Counted from the whole stretch's first letter, positions 1 through 57,818 are shown. The stretch: DNA of 57,818 bases, filler included, from Basidiobolus ranarum (GCA_040143965.1; 4 parts of 4 records of this genome joined end to end with filler, not necessarily neighbours in it); one strand, 5' to 3'. The notes: a model not told the origin generated them from the letters alone. Program-made: numbers and translations.

Positions 1-118
1 TCTCTAAAACCCTTTGTGGAAAGAACACTGATTTTATAAGGTGCATCTTCGGAAGGTTGTTGAGAAATATATAAACTTCAAATCGCTCCGAAAAGTACCA
101 CTACTCTACCGCCATACT

Positions 119-1300
119 ATGAGCTCGTATAGCACCCAGAACCAAATTAGTGACGATCAAGCCAGGATTGTTGCCCAAGAAACGATTTGGACCAATGTTG
201 TATCTATTATAATGGCGTCCACGGTTATTGCAATCTACTTCATCATCTACTTCTACAATAAGCGACTAGTGGATCGAGTCACTCTTCGATTAGCGGTGGC
301 CAACTCGGTTGCGGACTTGATATATAGCGCCATGATGCTTTGGGGAGCCTTCATCACAGCTGATGGGTTAGACTGTCACATATTTATGTGGGGTTTCATC
401 GAATTTACTATTCTTCCACTCTTCCTTAACATTGCCATTGCTACAAATCTTTGCGCTGTTTACGTCTGGGGAGTACAGCAAACTCAACGGTTTGAAGTTT
501 ACTACTTCACCGTACCCATCTTACTCTCATTAGCTATATCTATTCCATTACCTGCATTTCATCGCTTTGGATGGCTAGAAGATGCAAAACTTTGCTGGTT
601 CGTCCCAAATGGTCCAGAAACACTGATTTGGCTTGGACTGACCTATTACCTATGGATTGTGTTGAGTGTATTGATTTTGTTGATACAAGTGGCCCTTCTA
701 ATTCACAAACTAAAATCCGACCAAAAGCAAAACCTGAAACTAGGTGAGAAAGTCACCAACTCCCTAGCTACAACCAAAATGAGATTGGACAAAACAGTGA
801 AACAAGTACTCATCAGGATCGTCTTTTATCCTATTGTTCCTACGATCACTCAAAGTCTAAGTATCATTGTCTACACAAATGCTTTTATTAACGGTTATTG
901 GAATTTTGGTCTCATGTTTTCGTGGTGCTTTTTCACCGCCATACAAGGTACATTAAACGCCGTTGTATTCGCGTGTGATCCAGCTGTACAGAATACGTGG
1001 AAACAAGTTAAAAACCATCTAAGAACCAAGTATAAGCACGAAATTAACTGTCTTGAAACTGGTGAACTAGCGAGAGAACGAAGAATGAAGATTTGGCTTA
1101 TTCGTAAACTTCTAGGACCAGCACAATGTGCACAGACCGGATTTGTTAATAATAATCCATATTTCCAAGTGTTGACTGTAGCCACAAACTCCAATAGTGC
1201 AACCAAAAGTACTTCAAAGAATCCCCAATCTCAAAGTAATAGCGAAACAAGTACGTCTACAATGCAAGTTGACCCCATGAGCTCGCTATCTCATTACTAA
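119..1300 (+). CDS. Seven-transmembrane GPCR, cAMP-receptor-like/Git3-like family
   Basis: Intronless ORF with first ATG at 119. About 7 hydrophobic segments, 'DRVTLRL' after TM1, conserved extracellular Cys ('LDCH', 'LCWF'), 'RIVFYPIVP' in TM6, 'QGTLNAVVF' in TM7, and a Ser/Thr-rich tail. Confidence 0.8.
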   Translation: MSSYSTQNQISDDQARIVAQETIWTNVVSIIMASTVIAIYFIIYFYNKRLVDRVTLRLAVANSVADLIYSAMMLWGAFITADGLDCHIFMWGFIEFTILPLFLNIAIATNLCAVYVWGVQQTQRFEVYYFTVPILLSLAISIPLPAFHRFGWLEDAKLCWFVPNGPETLIWLGLTYYLWIVLSVLILLIQVALLIHKLKSDQKQNLKLGEKVTNSLATTKMRLDKTVKQVLIRIVFYPIVPTITQSLSIIVYTNAFINGYWNFGLMFSWCFFTAIQGTLNAVVFACDPAVQNTWKQVKNHLRTKYKHEINCLETGELARERRMKIWLIRKLLGPAQCAQTGFVNNNPYFQVLTVATNSNSATKSTSKNPQSQSNSETSTSTMQVDPMSSLSHY

Positions 1301-1886
1301 TAACATCTATCACGTGATACATGTCAGTTACAGTAGATATAATTCCTTCCTAACTTTAAATGATGTGTACCAGTTTTGACCAGATTTCTCTTCATGATTC
1401 AATTCTTCTTACAACGTTTGGCCATATGTATAATAACTCAATTGGAATCTCTTAAATAAAATCCTTTAACCGGCCCACATGGTGGAAATTCACAGTAGCC
1501 ACTTATTAGGTTGAAGTTTTCCTGCAAACATCTGGATTCCAGTCCACGTCTTAAACAGCGTATGTTAATATGGAAGCTACCATCGGTAACTAGTAGTTGA
1601 CTATGCATCATATTATGTATCAATTACTGGTAATCAGGATCTTGATCTAGTGACAATGTTTGTATTGTTGATACAGGATTTTGTTTCACACAATGGTGTG
1701 AATCCAGTCAAGTAAATTCCTACTAACAATGGTGTAGGAATACTCTGAATGTCAATTGTAACCGGTCAACTCTGGTTGGAATATCCCACTTTATCCTCTA
1801 TATGTGCCTTATTGTTCGGCTCATTGTGATCAAATACGTCACCCCTGAGTACCTGACATGTTGTGAAATCTGAAACATGATGTTTG

Positions 1887-2205
1887 TATTGAAATTAACA
1901 TAAGCATAAACACCTATATAGTCATATATAGCTTAGTATTCAGTTATGAAGTATTTCACAAGTTATCACCCATTATTCTCAATCGGAATCTACTTAGAAG
2001 TTTGAAGATATATAGATTTTGATAACTTGTGCTAGAAGCCCCAAACTTTGCATACATGTTCCTTAACACATTCTACACGCCTGTTTGTTTACATCTTGAC
2101 AAAACTATAAATGCCAACTTTCTACTGAATAAATTAATAAGTGAAAACCACCGATTCTTCTAGTTCTCCAAACCACTTTCAACAAACTCCCAAAATACTT
2201 CAACA
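1887..2205 (+). mobile_element. Solo LTR, copia family A
   Basis: Runs TATTGAAATT...TTCAACA and is similar to the other family A copies. Degenerate 5-bp TSD GTTTG (1882-1886) / GCTTG (2206-2210). Confidence 0.85.
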
Positions 2206-2396
2206 GCTTGATTATCTGATAATATCAAAATCTCAAGTTGATTATATTCAGTTGAAGTGTTGTCTAGTTGTAACGTTTCTTGTGAACTCTCTGATGAGAC
2301 TTATCAATTTGTTCGTTTTACTCTAACGTGTCGCTATGCCCACTAAGGAGTCTCCAATAGACCTCCGGAGGAATACGGACTCATATATCTTGAAAC

Positions 2397-2726
2397 TGTT
2401 GAAATTAGTATTGTCTAAACACCTACTTAGTCATATATAGCTTAGTATTTAGTTATCCTATATTGAACCAAGATATCACCCATTATTCTCAAGTGGAATT
2501 TACTTAGAAGTGGTCCGATATTTAGATTTTGAAAACTTGTGCTAGAAGCCCCAAACTTTGCATACATGTTCCTGTGACCTTCCTTGACACATTGTACACG
2601 TTTTTTTGCTTACATCTTGACAAAATTATAAATGCCAACTTTCAACGCAATAAATCAATAAGTGAAAACCACCAATTTTTCTAATTCTCCAAACCACTTC
2701 CAACAGGCTCCCAAAATACTTTAACA
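2397..2726 (+). mobile_element. Solo LTR, copia family A
   Basis: Runs TGTTGAAATT...TTTAACA, 330 bp. Flanks GAAAC/GAACC match at 4 of 5 positions. Confidence 0.85.
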
Positions 2727-3716
2727 GAACCTCTACCATAATTTACAAACTCTCTCTTAGGGCTTTAAATAGTCTTAAAAACTCTTTGTAACAGTTCAGG
2801 GAAAGTTGAGTAGCCTATGTCAGGAGACAAGGATGGCTAATGAAGAGCTTTGACTATGCTGGGCAATTTAGCTGTCTCATTGATATACTACTTAGCATTC
2901 TAAGTGGTACTGTTGATTTTGGGAAAGAATTTGAAATGGCGGGGCCAACTAGAGGAAATAGATGATAGCACTTGGGATATATTAGAAACTTTGAAGAAGA
3001 TATTCGGACAAAAGTACAGTAAAATTGCAGTGGCGAGGTCTAAATATGAAAATTTTGAACCATAGTATCAATTGAGGATCGATATATGACCATTCTCGAG
3101 CCCAGTATTGAGTAATATCAATCATTTGAAGCACAAAACTAGTGCTATAATTTTTTCTTGTAAAGCAGTTATTTAATGTTTGTGTAGATGTGACTGGCAC
3201 TGTCCTCTTGACCAGTTTAGCTCATATTTCTTGCCATTCCTTTTCAAACATGATACAGTTTGCCGCATCTAATGAACCTTGATGGATGATGAAATCTATC
3301 CAAGTGGTATACTAAATCGATAATCACCTCTAATTCAGTATGACTTAGATAAACACTAATTTATTGTTGACTGAACCAGTGCAAATTAGACAATTGCTGA
3401 CTCTGGAATTTCCATATAAATCATACGAATATTCTGCAATAGATTAATATATATATATGGGAGTTTCTTAGCTATTTTTAGGACTGGCTCTGGTCAAAAT
3501 CCCAGTCAGAGTATTTAATGTAGGCTGATTTGGCTTGTTAACACAGTTTTATAGCGAACGTAATTTAGACATCTAGATAATGAGTTGAGTCATCTGCACA
3601 CACATCTCTCGCCTATTATTAGCATGAATGTTACTAATGGACACCGCTCTACTAATGTCTAGTACAACTTGGAAAAGGGATGTATGGGATGGCAAGAGTA
3701 TAAGGCCAATGGTCGA

Positions 3717-4746
3717 TTAGAAAGGGAGGGATCTAAATTCTTCGTATTTAGGTGGATGAAGTACCGCGTTGTCGTACGTGGGTAGTGAATCATCAATTCC
3801 TTTGAGATGCTCAGAGAAAATTCGAACTGGTACACGGAGCATAAGATATTGACAATCCCCGAAGGAATCTACCAGATCCAAGCGAATAGATAAGTAATGT
3901 TTCAATCTGACGTAATCAGTACTGGAATCCACATCGATCAGTTGAGAGTCAGTAGGGATTTTTAGCTCTAGGAGCTGTGAAGCTTTAATGCCCATTGTCC
4001 AGGTGCAATTTAGCCTACTGACTCGGTGAACATGCGTTTTCGACCATATTTTCAAGGCAGTTCTATACTTCGTGGCCTCCATCAGACGAAGATGGACTTT
4101 TTTCATTCGAACCCCAGCTCTCAAGGGAATCATGTCTATATTGAATGGAATAATATCCCCAAAAGTATAGGAAGTGGTCGGAAGGAATACATAGAATTGA
4201 CACTGGTTTAGTAACTCTCCAGTCCTGTGGACAGGCTGCTCCCACTCAAAGGAAGTGGGGGATAAGGTACGCTCGACTTGAATACATTTCTCAACCCGTA
4301 TAGTAGAGCGCATACCTTGACGTTTAATCAACCCACCAAGAAGATAAGAAACACTGCCGCGTCTCGCACGCACACTCTCAGGCATATTCCCATTTAGGGC
4401 TATCTCGAAATCGTATTTGTAAATACCCTTTTGAAATTTATGGAATTCTCCTTCAGGCAACTCCAGGTACTTCTGCTGATAGGTGAAAAAAGTATCGCGA
4501 TAGAATTTATCAGCTTGCAGAAATGATTAATATGGCTGTAATTCATGAGATGTTTGCACTAACATATTTACCATTGATAAAAGCGTTGCCGTTGAAGCTC
4601 ACCATGATACAGTTGATCCTTGCATCGCGTTTAAGAGTCATAGTCATGTGACCTCGTAACACACACCCAGCTGATTCCTGACTATTTCCTCGTAGCACGA
4701 TACAATCGTTGCCAAGTTGAATATCTAGCGTATCCTGGCTCTGCAT
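3717..4746 (-). CDS. Alpha-arrestin (ART/Rod1-like Rsp5 adaptor)
   Basis: Two exons (4746-4572, 4513-3717); the GT-AG intron 4571-4514 joins the two ORFs in frame. Arrestin_N motifs 'LRG', 'YKYDFEIALNGNMPES' and 'VSYLL'; C-terminal PY motifs LPTY and PPKY. Confidence 0.85.
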
Positions 4747-6331
4747 CCAATTGAATGAAAGAAAAGTGGAGAAAAAAGAAAAAAACTACAGGAACTATTC
4801 TTGCCATACACCTAATTCACGCATCACCACTGGAGCTTATATGGTTTCCCCAGGTCAAAAAGGAAATCATGTGGCTGTCACTTCAAGCCATTTACAATGT
4901 GGAGTGGCACTCGATCCCCTCACCTCTTCCTCCTACCGTGTGTCTAACGTACACTCATAATAGTTCCAGCTAAAAATATCGAAACGAAGTGCCCAAATAA
5001 TAGTCAATGATGGATGCGTTGTTCCCTCTTCTGCCATTCCAATCAAATGGCCATTGTATGGATCAACCAATCGATTCTGCACTGAAAGAATGGATTCTGG
5101 AGATCCTATTGTAACAACATAACATAGTTCTGCAATGAATTTCTGACAGTTGTCGCCTATAGATAGATCTGGTAAGAGTCAGTTCTGAGGGTTGCTTGAT
5201 ATGGTAGGCTGATTAGGACACTCTGTTCTTGTGGCTGGGAGCCCTCCATTCGAAGCTTACTTGGCTGCTATCGGTACATATTTTTGGAACTTGAGCTGCA
5301 CATTAAGCTTCTTCTATGGTCTTGATGCATGCAAGTCAATGTCAAAGTTGAATTACTAGGGTAGACGTGGTTGTGATACAATCTGATTTTGAACCTCCTT
5401 AAATTTAAGCTCCATGCAATCTCTACTTCAACTGTGGCTCGATTTGGGTCACAGATCCGGTGGAAATAAATATCACCACCCAATGGTGACCCGAAGTGAC
5501 TACTCAATCTTCAAGTCGAATCATCTTCGGCAACGGTACTCAATGGTTGCTCGTTATATTAAGAATACCAATTCAGTGTAATCTAGAGAAATCAGAGCGA
5601 CTCCTATTTGTCACTGCGGAGTATCCCGTTAGTTCACAAGTTTGGTTAGTTATGGGCCTTGATGCGGCTCAAAAATGCCCACCGATAAACTAGTTGAGAT
5701 AAATCCTTTACTCATTACTGGCTAGATATGTTAGAGATCCTTCTTTTCCAACCACGTGATTTAATTGGTGTCCACTTTTATCCAGATCGGATATTTATCG
5801 AAACGACCCTACGCAAATACGTGAATGAAACGGAGATGCCCTTGGGGATTATGGCTGAGTAGTCGAAGCAGCAGTGCATACTACACTTGAAGAATATATA
5901 ATACTATGGACAAAATGCTTTGGTGAGAAGTGTATACGAGATTTTACTGAAGTTGGATATGAAATGAAGATAAAGCAACTCCAAAAACTAAGCAACCTCG
6001 AACCGAGATGGTGTCAAGATAGCAATAAAGTTATCTTGCAATTCCCACTAGTATACTTGAACTCGTCATATATCAACGAGGCGCCACACTTTTCACTTCC
6101 ACTCAAAGCCTATATTTGCAGTGTAGCCTTGTACACAAAATTTGGATCCCTGTTGCTTTTAATATCAGGTTACATCGAGTAATGCTATGTGTATTTGTTG
6201 TTAATACTCTCATTACGCTACAGCTAGGTCCAGGTATTAAGAGCAGATTAGAAAAATAACCAATATGTCACATGAGAGAGGTACGCAGGGGTATCTCTAA
6301 GATTGTCAATCCGAGCGATTATGAATGATAC

Positions 6332-6338
6332 TGAGTCA
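6332..6338. promoter_or_regulatory. Candidate Gcn4/CpcA (AP-1) site TGAGTCA
   Basis: Perfect TGA(C/G)TCA about 140 bp upstream of the HIS5 ATG. His genes are classic general amino-acid control targets. Confidence 0.45.
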
Positions 6339-6476
6339 TTTTTACCTTCTATATTCAGCAATCCTAGAAATCTTTTCCCAAATGAATCTTGTATTTGTCG
6401 TATCGACCCAAAGTGATAAACATATATATTGTTCAACGAACATCTTTATATCTCACTTTTACATACCCTTTTCAAA

Positions 6477-7760
6477 ATGACTCAATTCTCTTTAGAACGT
6501 ATCGTTAGACCAAATATTCTCGCTTTAGCACCATATCGTTGTGCTCGCGACGACTACTCTACAGGCATTCTTTTGGACGCAAACGAAAACTCCTTTGGCC
6601 CTTCCCTCGCTGATACCTCTGCTTTGCGACTAGATCTCGAAAGATACCCTGATCCTCTTCACAACGATATAAAAAAGCATTTATGTCTTTTACGAGATGT
6701 TCCTTCTCCTGAAAACTTCTTCTTAGGTGTAGGCTCTGATGAAGCTATTGATCTATTGATTCGTATTTTTTGTATCCCCGGCAAAGATAAGATCTTGGTT
6801 ACTCCGCCAACTTATGGCATGTACTCTGTATGTGCTCAAGTAAATGATGTTGGTGTTGTAAAAGTACCACTCACTCTTGACGATAAGAAGTTCCAACTTC
6901 AAACTGACAAAGTAAACCTTTTAATCTATATACTTTCAACTGGTTTGAAGTCACAAATATTGACCTAATTTCTTTAGGTATTCGAAGCACTACAACAAAA
7001 CCCCGACGTAAAGATAGTCTTTTTATGTTCACCAGGAAATCCTACTGGCTCACTACTTGCTAAAGAGGATATTCAAAAGATTCTCACATTCCCCGGCTTT
7101 AATGGAATCGTTATTGTCGATGAAGCCTACATCGATTTCGTGGAAGAGCAAAAAGGTGGCTCTACTGCTTCATGGGTCACTCAATTTCCTAATCTTGTTG
7201 TTTTGCAAACTTTGAGCAAGAGCTTCGGTTTGGCCGGTATTAGGTAAAGAAGATATATCAATTTAGAGGCACCGTATACTTACCATTGATGAAACTAACA
7301 CCTGTATTACAGAGTTGGAATCGCTATATCCACACCAGAGATCATCGCCCTCATGAATAACACCAAAGCCCCATACAACATATGCTCATTAAGTGCCGAT
7401 GTTGCCCTCAGCGCTCTTCAAGATTCCTCCATTGAGTTGATGAAATCCCGAGTTGATTTGGTGCGCCAAGAAAGAAAGAAATTCATGGAAAATGTTGTGA
7501 AGATTTCCGGCATTGGTGCTATCAAAGGAACCAATGATGCTAACTTCATATTAGTGGAAATCTTAGATAAAGACAACCAGAAGCCTTGTAACGAGCGGGC
7601 TCATAGAATTTATACTTATTTGGCTCAAGAGCGTGGTGTTGTCGTACGACTTCGTTGCATGGAGCCTGGATGTGCTGGTTGTTTGAGAATAACCATTGGT
7701 ACTCCGGAAGAAAACATCACTGTTCTTAAAGAGTTAGAACTAGCTCTCAAGAGTATGTAA
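6477..7760 (+). CDS. HIS5: Histidinol-phosphate aminotransferase
   Basis: Exons 6477-6911, 6978-7243, 7313-7760. Motifs 'LLDANEN', 'RYPDP', 'GVGSDEAID', 'CSPGNPTG', 'VDEAY', PLP-lysine 'TLSKSFGLAGIR' and 'CLRITIGT'. Confidence 0.96.
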
Positions 7761-9674
7761 ATTATTGATTCTTTATGTATTTTGATCAAATTACGTGCCA
7801 TAGTTAATCAATACCTCAGGAGTCATTGTATCTACTTCAATCCACAATAAATTAGAAGTGGTTCATTTCCAATTATATGATGATCATATCTGGTCGAATA
7901 TTCGCTTCAGTTGAAATAATACTCGTTGTTGAATTCTATCGCATTGCTTTATGAACTTATTTCAGTCAAGTTCCTATGGAATAGTAGCTTCAAAATAATG
8001 CACTACAGAACGAGATCTGGTCCATTGATTGATGCCCTTAAACGGAGTGTTCAAGATGTGTGACATCCTATGTTTCATTAATGTGCATGCTCATCATGTT
8101 CACCAGTTAATAATGAACCAGGAACTCCATCACTCTCACCGTCTCTATGGAGCTACCTGGCGCATTATTACATATTGATGACTGTTGTTAATATGTATAT
8201 ATATTTACATAATACATCGGAGATAAAGCAGATTAGATACCAAACTAAACTAACCTGGACATAAACTGCTCCATAGTATTATAAAGTTTCAACCATGTAA
8301 ACCCCTACAATGCTTGGTATTTTTAAAGTTCGTCATAGTTGTTGGACTCCAAGTTAATTTTTACTCTGGCAGTAGACCATGATCACCTCAAGATCTCCCC
8401 ACTAGTTCCAGATACTAGAGACAACCATTAATACAAGGGATGAAGTATTGAATATTCTGGTCAAGATAGTTGAGTTCCTACAGAATGGAAAATGTGGTTT
8501 TCATTGACAAACGCCTCAATGATCTTAACTGCTTCTATATGTTATATCTATATTGAAGAACAGTTCAAACTTTCCAAACATGAAGAGGGTGACTCTAAAA
8601 AAATCCAGTTCAGGTTCTGCCAAAGTATCTTTCATTTGGATAATTTCAGTGACTTGTCTCATTTATGGTGGAGTGTCTTACTGTAAACCATTCCCATATC
8701 AGGTGGCATGCTACACAAATACAAGACACAATATGAAGAAAATGTTTCAAATCTTAAATGAATCGACCCCATAGTACTAATTGCACAATATTAGTGCTAT
8801 GCGTAAACCAGAAATTCTGTAATCCACGCAAAACCAAGAGAGATATGGATGAGGTTAATGCACGTGGTAAATTTGATATTTCTTAACATCAAATTCTACT
8901 CTACTTTAACAACAATGCCCATCCCGAACACTCACAAGTCATGGCAAAGCGCATGAATTTCTGTTCCTCGCCATTGGATAGAAATTAGATTATCATGTGG
9001 TTAATGGATGTGAGGCAACTACATAATTTAGTAACATTTAAAAAAATTCAACCGTAACAGTTGGTTCGAATTTTCAAAGGAGAGTCCTTATCGATCCCAT
9101 ACTGACGCGGACTGGTTTTACCGAAAATCTATGGAATCTGAAACTAAGAATCTATATTTGGATCGGTGGTATTTTTACTTCCTATCGCTCTAATCATATC
9201 ATTCGTATTGTCTCAGATCAATCAACCAGTATGCGTTCATTTGTTCACTGAGTGCAACTCAATAATAGTAACAAACCAATTCGTTACATAGATTCCTATT
9301 GAGTGTCTTAAAAGTGACACACTAGACTGCAGAGGGAGGGGAGAAATTCTGGACTGCTTCTCGGTAACGATAATAATCATTTCCATTGCTAGTAGAGAAA
9401 CACAATATCTATATTTAGATTGGTCGGCGTCTCTGGATCTTTTGGACCTGTTCTCTCGTCGTAGTAATATGCTCTAGATATCCAATTTGAAATAGTAGGC
9501 TTATTTGGTCAAGTTAAAACGGTTGGTTTATTTGGGAATTTTTTGTGATTTGATATAATAATACAGGATGGCACAGAATACGTAGGGAGTATATAGGATA
9601 TTGGATTGTGATACAGAGGTTGAAAGTTAATAATACAAAATTAGAATTAACAAAACACTAAACGCTATGGTGCT

Positions 9675-11072
9675 TTAAAATGGTGTAAATTGAACGGTCT
9701 TTGGGTTGATCATAAGTTCTGCCGTAGCTTGAGTTAATTTCAGAGTGTTTAAGTTCAGCTTCACAATCTGAAGTTGTTTGTGATTTGCAACGGCTTGAAC
9801 AACCTTCTCGGTGACTGCAACTCTACCAAACTCTATGCTGTGCAGTGATCTACTCTCGCTTATCAGTTGACATAGCATCTCCTCAGTAGAGTTTGTTGAT
9901 GGCTCTCGACAGTTGCCTAGAACCAAAGTATTCAACTTGGAACAGTTCAAGATGGTTTTTAATTCCAGAAGTGTATAAGGAAGTCCACGTATATCTAAAT
10001 GTTGTAACTGAGGGCAGTGTTTGGATATAATTGGCAGAACATTCTCAATAACGTTGTTTGAATTTTGAGAGAGAATAATCCTTTTTAAATTGGCACCAAG
10101 TCGCTCTACTAAATTGGTGACTCCAGTAGCGGTAACAGAGGTTGAAGAGAGGTCGATCTCCTCTAATAAGGTACATTTGTTGGCTATTTCTGAAATACAC
10201 TCATCGTCAACGCATCTACAACAAGAGAGTTCAAGTACACGAAGATTTGGCAATTCGGAAATGCGTGAAATAGCTTCTTTGTTTGCTTGGGTAAAGAAAA
10301 GGCCACAAGATTGGAACCCAAAGCGCAGCTCTCTACAACTGAATCGGTGATGCTGGATCAAGGCATCAATTGTGCCATTGATGGAGCGAATACCTCGATC
10401 ACACACTAAAAACAGTTCCTTTAGCTGCTGTGGTGCTTGAGCAGAAATGATTTTGGCTATGGCTGCATCCTCGATATAATGGGCACGAATTCTAAGTTCG
10501 CGAATATTACTGCAAGCACGAGCTATCATCATTGCATGAGACAACTCCAAATCCTCGATATGAAGACATACACTCTTCAGGGATGGATATGATACTCCCA
10601 GAGGGAAAACTTCGGTTAGACTTAGCATTTCGACAAATACAAGTTTCTCGAGAACAGAGGAGCACTGCTCTCTAACTAATTTCCATAGCTTACGGGTCAC
10701 CTTATCTCCAGCAGTCAAGCTAAAATCACCATGCCAAGGCGCCATAAAACGAAAATCAAAGACTCTTAATACGGACAAGTAGTTTAGTTGGCTTTCATTA
10801 TCACTGTACTGGATAAAGTCTGACTCTTCTTTTGACAGAGTCGAGCCATTAGAAGCCAAAAGAGTTCGGACAAGTTGCTTGACCTGAAGTTCGTCACAAC
10901 CTGAATATTTGCCATACCTCGGAAGTGCCAGAGAGGCCCAAGGGTTACGGTAGAGTTGGCGAATTGTGGCTCGTCTCCAAGTATGCGAGACTTGGGTACA
11001 ATCATAAAGAGTAGGAAGATGGTTTCCGAGGAAACCAAAAGTATTTTCCAGGCATTCGAGAGGTAACTGCAT
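9675..11072 (-). CDS. F-box / RNI-like leucine-rich repeat protein
   Basis: ATG at 11072 gives 'MQLPLECLENTFGFL...LYDCTQVSHTWRRATIRQLYRNP' (F-box), followed by LRRs such as 'LRVLELSCCRCVDD', 'LEEIDLSSTSVT' and 'CPQLQHLDI'. Confidence 0.88.
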   Translation of the reverse strand: MQLPLECLENTFGFLGNHLPTLYDCTQVSHTWRRATIRQLYRNPWASLALPRYGKYSGCDELQVKQLVRTLLASNGSTLSKEESDFIQYSDNESQLNYLSVLRVFDFRFMAPWHGDFSLTAGDKVTRKLWKLVREQCSSVLEKLVFVEMLSLTEVFPLGVSYPSLKSVCLHIEDLELSHAMMIARACSNIRELRIRAHYIEDAAIAKIISAQAPQQLKELFLVCDRGIRSINGTIDALIQHHRFSCRELRFGFQSCGLFFTQANKEAISRISELPNLRVLELSCCRCVDDECISEIANKCTLLEEIDLSSTSVTATGVTNLVERLGANLKRIILSQNSNNVIENVLPIISKHCPQLQHLDIRGLPYTLLELKTILNCSKLNTLVLGNCREPSTNSTEEMLCQLISESRSLHSIEFGRVAVTEKVVQAVANHKQLQIVKLNLNTLKLTQATAELMINPKTVQFTPF

Positions 11073-12408
11073 TGTGATAGTTGAATATATTGAGAAAAAA
11101 ATAATAGAGCAGGGAGAAGAATCAGGGAAAAGTGGATCTAAAACAACAATCACTAAGGAAACCAATTGATATCAAAGTAGAATTCGTCAGAGACAAAGGC
11201 TTTATAGTAAGTGAATTCAAGACTGAGATAGAGTAGACCGATTTGTAATGCTGAAATCATCAACAATCTGAGTACGGCTGTTCTAAATAGGAAAATAATC
11301 AGGTAATATGGGATTATATTAAGGGACTTCAATATATTGATTTATGAACAAATGAAAGAACATCCAAAGACAGTTGCCTAATTCTGTACCCCAATATAGA
11401 TTTATGTATCGATTGCCTTCCAAATATTTTGTGTACACAACCGATTATGATTGCAACGAAGATAAAGCTTCTTACCACATTTGGATATGCACATGTCGAA
11501 TAGCATTGATCTTTCTTTCTAGGATGATATGAATCGCCCCACGTTATACTTGTTGGGACAGAGTGGGATTGTTGGATGGAAGGCCTTGAATGCACTTGAT
11601 TTGCTAATCATGACCATCACTCGGTGTTTTCGATAGCCTTACATAGGCTGGCATTGCTGGCTCTGATTACGTTCCACCTAAACTTTAAATGAATGCTTCG
11701 GCACGGTCACGATGTAGTCATGACCCATCGAAGCCTGTATTTTGAAAGACACCTGGGCTGGCATGGATCATGAGTGCTCAAACTATCAATTCAACGGCTA
11801 TTCTAGCGGGTCTGTGGTTCCCTACTAAAGAACGAACAAATTAAAGCCCATCATCTAGATCCTGGGGATGTTGTTCCTTGCACCCGATGGCGTTGGGGAC
11901 ATATCTAGTTAACTCCGTAGTATACAGTGGTGGTTTTAACCGAACGATAGAAGTATTCTGAGGCTTTGAGACTTTAAATGTGCAAAAGGCTATTGTCATT
12001 ATTAGTAATCGACAATCGAAGGGATCTCTAAGCATTACTATACTTGGGATGATATATATATGTTGATTGCAATCCATCAATCCATCGGTTTATCTTATCA
12101 TTGCGGCTGTTGTTTATATTTTATCTTGGGGATTTTCGTCTTTGAGCACTACAGAGCACATGCGATTCAGTATTCTTGCAAGGTCGATCTCTCTTGTATA
12201 GTGTGCTTGCCATTAGTGGCTCTCGTTAGCCCTTGATTCCCTAATTTTTCTTCTCTTCCTGGTGTTATTGTGAAGACTCCTCTAGGTCCATTTTGTGTCT
12301 CTTGAAGATGAGGCATTTATCACTGAGCTATTGAATGCATAGGAAGAGGATGTGAGAGGAACTTCCAAATTTATTAAGTACGAGATTTTACCTAGTAACC
12401 CCAACATA

Positions 12409-12700
12409 TGTTATTAAACAGGTTTCTTAAATACATATATACTATAGTTCACAATTGATTCACTTTTTTGCAACAATTATTCAAATGACAATCTTTCTGC
12501 ATTCACTGCACCTTTCGACTTCATGTTTATAAGTTTGTTGAAGTTTATTATCTTTATCATACTTTCCATCTCTCTCTTTGTGCACGTAACTATTCTGCAT
12601 ATCCCAACTAAGTTAGCTTTATTTAATTAAACATCACTTCGCTATAAATTGGAACATACATTTAGTATGTGTGAAATGTCCAAGAATTAGCAATGTTGAA
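12409..12700 (+). mobile_element. Degraded LTR relic related to copia family B LTR
   Basis: 12530-12640 resembles 14140-14250 ('ttgttgaagtttatt.t.tttatcata', 'aagttag'). Boundaries are uncertain. Confidence 0.35.
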
Positions 12701-12815
12701 CCTGAGATTTTTTTAGTCATCCAAATTAACCCCAGAATGACTTGTTTCACTCACACAGATGTTCAGAACACGATCCCATTATTTTTCTCTGTATTTACAC
12801 TGCAAGGTGTACTTC

Positions 12816-13986
12816 TGTTAAAGTATTTTAGGAGCCTATTGGAAGCGATTTGCAGAATTAGAGAAATTGGTGGTTTTCACTTACTGATTTATTGGATATT
12901 TAGTTGACATTTATAGTTTTGTCAAAATGTAAGCAAACTAACACATAGAATGTGTTAAGGAAGGTCCCAGAATCATGTGTGCAATGTTTGGGGCTTCTAG
13001 CACAAGTTTGAAAAAATCTATATATCAGAGAACTTCTAAGTTGGTAAAAATATTCAAAGTGAGTTTCAGCTGAGAATAATGGGTAATACCTTAGTAAAAT
13101 ATAGGATAAGTAAATACCAAACCATATATGTCTATGTAGGTGTTTAGGCCATCCAAATTTCAACACACTCTCTCAACTAAATAATCATGTAAACTAATTA
13201 TAAGGAAGGTCTAAATTTCTCAAATATCTGCCTAGTTAATGATTTGGTTAATATATCAAAAGTCATGTATTCTGTAGAACAAGTCAATAAGCTTATTCTC
13301 TATAGTTCCTGCAACAAAATGATGTCTAATAACTAAATGTTTGCTTTTAGTACAAAATATTGTAATTCTAGTTATCTTGATATAACTTTGATTATCTTGA
13401 AATATTGTAGTTGATGAGTTTTGAGAATAGCCCAAATCTGTTAAGACTTTTCTTGCCTATATTGCTTCTTTTACTAGAATATTTATATTTTAGGCACAGA
13501 TCCATAGTATCATTCAAATGTCAAAAAATATACTTGACTGCTATTATTTGATCAGATCCATTTTGAAGTTACCAGCACATAACTCCCATAACATATGCAA
13601 TGTCTGGCCATGTACCAGCCATGATATGCTGAATTCCAGTGTCTGTTTCCAATGCTTCTTTTATTAAGTTGGTTTCAGTACTTGTTAGTTCAAGATTGGT
13701 TTCAGAACTCATTAACTCAGAATTTGTGTTACTGAGAAATAGATTTTCAGCCAAAATCAAATTCCCTTGGTTAGAAGAATGAAGAGTTTCTTCAATAAAT
13801 ATAATGATGATAGCCTTTGTTCTGATATCATAATAGGATACATTTAATTGCCCTTTTGTCCAATTTTCTATGTTGTTGTTTGGGAATAAGAACATATACA
13901 GTTGATCCAAATATTTAGAGATAATTCAGATTAGGCTTGTTTCCAACCTAAATATCCATATGCGTTTTAGAGTCATGGTTGCTGTG
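12816..13986 (-). mobile_element. Ty1/copia family A 3' end: 3' LTR, PPT and decayed RNase H/RT fragments
   Basis: LTR 12816-13165 is preceded on the minus strand by the purine tract GAGAGAG. RNase H remnant is similar to 42702-42945; RT remnant 'GTWPDIAYVMG'; internally deleted. Confidence 0.85.
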
Positions 13987-14417
13987 TGTTAGATTTCTAT
14001 TTTGGAGATATGTAGCTGTCAAATTTGCTTCATCCCAATATATCTTTGGCAGATCTAAATTGTTTAGCATTTTATATGCTTTCTCCACTAAACACCTATT
14101 TATCTTTTCTGTTACACCATTTTGCTCTACACTATAACAAGTTATTGTTGAAGTTTATTGTATTTATCATATTTGTTATCTCTATCTTTATACACCTAAC
14201 CATTTCATATATCACATACAAGTTAGTTAACATTACTTAGTCAAATCTCACAAAGCTATTCACAACTGCACTTTTCTCAAGTTCCTCCAAACAGCCCATA
14301 TTTTCCCAATAGGTTATGAGCCCCATGTTCTAACCTTTACAGCATGACAGAAACCACTACTACCACTTTTATTAACTCAAGTGTTGAAAAGCTTGATGGA
14401 GAAAATTACAATTTCTG

Positions 14418-14517
14418 NNNNNNNNNNNNNNNNNNNNNNNNNNNNNNNNNNNNNNNNNNNNTTAATTAATTAANNNNNNNNNNNNNNNNNNNNNNNNNNN
14501 NNNNNNNNNNNNNNNNN
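14418..14517. other. Assembly gap with TTAATTAATTAA linker
   Basis: 100-base N run with a central six-frame-stop linker. Confidence 0.98.
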
Positions 14518-14955
14518 TGGCCCAAAAGGAAAAAAACCAGCAAGAACAGCGGACTTAATTGATGAACAGTCTAGCAATCCACTATCCACTTTGGAAGGCA
14601 TTAACATGCCGGAAACTAACTCAAGTAATGATGAAGCATTAATCAATTTACCAGATGTGTTCCTTTCCAGCAATAGTGCAAGTGAAGAGATTGTAATCCC
14701 CCAATTATGTAGTAAATCAATAGTTGAGCAAAGTTCAACCAAAACACTGTCAAGACCATCTACTTCCAAAATGGCTACTTTGCCCACTATTGAACAACCC
14801 TCCGTAGAAAATTTGGATAGAATTATTACAACAAGGGAATTGCAGGCAGAACACTGTAATGATTTGTATGCAATCATTGTCATGATTCTGATCTTGGCAT
14901 ACTGATCCACTGCAAATAGAACTCTTCTATTATTAGATTATGACATCATATCTGC

Positions 14956-15401
14956 TGTGCCATCCCTTCTTGGCAATCTGGTGTTAGTTCATCCAGATTA
15001 CCTTATATGGAAGTCATGTTCTTTGGAACATTCCATGAAACCTAACCAATCATGTCATCCAACACATAGTGTATTTCTGCCAAGACCTTCCATGGAAGGT
15101 CACCTGATCATCCTTACATCATCCCTCTTTGTATTGGTCCTTGTAGTCCCTAACACCCCAACTCTCAAACTTGCCACAGTATATTCCCTATTCAGTATAT
15201 TATGTTTCACCTTGCAATATCTATATAAGCCCCATGTATTCCCTGATCAGACCTCAGTCTGATCAATACCAGTTATAAATAAGGATTCTTGCCAAAGTAT
15301 CTTCCCTGTCCAGCTTGTCTTGTGGTCTACACCCAAGTACTCTCCTGCCTTCTAGCCTCTTGCTGTTGTTTCCAGTCCTTATCCAGTTCCTTATTGTGAC
15401 A
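14956..15401 (+). mobile_element. Possible solo LTR of another family
   Basis: TGT...GTGACA ends, an internal TATAAATAA, and a pyrimidine-rich 3' part, lying between copia fragments. No TSD found. Confidence 0.3.
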
Positions 15402-15731
15402 ATCACTGATCAAAATTGGAATTATTTAGCTTTGGGTGAAAATGGATGAGAACTTATACAAACTTACATATAATACAAGACATTTATGTGTATATATAAG
15501 TATTCTAATGAACAAACTATTCAATTATGGTATAAGAGATTTGGCTGTGTTGGATTGATATTATTTGGCAAAAAGATTAAAAAGTGAGTAATTTCTGGAA
15601 TTCAAATTAATCCCCAACTAAAATAAAAATTTATGAGGGTTGTGTGTATAGAAAACAAGCCAGGCAACTGTTCAAGAGCTCTGGTGTAATCAAATCTGTC
15701 AAAAAAACTGGATCTAATTCATTCAGATTTG

Positions 15732-18700
15732 CAGATTTGTTCCATTTTGTTGAGCCAGATTAGGCCAGCTTAAGAGTGTGCCAGCACAAATTGGCATTGC
15801 CAAATCAGTAGTCTTACTTATTTGGTATATTTAGGAAAAGTGCTTTTTGACATTTTTGCACATTCAAAAGATGATGAGAGCTTTATTCATAGTGTCTTAA
15901 GTCTAGAGCTCTCAATGGATATCTTTGAAAATGATTGTGTTGAAAATTGATCAAGATTTTGACTACTTTGCCTAACTTTGATGGAGGCCCACAAAATGAT
16001 TTTCCTCCATACTTTCCTGGTATAATTCTATATCTTGTTAGGAAACCAAATTTAAGTTCTAGTCTTGCTCTAAAATGGGAAAAAATGTCATTATAAAGCT
16101 TTTGCATCTCTGTGAGTATCCCTTCTCTGAACCTCTTGTTAGTTGTGACACATCCTAGCCCTCTGCATTCTTCCCCAGCATATGCCTCATCAGCTATATT
16201 CTTCTCATATCTTGCAAATGTTGCATCCCTCTCAACCAAAAGCCTTTGGTCTGGATGTCTCAAAGCCTGAAACTTTACACAGTGAGCTTTGTACCTGCCA
16301 GAATGGAATAGCTTTTGTTTGCTTGTGGCTGTTAATTCTCACAGGATATGTGTTGGGACTACTTGTGATTTGAACACTATTGGGAGATTCTCAGGGAAAT
16401 AGATGGAAATAAGAGTCCCTGAACCTTTTGTCCCAGGCACCTTCAACATCATTCATCACTGAAGCTAGATGATTCTCACTTACTTGAAGCCTGGTATGGA
16501 AGCTTTTCCCACTTTTACACTATCAATAGTGCACTGAAATCTGATTGGACAATACTTTTTGTAGTAACAATGCAAATTGATTAGCTGCTTTCTGGTAGGT
16601 ATTGGAGTATATGAGCCACAGTATTTCTCAAATAAATCTTCTAAGGTGGTGATTAGAAAGCCAGTAGTTGCTTTTGGATTATTCAGGAATGAACATTTAG
16701 TGTAGATGGAGAGCATCATATTAATCTTATATTGGGCTGGCACTATACTGATCACTCTGGCTTGCATAAGATATTGATCAAAGAATTTCAATTGTTGGGG
16801 TAAAATTCCCTATGTTCAATATAAAAAAATTTCTGTTTGCATTTATTATCTTCATTGTTTCATTTATGTCTAATTGCATGGAAATTATATAATAGACTGC
16901 ATCAGCAAAGTTAATCATAGTTTGATTTGAATCAAACTATTTTGGAAATCATACAATTTATTGAATAAGAAGATGTTCCCAAAGGCAAATTGGGGCAGGC
17001 CAGAGTGTTGCTCAGATGTTCTAGATCACTCCAAATTGAAGAGACTCCTAACAAAGTATCTATTTCACAAGAGGAATCTACACAACTCACCACTAGAGCT
17101 CAGGTAACACCTACAACAAGGGCAAGAGCCCAAAGAGTGGGTTCATCAGCTAGTAGCACACATTGACAGCAATGCAGTGCAGACTTGGAAGACTCCTTGA
17201 TGTTTCTCTTGTTATTTATGAAGATCAAGCAGTTATTGAAGAGTCAGAAAGAGAATGGCCTGCATTCTCATGCATCTTTGCACATAGTTTACCTGATTGA
17301 ACCAAACCAACCAGTGAGCTTTTTACATCTGGAGAAGAGTCAGCTCCAAGGAGCATCCCACCAGACAGACATACCAGTTTAAAATGTACTACCAAGCAAC
17401 AGCAACAAAGGCCAGCTGCAAGAACTATTGAACCTTCCACTTTGTTGGATGAAGAACTGACACCAGAGAGCAAACTACTAAAACAGCAGTCTGTTACAAC
17501 ATGTACCCCCATGAGCATAAGACAATGGGTTTTTAAGAGAGATAGTGAAGCTCTTACTGAGCTTCAAGAAGCCACAACAGTCAAACATGAACTCCAAGAA
17601 AGACAATATGTTCCAATGCGTTCCACCATGCAACAAAGGTCACAGCAGCCAATAAAAAGAGACAAAGCCTCTACAGTGGTTGAAGAGGCAAGAACTGCCA
17701 AACACAAACCTCAAGGTAGACAACTTGCTCCAACCCATGCTGCCATGCAACCATGGTCATGGCCAGTCAAAAGAGATGAAGCTTCTAACATAGTTGAGGA
17801 GAGAAGAACTGCCAAACACAAACCTCAAGGTAGACAACTTGCTCCAACATGTACTGCCATGCAACCATGGCCAGTAAAACAAGATGAAGCTTCTATTGTG
17901 GTTGAAGAAACAATAATTGTCAAGCACAAACCTCATATGAGACATTCCAGGTTGACACATAGAACTTCATGCCAGCAATAATGGCTTTGACCCATTGGGT
18001 GAAGGCTCCATATCTCAAGAAAAGTCTCTACATACAAACACACTGCAAACAGACTGGACAAGCCATTGCCTACCACAGCACATCAACCTCAAGCCATAAC
18101 TCATGCTGAGTGAGGTAGAGGAACTTCTGCAGGATCAAACCAACCAACCCAGTTCTGAGGTTCAAGCAAAGGTCCTTCCATGGAAATAGCAAGGAGATAA
18201 CAAAAGTAACAGAAGAAAATCAGCATGTACAGCTGCAAACTTGGGCAACTGCTGAAAGCTCTTGCTAATACTTACCTTATCTAATCTTTACTGTTTAACA
18301 CATCATGGGTATTCAATATGGATTGCAGTTAAATTTTGCATAATTTACTCTAGTTAGATCACAATTGCTGATGTCTTTATGAAGTATTAAAATATGAATT
18401 TTTCGTATATTAAAAAATGAATGATAGCCTGTTAATTCAAACAATATCTCTACCAATAAATGAAGAATGTCTATCAATAAAAAGCTTGTGCAGCCCTGTT
18501 GGTTCAGTATGGCTCAATCCATCCACATTCTCATCCAATTAGAAACCTAAATGATTGAATGAATATTAGGCTCATCTAAAACTCATGAAGCAAGCAATCC
18601 TGATCATTACTATTGTACTGCAGATTGATCCATCATCAAGTGCTGTGATTTGTCACTGGCATGCCAAAACTACTGGTATTTCATAATGCAGGAGCATTGT

Positions 18701-19083
18701 GCTTAATTTAAGATCAGGATATTGTAGGAGTGAAAGACAAATTATTGGCCTAAAAGCATATGATTTTCTTGGTTATACATTTGATTGGGCAAGTTACAGT
18801 GTAAGTCATATATTGTTACATATTCAATAATTAGTAAGTTATAAGCAAGGGGATGAACTTGCATTGTTAGTTACCCAAAACCTTAATTTGGCAATACCAA
18901 ATTGTGTAACTTGGTAAAAGCTGGCACAATACCTACAAAAAATTCATTGTTTCCAATTGTGGTTGGATGGTACCACATTGCTCCTTATAGTGTCTGATTG
19001 AGTATTATAGGACCTAGCCTAAATAACTGAAAGAATGTGCCAGTTAGTGTGCTAGCAGGCTGTATTGAGTGGTACAAGTCTTG
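15732..19083 (-). mobile_element. PIF/Harbinger/ISL2EU-type DNA transposon (DDE_Tnp_4-like), decayed
   Basis: TIR AGATTTGTTCCA (15733-15744) vs reverse complement of 19070-19081 AGACTTGTACCA; it splits the copia integrase 'HSDL|C(G)P' motif. Minus-strand transposase at ~15883-16800 shows 'CTID', 'QKLFHSGRYKAHCVKFQALRHPD', 'ADEAY' and 'YNDIFSHFRARLELKFGFL'. Confidence 0.75.
17535..17945 (+). repeat. ~108-123 bp in-frame tandem repeat (about 3.5 copies) in the second ORF of the Harbinger-type element
   Basis: AGAACTGCCAAACACAAACCTCAAGG occurs at 17691 and 17805 (period 114). Peptide unit 'KRDEASxVVEExRTAKHKPQGRQLAPTxxAMQPW'. Confidence 0.85.
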
Positions 19084-20675
19084 TGTTGACCTACACAAAA
19101 CTAAACTTTAGGTAGAAAAAGATATTTAATCACATTAATTGATAATTATACATGATACACTTTGGTCTACCTTATGCAACAAATATTAGAAGCTCTCTCT
19201 ATCTTTAGAGATTTTAAAACACTTGTGGAGACTGAAATGGGACTAAAATTAAGAAGATACATACTAAGAATGGTGGAGAATATATTTCAACACTATTGAA
19301 GCACTTTGGCTAAGTTCCTGAAATTAAGCAAAAAACTACTGCCCCTATTGACCTCAAAAAATAGGTGTTGCTGATGGGGCTAAGAGGACTATAATAGGAA
19401 TGGCAAGATCTATCATAACTGCACAAAGGTTATCTCAAAACTTTTAGATAGAATCTGTGCTACAGCTCTATATTGGAAAAATAAGAGTTTTACTAGAAGT
19501 GTGTCTAACCCTTTGCCATATCAAGCTTGGTTTGGAGTTAAACCTGATGCAAAATATTTGAGGATCTTTGAATGCATTGCTTATGTCAAAATTACAACCC
19601 AGAAATTGGTCTAAATTTGCTCCAAAAAGTAAAAAATGCATATTTCTGGGTTAATGTACCCAAACCAAGGCATACAGACTCTTTGATACTAAAATCTCTA
19701 AGTTATTTATGGCAGGGATGATTAGCTCAATCAAAATGAAAAATCTCACTCAAATTGTCCTTGGATGATGAAAAAAATCAATTTTCTCCTAATCCTTTCA
19801 TTTAACTTGAATCAAGCCAAAACAATGGAGAGAATAGAATTCCTGTGGACCCTTCTACCAGAATTGTGCTAAGTGAAGTGCCCATTGCAATTCCAGAAGC
19901 TGTGGTACCTTTATCCCAAACCAGCAGATTAGATCAGATCCAATTAGCCCTGATTACTCTATCAATGAGTCTCAAATTTGGCCCTATGACTGCACAGCTG
20001 AAATACATGAGCCACAGACCATAAAAGAGGCCCTGAATGACCCTCACACAATATTTTGGAGATTTGCAATGGCTGATAAGTACCAGGCTGTGATTGCTAG
20101 TCCAACTTGGACTTTAACAAATATTTTGATGTTGGACAATCATTGGTCTGCTGATTTATATTCAAAGTTAAATACAACACCAATAGAAGTATAGAAAGGT
20201 ACAAGGCTAGACTAGTTGCCAAAGGCCATTCCTAAGCACTAGGAACAGATTATACAAAAACATTTGCTCATGTAGCAAAGTTTAATTTAATCATATTGAT
20301 TTTGGCAATTCCAGCTAAATATCAGTTTAGTATACATTAAATAGATGTTAGAACTGCTTTTTTAAATGGTGAGCTGGGTGAGGTGACCTCTATGTACATG
20401 GCAGATAAATTTGTGGACCCAGAAAACCCTCAAAAAGCTTGCAGACCCTGGCAAACACTCTATGGCTTAAAATATACTCCAAGAGTTTGGAAAAGCAAGA
20501 TAGATGTGTATTTGGAAATATTCAAGTTCCAAAAGAATAATGCTGACTAAAGTATCTACTTCAGGCCAGACAAGACATACACAGTTTTATTAGCCATATA
20601 GTAGATGATGAAAGATAATGTTATCATTGTAACCAATGACTTAAAGACTTTAGAGAAAGCTAAATCAAGCTTATT

Positions 20676-23058
20676 CCCTAACAAAAATAATATCAATTTG
20701 ATCCAGATTGGATCTATGCTTCTGGATTGCAAGACCATCTGAGAACCATCACAATATTGGTGGCTTGCATTCTGCCAGGGATGTAGATGATGCAATGGTG
20801 GCTACTTGCTGGTATTTTGATGGTATGTATACGTGGTAAAATGTAGATCCTCACATTTAGCATGCATTCTTGATTTTCCAACAATGTTTCCAAAAAACTA
20901 ATTTTCAAATGGCAAATTACTGGGTTTATTGCTGTAGCAATTCAAATTAATATGCATGCCCTTATTTCAATGTTTTACTCTTTGTGTTCCAGCTGTAATG
21001 AAAATCAAACAATACAAGAATCTTATTTTGTTTAGTCTCTACATTTGCACATATTTGACTGATCAGATAGAGCTCAACAACATCAATATGCTTTACCAGC
21101 AAACTAATGATGGGGAAATTGCTAAACATCTCAAATTTGGAATAGCACTTGCATTTGGCATATAGCTGACTCTTGTTACCATTCATAGTGAGAATAAGCT
21201 CTTGGATTTTGTCAGCCAAAATACTCATAACTTGCATTGAACAAATGTCCTGTCATTAGTAGATGTGTCATTGCTTGAATAGATTACCCTATGGCTAAAA
21301 TGAAAATACTGCTTCTCTTCATCTATATCACCAAGCAGGCTATCTTGCAGCTTTCCTAGAAATACTATTGGATTAACACATGAACAAATTAGTCCAAAAT
21401 ATAGATGTACTTATTCTGTGTCCATGGATTGGCATTGCTGTTATTGTGCTCAAACAATGCAAAAACCCATTAATATATTCTGGTGTCTCCTTAACCCATT
21501 GCTTTACATCCATCACTAATTTACTGATACATTGTTGATCAGATTAGCATACCATGCTTGTGATTACTTTTTTAAGAAGGTCTCCAGCTTTTATATGACA
21601 AGAATCTGTGTTACTAATGGCCAGGCTTTGTTAAATGTTTGTGTTGAGGCTTGAGAAGGATATGGTAGGAAAAAGAACACCTCCTGTTAATGGCAAGCAT
21701 TAGTCCGCTCTTAACACTTACATTAAAGGAAGCAGTTTTGATTATTGAGGAGTGGTAAGTTCAATCCAATCTTAGCAACCAGGTGTTTATTGATATTCTT
21801 ACACTTCTACCATGGATGATTGGCAACTGTTGCTTACCACAGATCTAGTACAAGTGGAAAGCACTTGTCAATTGTGTGACTTATAATCCTTTAGTAATTA
21901 TACTACCTTCATATCCAAATGGTTGTTTGGCTTTTACCGGTGATCTGAAAAACTAGAAGTAATGAACTGTTTGCATACAATTGGCAATCACTAAATCAGG
22001 TACATATTGCTCATATTTGGCTTACATACTATTGATTCCCCATCTGAAAGTTTTGATGAAATAACCCAACTATAGATCATTGATCCAATACCATATTACT
22101 CTATGTAAAGCTGATGGTATGACTAATATACTTGATGGATATCACTACAAGAATCCAAAAAGTCAAGGTTTCTTTGAGGAAACATATGTTCACACATTTG
22201 CATTGGCTCTAGATGGTTCCTCCCTTTACAAATATACCATTGGAAATGCTTGCTGGGCAATAATTTTATTAACTCAAATCTTCCTCCATATGAACTGTAT
22301 AAAAGTCATAATATTTTGATACTATCCATCATTTCTGGACCTAAATCACCAGCACTTTTAGATGGCTTTTTGAAGCCTTTGATTGCAGAATATGAACAGA
22401 TATCTATTGAGGTTCCAATGAGTGAATATGTTATTAAAGCTAATATCATTGTATGTATTGGCAACACTGCCACCATCAGTAAACTTGCAGGTTTTTTTGG
22501 GCATGATGCACTTTCTTGCTGCTGATTTGCAAATCAACAGGGTATACTCTATTGGGCATGTGCTTTACTACTATGCAGTTACATCACTTAGCTCCATGAT
22601 TTTACCATTGAGGGCTGGGTCAGATTTCAACTTGCTCACTGATATCAATTTGCCAAATAGTCAGTTCAACATCAAACTTGGTATTATCTGTAAGCCAAAG
22701 ATTATATTGCTAAAGGGGATCAGCTGGAGCCAGAGCTTCTTGTTAAGCACTATGTACTTACTATTTAATAACATTCTGATACTACTTACTCAGCTCTATA
22801 GTAGAAAATTCAATTTAAATGAGCCATTTGAGATAGGATTAAAGTTTGAATCCATTGGGAAAATGCTTGTAGATGTCAAGATACCATCATATTTTGGCTG
22901 GACTCCTGTCAATATCCACTCATCTAGGTGTTTATTCAAATGCAAAGACTGGAAGCATTGGATTTGTATGTATCCCGGTGGAATCTTGAAAAGATATCTA
23001 CCTAATGAATATTGCTACATTGGGAGTTGTTTGTGAATATGGTTAATATTGATAAAAG
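20676..23058 (+). mobile_element. CACTA/EnSpm (CMC) DNA transposon, decayed and truncated
   Basis: Terminus CCCTAACAAAAATAA is shared with 42959. Tnp2/Transposase_21 motifs at ~22100-23040: 'LALDG', 'NLPPYELYKSHNILILSIISGPKSP', 'FLKPLIAE', 'SKLAGFFGH' and 'IPSYFGWTP...FKCKDWKHW'. Confidence 0.85.
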
Positions 23059-26000
23059 TTTTTAGGGGATTTGGAAGTATTTGGGCCAAGATTTGGAATT
23101 GCAAATCAGACACTTATGTTTTATTGAATCAAATATATACTATTTATAGTTTACTATGAAATAGAATTAATGGACATGCTTAGATCATAACAAACATGCC
23201 TGTTAATCATGAGTGAAAATTTGAGGTGATTTAGAGAGGTTTTGAGAAAATATTTAAAATTGAAAAAAGTGATCTAATTGACATTTCTACCAATTAGAGC
23301 AATAAACAAACATTTTCAATGACACAATTGAGTACTGAATAATCAGATTATGAATAAAGTAGCTGCTAAATAATGAATTGCTATTTACATAATTTCAACA
23401 TTACCACTCAACTAGCTATTTGTACTTCTCTTAAACCTAACTTATATCTTAATAATTCAAATTGTGCCTTGGCCAAAGTTTTGGCTAAGATGTCAGCAAT
23501 CATTTCTTCAGTAGAGCAATAGACAAGTCTAATTATATCATTCTCTTTTGCTTCTCTAATAAAATGATGTCTAATATATATATGTTTTGTTCTAGCATGA
23601 AATGTAGAGTTTTTAGCTGATGAAAAACAATTTTCATTATCTTCAAATACAGTAACAGCTCATTTTGCACATATCCTAAGTCTGTAAATAACTTCCTTAA
23701 CCACATAGCTTCTTGTGTAGTAGAAGAGGCAGCCATATACTCTGCTTCTGAAGTGGTAAGTGCCACAGTTAGTTGCTTGTTACTATTCCTATCAAATTGT
23801 GCTTTAGCTAAAGTTTTGGCTAAGATGTCAGCAATCATTTCTGCAGTAAGGCAATAGCCAAGTTCAATTAGATCATTATCTATTGCTTCTCCAACAAGTT
23901 AAGGCCTAATATCTTTATGTTTTGTTCTAGCATGAAATGTAGGGATTTTAGTTGATGAAAAACAACTTTGATTTATCTTCAAATACAGTAATAGCATATT
24001 TTTGCATGTATCCCAAGTCTGTAAATAACTTCCTCAACCACATAGATTCTTTTTTAGTAGCAGAGGCAGCCATATACTCTGCTTCTGTAGTGGAAAGTGC
24101 TGTCGTCGGTTGCTTGTGACTATTCCAAGTTATGGCTGCATTTGATTAGAGAAAAGAGTATCCAGTTATTTATCTTCTATTATCAGGGCTTCTTCCCCAG
24201 TCTGCATAACTGTAGGCTTTGAAACTTTGTGCATCAGGAGTGGCAGAATATTTCTGTACTAGATCTGCAGTTCCTCTGAAATATCTGAATATTTATTTTA
24301 CTGCAGTTTTGTGCTCAGATACTGGATTTTTTAAGGTATTAGCTGACAGTTCCCACTGCCACAGCAATGTCTGGACATGTTCTTACCATTGTATCCATTA
24401 AACTACCCACCATGGATTGATCAGGGAACTCCTGGCTTTGATTTAAGTCATTGTGTACTAAATCAGATGAAATCTTGATTATTTCCACATGGGGATCTAT
24501 TGGTGATGATACAGGCTTACAATTCTCCAAGTTGAAGAGTTTTATGATATCTAGGATGTTTCTAGACTGATTTAGCATGAATATCAGATTGGGTTTATTA
24601 TCTCTTGTTATAGATTCCAAGAAAATAACTCAATTCACCCATATCAGTCATCCGAAATTGGCTGGATATGCTGTTTTTTGTGTGGTGAAGTGCTTCTAGA
24701 TCACTTGTGACTATGAAGTTATCCACATATAGTGCTAAGATAAGGATACTATTTCCGGTTGTTTGATGTGAATCCTTTGATCTGCTGGGCATTTTTGGAA
24801 TTCAAGCATTTCCAAATAGGAATCTAACTTGATGTACCATGCCCTGGTTGCTTACTTGAGTCCTTATAGCATCTTTTGCAGTTTACAGACCATACCAGGG
24901 TGTTTTTGGTCAATAAATTCATCTGGTTGTTCCATATAGATCTCTTTTTTTAGATTTCCATTCAGAAAGGCTGCTTTTACATCCATCTGATGTAAATCAA
25001 GGTTATGAGTGACTGAGAGTGCCAGGATTGATCTAATGGAGCTAAACTTAGCTACAGGAGCAAAAGCTTCATTAAAGTCAACTCCTGGAGTCTGGGAATA
25101 ACCTTTTGAAACATTCTTGCTTTATTCCTCTCTATAGTTTCATCAGCTTGGTTTTAACTTTACAGACCCATTTGCAACCTATTAGCTTTCTCCCTGATGA
25201 TAAAGGATGTGAAAGCCACATTTTATTGTCCTGAAGTGAAGAAAACTCAGTACACATTGCTTCTTCCCAAAATCTTCATTCTGAACACTCCAGAGCTTGA
25301 TCTAGAGTCTGGGGTTTGTCACAGAATGCTGCATAAGCATATGCATCATCACTGGAAGTGTTCCACCAGATTCCTGGCTTATTTCTCCTTCTAGATGACA
25401 TGCTGGTTCCTAAATCATCTTCTGTTGTAATTGACGCTGTAATTTTGATTGAATAGGGCTCCCATACAGCTCAAACTTTGTCAGACACTTCCTGAATAGT
25501 GCTGATTGTGTTTCTGGACAAAGACTTGTGATATGAGGTGAAAAAGCTGCATTCTCATCAAAGCTCACTTCTCTGTATGTAATTAACTTGTGTATTTTGG
25601 TTACAAACAGTCTGTAGGCCTTAGATCCCTCACAATAACCAAGAATTATGCATTTTCTGCTTTTGAGTTCCAATAAGAGTGTTTTTGAGCTAGAATTAGG
25701 CAATATGCTATGCAAGCAAAGATCCTGAGATGATCCACACTTGGTTTTGATCCATAGAGGGCTTCAAATTGAGTAGAATTGTGTAGCAATCTTGTTGGGC
25801 TTCTGCTTTAATATAGATGGCAGTGGAGACAGCCTCAGCTCAATATCAATATTGTAGCTTTTGATTATTTAACTTTGATCTTGCCATCTCCACTATGATC
25901 CTATTAGCATGTTTTACAACTCCATTTTGCTGTGGAGTATATGATACAGTAGTTTGTTGCTTGAATTTATATTTAAAGCAAAAACCAGCAAAGTCTGTAG

Positions 26001-26332
26001 AGCAGTATTCTCTACCATCATCACTTCTTAGTAGCCATATTTTTTGTGCTGATTCTTTCTCTACCATTGCTTTGTAGTGCTTGAACATAGCTAAGGGTTC
26101 AAATTTTGGTTTGAGAAAGAATACCCAAGTATATCTTGTTTGGCCATCAATTAGATCATAATGTTCCTTTGGTACCTTTTCCCACCTAGTGAGATGTTTT
26201 TATGGGCCCACATAGGTCAAAATGAATCAAGGCAAAATACTGAGTAGATTTGTTCTCTCCAGAGCTTGAAAACAGCTGGCTGTCATCTTTTCCATATATT
26301 GAATCTACACACATATTGAATGTAGTGATATT
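23059..26332 (-). mobile_element. Ty1/copia family C element (3' LTR plus decayed pol)
   Basis: LTR ~23059-23400 (TGTTGAAATT start on the minus strand). RNase H 'TSEAEYMAA...EAMWLRKL', RT 'LALYVDN' and 'MTDMGELSYFLG', integrase 'LRSDDGREY' and 'YTPQQNGV'. Confidence 0.9.
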
Positions 26333-26638
26333 TGTTGAAATTAGGTAAATCACAACTCTTATTTAGTAGTTAGTTTATTCATATTCTTATTACTTAGTAC
26401 TCAATTCTGTCATTCAAAGACATGTGTAAATTGCTATAATTGATAGAAATATTAATTTGATCACTTTTAGCATTTTTCAAAATTTACTCAAATCTTCTCC
26501 AAATCACCTCAAATTTTCTGCCATGTTTGACAGGCATGTTTTTTATGATCTAACGATGTCCAATAGTTCTATTTCATTGTAAATTATAACTAGGACATAT
26601 ACAATCAAATAAAACTTAAGTGTCTAATTTAATCAAAA
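26333..26638 (+). mobile_element. Family C LTR, plus orientation, truncated by the next insertion
   Basis: Starts TGTTGAAATTA; its reverse complement matches 23100-23400 and 26687-26914. Confidence 0.8.
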
Positions 26639-28660
26639 TGTTTAGGGGATTTGGAAGTGTTTGGGACAAGATTTAAATTTGGAATCAGACACTTGAGTTT
26701 TATTAAATTGAATATGTGCTATTTATAGTTTACTATGAATTATGACTACTAGATGTGCTTAGATCATAACAAACTTGCCTGTTAAGCATTGGTGAAAATT
26801 TCAGATGATTTGGAGAAGATTTGAGAAAATAGTGTAAGTTGCTAAAAGTGATCTAAATGATACTTCTATCAATTGGAGCAATAAGCATATGTTTTTGAAT
26901 GACAGAATTGAGGACTAAAAGCCTTAGCTAAAGTTTTGGCTAAGAAATCAGCTATCTTTTCTTCAGTAGGGCAATAGACAGGTTCAATTATAGCATTCTC
27001 TATTGCCTCTCTAACTAAATGATGCCTAATATGTATATGTTTTGTTGTAGCATGAAATGTAGGGTTTTTAGCTGATGAAATACAACTTTTATCATCTTCA
27101 AGTACAGTTATAGCACATTTTTGCATGTATGCTAAGTCTGTATATAACTTTCTTAATCACATAGCTTCTTGTATAGTAGAACAGGCAGCTATATACTCTG
27201 CTTCTGAAGTGGTAAGTACCACATTTAGGTGTTGTTACTATTCCAAGTAATAGCTCCATTACCATAGAAAAACATGTACCAAGTTGTTGTTCTTCTATTA
27301 TCAAGGATTCTTTGCCAGTCTGCATCACTCTAGCCTACAAAATTTTGTGCATCAGCAGGTGCAGACTATTCCAGAACTAAATCTGCAGTTCCTCACAAAC
27401 ATCTGAGTATTTGCTTGACTGCAGTGTTGTTCTCAGATCCGGGATTATTGAGATATTGGCTGACAGTTCCCACTGCCACAGCAATGTTGGGACATGTTCC
27501 AACCATTGTATACACTAAACTACCCACCATGGATTGATAAGGGAACTCCTGGGTTTGATTTGAGTCATTTTTGGCCAAATCAGATGAAATTTTAAGTAAT
27601 TTCACATTCGGATCAATTGGTGTTGATAGAGGCTTGCTATTCTCCATGTTGAAGCAATTTAGGATGTCTTGAATGTATCTAGACTGATGCAGCATGAATT
27701 TTTGATTGAGTTTATATGTCTTTATTTGGATTGCAAGAAAATAACCCATTTCACCCATATCAGTCATCTGAAATTGGTTGGATATGCTTGTTTTTATGTG
27801 ATCAAGTGCTTCTAGATCATTAGTGGCCAAGATTAAGTCTTCCACATTGTGCTAAGATAAGGATCCTATTTGTAGTTGTCTTGATGTAAATACTGTGATC
27901 TGCTGTGCATTTTTGGAATTCAAGTGATTCCAAATAGGTATCTATCTTGTTGTACCATGCCCTGGGTGCTTGCTTGAGTCCTTATAGCATTTTTTGCAGT
28001 TTACAGACTATATCAGAGTGCTTTAGGACAACAAATCCATCTGGGTGGTCCATTTAGATCTCTTCTTTCAGAGTTCCATCCAGAAAGGCTGTGTTTACAT
28101 CCATTTGATGTAAATCAGGGTTATGGATGGCTGAGAGGGCCAGGATTGTTCTCATGGTGATAAGCTCAGCTACAGGAGCAAAAGTTTCACTAAAATTAAC
28201 TACTCAAGTCTGGAATAACATTTGTACCTTTCTAATGATCTATCTGAGTAACCCAGAATTATTCATTTTCTGCTTTTAGCTTCCAATTTTGAGCATTTTA
28301 AGCTGGAATTAGGCATTATGCTTGGCACCAAAGCTCCTGAGATGATCCATATTTGGTTCTGATCCATATAGGGCTTCAAATGGAGTAAAAGTTTGTAGCA
28401 ATTTTGTTGGGTATGTATTTTTGATATAGACAGCTGCAGTGACAGCTTTAGCCCCATATTGGTGATCTAATTCCATTCATGTAATATTGATCTTGCCATC
28501 TCAGCTATGGTTCTATTAGTATATTCTGCTACTCCATTTTGAAAATGGCTCTCTGTGATGTTTTCCATATGTGCAATCTTCACAATGATCCATTTAGTGA
28601 TATTTTCAATTTCTAAGCTAGAAACAAGCTGATTTTGATATCATTTGGGTCAGTTTTTGT
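26639..28660 (-). mobile_element. Second copia family C element (partial 3' LTR, RNase H, RT, partial integrase)
   Basis: LTR part 26639-26914. Motifs 'HATTKHIHIRHHLVRE', 'IADFLAKTL', 'PYQSMVGSLVY' and 'MTDMGEMGYFL'; paralogous to 23401-25900. Confidence 0.9.
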
Positions 28661-28664
28661 ACAG

Positions 28665-28902
28665 CAGACTTGTTCCATTTTATTGAGCCAGATCAGGCCA
28701 GCTAAAAAGTGTGCCAGCACAAATTGGCATGATTGGGCACTATCCGGCACGATGTTATTTACCATTTTGGAAACAGTATATTTTACTTATGTGGTATGTT
28801 TAAGAAAAGTACTTTTAGACATTATTGCACATTCAAAAGATAATGAAAGCTTTATTCATAGTGTCTTAAGTCTAGAGCTCTCAATGGATATCTTTGAGTA
28901 TG
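28665..28902 (-). mobile_element. End of a second copy of the Harbinger-type element (runs into the gap)
   Basis: CAGACTTGTTCCATTTTATTGAGCCAG... is collinear with 15732-15930. Confidence 0.8.
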
Positions 28903-29002
28903 NNNNNNNNNNNNNNNNNNNNNNNNNNNNNNNNNNNNNNNNNNNNTTAATTAATTAANNNNNNNNNNNNNNNNNNNNNNNNNNNNNNNNNNNNNNNNNN
29001 NN
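28903..29002. other. Assembly gap with TTAATTAATTAA linker
   Basis: 100-base N run. Confidence 0.98.
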
Positions 29003-29886
29003 GAACATGTGCGCAAAGTTTGGGGCTTCTAGCACAAGTTTGAAAAATCAATATATCTGAGAACTTCTAAGTTGGTAAAAATATTCCAAGTAAATTCCTT
29101 ATGAGAATAATGGATAATATCTTAGTGAGTTACAAGATAACTAAGGACTAAGCTATATATGACTATATAGGTGCTTAGGCAAAGCTAATTTCAACGTAGA
29201 ATACCATTGTGTTGTCGGTTGAAAATTTATTGCAAGACAAAGTTGCATTTATGATTTTACAAAGTCTTAGCAATATAAACAAATATAATGTGTTTAGTAA
29301 GGTCCCAGTAATGTGTGTGCAATGTTTAGGGTCTTGAGGATAACTTTGTGAGTTTTCATATTCTGAGTACCTGACAATTTGGTATGAAATATTCCCACAG
29401 AGGATACTGGGTGGGTGATATGATATTCATAGATTGAGATTTAGGTGACTAAGCAAGTATGAATAGTCAAGTGTTAAGTTAACAATTGTTATATGATTAG
29501 TATATATTTATATAGCTTAGTATTTAGTTATTCCATATTACACTAAGATATCACAAACTATTTGAAATCCAAATTTAGTTGGAATATTTTTACTAACTTA
29601 GGAGCTCTCATATATATATATTCAAAGAAGCCCCAAACTTTGAACATATGTTCCAGGGATCTTTCTTAATACATTCTACACATTTTGTTGTTTACAACTT
29701 GACAAAACTATAAATGTCAATTTTCTACTCAATAAATCAATTAGTGAGAACCACCAATTCTTCAAGTCCTCCATACCTCTTCCAACAAACTCCCAAAATG
29801 CTTTAACAAATAAATTAATAAGTGAAAACCATCAATTCTTTCTAGTTCTCTATGTTACTTCCAACAACTTCGAAAATACTTCAACA
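29003..29886. mobile_element. Cluster of family A LTR pieces
   Basis: Minus-strand partial 29003-29196, an older minus-strand relic ~29280-29490, plus-strand copy ~29500-29808, and an extra LTR 3' end 29809-29886. Confidence 0.8.
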
Positions 29887-30552
29887 GATGATGCCTGAGT
29901 CTGAGAAGCCCGGGGAGGCTGCTGAGCAATATCTACATCATGAGTGTAACTCACATCTGCACAAACCTAGCCCACTAGTTCTTCTCCCCTTCCCTTTAAA
30001 CCTGGTATTTTCTGAGCAAGAGTTGCATAAATTACTACACTGGATCAGGTCAAATGATACAGTACATTTGAATCTATTATTGCAGAAATTGCAATGTTCC
30101 TGATTGTTTTCTTTATTTTGTTTTATTAAGTGAATGAAGAACACACCCTAAGTGCCGCTTTTCATCCCCCTAACCTGAGCTCCAGGAGACTTTTAACCTA
30201 TTAAAAAGCTCACTACAACAAGAAACGTGACAAATGCTGAAGGATTCTTACATCAATATCTACAGTTAGGGTATGGATTGAGCTTGGAAGTAAGCAATTG
30301 GATATGGTTTTCTTCCCCTGGAATCCTACACAACACACGTTCTTGATCCTGTTTCAGTGTTCAGTATGGAACTTGGCAATAGATCGTAGTCAAATGACCG
30401 ATGCGCAAGAATCAACTTTTGAAACCAAAATATTCACAATTATTCACGTTTATTTGACATTTGTAGGCTACACAGATTGTTGCAAAAACATTTTGCTGTT
30501 TACATTTAACAAGATATTGAAAGTAATGTGAGATTGAATTGAATCATCGTAG

Positions 30553-32149
30553 TTATTTCAGAAGTTCAAAACAAAGCTCTGAGGACTCGGGAGCCAGTAA
30601 GCCGAAAGAGCAAATCTTGAGAACTCCATCCGAGTGAACAGAGTCTTTTGGTAAAACCCAGCGGTGTTTTATAAGCAACATCGATAGGGATATACGCTGT
30701 TCCATTAGAGAGAAATTCATACCTATACACTGTCTTGACCCACCACCGAATGGTAACCAGCTGTAGGATGTCACATTGTCCTCGGTAAGGAATCTTTCAG
30801 GCTTGAATACTTCAGGTTCACTCCAATACTTTTCAGATCTTTGCATTTGATAAATATGTGGTGCAAACTTGGTCCCTGCAGGAAATACTTTTCCTTTGAA
30901 TTCAACTGGCTTCGTACTCTCACGTGCACCCAAACTAGGCACTGGAGGCACCAATCTCATAGCCTCTCTCATTATTGCATTGATATATGGCAATTCCTTA
31001 GCTTGTTGCTCCAATGTTGGATAAGTTCTGGGATCATCACCTAGCACCGCCAACGCCTCTTTACGTGCCTTTTCCTGGCATTCTGGATACATCGCCAGGT
31101 AACAAAGAGCTGATGCAAGAGAGTTGGCTGTAGTGTCGTGGCCAGCAATAAAGAATACTAACAAATCACTGCGTAACTCTTCATTGGTCAGGATTTGGTC
31201 TTCATGAGTGGATTTGATCATCAGTGTGAGAAGATCAGTTGATCGTTCATCGAATGTGCCATCTTCCACTTTCTTTTGATACGATTTCTGCTTATCATCT
31301 AATATGCTATACAACAATGCATTGAACTCTTCTGTAAGCCTCTTGAACCTAAGGTTTTTAGGCAAGGGCAGTTTCGACAAAAATGGAAAGAATGCTCTGA
31401 ACGGATCAAATAGTCCCTTCATCACATCATTGTATAGCGTGACTCTCTGGCCTTCATGATCCTGCAGGGCATGAAAATCATAATCAAATAACCCCTGGCC
31501 TAGCACATCCAAGGTCATTCGTTGCATTAAATTGTGAGCATCTTGAGCTTTACCAAGATTTTCGTCGATCACATCAAATAAATTATATACGCTATCTGCA
31601 AATAATTTTGTTGCCCAGGGTCGTCGAAAAGCTGGGTTCGCTACTTTGCGGTGTTTTTTCCATTCATCCCCAATAGTATTCACGATATTTTGGCCGAAGA
31701 ACTTGAACCCGCTGGTATTTCGCCTCGCTTCAGATGGTTGAAATTTAGGGAATGTTTCTAAAAAGGGGATGTTAATAATCGACTTTTAGTAATTAGAGAG
31801 AAAGTTTCTTACCGGTTTGTAAGCAGATGTGTTTGCAGTCCTCCGGGTCCAGAACAAATACAACCCACATAGCTCCAGAAAACACCTATCCATAAGATGG
31901 TTTAAAACCGGTAATGAAATGAGGATAATTTTTCGTGCATACCTTGGCCATTTTATGTTCTTCCAAAACTGGACCCAAATGTTCACGGAGCGTTACAGAA
32001 AATCCTTTTTTCGATAGTAACCCTGACAGTACCGTCCAAACAGAAAGGCCAGGAACATCCTTCAAATGAGGTGGTACCTTGACCCAATTGTAGATTAAAT
32101 ACGCAGGTACAACAATAATCGCAGCAAAGGTCAAAAGCAAGGCTGACAT
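30553..32149 (-). CDS. Cytochrome P450
   Basis: Exons 32149-31943, 31885-31813, 31757-30553. N-terminal membrane anchor, I-helix AGHDTT, ExxR 'EAMR', PERF, and heme motif 'PFGGGSRQCIG'. Confidence 0.96.
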
Positions 32150-33031
32150 GGGAAGTTCAAGGTTAAATAAGAATTGCAATGATCAGATAACAGAAAATAA
32201 TGATAGTCAGGAAGTAGCTTTCCTTACTTAAATAGTAAATTGGCATTTGTGTTTCTGGAAAAACGGAAGATCGATAGCAATGCAGGCTTGTATACAGACC
32301 AAGCTGTGGAATGGCTTGTGTAGCTTGGAGAACACGATGAATCATGCTGTGATTCAATCATTTTTCCGGATTTATTTTAGCGAGATTTTAATGTCGCTCG
32401 TTGTTGGTACTCTAAAGCACCAGCAATTCACGGTTCTGATTTCATTATTCTTGATTAGGGCTTCGCCAAGAACGCACTCAATCAGACACTGAAACATTAC
32501 TGTGGTGATAATGTTTTAGAATTCCAACTGCGCGCTCAATAGCAAAAGACAGATGGGTAATTGACTGTGGATAAACCTCCATCATTGTTGGTATCAATGA
32601 TCCCTACCAAATATGGCGATCTTGCATATGAAAGCTATCTGAGTTTGGTGTACTACCCAGATTGCTACTATTTCGTAGATATCGCTTTTAGATACAAATA
32701 AAAGGCCGGAGCCCCACAAGCGTTTTAGGTAAATCGAGCAACTGGGAAAGGGTTTGCTTGGAAGGACCTTAACACACAAAATCACCTCAGTGATACGACA
32801 AGGGCGCCTGCTTGTACATTTACCGCGATTATATGAAGTGAAACCAACCATTAATATAGTTTTGTATTTTCAAAGGTTTCTTTGTGTTCAGTTGGGAGGC
32901 TACTTTCAACTTGGTATCACTCATGTTTTTTCGGTAGTTCGGATAAATAATCCTCTTTATTCACAGGAATTAATAGAATCTTTGATATACATGTATTTAC
33001 CAGCGATTGTTACTTGGTTTCAATGCTAAGA

Positions 33032-34366
33032 TCACATCAAACTATTTTTCTGCTTTGCTGGTACCACCAGTGGTTGGTATTTTTCTGCTTTGCTGGTACC
33101 ACCAGTGGTTGGTAACCCAACATAAGTTTTGAAACTGTCGTAAATGAGCCACTGTAGTGCCGTCAATGTACCAATCATGACAATACGAGTACCAAGACCA
33201 CGCCAAAGCCCAGAAAATCCGATATCCTGGACTATAGTGGTGGTCGCCTTCCAGGTAGAAATTTTATCGGATTTCATATTGTTAAGTTTGGAAACTACTG
33301 TGTCCGCAGGGTGTGAGATGATGGCACACATGATACCTGCTATGTAGCCACCTGCAAATGATACTCCTAGTTGTTGTAATTGATTGTACTCATTTTTGGG
33401 TTTGGATAGCATGCTGTAGATATACTCCACCGTTTTCTCAAATGATGCGAATTTCATCATCGTATAGGGGATTTGTCGTGCCCATAAAGGAGAAAGTCCT
33501 TTGTAGAATCTAGAAATTCCATTGTCAATTTAGTTTCAATTCTTTCAAAACTTCACCCTATTTTCATCTGAATGCAATTACCCATTCCATCCTTCCGCAG
33601 CCAAGATCTTCCGGAAACCTGCTGACGTACTGGCTGCAAAGGGCTCCGTAGAAGTTTGCATACGTACTTTAAGTGCCTCCAATGGACATAATGCTTATAG
33701 GGAGAGTTTCAATACACAAGAATCAAAAACCAACATTATGGATTTGGTACTCACCAATATCAGCTATGAATTCTGCGGACGCTGAGGCAGCCAGATAGAG
33801 AGCTGTACGATATTTATAGGCGTTCTCTTCGCCGGCCAAATCGGAGTATTTCTAAAATTAATCAAAAATCTATGAGAAAAATAACATAGATGATCTGTGT
33901 AGCACTCAAGGTGAACTGAGCATTTAAAACAGGAGGGGTAGTTTCAATGCATGTTGCTTATGTTACTTACTGCTTTAAAGAATTCGTAGAATCCGTACTT
34001 TCCACCACCTTGAAGAGAATATCCAATACAGGTGGGGCCCCAGCCGGTGTAGATACCTTTGATACCTTGCTGCCTAAAGATCTTCTTCCACCCATCGAAA
34101 TTACCTTTGTACAGTCCTGGGTTGACTTGTAATCTACATTTCACCAAATCTAGGGGGGTTATAGCAGTGTGAGTAACACCACAGGCTAATATACCTCCTA
34201 ACCCACAGGTCAGGAAATATTTGGTCGAGTTCAGCTCGATTGGAGATAGCGCAAGTACTGAGGACTCACTAGGTGAGATTGTTGCTATCCTCAAAGGCTT
34301 ACTATCAGAGGTGTTCAGGGATGTACTCAAAGTACGTAATGCATCAGCTGTAGGAAATAGGGGCAT
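33032..34366 (-). CDS. Mitochondrial phosphate carrier (SLC25A3/Pic2/Mir1 family)
   Basis: Multi-exon. Motifs '[20 protein letters not shown]', '[17 protein letters not shown]', '[11 protein letters not shown]', '[12 protein letters not shown]' and '[17 protein letters not shown]'. Confidence 0.94.
33043..33112. repeat. Perfect 35-bp tandem duplication at the 3' end of the carrier gene
   Basis: TATTTTTCTGCTTTGCTGGTACCACCAGTGGTTGG occurs at 33043-33077 and 33078-33112. Confidence 0.95.
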
Positions 34367-36168
34367 TTGTGATGAACGGAAGCAAGAATGGATAACTATA
34401 TGTAAGTTGCAAAGGAGGATGTCCCTTAGAAGATGGTAGTTTTGTATATGAAATTGGAAACATCTTCGGGAGTATTTATAGTGGCAGACAATGGCTAAAG
34501 TGCACTAGATCACAGTGACATGTTATTTTCCATATTGAACAAACCATATGAGAATCATGGTCAACAATACCGGCGTTTTGAGAATCCATCAATTGAACTG
34601 CAACTTACGTCACGCGGCAAATCCAATATTGATTTCGGCCTGATTCTCACACATCGTTATCAGTAAAATCGTCGGACATGCAGATCGAATCACTTGTAAT
34701 TCCCATTCTTTCAGCCCCTCATTAAAGCGAAAATCACAAATACATTACTGAAATGGCTGAGTATGAGGTCAACGAATATGTCATGCTACAAATTCATCTC
34801 CAAAACCTTTTCGCCTAATACACGAGCCGTAACTCCGACTCAATCCGATCCGTCATTGTTCACGATATTCTTATCCTCTGATTTATGCCATTCATATACA
34901 CAAAGTTCAATAGTATTGGTTCTGGTTCTAGTTATTCCGAAGGCATGATACTATTGTCAAAGTTTGTTGCGATTTCTATCTGCGTCTATAGATAAGATGG
35001 AATACATTGGGATACTGATGATATGTATTTGCTATCCTAATTGCAGATACCTTATGTCACAAATGGATAACTACTGAACTGCTACTCTACATAGTATATC
35101 CTGGCAATAACAGGAAAATATTATACCAAGTGCAATGAGATCTCTCTAGCTTCCCCTAGGTATCCTGAAATGCATGTGGTTTGCATTGGTTTGACAATGT
35201 TTGAGAAAGCTCTGTGTGCATTTTTCACCTTTCATTAGTATCACTACTCCCTAACCATAGTAGCTCTAGTTAGTGACTGTTTCCATGGCGATATAGACAA
35301 GTGATATATAATGAGGCTTTATTGTAGAGTTAAATTGTATTTCAGATACCTTTTTAGAGATAATCTCGTCAACATTAAAGACGGGTGAATTTAGCCGTTG
35401 ATGATTCTCGAATTACCAAGATGATTAGACCTCCAAGCCACCGTGACCAATGTTCGAAATATCATATCCTTACCAAGTGAAGCTGGAGTACTATGGCCAT
35501 GGATTACTGATCTATCAACAAGTCACCAACGATTATCATAATTGGTTTTATTCTTGATCAAGTCAGTTTTGGAGGCTGCAACGGTGCTGTATTGATATTC
35601 AGGGGTGAAGTGCAGTATTAAATGTTGCTTTATGGTTTTATGTAGTGGCTCTCATTGGTATTCTCATAGAAGTGTGCGTTAGGATGGACACAGTTACCTA
35701 GAATTTGTAATATAAAACGTGTCTGATTTTCTTGGTAAATACGTCATTTATTTTGGTAGTACAGGCTGGTTGATGTATTTCGATTGCACAGAGGCTCTAT
35801 AACAAAGAAGCTAGTACAAGGAAATGATAAAATCAATTTGTGGCCTCTGCTAATACATGCAGTGCCAACATCATACGAAGTGACGATTGTATCAATATTT
35901 AAAGCTTGGTCCTTACTTGCCGGTACCCATGACGAAAGCCCTATATACCTCGAGTCATTTGTGAAAACTAACAGCAAAAAATTATGTTCTAATGTGGTTG
36001 TAGCGATACTTTACTACCGTTGAGTTTATTAGAGTACATGGACAAATATCAACCAATTAGACTGTTGAGGACAAGCAATGCAAAATTATTAGTACAAGTT
36101 CGATGCGATGAGCAAATATTCGATTAATTCGGTTGCAAATAATTCGAGTGTTTACGGATTTAGTTCAT

Positions 36169-36840
36169 TCAAATAAGGATTATGAGGGCGCCAGCAACCC
36201 CAATAGCCCATATCAAATTAATGGTTGAAATCTGCGTGGCGGAGTTCTTGGTTTTGACCGGTTTTTTTTGGTTATCAGATAGCGTGGCGGGCTTGCTAGT
36301 ATCCGATTTTTTAGAGTCAGATGAGTTTGTGTCTTTATCGGTCGTTGAAGGAGCAGACTTCTTGGGACGGGTGTCACCTCTAGCATTCAATACTTCTGGA
36401 TAAGCCGGACCTGATTGATCAGTTACCTCGAAGTTAGTGCTGTAAAAGTATTGCTGTTTAGAACCCAAGCGTAACACATAGTCTTTGGCTGGTGGCAGTC
36501 CTTCAGGGATTTTCCATAGATACACCCCCTCCTTGATTGGAACGTTGTTCGCCACAGTACCAATGAGAGAGAGTCGAGTGGCAGATCCAGACATTAGCGT
36601 AATATCTATTTCTCCTAGAGAGTCAGAATCTCCGGAACTTATCCTATATGCATGTATCGGTTGTATTAGAGATTGTGGTCTAGAAATGCCAAGATCTAAT
36701 ATCTTTAAATATCACCATTCGATATGTGCCTCAGTTCCGGTTCGAAAGATTGAGTTCATTGGGCTAGTGATCTGAATTTCACCGAGTACCACAGACATCA
36801 ACGATGCTAGTAATGCAAAGCCCAGAAGCATATTCACCAT
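36169..36840 (-). CDS. Secreted Ser/Thr-rich, probably GPI-anchored cell-surface protein (Kre9/Knh1-like N-terminal domain)
   Basis: Exons 36840-36716 and 36643-36169 join in frame. Signal peptide, 'ITSP', 'G...IEW', 'GVYLWKIP', 'YSTNFEV', an S/T/K-rich linker and a hydrophobic C-terminus after 'NSA'. Confidence 0.8.
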
Positions 36841-37620
36841 AGAAGAGAAGATATTATTGGAATGGGATGACTTTCTGAGTAGCGCTCTATCTGAATTTAT
36901 ATATTGCTCATTAACCTGAACTCTTTGCTCTTCATCGAATATACTCTCAATCTGGGAAACCAAAGTTAAATTCATAAAGGAGAGAAACGATACAGCAATT
37001 AGAATCAATTATACTTTCATCATTGAGCCTATTTTAATGCCTCAATCTTCTATTAACTTAGCACGACTCTTGGTACTGGCTTCCATAGCTGAACCGAGTC
37101 TGTATGTTTCTCTGAAGGAGCCTCCTGAGCCATTCATGCTTATATTCCTTGGCTTATTCGTTTACGTGGGATCAGATATTGATGAAAAACAAACTTCTAT
37201 GGAAAATCCACTAAGCTAAGGTAAATACCGGCATGTATTAGATACTTGGTTTTAGTAGACCAAGGTCACCCAGCTGTATCCCACCAGTATTACCTATTCT
37301 TCTCGCTGATACCTGTAAGGATTATGAAATAGTCTGATACCACTAAGACATAACCCTGACAACTAACGTTCATGTTTATTCCATGTAGTATCTCTTCCTG
37401 TACTAGCGAAATAATTTAGTAGAGATTTTGTACACTAAATCTACAATCAAGTACTGATGTATACGATTTGATTAGACCGATCTGAAAATACTGTAGATCA
37501 CATAACTTTGTGCTTACGTAGGGATAATATTGCGTTTAGAAAAAAAAAAGACCCCCAATATATATCAGTATATCCTTAGTGCTATGATACCTCTGATCTT
37601 GGTTTGACTACACATATACT

Positions 37621-38901
37621 ATGGTTCGTACCTGGACACCCACTTTGAGCCAAACTTTTTCAAAAGAGGGATTAAAATTCACAATTCTAACTTATAATGT
37701 TTTGGCTCAATGTTTGATCAAACGTACCTTGTTTCCATATGCAACCAAGAAAGCCCTACGTTGGGGTCATCGGAAAACTAACATATTAAACGAGATTTTG
37801 TCTCTTTCACCCGATATCGTGTGTCTACAAGAGGTAAGTTCGTTATAATAGAGTCGATATCTTGGTATGTTGTAAAGGATTTTGGTATTCTAAATCGTTC
37901 TTTTATTTTAGTTGGACAAATATGAGGAGTTTTTCGGCCCAGAGCTGAAGAATGCTGGCTATGATGGTAGGTATCATCAAAAGGAAGGAAACTCTGAGAA
38001 GGATGGGTGTGCTATCTTATGGAAAAAAGATAAATTTAGCCATGTAAATCATTATAAAATCCTCTATGATAGAGATGAAATTACTTCCGGAGATGAAAGT
38101 TACTCTCAAATAAATACTCAGGCACAAGGCTCAGTTGAAAATGCAGAACAGCAAGCTGCTAATGACATTCCTGTCGTTCGTCCAGAGACTCTCTTACGGA
38201 CACGCAATATTGGCCTTGTTGTTGCATTAAAGGCTAATTCTGAGGAGAAGGGAGAATACGGTTTAACTATTACAAGTTCTCATCTTTATTGGAGACCGTA
38301 TGCTGATTCTATTAGAATGAGACAAGCTCTTCACCTAAAAAAAGTAGTACATAAATTCAACGCTCAATACAACTTCCCAGTATTGCTTTGTGGCGACTTT
38401 AACTTTCAACCTAATTCGGCCCCATACTTAACAGTAACAGGACAACCACTTTCCTCTGAACTGAAACTTCGTCTGGATCCTTACCGATTTGAAAAGTGGG
38501 AACCTAGCGAGACTCCAAGTAACGAAGAATTAGCCAAACTAAAGCTTGAAACCCGACTGAAAGAGGTATACGTTGGTGAAGACCAACCAAAGGGTGAACT
38601 TCTTATGGAACAAACTATAAAATACCCAAGTTGGGAGAGTATTTATTCTCTATTTACTGAGCATCATCCCCAGCCGGTGAATAAGGAGCCTGGATATACA
38701 AATTTCACTAGCTTTTTCCAGGCAACATTAGATTATATCTTTAGGTTGAAAGATGATGCATTCGAAAGAGTCGTTCCACACAGAGTTCTGGCCATTCCCC
38801 CACCTGAAGATTTAACTCACGAAACTGCTTTACCATCTGAAACGATTTCGTCTGATCACATTTGTATCATGGCTGAGTGCTCGCTATTCCCTTCAGCGTA
38901 A
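37621..38901 (+). CDS. EEP-family nuclease/phosphatase, CCR4-related Ngl2/Angel-like
   Basis: Intron 37834-37911. Motifs 'TYNVLAQ', 'DIVCLQE', 'DGCAILW', 'SHLYWRP', 'CGDFN', 'TLDYIF' and 'SDH'. No LRR region, so it is not Ccr4 itself. Confidence 0.9.
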
Positions 38902-39138
38902 GCTTAGCTAGTTCTTCTTGCGTATTTATATATACCTATAGACAATTCAATCAGCCAATATTTAGTGATTCTACATTTTTTATATTTAAAGGCTGAATAA
39001 ACAACCCTATAAAGAAGTCGAACACCAAGGGTTGTATTAATAAATGTTGGGTGAGAGTCAGGGAAATTCAATGAAAAATGTACAACATCAATAGAAGAAA
39101 AGGTCAAACTATAAATGTTAGAAAATATGCTTTGGTGA

Positions 39139-39793
39139 CTAAATGGCTTCCAGAGTCATGTGTTTGGCGATATCGGTACGCTCGACGAATACACGAAACT
39201 CTTCGAAGTCTATTCTGCCATCCCCATCTTTATCGGCTTCCATCAAAGTCTTATCGACAATTTGTTGTAGCTCAGTATCCTTGAGATTACTTCCTACCAT
39301 CATTTTAAGCACGAGAAATAATTCTCCGTTAGAGATGAAGCCATCACGATCAATATCGTAAACTTTAAATGCAACTGAAAATGCACTGTTTAGTAAAGAA
39401 AAGGCATTTCAAATGGGAATATCAAATAACTACTCACACTTGAGCTTCTCATGCTTATTTCCTTTCGAACTGAACACACTTAATCCATGAATGAACTCTT
39501 CGAAATCTACATCTCCACCACCATCTTCGTCAAAAATAGCTATCATTCGAGCAGCCAAAGGGTTGCTTGAAATTTGAGAGATAGCCAAGAATTCATCTTT
39601 GTCGATAGTTCCACTACCATCCGTATCGAGTTTCAAGAAACGCTTATAAAGCTTTTGAATCTCATCTTCGGTGACTACGACAAATGAAAGAGGTACATGT
39701 TATTATTCAGAATAGAAATAGAGTAGGGAAAGGAAACTTACAATTGGAGGAATTCACCATATCGTGGAGTTGAGCGGAAGGGTGGTTTCCCAT
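39139..39793 (-). CDS. CNB1: Calcineurin regulatory subunit B
   Basis: Exons 39793-39742, 39674-39438, 39374-39139. MG myristoylation start; four EF-hands including '[12 protein letters not shown]', '[12 protein letters not shown]' and '[12 protein letters not shown]'. Confidence 0.97.
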
Positions 39794-41183
39794 GTTGCTC
39801 GGTTCAATCGCTGTGATAATGAATAATGCTACTAGATAGCAAGCAAGGAAGTCTAAGGTGACGGATATCAATTGACTGAATCTTACCCTTGGCAGTACCC
39901 CGGCAAAAAGATTGGGGCTTACCCCTCATGAATATAATGCCGAAAGGTCCAACCGACTTACATGGACAGTGATTTAAGCTTATTGCAAATCGCATCTTGA
40001 AAGGCCAGCGAGTGAGAGCTGACTGTCTCTCCATCATTAATATTTCCTTTTACAATGATTTGAACCATGAGCACAAATAACCTATTATGAGTATTCTACA
40101 GCAATAGTTAGCGATTATGAATAGGGAGTTTTTTGAGTGCACATTCAGGCTTTGTGTTGGGTTTGTTAGTAAGCTAGAAGGCCATACGGTCCTACTCTTT
40201 GAAATTATTTCATTGATTTGTGTTGCCATGTAATCAACATCGGTCTTAGTTCTTTAATGTGACTCGAACATTGGCGCTTCCTACTGCATGTTCACTTCCA
40301 TATGGATAATATTGTCCCCGGGATAAATGTAGGACATACGATTCCTGCTACTACCAAAGTTAGAATTGGGCATATGACTAATAGTTGGCTCAGCTGCTTC
40401 GTCATTATCAGCATACGTTACCCTTCGTGCTAATCTAAGTCACAGGATGGTGCTCTTCTGCGCTCTATGAGGCTTAATCAGATAAATTACTGGTTTAGGA
40501 GCAGTAAAGTCCGGGATTTCAAGTCGATATATCGTTGATTGCAGCTATCTGCTCAAAATTTAGGATAGAATATTCAGGAATAACTTGGTCTAAATCTATT
40601 TTCGTCGTCACTCGAACGATTTCGAAACATCTCAAGCCAAAATTAAAATAATAGACGGTGCCATTGAAGTTGGAGGTTGTGTCATGTGGCAGAGCTAACC
40701 ACTAGAGTTGTGGCCATATATTATATGCTAAACGACATCAAACAGCTGCGTTACATCAATACTCATTGTTACTGCTTGAACTTATTATTCTGGTTTCGAA
40801 TAATCCTGAAATACCTCTTGTCCCAATAGCGGAGAGCATAATGTTTCACATGATATCTAGATTTTGAGGTGTTTCTTTAGGGCATTAAAAACCAAGATAT
40901 TGCTGCTATATTCGTAGGAATAACCTGAAATATACATCTTATAAATACAAGCATAGTCCATATTTTGGAATTACTTGAGAGATCAATCCTCTCCTATATA
41001 GCTGTAGATCATCGAGAAATGTACCGCAGCTCCACACCCTTCATACAAACAAACATAGCTCTGTAACAAACAAAAGTCTCTTGTACTTATGTTAATCTTT
41101 TCCAGTGGCACCTAGACACATCCATATGGGGCTGCTCACTGTAAGATTATATATTTATGTCACGTATAGTACTATGTATACCA

Positions 41184-41508
41184 TGTTGAAATGAGCATAG
41201 CCTAAAAACCTATATAGTCTTATATAGCTTTGCATTTAGTTATTCCAAATTGTACTAAGATATCGCCTCCAGAGGAGTTTACGTAGAATATTGACACCAA
41301 CTTAGAAGTTCTTGGATATGTAGATTTTTGAAACTTATGCTAGAAGCCCCAAACTTTGCACACATGCTCTTGGGACCTTAACACATTCTATACACTTGTT
41401 TGTGCACATCTTGAAAAACTATAAACGTCAACTTTCAACTCAATAAATCTATATGTGAAATCCATCAATTCTTGTAGTTCTCCAAACTACTCTCAAAACA
41501 CCTTAACA
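41184..41508 (+). mobile_element. Solo LTR, copia family A
   Basis: Runs TGTTGAAAT...TTAACA with TSD TACCA/TACTA. Confidence 0.85.
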
Positions 41509-41773
41509 TACTATACATTGCTTAGAGCGTAGGCTTGCAATTCGTGCTTGGTGTGAGCACCTCAATACTTTTTTATATGGCTTTACCAAGTACAAATTAT
41601 ATTCAATTAGTCTAGTATACTTGGCTTATAGATATCCAAGAGCTAGTTTTGTTATTATCTTTATCTTACTTGTTTTACCATTCTTGGTCCATCAAACACT
41701 TTCACATAGTAGATATAAGTAGGTGAATGTTAAATAGTTAAACATCACTTGACTAAAAGTTGAAATTTTTATT

Positions 41774-41995
41774 TGTTACAGTATTTGGGAGCCTGTTGGA
41801 AGTGGTTTGGAGAATTAGAGGAATTGGTGGTTTTCACTTGTTGATTTATTGAGTAAAAAGTTGGCATATATAATTTTGGGAAGATGGATGAATTCCTCAT
41901 GAGAATCATGGGTAATATCTTGGTGAAATATAGAATAAACTATATACTAAGCAATATACAACTATATAGGTGTCTAGGCAATGCTAATTTCAACA
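41774..41995 (-). mobile_element. Internally deleted family A LTR
   Basis: Both LTR termini are present, with ~120 bp missing from the centre. Confidence 0.75.
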
Positions 41996-42410
41996 GTGTC
42001 TAGGCTATGTATGGATTTTCCTATAACTACTAATTCTGAACTCAAAGTTTGAGAGTCATCTAATATCTGTTAAAGTATTAGGGAGCCTGTTGGAAGTGGT
42101 TTGGAGAAATAGAGAAATTGGTGGCTTTCATATATTAATTTGTTGAATAGAAAGTTGACCTCTATAGTTTTGTCAAGATGTAAGCAAACTAACAGGTAGA
42201 ATGTGTTAAGGAAGGTCCCAGGAACATGTGTGCAAAGCTTGGGGCTTCTAGTACAAGTTTGAAAAATCTATATCTCTGAGAACCTACAAGTTAGTAAAAT
42301 ATTCCAAGTGGATTCCAATTAAGAATAATGGGAAATATCTTGGTAAGATATAAGATAACTAAACACTAACTAATATATGACTATTTAGGTGCTTAGGCAA
42401 TGCTAATTTC

Positions 42411-42692
42411 TATTGAAATTATTTAGGGAGAAATAATGGTCTGGCCAGGATTTGAACCTGGGACCTCCTTCACCCTAGCTAGGTGCTCCAACCACTGAGC
42501 TACCAGTCCTTGTATGCTATGCCTATACTGCTAGGGAGCCTTAATCTAGTCTGTCAATGTATGGTACTTTGGCATATCAGCTATACAAGCAACTGATTGG
42601 CCTTAGACTTTGTGTTCAGATGCAGTTGCCATACTCCATATTTTCCTCTTTGGATATTACTGCTTGTACCACCAGTCACCAGACTTTCAACA
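42411..42692 (-). mobile_element. Solo LTR containing a tRNA-derived sequence (TRIM/Helenus-like)
   Basis: Ends TATTGAAA...TTTCAACA, perfect TSD ATTTC (42406-42410 and 42693-42697), internal tRNA-like 73-mer. Confidence 0.8.
42437..42509 (-). tRNA. tRNA-like pseudogene, Pro(AGG)-like, carried inside an LTR
   Basis: Minus strand reads GGACTGGTAGCTCAGTGGTTGGAGCACCTAGCTAGGGTGAAGGAGGTCCCAGGTTCAAATCCTGGCCAGACCA. A box, B box, D stem and T stem are intact; acceptor stem pairs 6/7 and anticodon stem only 3/5. Confidence 0.75.
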
Positions 42693-42958
42693 ATTTCAAT
42701 ACTCTCCCTCAACTAAATAGTCATATAAACTAATCCTAAGGAAGGTCTAAATTTCCAAAATTTCTCTCTAGCTAATGGTTTGCTTAATATATCAGCTATT
42801 ATGTCTTCTTTAGAACAATAAGTAAGTCAATAAACATATTCTCTATAGTCTCTCTAATAAAGTGATGTCTAATATCTATATGTTTGCTTCTATTATGAAA
42901 TGTGGAATTTTTAGCTAATATGATACAACTTTGATTATCTTGAAAGTGCTATGGTAGG

Positions 42959-43370
42959 CCCTAACAAAAATAAAATCAATTGGATCCGGATTAGATCCAC
43001 CATTGTGGATCTCAAAACCATGAGAGAACCATCACAATACTGGTGGCTTGCATTCTGCCAAATATTCTGATGGTGTAACAGCAGCTTCTTGATGGTGTCT
43101 TGACAATATTCATACATGTAAAAATATTGATCCACATACTTGGCATGAGTTATTTAATTTCCATCAATTTAGCAAAAATATAATTTTCAAATGGCAAATT
43201 ACTGGGTTTACTGCTATAGAAATTTAAATTAACATGCATGCCTTTATTTAGATATTTTTGGCTTTGTATTCCAGCCATAATGAGAATCAAAAAATACAAG
43301 AATCTTGTTGTGTTTAGTCTCTACATATGCACATACTTGACTGATTAGACATAACTCAACAACATCAATA
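42959..43370 (+). mobile_element. Left end of a second CACTA/EnSpm copy
   Basis: CCCTAACAAAAATAA terminus plus ~400 bp collinear with 20676-21090. Confidence 0.8.
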
Positions 43371-43470
43371 NNNNNNNNNNNNNNNNNNNNNNNNNNNNNN
43401 NNNNNNNNNNNNNNTTAATTAATTAANNNNNNNNNNNNNNNNNNNNNNNNNNNNNNNNNNNNNNNNNNNN
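43371..43470. other. Assembly gap with TTAATTAATTAA linker
   Basis: 100-base N run. Confidence 0.98.
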
Positions 43471-44117
43471 CTCCATGCCTTTGTAGTTATAGCTCTTGAA
43501 CATTGAATTAGCAATTTGTCTTTAACATTAAGACAAATTGTGTTAAAAGCACTTTGTTCTTTTTTAACCCAGAGTAAAACTTTGATTTTGAAGTGTTTTG
43601 CATTGTTCTCTTCTCCTACAACAGTGTCCCAAAGTCCTTTTTCTTGCAGCAGCATTTTCATTTTAATTTTCAAAACTTGATAATTGGTTTTATCCAATTG
43701 TTCAGAAAAGGGAAAAATTCCATAAATTTGAGAAGTAGATATCACAGAGAGTGCAAGCTTGGGACTCATAACCTGTTAAAGTATTTGGGAGCCTGTTGGA
43801 AGTGGTTTGGAGAATTAGAGAAATTGGTGGTTTTCACTTACTGATTTATTGAGTTGAAAGTTTACAATTATACTTTTGTCAAGATGCAAATAAATAAGTA
43901 GAATGTGTTAAGGAAGATCCTAGGAACATGTGTGCAAGGTTTAGAGCTTCTAGCACCAGTTTGAAAAATCTACATATCTGAGAACTTTTAAGTTGGTAAA
44001 AATATTCCAAGTAAATTCCACTTGAGAATAGTGGGTGATTTCTTAGTGCAATATGGAATAACTAAATACTAAGCTATATATGACTATATAGATGTTTAGG
44101 CAATACTAATTTCAACC
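43471..44117 (-). mobile_element. Copia family A 5' end: 5' LTR, PBS and gag start
   Basis: LTR 43774-44117, PBS GGTTATGAGTCCC (43773-43761), gag 'QLDKTNYQVLKIKMKMLLQEKGLWDTVVG'. Confidence 0.9.
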
Positions 44118-44496
44118 AATAATGTGTTCAATCAATACCTCATATTTCTGGATCTCTATCAGAAAAAACTGGCATCTTGAAACAAATGTATGATTTTTAT
44201 AGATCAATATCAAATATTTAACTTAGGTTATTTCAATCCTCCTGCTATAAAGTCATCTTATTTCATGAACATTGCTAACCGATTGCTGTTCCAAATATAA
44301 GGATATCCTTTTTATACTTGGCATTAGTGTTATAAAGTCAAGCAGTTAATGCTAGCCTAAGAAATATAACCAAGTTAATCAGATTTACTCGGTATTTACT
44401 TTATATTTCCAATAATAAATATTAATAATTTTGTATTGGTTCATTGAGTACAAAGTCATCAAAGACATCAAAGACATAACACGTATAAATGAGAAC

Positions 44497-47400
44497 CTAT
44501 ACATTCTTTCTGCCCTTTTTCTTGGTAACTACTTGGAATGAATTAGCAATTGGTTGAGCACTAGGGGTACTTTCAAGAACAGCAGGAGATATTAATCCAG
44601 CATCCACTTTACGACGCTTAACATACTCGGCAGCAAATCTTCTACCATCCATAGAGGAAGAATAGGCGTATACCGATTCTGAGATGATATCCATGGTGGC
44701 AGGTGGAGGATCCAATGGAAAAGTGAGCAACATTTGAATAAGATCGTCAGTGTTGATTCCGTTGAGACCCTTTAATGCATTACGACACCAATTCAAAAAT
44801 TCAGGACTAGGTGATTTTGGAGTTTGAGTATTCGTGGCAGATCTCTTGCTTCCATTAGAGTACTCCGAAGGCTTCGGTGAGATTTGACTACTAGGTCTAC
44901 TTGGATATATTAGATATCGTGAAGATTTTAAACGTGTATATATAACACCCATACCTTCCAACAGAATTGACTGCAGAGTCTACCACTTTGGAGTCACTAG
45001 AAGCTGGTTTCGTTGCAGTCGATTTTCCTCCAAGAATTGTGGTCCAGCCAGTTATAGGGGCGGGCTTGAAAATTGGTTAGTCTTGAAGCAAAAGGTCATT
45101 CTATAATATATATATATATACTCACTTTAGGAGTGCTAGAGGCTGCAACTGTATCCGCATAGCGCTTGACAGCATTGTTTCCACGGGTTTGATTTTCTTG
45201 AAGTTTTAAACGAAGCTTAGAAGCCTCTTCTTCCTCTTTCTGAATCTCCAAGATGCTCTTCTTGGGCGCGTTGGTACTTTGCCAGGCTGCTGCAGCTGCC
45301 GCTCTTTCAACCTCTTGATTGTGTAACTCTTGAGCTTCAAGGATAGCTAAATCATCAGCAGATGGGGTTTGTTTCTCGGCCTTGAGTGATTCCGCTAGTT
45401 TAGACTCCACTTCTTGTATCTCACGAAACGAGGTACGAGGCGAGGAATGAGCAGAACTTTCTTCATCAGATACCTTAGCCCATGGAGCCAATGGAGCGAA
45501 ATTAATCGATGGCGATCCACTAGCACTACCGGCTCTACTCCAAGCGTTTGGAGTAGAGGTAGCAGAGATTATGGGCTTCTGAGGCTCCTCGGGTATTTCA
45601 TTTGCTTTATCCAAAGGCTTTTCGGTTGGTTCGGGTTGATCTTTTGGCTGAGAAACCCCAGTCAAAGTAGCCGGCCCATTAGCAATAAGCTCACCTTCAA
45701 CCAAATTATCTTTCTGGAAATTCTTAGTATGAGTGACCTCTGGGAAATCATCATCATCCAATCTTAGTTGAGCTAAGGCAGAGACATTCGAGTCAGTTAA
45801 TTCACTTCTTGATTGATCAGGAAAGCCAGGATTTCCAGAATTCATTGGATTATCAGTATGTAAATTATCAAACTCGGTGGCTTAAAGAAGAAGATTGGTA
45901 AATTTTTTGCATACTATATGTATCGGGATGTATCAAAATGTATCTTACCAAGAGAAATTCCAGAGGTAACTGCACCTAAGCCACTCCAACCACCGCCAGG
46001 AGAACTTAAGGGTTTGGTTTGGGCCCAAGGGTCTCTTTGATTACTGATTGAGAGTTGGGGAAAAGGTGAAGGCTCTTTGAACATATCCATTCCATTAGTA
46101 ACACCCCAGTTGTTTCCAGTTGGGCTCATAGCAACCCCACGATTAGCCAACATAGGCTCAAGGTTAGGCTGAGCGGACATTTGAGGCATAAGGTTACCCA
46201 TCAAATCATTCTGATACCCTGAAGAATGAGGTTGTTGAGGTGGATGTTGCTGAAATTGAAGAAACTGTTGCATTTGCATTTTTTGACGCTGCTGTATTGC
46301 TTGCAAATAGTGGTGGCGTTCGAAAGCAGCACGTGGGTCATCTGGTCCGAAACCAGCTCCATTCATGCCAACGTTTTCACCGAAAAATTGAGTATTTCCA
46401 CTAGGAGAAAGTCCATTCAATGGTGGACTAAACAAATTATTGCCCCAAGGACTTGCTCCGCCCATTTTTGAATCAAGGTTAATATCTAGGCGTCTACTTT
46501 GACTTTCCAAATGTCTTCGGAAGCCCATCGCATTTTGTTCAAAACCTGAGGTAAGCGGGGCACCAAAGGGATCAAAACCTCCCCTACCAGATCCAATATT
46601 GTTAGGATTATATTTGTCGGCAACAGGAGACGAGGGAAGACTTAAAAAGTTTCGATTGAACTGAGATCTAATCTGCTGATGAGGTAAGTGTAGAGGCCGC
46701 TGGGTTAAGAATGGCTTCTCCTCATCACCGATCTGGCGAACCATTAAGCCCAATGGCTCAAAAGCGGGATCTCCCTCTCGTTTCACGAGTAGAGAAGGAG
46801 GGAAGAAACCGGCGGAATACCACTCCTGCATCTCTTCACTTGAAAAGGGACCTATAATAAAGCATAGGAGCAGTGGTTAGTTGTAGTATTGATAGTATCA
46901 GTGTTTTACATTTCTTACCTTGTACATTCCCAGCAGGGTCTTTGTACAACCACCTAGATATTGGAGGCATGTACCCTCCTAGATCTTCCTTTTTAAATCC
47001 AGGATGGTTAGGAGGACCTTCTGGCCTCAAATTAGGGTTTGTTGATATTGTCAACTTTTCATTTGAAGGCATAGAGCCTTTAGCTAAATCGTTGTTAACA
47101 TAAGGTATGTTGTCTATTTGGCTAGGATCCAACCGGTTATCGACACTTGGGGCGGAATCCAGGAAGCTCTGTTTCGCGGAGTGCTTGTCAATAGGTTTAG
47201 TGCTAGAAAAGTTACTTGGTGGTTGTTCACGATGTGACTCCACATTGAATTCCTTCATAAAAGCAAAGTAAGCGATCGACATAAGAACCGCAACAAATAG
47301 GTTAGAAATATTACTTGAGGTTTGGTCGATTCTGGTCCTTCTAAAGATTCGGGAGTGTGACAAGGCTTCTCAACTGGCTCCAACGATTCATGCAAGTCAA

Positions 47401-48443
47401 TACCGGTGCTATTGTCAAATCTAAAAACACCATCGTTATCAAATGTTCCCACTACACGTTTAGTGATCCCTGTCCATAGAGCAGAGTCATCATGAGCCAG
47501 CCCACCATCCCTTGGTGTATTTCTTCCGAAGCGTGATAGGTCTGTCACATAGCGGATGATGTGAGCTTGGGAATGGTCTATCACGGTAAAAATGCAACTA
47601 ACCTTGCTCCAACTTCTGCTCAACTTCGGATTGAAACTCTTTTGGATTTTGAGTGTATCCTAATGCACGGGGTTAGATATTCCATTTATAATCCCTCATT
47701 AAGCTTAATATTATTAGAAATCATTAATACCTCCACGACTCCTTGGTGGTGTAGCAAGACCGCTTCTACTTGGATTCCGTTCGTTTCTAATAAACGTCGC
47801 TGTATTTGTTGAAGCTTGAACTATTCTTCTTGTCAGATCACTGTTTACTGAGCCAGAGAGGAGCTTATTACGAGACGTATTCAAAAAAAGAAATCAATGT
47901 CATTTTGATATTTTGGGGGACCATTAAGCGTAATATCTTAATCCCTACCTTCTTTTCACTTTCGTCTAAAGGAATATTAGCCATTGGTTGTAGACTCTCT
48001 TCACTCGTGACGTACTCATGTCTTTCAAAATCAAGTGGCATAGCTACATGTTTATACAAAGACAACATCAACTCTTTGGAGTATTTGAAAGGATTGAGCT
48101 GATCATCAAGATTAGACTCGGAAGGATACGCTTTAAAAGAATCTTCCGAGCTATCCTGGTTGAGAGTATTACGTCTAGAAGTGTTGGTTGCGGCAATGGT
48201 AGAGTAAGTGAAGCTTCCTTGATTTCCATTGACTCCTGGTGAAGTCAGGGGAGATGTAGGAAGGCTAGAGTTAGTATAACTCACTCGAGAAGACAAATCC
48301 AAAGTTCCAGGAGTAGTAGGTTTAGATAATCGTCTCATCCTAAAGAAATATGATGAGAATCAATTTTTTTATACTAATACAGTTGAAAATGGAAGCTCTT
48401 TCAAATACCATTCAGGGCCGAAGTTCATAGTATTGCTGGTCAT
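44497..48443 (-). CDS. GYF-domain protein, GIGYF/Smy2-like
   Basis: Multi-exon; internal junctions not all resolved. N-terminus 'MNFGPEW', 'FKYSKELMLSLY', GYF domain '[28 protein letters not shown]', and C-terminal 'EFLNWC', 'DGRRFAAEYVKRR' and 'FQVVTKKK'. Confidence 0.9.
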
Positions 48444-49434
48444 ATTTTATAAGTTCTATCGAGATTACTGGTATAAATCAAAATAAATATCATTAACTTC
48501 CATCCTCTTTCATTGCACTTTCCAACCGAATAAAGTATCTTTTTTACCGAGACTAAACGTGCGGAATGAAAATACCTGAAATATGGTTTGTTTCGATTAT
48601 CACTAAGACGCAAAGAAGCAGTCAGAGGCTATGTTCACTCGAAATCTCGAAAATTAAATAATTTTGGTCCCTAATTGTTGATCAGAGGCCAAATTTTTTT
48701 GCATTATACAAGAGTGAAGTGGATTTTTTTTCGATCACATGACTTGAGGTTTGTATCTAACAGCTCAGTATTTACAAAACCGTAACCGACGCTATTCTTC
48801 AGTTGATTGGCTGAGTGTTGATTTTGTGCACTTTCGCATCCACAATTATTTAGGATGAGTAATGAACGAGGTAGCACAAGATGCAGCCTCTATCGAAATT
48901 GCGCTTGGTGATAACTTACTTTAAAGCGGCCCATATATTACAAATGTTCAGCCTCACAAGTACACTTCCGCCTGCACTAGAACACATGGAATATGAATGT
49001 ATAAGAGTTTTTACTGGTTTCCCCACAAACTCAAAGAATATTGCTTACTCATACACATCCCTTCATTTAAACTCCATCTGATATGAAAATAGATAATCAC
49101 TCAATTTATTCTATGCTTAGCAACTGGCATAATCGGCTTACAGTTTACACATGTGATTTGTTTAGTTATCATTTGGGTGAATGGTGAGTATCCATCTTTT
49201 GTATTTTTTAGTAGATCATCGTGCAATGAAGTGATACATTCCGCGATGTTTCCAGCATAGTTTAAGGTAATAGCACACCAAGAAACAGTCACATCACAAC
49301 ATTGCACGTGTCATTTCGGTTTATAACTTATCATATTCTAAATCCAGTTCTAGTTCCAGTTCTTATTTACAGCGCTCACTCGATATAATTCCCACTAATT
49401 CGAGTCAACAGGAGGTCGTTTTTTATGTAGACTC

Positions 49435-50583
49435 CTATAATTCACTCAACCAGATGGAAGAAGAGTTTTCTTCGCCGATTTCCCGCGTTATTGAGAAAAT
49501 CTTCTTGTTCATATTATGAAACATCAAGCCAAATTTCCTCAATGGTTTAGGAATCTCTTGGGGTTCTTGCTTATCACTTGGCTCGTCTCTTTCCTTACCA
49601 ATGGAGTGATTTTTATCCTTTAGTGGTTCTTGAGGCTCTTGCTTTCCCGTTGGTTTGCCATTAGCAACGGGCTTAGGCTTCTCTAATGACACGGGGAGTT
49701 TTAGAGGTACCTGTTTGTCCAACGGTTCACTTTGATTTTTACCGATGGGATCAGGTTTCTCTTCCATTGGCTCGGGAGACTCTTGAGGTTCTTGGTTATC
49801 AATCGGCTCACCACTATTGTTATCCTGGTCTGCAGAGTCCCCTGTATTTGATGGCTCGGGAGATTCCTGAGGTACCGGGTTATCAATCGGCTGACTAGTA
49901 TCCTTATCTAGAGAGGCTGTCTTTCTCGATGATTTACGAGACTTTTGACGTTCTTGCTTATCACTCGATTCATCACTGCCCCTATTCATGGAGTCAGACT
50001 TCTTCGATGATTTACGAGAGTTCTGACGCTCCTGTCGATCACTTGATTCATCGTTATCCTCATTCATGGAGGAAGATTCCTGTGAGGATACACGAGAGCT
50101 CTGGCGTTCCTGTTTATCACTTGACTCATCACTGCCCCTATTCATAGAGGCAGATTTACTTGATGAATTACGAGAGTTCTGACGTTCCTGTCTATCACTC
50201 AATTCATCGTTATCCTTATTCATGGAAGAAGATTCCCTTGAGGATTTAAGAGAATTCTGACGTTCCTGTTTATCACTTGAATCATTACTGCCCCTATTCA
50301 TAGAGGCGAATTTACTCGATGATTTACGAGATTTTTGACGTTCCCGCTTATTGCTCCATCCGTCCTTGTCTTTATTCATGGAGCCTGGTTTCCTTGATGA
50401 TTTACGAGATCTATGACGTCTACCACTGGAAGCAGACTCGTTGGGCCTCATGCCGTTGGTCGGTGAATTATCAGGACGATTTCTCATAGCCGAGGAGACT
50501 TCAAATGGGGCAGCCTCAACAGCGAGCATATAGGAAGAAGATACGATAGCCAGAGATAGGACTGCAAGAGTAGAGGAGCGCAT
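49435..50583 (-). CDS. Secreted Ser/charge-rich tandem-repeat protein, unknown function
   Basis: Signal peptide 'MRSSTLAVLSLAIVSSSYMLAVEA', six 26-aa repeats, a TATA box ~170 bp upstream, and a paralog at 51399-51785. Confidence 0.85.
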   Translation of the reverse strand: MRSSTLAVLSLAIVSSSYMLAVEAAPFEVSSAMRNRPDNSPTNGMRPNESASSGRRHRSRKSSRKPGSMNKDKDGWSNKRERQKSRKSSSKFASMNRGSNDSSDKQERQNSLKSSRESSSMNKDNDELSDRQERQNSRNSSSKSASMNRGSDESSDKQERQSSRVSSQESSSMNEDNDESSDRQERQNSRKSSKKSDSMNRGSDESSDKQERQKSRKSSRKTASLDKDTSQPIDNPVPQESPEPSNTGDSADQDNNSGEPIDNQEPQESPEPMEEKPDPIGKNQSEPLDKQVPLKLPVSLEKPKPVANGKPTGKQEPQEPLKDKNHSIGKERDEPSDKQEPQEIPKPLRKFGLMFHNMNKKIFSITREIGEENSSSIWLSEL

Positions 50584-51398
50584 GATTGATCAGTATGTAG
50601 GTAAGTAAGTTTAAGAGTTGTCAAGTAGAGTGTGAATTAGAGGGCGAGTGAGCAATTGGTAAAGTAAGAGAGGTGGGGGGGGGTTAGATTAAGTTAGTGA
50701 ACTGGTTATCGATGAATACGATAGTGAATTTCAATAGTCCAGAGGAGATGTATTATATACTCGAGGCCCGTACGCAAGAGAGATAAGAGAATGCTGGTCT
50801 TATCGCCAATGACTACACCTTGAATTCTTACATTGACGATCTCTCTGTTTCAAAGTATGCAGAATACCGTCTTTAAAAAACAAGCAGCCGATATTGACTG
50901 CAGATTTATGGCAAAACATAAAGCAGTTTCCCTACTACCTTCAATTTTCGTAAGTAATATTGTACCAAGGATGCATTTCGACAAAAGAAACCATATTCAT
51001 CAGTGAATGACATATTTGTATTATATCGTTAATTTCATCTGCCTTCTTCGATCAATAAACAATTATTAATTTAGCGCCAACTTCTCAGGATATCTGCAGG
51101 TGTATGTTGTCTGTTTGTTTGTCGAAAGCATCGTGCGTACCTTGAAACCATGTGATCATCAAGATGAGAAGTATATTGATGGGAAGACGAACATTGCCTA
51201 TTCCTCAGTCATAACTCACCATCATGGGTCTCGCATATATAACCGAGCCATTCGGCACTATTGAATATCACTATCGTATTCATCGATAACCAGTTCAATA
51301 ATCTAACCCTTCTACTTCTCTTACTTTACCACTTGCTCTCTAATTCACACTTTACTTGATAAACTTTTAACACTTTCCTAACCACCGACTGATCAATC

Positions 51399-51785
51399 AT
51401 GCGTTTCTCTACCTTCGCCATCTTATCTATTGCCATCGTATCTTCTTCTTACATGCTTGCTGTCGAAACTGCTCCATTTGAGATCACCGCAGTCATGAGA
51501 AATCAGCCTGATAACACCATGACTACAGCTAAGGGTATCGAGTCCGTCGAAACTGTTCCATCTATGGACCAAGCTGATGTTACACCATCTCTTACGGAGA
51601 ATATCACTCCCGTGATGAAGGAAAATGGTGAACCCATTGCTAAGCAGGAAGCTCCAGGATTTCGCAAATCATTGAAGGAGAAGTTTGGCACAATGCTTCA
51701 GAATATGGAAAAGAAGGTGTTCTCAACAAAGAAGGAAGCCGGTGAGGAAACCCCAAAATCTGTCTGGATGAACAGAAGATCATAA
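51399..51785 (+). CDS. Small secreted protein, short paralog of 49435-50583
   Basis: 'MRFSTFAILSIAIVSSSYMLAVETAPFE..MRNQPDN' and C-terminal 'KFGTMLQNMEKKVFS..E.GEE...S.W' match the long paralog. Confidence 0.85.
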   Translation: MRFSTFAILSIAIVSSSYMLAVETAPFEITAVMRNQPDNTMTTAKGIESVETVPSMDQADVTPSLTENITPVMKENGEPIAKQEAPGFRKSLKEKFGTMLQNMEKKVFSTKKEAGEETPKSVWMNRRS

Positions 51786-52321
51786 GAGTCTATACAACAA
51801 ATAACTTTCCATTGACTCGAATTAGTGGGGATTATATCGAGTGAGCGCTGTAAATAAGAACTGGAACTAGAACTGGATATTAGAATATGATAAGTTATAA
51901 ACCGAAATGACACGTGCAACGATGTGATGTGACTGTTTCTTGGTGTGCTATTACCTTAAACTATGCTGGAGCTCTGGGAAACATCGCAGAAGGTATCACT
52001 TCATTGCACGATGATCTACTAAAAAATACAAAAGATGGATACTCACCATTCACCCAAATGATAACTAAACAAATCACATGTGTAAACTGTAAGCCGATTA
52101 TGCCAGTTGCTAAGCATAGAATAAATTGAGTGATTATCTATTTTCATATCAGATGAAGTTTTAATGAAAAGGTGTCTGTGCATAAGTTTCTTCCAGTATG
52201 CTCATCTGTACATGAAGCAATGAGCATAGAAGGACGCAGATAGCAAATAGCCAGCATTATTTACGTGTAAGACTGAATGGTTTGTTTATGAAAAGATTTT
52301 AAGAATATTCGTAGATAGAAT

Positions 52322-53549
52322 TTACAGGGTGGGAACTTTGCCGGTGATCTTGGTATATGCCTCGATATACTTATTTAGGGTATTTTGAATGACATCCTCG
52401 GGTAATTCAATGGGTGTTTTCTTGTCATAATTAATGCTCAACAAGTAGTCACGGAGATATTGTTTATCAAAGCTATAGACAAATACTTAGTAACAACCAC
52501 ACAAAATGGATCTATTTTCTGTTTCAAATTACCTGTCTTGTCCTCTACCAGCCTCATATTTGTCTAATGGCCAGAAGCGGGAAGAGTCTGGTGTAAGAAC
52601 TTCATCAGCCAATATAAGATTACCCTCTTCGTCGGCTCCGAATTCAAACTTGGTATCGGCGATTATGATACCACGCTCGTAGGCATAATCTCTAGCTTTC
52701 ACGTAAAGCTTGATGGCTGCCTCCTCCATAGCTTTAGCGTTTGCTTCGCCAATGATTCCAGCAACTAAATCGATTAATGCATTAATATAGTTCCTGGGTA
52801 TCCAACGATTAACAAATAGATTTACCTTTGCTGGGATGAATGTTTTCATCTATTTATGGCGTAAAGGAAGAATGTAAGCAATTGTAATGAAACTTATAAA
52901 CTAGATGGTATTTACCATGATCTCCGTAATCAGCTTTGGTAGATGGAGTGAACAATGGTTTCTCCAAAACTTGGCTTTCAGATAAGCCTTCAGGTAGCTT
53001 GATATCACATACGGTACCCTGTTTCTGGTACTCTACCCAGCCAGAACCTATTTCGGGTAAATGAAAAAGCCAGTTAGGAAAAAGTCACCACACGAAGCTT
53101 GGTTGAAAACGTACCAGAGATGTAACCACGAACAATAGCTTCAATTGGGTGAATTTTTAAACTCTTGACTAATAAACAACGACCCTCTAATTGATCACGA
53201 TATTGCTTGACTATGTCGGGCATTTTCTCAAAGTCGGTAGTCAACAAGTGGTTGGGAAGGACATCTTTCAAGAAATCAAACCAGAAGTTGCTAAGTTGTG
53301 TAAGAATTTTACCCTTACCAGGGATAGGCTAGAGTAAAGAAAGCGAATAAAAACTTAAGTCAACAGGAAATATCAGAGCCGGTTAATCTTTGGTAAAATA
53401 CTCACGTTCTTCATAATAACATCGAACGCACTAATTCTGTCAGTAGCAACAAAAAGAATAGTTTTTTCGTCAACACGATAAACATCTCTGACCTTGCCTC
53501 TAGCAAGAAGCTTCAAGTCAGGACATTCGCTGTTTAATAGAGCGGCCAT
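52322..53549 (-). CDS. ADE1: SAICAR synthetase
   Basis: Six exons (53549-53406, 53328-53115, 53047-52916, 52849-52826, 52764-52533, 52472-52322). Motifs 'GKVRDVY', 'TDRISAFD', 'IEAIVRGY', 'ADTKFEFG' and '[12 protein letters not shown]'. Confidence 0.97.
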
Positions 53550-54260
53550 AGTGTAGAGAGGATAACGAGTGGACAGGTAAAGTAAGGACAACACGCGGGG
53601 ATAGCGGTGCCTTTTGTATTACCCATTCAAAAAAAAGCCAAAAATCAACTCTGGAAAGTACAATGCTCAATTCAAAAATTTTCTTTCGACGTGGTGCTTT
53701 GTACTGTGTACAAGCAGACGCATTAAGATTCTGGTTTTACCACGGTCACCTAATTTGTGAAATATATATCTAATTGTACAGTCTAAGGAGTGCGATCAAT
53801 AGCCGCATTGTAAACCCTTGCCCTATTTGGTAAATCCAGGTAATTCTCCACCAACCGTAGGAAATTATTATGTCGCGATTTCGCTTATCTTGATCAGTAG
53901 AATGATAAGATATCATATCATATCAAATCAAATCCTCATCTGTAATCTTGTTCTGATTGAGTTACAACGGATTAGAACAATATTGTATTTAAGATTTAGC
54001 AAATATCTACAGAAAATCATAATTCCGTTTGTTCTCAATAATCAACGCGAAGGGTTAGAGGTTGAGGAAGGTGATTAAGTTGTTTAGATTGAGTAAAGGT
54101 TAGATGGTGGCTTTAAGTGCACATGATTGCTAGTTATTGGTGTGCATTCATATCAAAATGCTTAATATATACAGACATGAATTATAAGGGATTGGTAAGC
54201 GTACCCAATGCTAGATTTGCTGGCTTTATCGTGATAATTAGAGTTACTAGGTGTTTAGCG

Positions 54261-56297
54261 TTAACGCAGTTTTGCCACAAGAAAACCCAATACTGCTGCT
54301 GCTGCCACACCACCAGCAATTCCGAAAGCAAGCTCGTTGGATAACGATGGTTTTGATAGCGAGGCTTCTGGCTCAGGTAGAGTCGGCGAGCTATCAGAGA
54401 TACTGATATCAGGTGAGTTTACTCTCCAAGGATCCTTAGGTAGAACTAGAACCACAAGTCTGCTCATTCCTTGTGCTCTCGACATTTCTACTGCATCTTC
54501 AAGCTCCTCATCAGTAGTTAGAACTACAAGGTCTTGTTCATCGTCGATATAAGCTGTCTCAAAATTCACCATTTCAAGTTTGTCCTTTATTTTGCTGTGA
54601 AGTGCTGCCAGGTCATTTGCTTCACCAACCACTCTATGCACCTTTTCCTCTTCCTCTGGGACTCCATGCACTCGTAGTTTGAACATAAACATCCCTGAGT
54701 GTAGTAAACGTGAGGATATCATTACAGTGGATTTGGATTCATTATGAGTTAGAATTGAGGCTGAGTCATGCGGGTATAACTCAGATCCTTTTGGTGTATT
54801 TAGCAAGTGTGATTCCAAAATATCTGGCGAGCTTTCAATTTCTTCCATGGCCTCTGGTTCCTGGGTAAAGATTGATGCAGCGTGGGGAACTCCCGAGGTG
54901 ACAACTGATTGCGAGTCATCGTCTTGGAAGGAGTTAAAAAGTTTACTCCAAATCGTGTCACCATTATTTTCGGAGCGTTCATGTTCCATGCTGTTCAGCT
55001 AAACATTAAAGTCAAGCAATGAGTTTTATCATCGCAAATGACATCAAGTACGATGTATATACTTACCGCTTCAAGTGTAGCATATGTCAACTTGAGAACA
55101 TCCAGCATTCCTACAACGTCCCCATCTTCACTCACAACTGGCAGATTCATAAAATGACCCTCTATTGATCAACAAGAGCAATATTTAATCTCTATATCAT
55201 GAACAGTTTCTTGAGTTAACGTACCATTCATTTTCTTGAGAGCATCTACAATGGTCATATCTAGTGGTGCACAGTCTGGATGCGGTGTCATTACTCGAAC
55301 AACACTACAGTTCGAAGGGTCTAATCCGGCCGCTATAACTCTCAGTACAATATCCTTGGTGGTGAATATTCCGACGATTTGATTTTCCTCAGTTACCAAT
55401 ACAGCAGTGGACTTCTCTTTTTTCATCAACTTTGCTGCATCTCTGACACTGGTCTTCGGGGTTACTTCTGGTGGCTGCAGTCCATCAATCAGGGTGGCCA
55501 AAGTAGGACACGCGATTTTTTCTTTTAGCAATTCCATGAACTGAAGCATCGATAAAGTCATGGTTGAATTGGCTATTGGCCATTCTTTCCCCACTCCTTC
55601 CAATGCCTCCATCAATTTCTTACTGTTGCTATAAGTTCGATCCATCTTTTTCAACACCTCTAGTAAGCATTTTGTTATATCCAATAAACCCATTACATCT
55701 CCTTCCAGATCGCAAACTGGCAAATGTCGAAATCCCTTTGTTGTCATGGTATTTAATGCTTCAATAGCATTTGTATCGCTGGTGACACAAAGTGGCTGAC
55801 GAGTCATGATTTCGCTTACTTTGGTATTTCGTGAATCCACACCTTCACTGATTACTTTGTAAGCTAAATCTACTGAGGTAAATATACCACTCAGATGCTC
55901 TTCCTCATCCACCACCAACACACTATCCATACGTTTAGCTGCCATTAATTGTGCCGCCTCAGTTACTAAAATATTCTCTTTAACCGTTAGTGCCTTTTGT
56001 GGTCTTAAACTAGACACCGTTCCTGAGCCCCGATGGCTCTTGGATGGCTGAGATTTAATACTTTTTTTACGGGATAATTCTTGTTCGACTTTTTTACGGA
56101 TTGCCTATAAAGAGAATATAAAAATATCAATTTAACTTAGTTCAAACATAATACTATCTTGATATGTTTACCTCATCTCTTTTGGAAACTCTTCTTCGAG
56201 CTTTTGTACTCCTAGCTGTTTCAGTTAGCGAAAGATTATCAGGACTAGTGGTGGTTGCTTGATGATTAGAACGTCTTGATATTGAACGATAAGTCAT
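54261..56297 (-). CDS. CBS-pair + PB1 domain protein with C-terminal membrane anchor (Mug70-like)
   Basis: Multi-exon. 'KRDEAIRKKVEQELSRKK', four CBS repeats ('GIFT', 'GFRHLPV', 'VMTPHPD'), PB1 'YIDDEQDLVVLTTDEEL', and a hydrophobic tail. Confidence 0.9.
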
Positions 56298-57035
56298 TTT
56301 TCCAATTTATTTTAGGTAACTGGACGCTTTCTTGAGAGGAGGTGTAAGTGAATATGAAATAAGAGTTTGAGGGGAAGGGTGAATAGCCCACACCTGTTAG
56401 ATACACCCTCAAGAGAATATTATTGATATTAGCTAAACTACACTATTTACAAGTGGCTAAAAGGTGTAACCAGACTTGGGGGATTAAGGTAAGTAGCGAA
56501 GAGTAACAAAGTCAAGCGAAAGAGAGGTAAAGAAGGGAAAATCTATGTAGTAGATATATGCCTACTGATTAACAAAACCCCGCGCAGGATCAGGTGAGGT
56601 GAGGTGAGCATAGGTGCCTCCCACTTACTAGTAAGATACAACAAAGAATAACTATGAAACTCCAGAAATTCGGGATATTCCCAGTCCTCTAAAGGAGATA
56701 TTATTGCAGGGATTCCCAACAATGTAATGATTCGGCTGCATCTGGCTCTATTCATCATTGTACTATTGACTTTCTTCCCTTACACTTACTATCTAACCGG
56801 AAGATTTTGCCAAGCCACCAATGGGTGAGATGTTACGAATGAAGGCTAGCGAGCATTTCTTGGAGATACAACATATTCAGCATGAAACAAAAGAACATTC
56901 ATTGATGTATGATAAGAAGAATATTATTAATCGAGAATAGGATTGTTAAAAATCAAAAGCATTTGGGCATCAATCCTAATATATCATTGCAGCGAGATTG
57001 TAGCTGAATACATAGCGATCGAAGTCTAACAAACT

Positions 57036-57800
57036 TCAAGAAAATAAAGGCTTTACTGCGTCTAGAAAGCTGCTTTCAAACGCGCTTTCTGAGAATTTAG
57101 AGACGACAGATTTTCTGGCATTCTCTTGAATGCGAATACGTTCAGCATGAGACATATCCAAGATACGATGAACAGATTCAGCGAATTCTTCTTTTTCTTG
57201 CGCCAAAAATCCTGATTTGAAATTGCAAATGAGACCATTATCAAGCTGTAGTAGATATATAAACGTCCAAGTTACCTGTAATCTCGTCTTCATGATTTAC
57301 GACAATATCCATTTTTGGACCACCTGAGTTGTTAGCCACAGGAATTAATCCAGCTGCCTGTATAGGTCAAAGAGCTAAAAATTATGGCGCTACAGAGAGT
57401 TTAAGACTAAAACATAAATACCATGTATTCGACAATGCTGATTCCAAAATGCTCATGATTCATTGTGTGTAAACCGATCAGTGATCTTGACAAGTAGCCC
57501 ACTAATGTATCATAAGATGCATTAATAATGAACTCGACTTGTGCCTAAACGAAAGCAAGGATATGTAAATCAATCAGTAGGCGAGTTGGTAAGTTGATAG
57601 CCCAAATTGCCAACCTGAACTTCCAGTTCTACAGCCTTGTTCTTCAGCTTTTGAATCCGTTCCTCATCCTCTTCATTGCGACTACTCCCTATTAAGACAA
57701 GTCGAACACTTTCTTCACCTCTGGCATATTTTGGATAACGATCAATCAGCTCCTTCATCATATCCAACTGTAGTCCGTGGTTCTTCTCCGGCCTTCAATG
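57036..57800 (-). CDS. ALG11: Alpha-1,2-mannosyltransferase, 3' part (gene extends beyond the window)
   Basis: Motifs 'RPEKNH', '[12 protein letters not shown]', '[18 protein letters not shown]' and '[19 protein letters not shown]'. Confidence 0.9.
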
Positions 57801-57818
57801 AAAATAAAGAAATATTAT

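Follow-up and report, generated by a model that had tools for sequence, protein, structure and literature searches.

The 282-bp segment at 42411..42692 of the Basidiobolus ranarum DNA analyzed here is probably the solo LTR of a Helenus-type element, i.e., an element whose LTRs contain a tRNA-derived module and which would have been moved in trans by Ty1/copia. Our best reading is that this is a known kind of element (Helenus) in a fungal phylum absent from the published Helenus list. The segment interrupts an older copia LTR, is bordered by a perfect target-site duplication (TSD) and carries a tRNA-like sequence in which the A and B boxes are intact.

The window, by which we mean the whole stretch of 57,818 nt that was analyzed, consists of four contigs (14417, 14385, 14368 and 14348 bp) glued together by artificial spacers. 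B. ranarum belongs to the phylum Basidiobolomycota. An open reading frame at 30553-31785 on the minus strand is 100% identical, across 98% of its length, to a B. ranarum cytochrome P450, and the other long open reading frames of the window have Pfam matches to fungal-type genes (Kre9/KNH, arrestin/LDB19, mitochondrial carrier, CBS, PB1 and GYF). The insert is close to the end of contig three (29003-43370), in a neighborhood with several rearranged LTR copies; at about 14.4 kb each, the contigs are short, and their breaks fall in repeats.

A discrete insertion at the extreme end of a copia LTR

The features that define the insertion and its surroundings are as follows.

14418-14517, 28903-29002 and 43371-43470: artificial joints (N blocks), each 44 N + TTAATTAATTAA + 44 N
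42411..42692, minus strand: the insert, read as a solo LTR, 282 bp (from the sequence, the empty-site paralogue and termini like the resident copia LTR ends)
42406..42410, unstranded: left copy of the TSD, ATTTC (from the sequence)
42693..42697, unstranded: right copy of the TSD, ATTTC (from the sequence)
42068..42410, minus strand: host copia LTR downstream of the insertion, nt 10 to the end in sense (from the LTR family alignment)
42693..42701, minus strand: first 9 nt of the host copia LTR, TATTGAAAT in sense, severed by the insert
42702..42710, minus strand: host polypurine tract (PPT), GAGGGAGAG in sense, abutting the host LTR; the paralogue has GAGAGAGTG there
12815..13165, minus strand: paralogous LTR lacking the insert and continuing, to 13402, into the same internal sequence; collinear with the host flanks

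On the plus strand the insert reads TATTGAAA...TTTCAACA; read on the minus strand, which we take as sense, it runs 5' TGTTGAAAG ... AATTTCAATA 3' and its 3' end is TA, not CA. The initial annotation had described a 282-bp insert with a perfect 5-bp TSD of ATTTC, and both its coordinates and its sequence are as claimed. Because an extra A matches at each side, a 6-bp duplication is an alternative reading (AATTTC, 42405-42410 and 42692-42697), and the right boundary of the insert is ambiguous by 1 nt. In the sense of the host LTR the duplicated target is GAAAT, and the insertion point is located 9 nt inside that LTR (TATTGAAAT / insert / GAAATTAGCAT).

The claim that this is a discrete insertion at the extreme end of a copia LTR was likewise upheld. 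When the insert is removed, the host sequence (GCTAATTTCAATA + CTCTCCCTCAAC) is collinear with the paralogue (...AAATTTCAACA + CACTCTCTCAAC) at 13150-13180, and BLAST pairs 12814-13161 with 42066-42410 (82.8%) and 13156-13402 with 42692-42945 (79.3%). Since the paralogue at 12815-13402 runs straight through the insertion point, it provides a paralogous empty site. A BLAST search of the 57.8-kb window (word size 7) found no second copy of the insert, the only matches being chance-level ones of 11-20 nt, and no second LTR, primer-binding site (PBS) or PPT belonging to the insert's own element was seen in the window.

The short contigs, their breaks in repeats and the rearranged LTR copies nearby are what one would expect if the insert were an assembly chimera, or a patch left by recombination or gene conversion between diverged LTRs, with no transposition at all. 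We consider this very unlikely, since the insert has a perfect direct repeat on either side, its flanks align in exact collinearity with the paralogue that lacks it, and no sequence in the window resembles the insert as a possible donor.

The host LTR belongs to a resident Ty1/copia family

The purine tract lies directly outside the host LTR, which makes the latter the 3' LTR of a minus-strand element that is truncated by the end of the contig at 43370. The resident LTR family to which it belongs is ~345 bp long and has nine copies or fragments in the window, the host LTR included, and seven of the eight others start with (T/G/C)(G/A)TTGAAAT in sense. The next contig contains a further LTR of the same family together with coding sequence:

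43775-44117, minus strand: LTR of the same family
43762-43773, minus strand: PBS, GGTTATGAGTCC
43471-43772, minus strand: N-terminus of copia gag

The gag in the region 43471-44117 was recognized by Pfam as Retrotran_gag_2 (E = 2.7e-6), plus DUF4219. The association of LTR, PBS and gag at 43471-44117 places the LTR family in Ty1/copia, and fragments of RVT_2 are found at 28057-28203 and 20341-20547. The family is thus Ty1/copia, with gag, reverse transcriptase fragments, PBS and PPT all present as pieces on different contigs. The PBS GGTTATGAG(C/T)CC adjoins copia sequences twice in the window, at 14312-14323 and 43762-43773. We rejected a reading of 44117-42068 as one 2-kb deleted copia, given that the N block between the two parts is an artificial contig joint.

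The insert contains a tRNA-like sequence with intact A and B boxes

Read in sense, the insert begins with 183 nt found nowhere else in the window, continues with a tRNA-like part and TTATTT, and closes with 20 nt ending in AATTTCAATA.

42437..42509, minus strand (LTR sense 184-256): 73-nt tRNA-like sequence with loop AGG (from ARAGORN and Rfam)
42492..42502, minus strand (tRNA positions 8-18): box A, TAGCTCAGTGG, intact, TAGCT..TGG (from the Rfam alignment)
42448..42458, minus strand (tRNA positions 52-62): box B, GGTTCAAATCC, intact, GGTTC (from the Rfam alignment)
42431..42436, minus strand: TTATTT, adjoining the tRNA-like part on its 3' side; candidate for a weak stop of Pol III (R/U5 border)

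The initial annotation had proposed a 73-nt, Pro(AGG)-like module with intact A and B boxes and a broken anticodon stem, and on this ARAGORN and Rfam agree. ARAGORN calls tRNA-Pro(AGG) at 42437-42509 on the minus strand, its sole call in the window. Rfam likewise has a single tRNA match in the window, and it scores 51.2 bits, above the gathering score of 29 (E = 4.4e-8 over the whole window); a search of the window's LTRs with Rfam for further tRNA-like or 5S-like parts found none. Six of seven positions are paired in the acceptor stem, four of four in the D stem, three of five in the anticodon stem and five of five in the T stem, so that in the Rfam alignment the non-standard pairs fall in the acceptor stem (one) and the anticodon stem (two) and the D and T arms are intact. 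AGG is flanked by U33 and a purine at position 37, and the sequence ends with a discriminator A and no encoded CCA. The minimum-free-energy fold of the 73 nt contains no cloverleaf and its energy is no better than that of shuffles (z = 0.43), and the centroid fold is without an anticodon stem.

A broken anticodon stem and a non-cloverleaf fold in combination with intact boxes make this sequence unlikely as a working tRNA and plausible as a Pol III promoter. The idea that the 73 nt nevertheless form a functional tRNA-Pro(AGG) gene, which the LTR either spreads or simply carries, would agree with the ARAGORN and Rfam calls and with the U33 and purine 37 around AGG. It agrees poorly with the defects of the two anticodon-stem pairs and the one acceptor pair and with both predicted folds, and most Helenus tRNA-like parts are non-functional (PMC10886601); we regard it as most improbable.

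Two other interpretations of the tRNA-like part were rejected. An antisense match to the Rfam model 'Plastid-ycf2' mirrors the tRNA match and, at 31.2 bits, stays below that model's gathering score of 65.7. An origin by read-through of a primer tRNA, in which the PBS is extended over the whole tRNA, was dismissed because the sequence has a discriminator A without an added CCA and is in sense under the preferred orientation.

Being short and bearing a tRNA-like sequence with A and B boxes, the insert might also be taken for a tRNA-derived SINE, or for a retrocopied Pol III transcript, which the machinery of a non-LTR retrotransposon placed directly in the copia LTR. However, the tRNA-like part occupies nt 184-256 of 282 and is not a 5' head, and the 26 nt that follow it include neither an A-rich nor a simple-repeat tail. 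The TSD has the 5 bp of copia, and the ends, TG...(C/T)A, are inverted repeats matching copia LTR ends. We accordingly give this possibility very little weight, in line with the earlier judgement that the insert is not a classical SINE.

T-runs in the insert and in the host LTRs

Sense positions 1-256, the presumed U3 and tRNA-like R, contain no T-run longer than two; the first is TTATTT and a TTT follows near the end of the insert. TTT is absent from just 27 of the 2260 256-nt segments of the whole sequence, and each of the six host LTRs examined carries between one and seven TTTT. Composition-matched shuffles showed the same absence of T-runs in 1451 of 20000 cases, and for that reason the composition-matched test is weak. 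There is no run of at least four T after the tRNA-like part, which is thus without a canonical Pol III stop. To a modest degree, the pattern of T-runs is what an LTR traversed by Pol III would be expected to look like. A scan of 42300-42800 for promoters and terminators of bacterial type was set aside as uninformative for a eukaryote.

These results bear on another explanation, according to which the insert would be a solo LTR left by an ordinary copia family that Pol II transcribes (an autonomous one, perhaps, or a large derivative) and the tRNA- or SINE-derived piece a passenger, not a promoter. The insertion, TSD, empty site and termini apply equally to this explanation, and we consider it a real possibility, if a doubtful one. 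It is less easily reconciled with A and B boxes that are intact beside a decayed anticodon stem, or with a sense strand that is free of T-runs to the end of the module, unlike the six host LTRs; moreover, the window contains no coding copia with an insert-type LTR.

Termini and orientation of the insert

The ends of the insert form a short inverted repeat (TGTTGAAA / TTTCAATA) that matches at 7 of 8 positions, and the left terminus TATTGAAATTA agrees with the resident LTR start TGTTGAAATTA at 10 of 11 positions. Both observations bear out what had been claimed for this locus, namely short, inverted termini of LTR type and a left terminus like the start of the local copia LTRs. In addition to having the same first 8 nt as the insert (TGTTGAAA), the resident Ty1/copia LTRs have a similar last ~20 nt (CTCCC.AAATA.TTT.AA.A), and under the preferred reading the host LTR and the insert share one orientation. 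In contrast, the bodies of the resident LTRs are unrelated to that of the insert, are without the tRNA-like part and carry TTTT runs. When the insert was locally aligned with four host LTRs, the observed score was reached by 182, 33, 78 and 78 of 300 shuffles, so that no significant similarity emerged.

We also compared the outer 24 nt of the insert, in both readings, with the ends of the host LTRs. Both ends resembled the host ends more than shuffles did, and the observed score was reached by the following numbers of shuffles:

minus strand as sense, first 24 nt: 13 of 3000
minus strand as sense, last 24 nt: 4 of 3000
plus strand as sense, first 24 nt: 26 of 3000
plus strand as sense, last 24 nt: 23 of 3000

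As the ends of the insert are inverted repeats of one another, the opposite reading scores nearly as well and the ends fix the orientation only weakly. Our choice of the minus strand as sense is based chiefly on the analogy to Helenus and on the pattern of T-runs. The shared ends and the 5-bp TSD fit mobilization by the integrase of a resident-type copia, without proving it; starts of the type TGTTGAAAT are found in rust elements as well, so that the match of the ends is not specific to the resident family.

The same 7 of 8 matching positions could be claimed for a MITE with 8-bp terminal inverted repeats in which the tRNA-like piece is present by chance. Against this, the inverted repeat has just the length that is normal at the ends of LTRs, the neighboring copia LTRs have matching ends, and the layout is that of Helenus LTRs. 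The common DNA transposon superfamilies generally have TSDs of lengths other than 5 bp, and we find a MITE hardly credible.

Comparison with Helenus and other known elements

Helenus (TRIMp3), described in 2024 by Kojima, comprises TRIMs with a tRNA-derived part in their LTRs, in which box A (TRGCY...YGG) and box B (GGTTC) are conserved (PMC10886601). Complete elements are non-coding, 311-1263 bp long and consist of two LTRs flanking a PBS and a PPT; fungal members have a 5-bp TSD, as do those of plants, and a link to copia via the PBS, and many of the fungal families are found only as solo LTRs (PMC10886601). In the rows of Table S1 examined, all fungal entries have a TSD of 5 and LTRs of 111-269 bp, the LTRs of Helenus overall reaching 323 bp (PMC10886601). 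Tools for finding tRNAs miscall Helenus as tRNA genes, and fungal Helenus has been reported from Pucciniales and three Agaricomycetes only (PMC10886601).

With fungal Helenus the insert shares a tRNA-derived part with A and B boxes inside the LTR (TAGCT..TGG and GGTTC), a TGTTGA start, a 5-bp TSD, the link to copia, occurrence as a solo LTR and the call by a tRNA finder. Judged by its sequence, it has every Helenus feature that is visible in a solo LTR. The likeness extends to the layout, which is our own reading of the published consensus sequences and not a stated criterion: in all 26 of the 26 complete rust LTR consensus sequences in part 1 of the supplement, inspected by eye, the tRNA-like part is in sense, lies 3' and has a short T-run tail. 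The layout of the insert (tRNA-like part at 184-256 of 282, TTATTT, 20 nt) agrees with this in an orientation that its ends fix weakly. The module being exactly where all examined Helenus LTRs have it counts against its being a passenger.

Similarities are also seen at the ends. In the part of the supplement examined, rust LTRs start with tgt(t/c/a), several of them with tgttgaaat; LTR-1_PGr and LTR-1_PSt end in ...ttcaata, as the insert does, and Helenus-2_PTrit ends in aatttcaaca. Many of the fungal Helenus internal parts in the same material open with ggttatgagccc, the PBS string of the copia copies in the window.

The insert also differs from fungal Helenus. At 282 bp it is longer than the 111-269 bp of the fungal LTRs in the Table S1 rows examined, though close to them and within the range of Helenus overall (at most 323 bp), and its exceeding every fungal Helenus LTR in those rows favors an ordinary copia LTR with a passenger. 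Its host belongs to Basidiobolomycota, whereas those of fungal Helenus are Pucciniales and Agaricomycetes, and it is known here as a solo LTR alone, whereas Helenus is a TRIM with a body.

Motif look-ups set the insert apart from the individual published families. Its D-arm 20-mer and its 5' 10-mer have no match in the whole published consensus file, so that it is none of the listed Helenus families. The T-arm 16-mer matches two Cronartium families and the box-A 13-mer has six occurrences, the passages shown being from oyster families; both are generic parts of a tRNA. A likeness of the acceptor stem to that of rust Helenus-4 (GACTGG), noticed by eye, is offset by one position and was not counted as homology. 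A term search of PMC10886601 and its supplement did not find Basidiobolus, Zoopagomycota, Mucor or Entomophthor- named, the part of PMC13570524 that was covered cites Helenus just in passing, and at the level of titles and abstracts we found no report of such elements in Basidiobolus.

The parallel to Helenus and Cassandra that the initial annotation had drawn is borne out by PMC10886601 and its consensus sequences. Cassandra, a plant TRIM, also has a Pol III small-RNA gene inside the LTR of a short non-autonomous element, and Pol III transcripts have been reported for it (stated in PMC10886601); it differs in being from plants and in having a module derived from 5S rRNA, and the 5S model matched neither 41500-43500 (E up to 1) nor any part of the window (E up to 5). 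Ajax, a nemertean TRIM, is likewise a TRIMp3 with a 5-bp TSD and differs in its partial 5S promoter and its animal host. The tRNA-derived SINEs (SINE2), proposed as the source of the tRNA-derived part of Helenus LTRs (PMC10886601), have a tRNA-derived module with A and B boxes in common with the insert; the latter differs from them in lacking the 5' tRNA head, the tail and the long TSD and in having LTR-type ends and a TSD of 5 bp.

A repeat flanking the tRNA-like part

Within the insert, a post hoc inspection revealed two copies of the heptamer CTCCCTA:

42532..42538, minus strand (sense 155-161): upstream copy, 22 nt before the tRNA-like part
42424..42430, minus strand (sense 263-269): downstream copy

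The pair brackets the 22-nt leader, the tRNA-like part and TTATTT. Chance alone should yield some repeated 7-mers in 282 nt; four are present against a shuffle mean of 2.7, and a repeat that flanks the module within set distances arose in 506 of 20000 shuffles. Excision of the bracketed block in silico (off by one base) gives a 3' end of ...AAGGCTCCCTAAA(A)TAATTTCAATA. The similarity of this excised end to the host ends, ...CAGGCTCCCAAAATACTTTAACA, was reached by none of 2000 shuffles, versus 33 of 2000 for the native end.

The CTCCCTA pair may be a scar left when the LTR captured the tRNA module. Kojima has proposed that such elements originate from a SINE inserted into an LTR (PMC10886601), and, post hoc, a scar of this kind fits that proposal. 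The bracketed block and the better match of the host ends upon its excision have the look of a secondary insertion, which also speaks for an ordinary copia LTR with a passenger.

Still more tentatively, the insert may record the independent birth of an LTR element with a Pol III promoter, its scar still legible, or, alternatively, its module may be homologous to those of the rusts; we think such an extension unlikely. Under an independent birth, the block may sit where a resident-type copia LTR once had its U5 end. Concerning homology, the tRNA module has a 23-nt stretch of variable loop and T arm that is identical in Helenus-4 and Helenus-16 of Cronartium.

Proposed origin of the solo LTR and implications

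Returning to the preferred reading of a Helenus-type solo LTR, the parent element would have been non-autonomous, with two such LTRs around a short internal part containing a PBS and a PPT, and it would probably have been driven by Pol III. Recruited by the A and B boxes of the 5' LTR, Pol III would initiate a short way ahead of the tRNA-like part there, read past the weak T-run, continue across the internal part and across a 3'-LTR U3 that is free of T-runs, and end the transcript at the TTATTT behind the tRNA-like part of the 3' LTR. With the end of the transcript at that T-run, the tRNA-like part would constitute the terminal redundancy (R). The element RNA would then be packaged and reverse-transcribed by copia Gag-Pol, and copia integrase would insert the DNA, with a 5-bp duplication, 9 nt inside the 3' LTR of the older copia. 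Later recombination between the two LTRs would leave the one now present.

Because standard tools label this copy a tRNA-Pro(AGG) gene, such elements can inflate counts of tRNA genes in Basidiobolus, as they do in the rusts (PMC10886601). If the possible CTCCCTA scar recurs in other copies, it would give a concrete view of an LTR gaining a Pol III promoter, and if the independent birth is true, TRIMp3 would be shown to arise by retro-insertion of a Pol III transcript or SINE into a copia LTR. If instead the module is homologous to those of the rusts, Helenus might be ancient in fungi or might have moved horizontally. A copy in Basidiobolomycota would widen the range of Helenus/TRIMp3 to an early-diverging phylum, and this wider range bears on whether such elements have originated repeatedly or are old.

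Composition of the window and its other repeats

Each of the N blocks in the window (14418-14517, 28903-29002 and 43371-43470) consists of 44 N, TTAATTAATTAA and a further 44 N. This pattern shows that the window was put together from four contigs, which are arranged from longest to shortest (14417, 14385, 14368 and 14348 bp). Neighborhood across these joints is artificial. Copia sequence is found at every contig end in the window.

Repeats unrelated to the insert (the probable Helenus-type solo LTR at 42411-42692) occupy 23044-28223 of the second contig, and the fourth contig has repeats of its own:

23801-25106 and 26921-28223, second contig, direct repeat of 1.3 kb (82%)
23044-23789 and 26333-27244, second contig, shorter direct and inverted repeats
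49062-49613 and 51600-52168, fourth contig, two inverted copies of a repeat, each about 560 bp long (85% identity)
49923-50419, fourth contig, tandem-like repeats

The host copia element

To the left of the insert (41770-42410) lie two LTRs of the host copia family in the same orientation and spaced by only about 70 bp, and a third, oppositely oriented copy lies beyond them:

41184-41496, host-family LTR, orientation opposite to that of the other two
41773-41995, host-family LTR, same orientation as 42068-42410, internally deleted by about 120 bp
42068-42410, host-family LTR, same orientation as 41773-41995

The arrangement of LTRs from 41184 to 42410 is tandem or nested. Elsewhere in the window, the LTR copy at 1889-2209 starts with TATTGAAATTA, which carries a G-to-A variant in its first dinucleotide, and this variant is common to that copy, the host LTR and the + strand end of the insert.

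Inside the LTR, the host copia element has a degenerate internal part (42698-43370). This part contains a short ORF (42802-42948, − strand) whose peptide has a motif that we take to resemble the end of copia RNase H; a Pfam search with this ORF returned no match at E values up to 0.01. The stretch 42959-43370 matches 20676-21088, which adjoins an RVT_2 fragment on the + strand; the location and strand of this match suggest rearrangement.

Similarity to rust Helenus elements

The string GGTTATGAGYCC has exact matches in the window at two sites:

14312-14323, + strand, adjoining a copia gag-like ORF
43762-43773, − strand, adjoining a copia gag-like ORF

The internal parts of many rust Helenus elements open with this same string, which Kojima attributes there to priming by the anticodon-loop region of initiator tRNA-Met (PMC10886601).

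Within the tRNA-like part of the insert, a 23-nt stretch comprising the variable loop and T arm (42448-42470, − strand; GAGGTCCCAGGTTCAAATCCTGG) is identical in the Helenus-4_CroRib and Helenus-16_CroRib consensus sequences of Cronartium ribicola, as given in the PMC10886601 supplement. This identity between the insert and the Cronartium ribicola elements may reflect either common descent or derivation from the same parental tRNA type.
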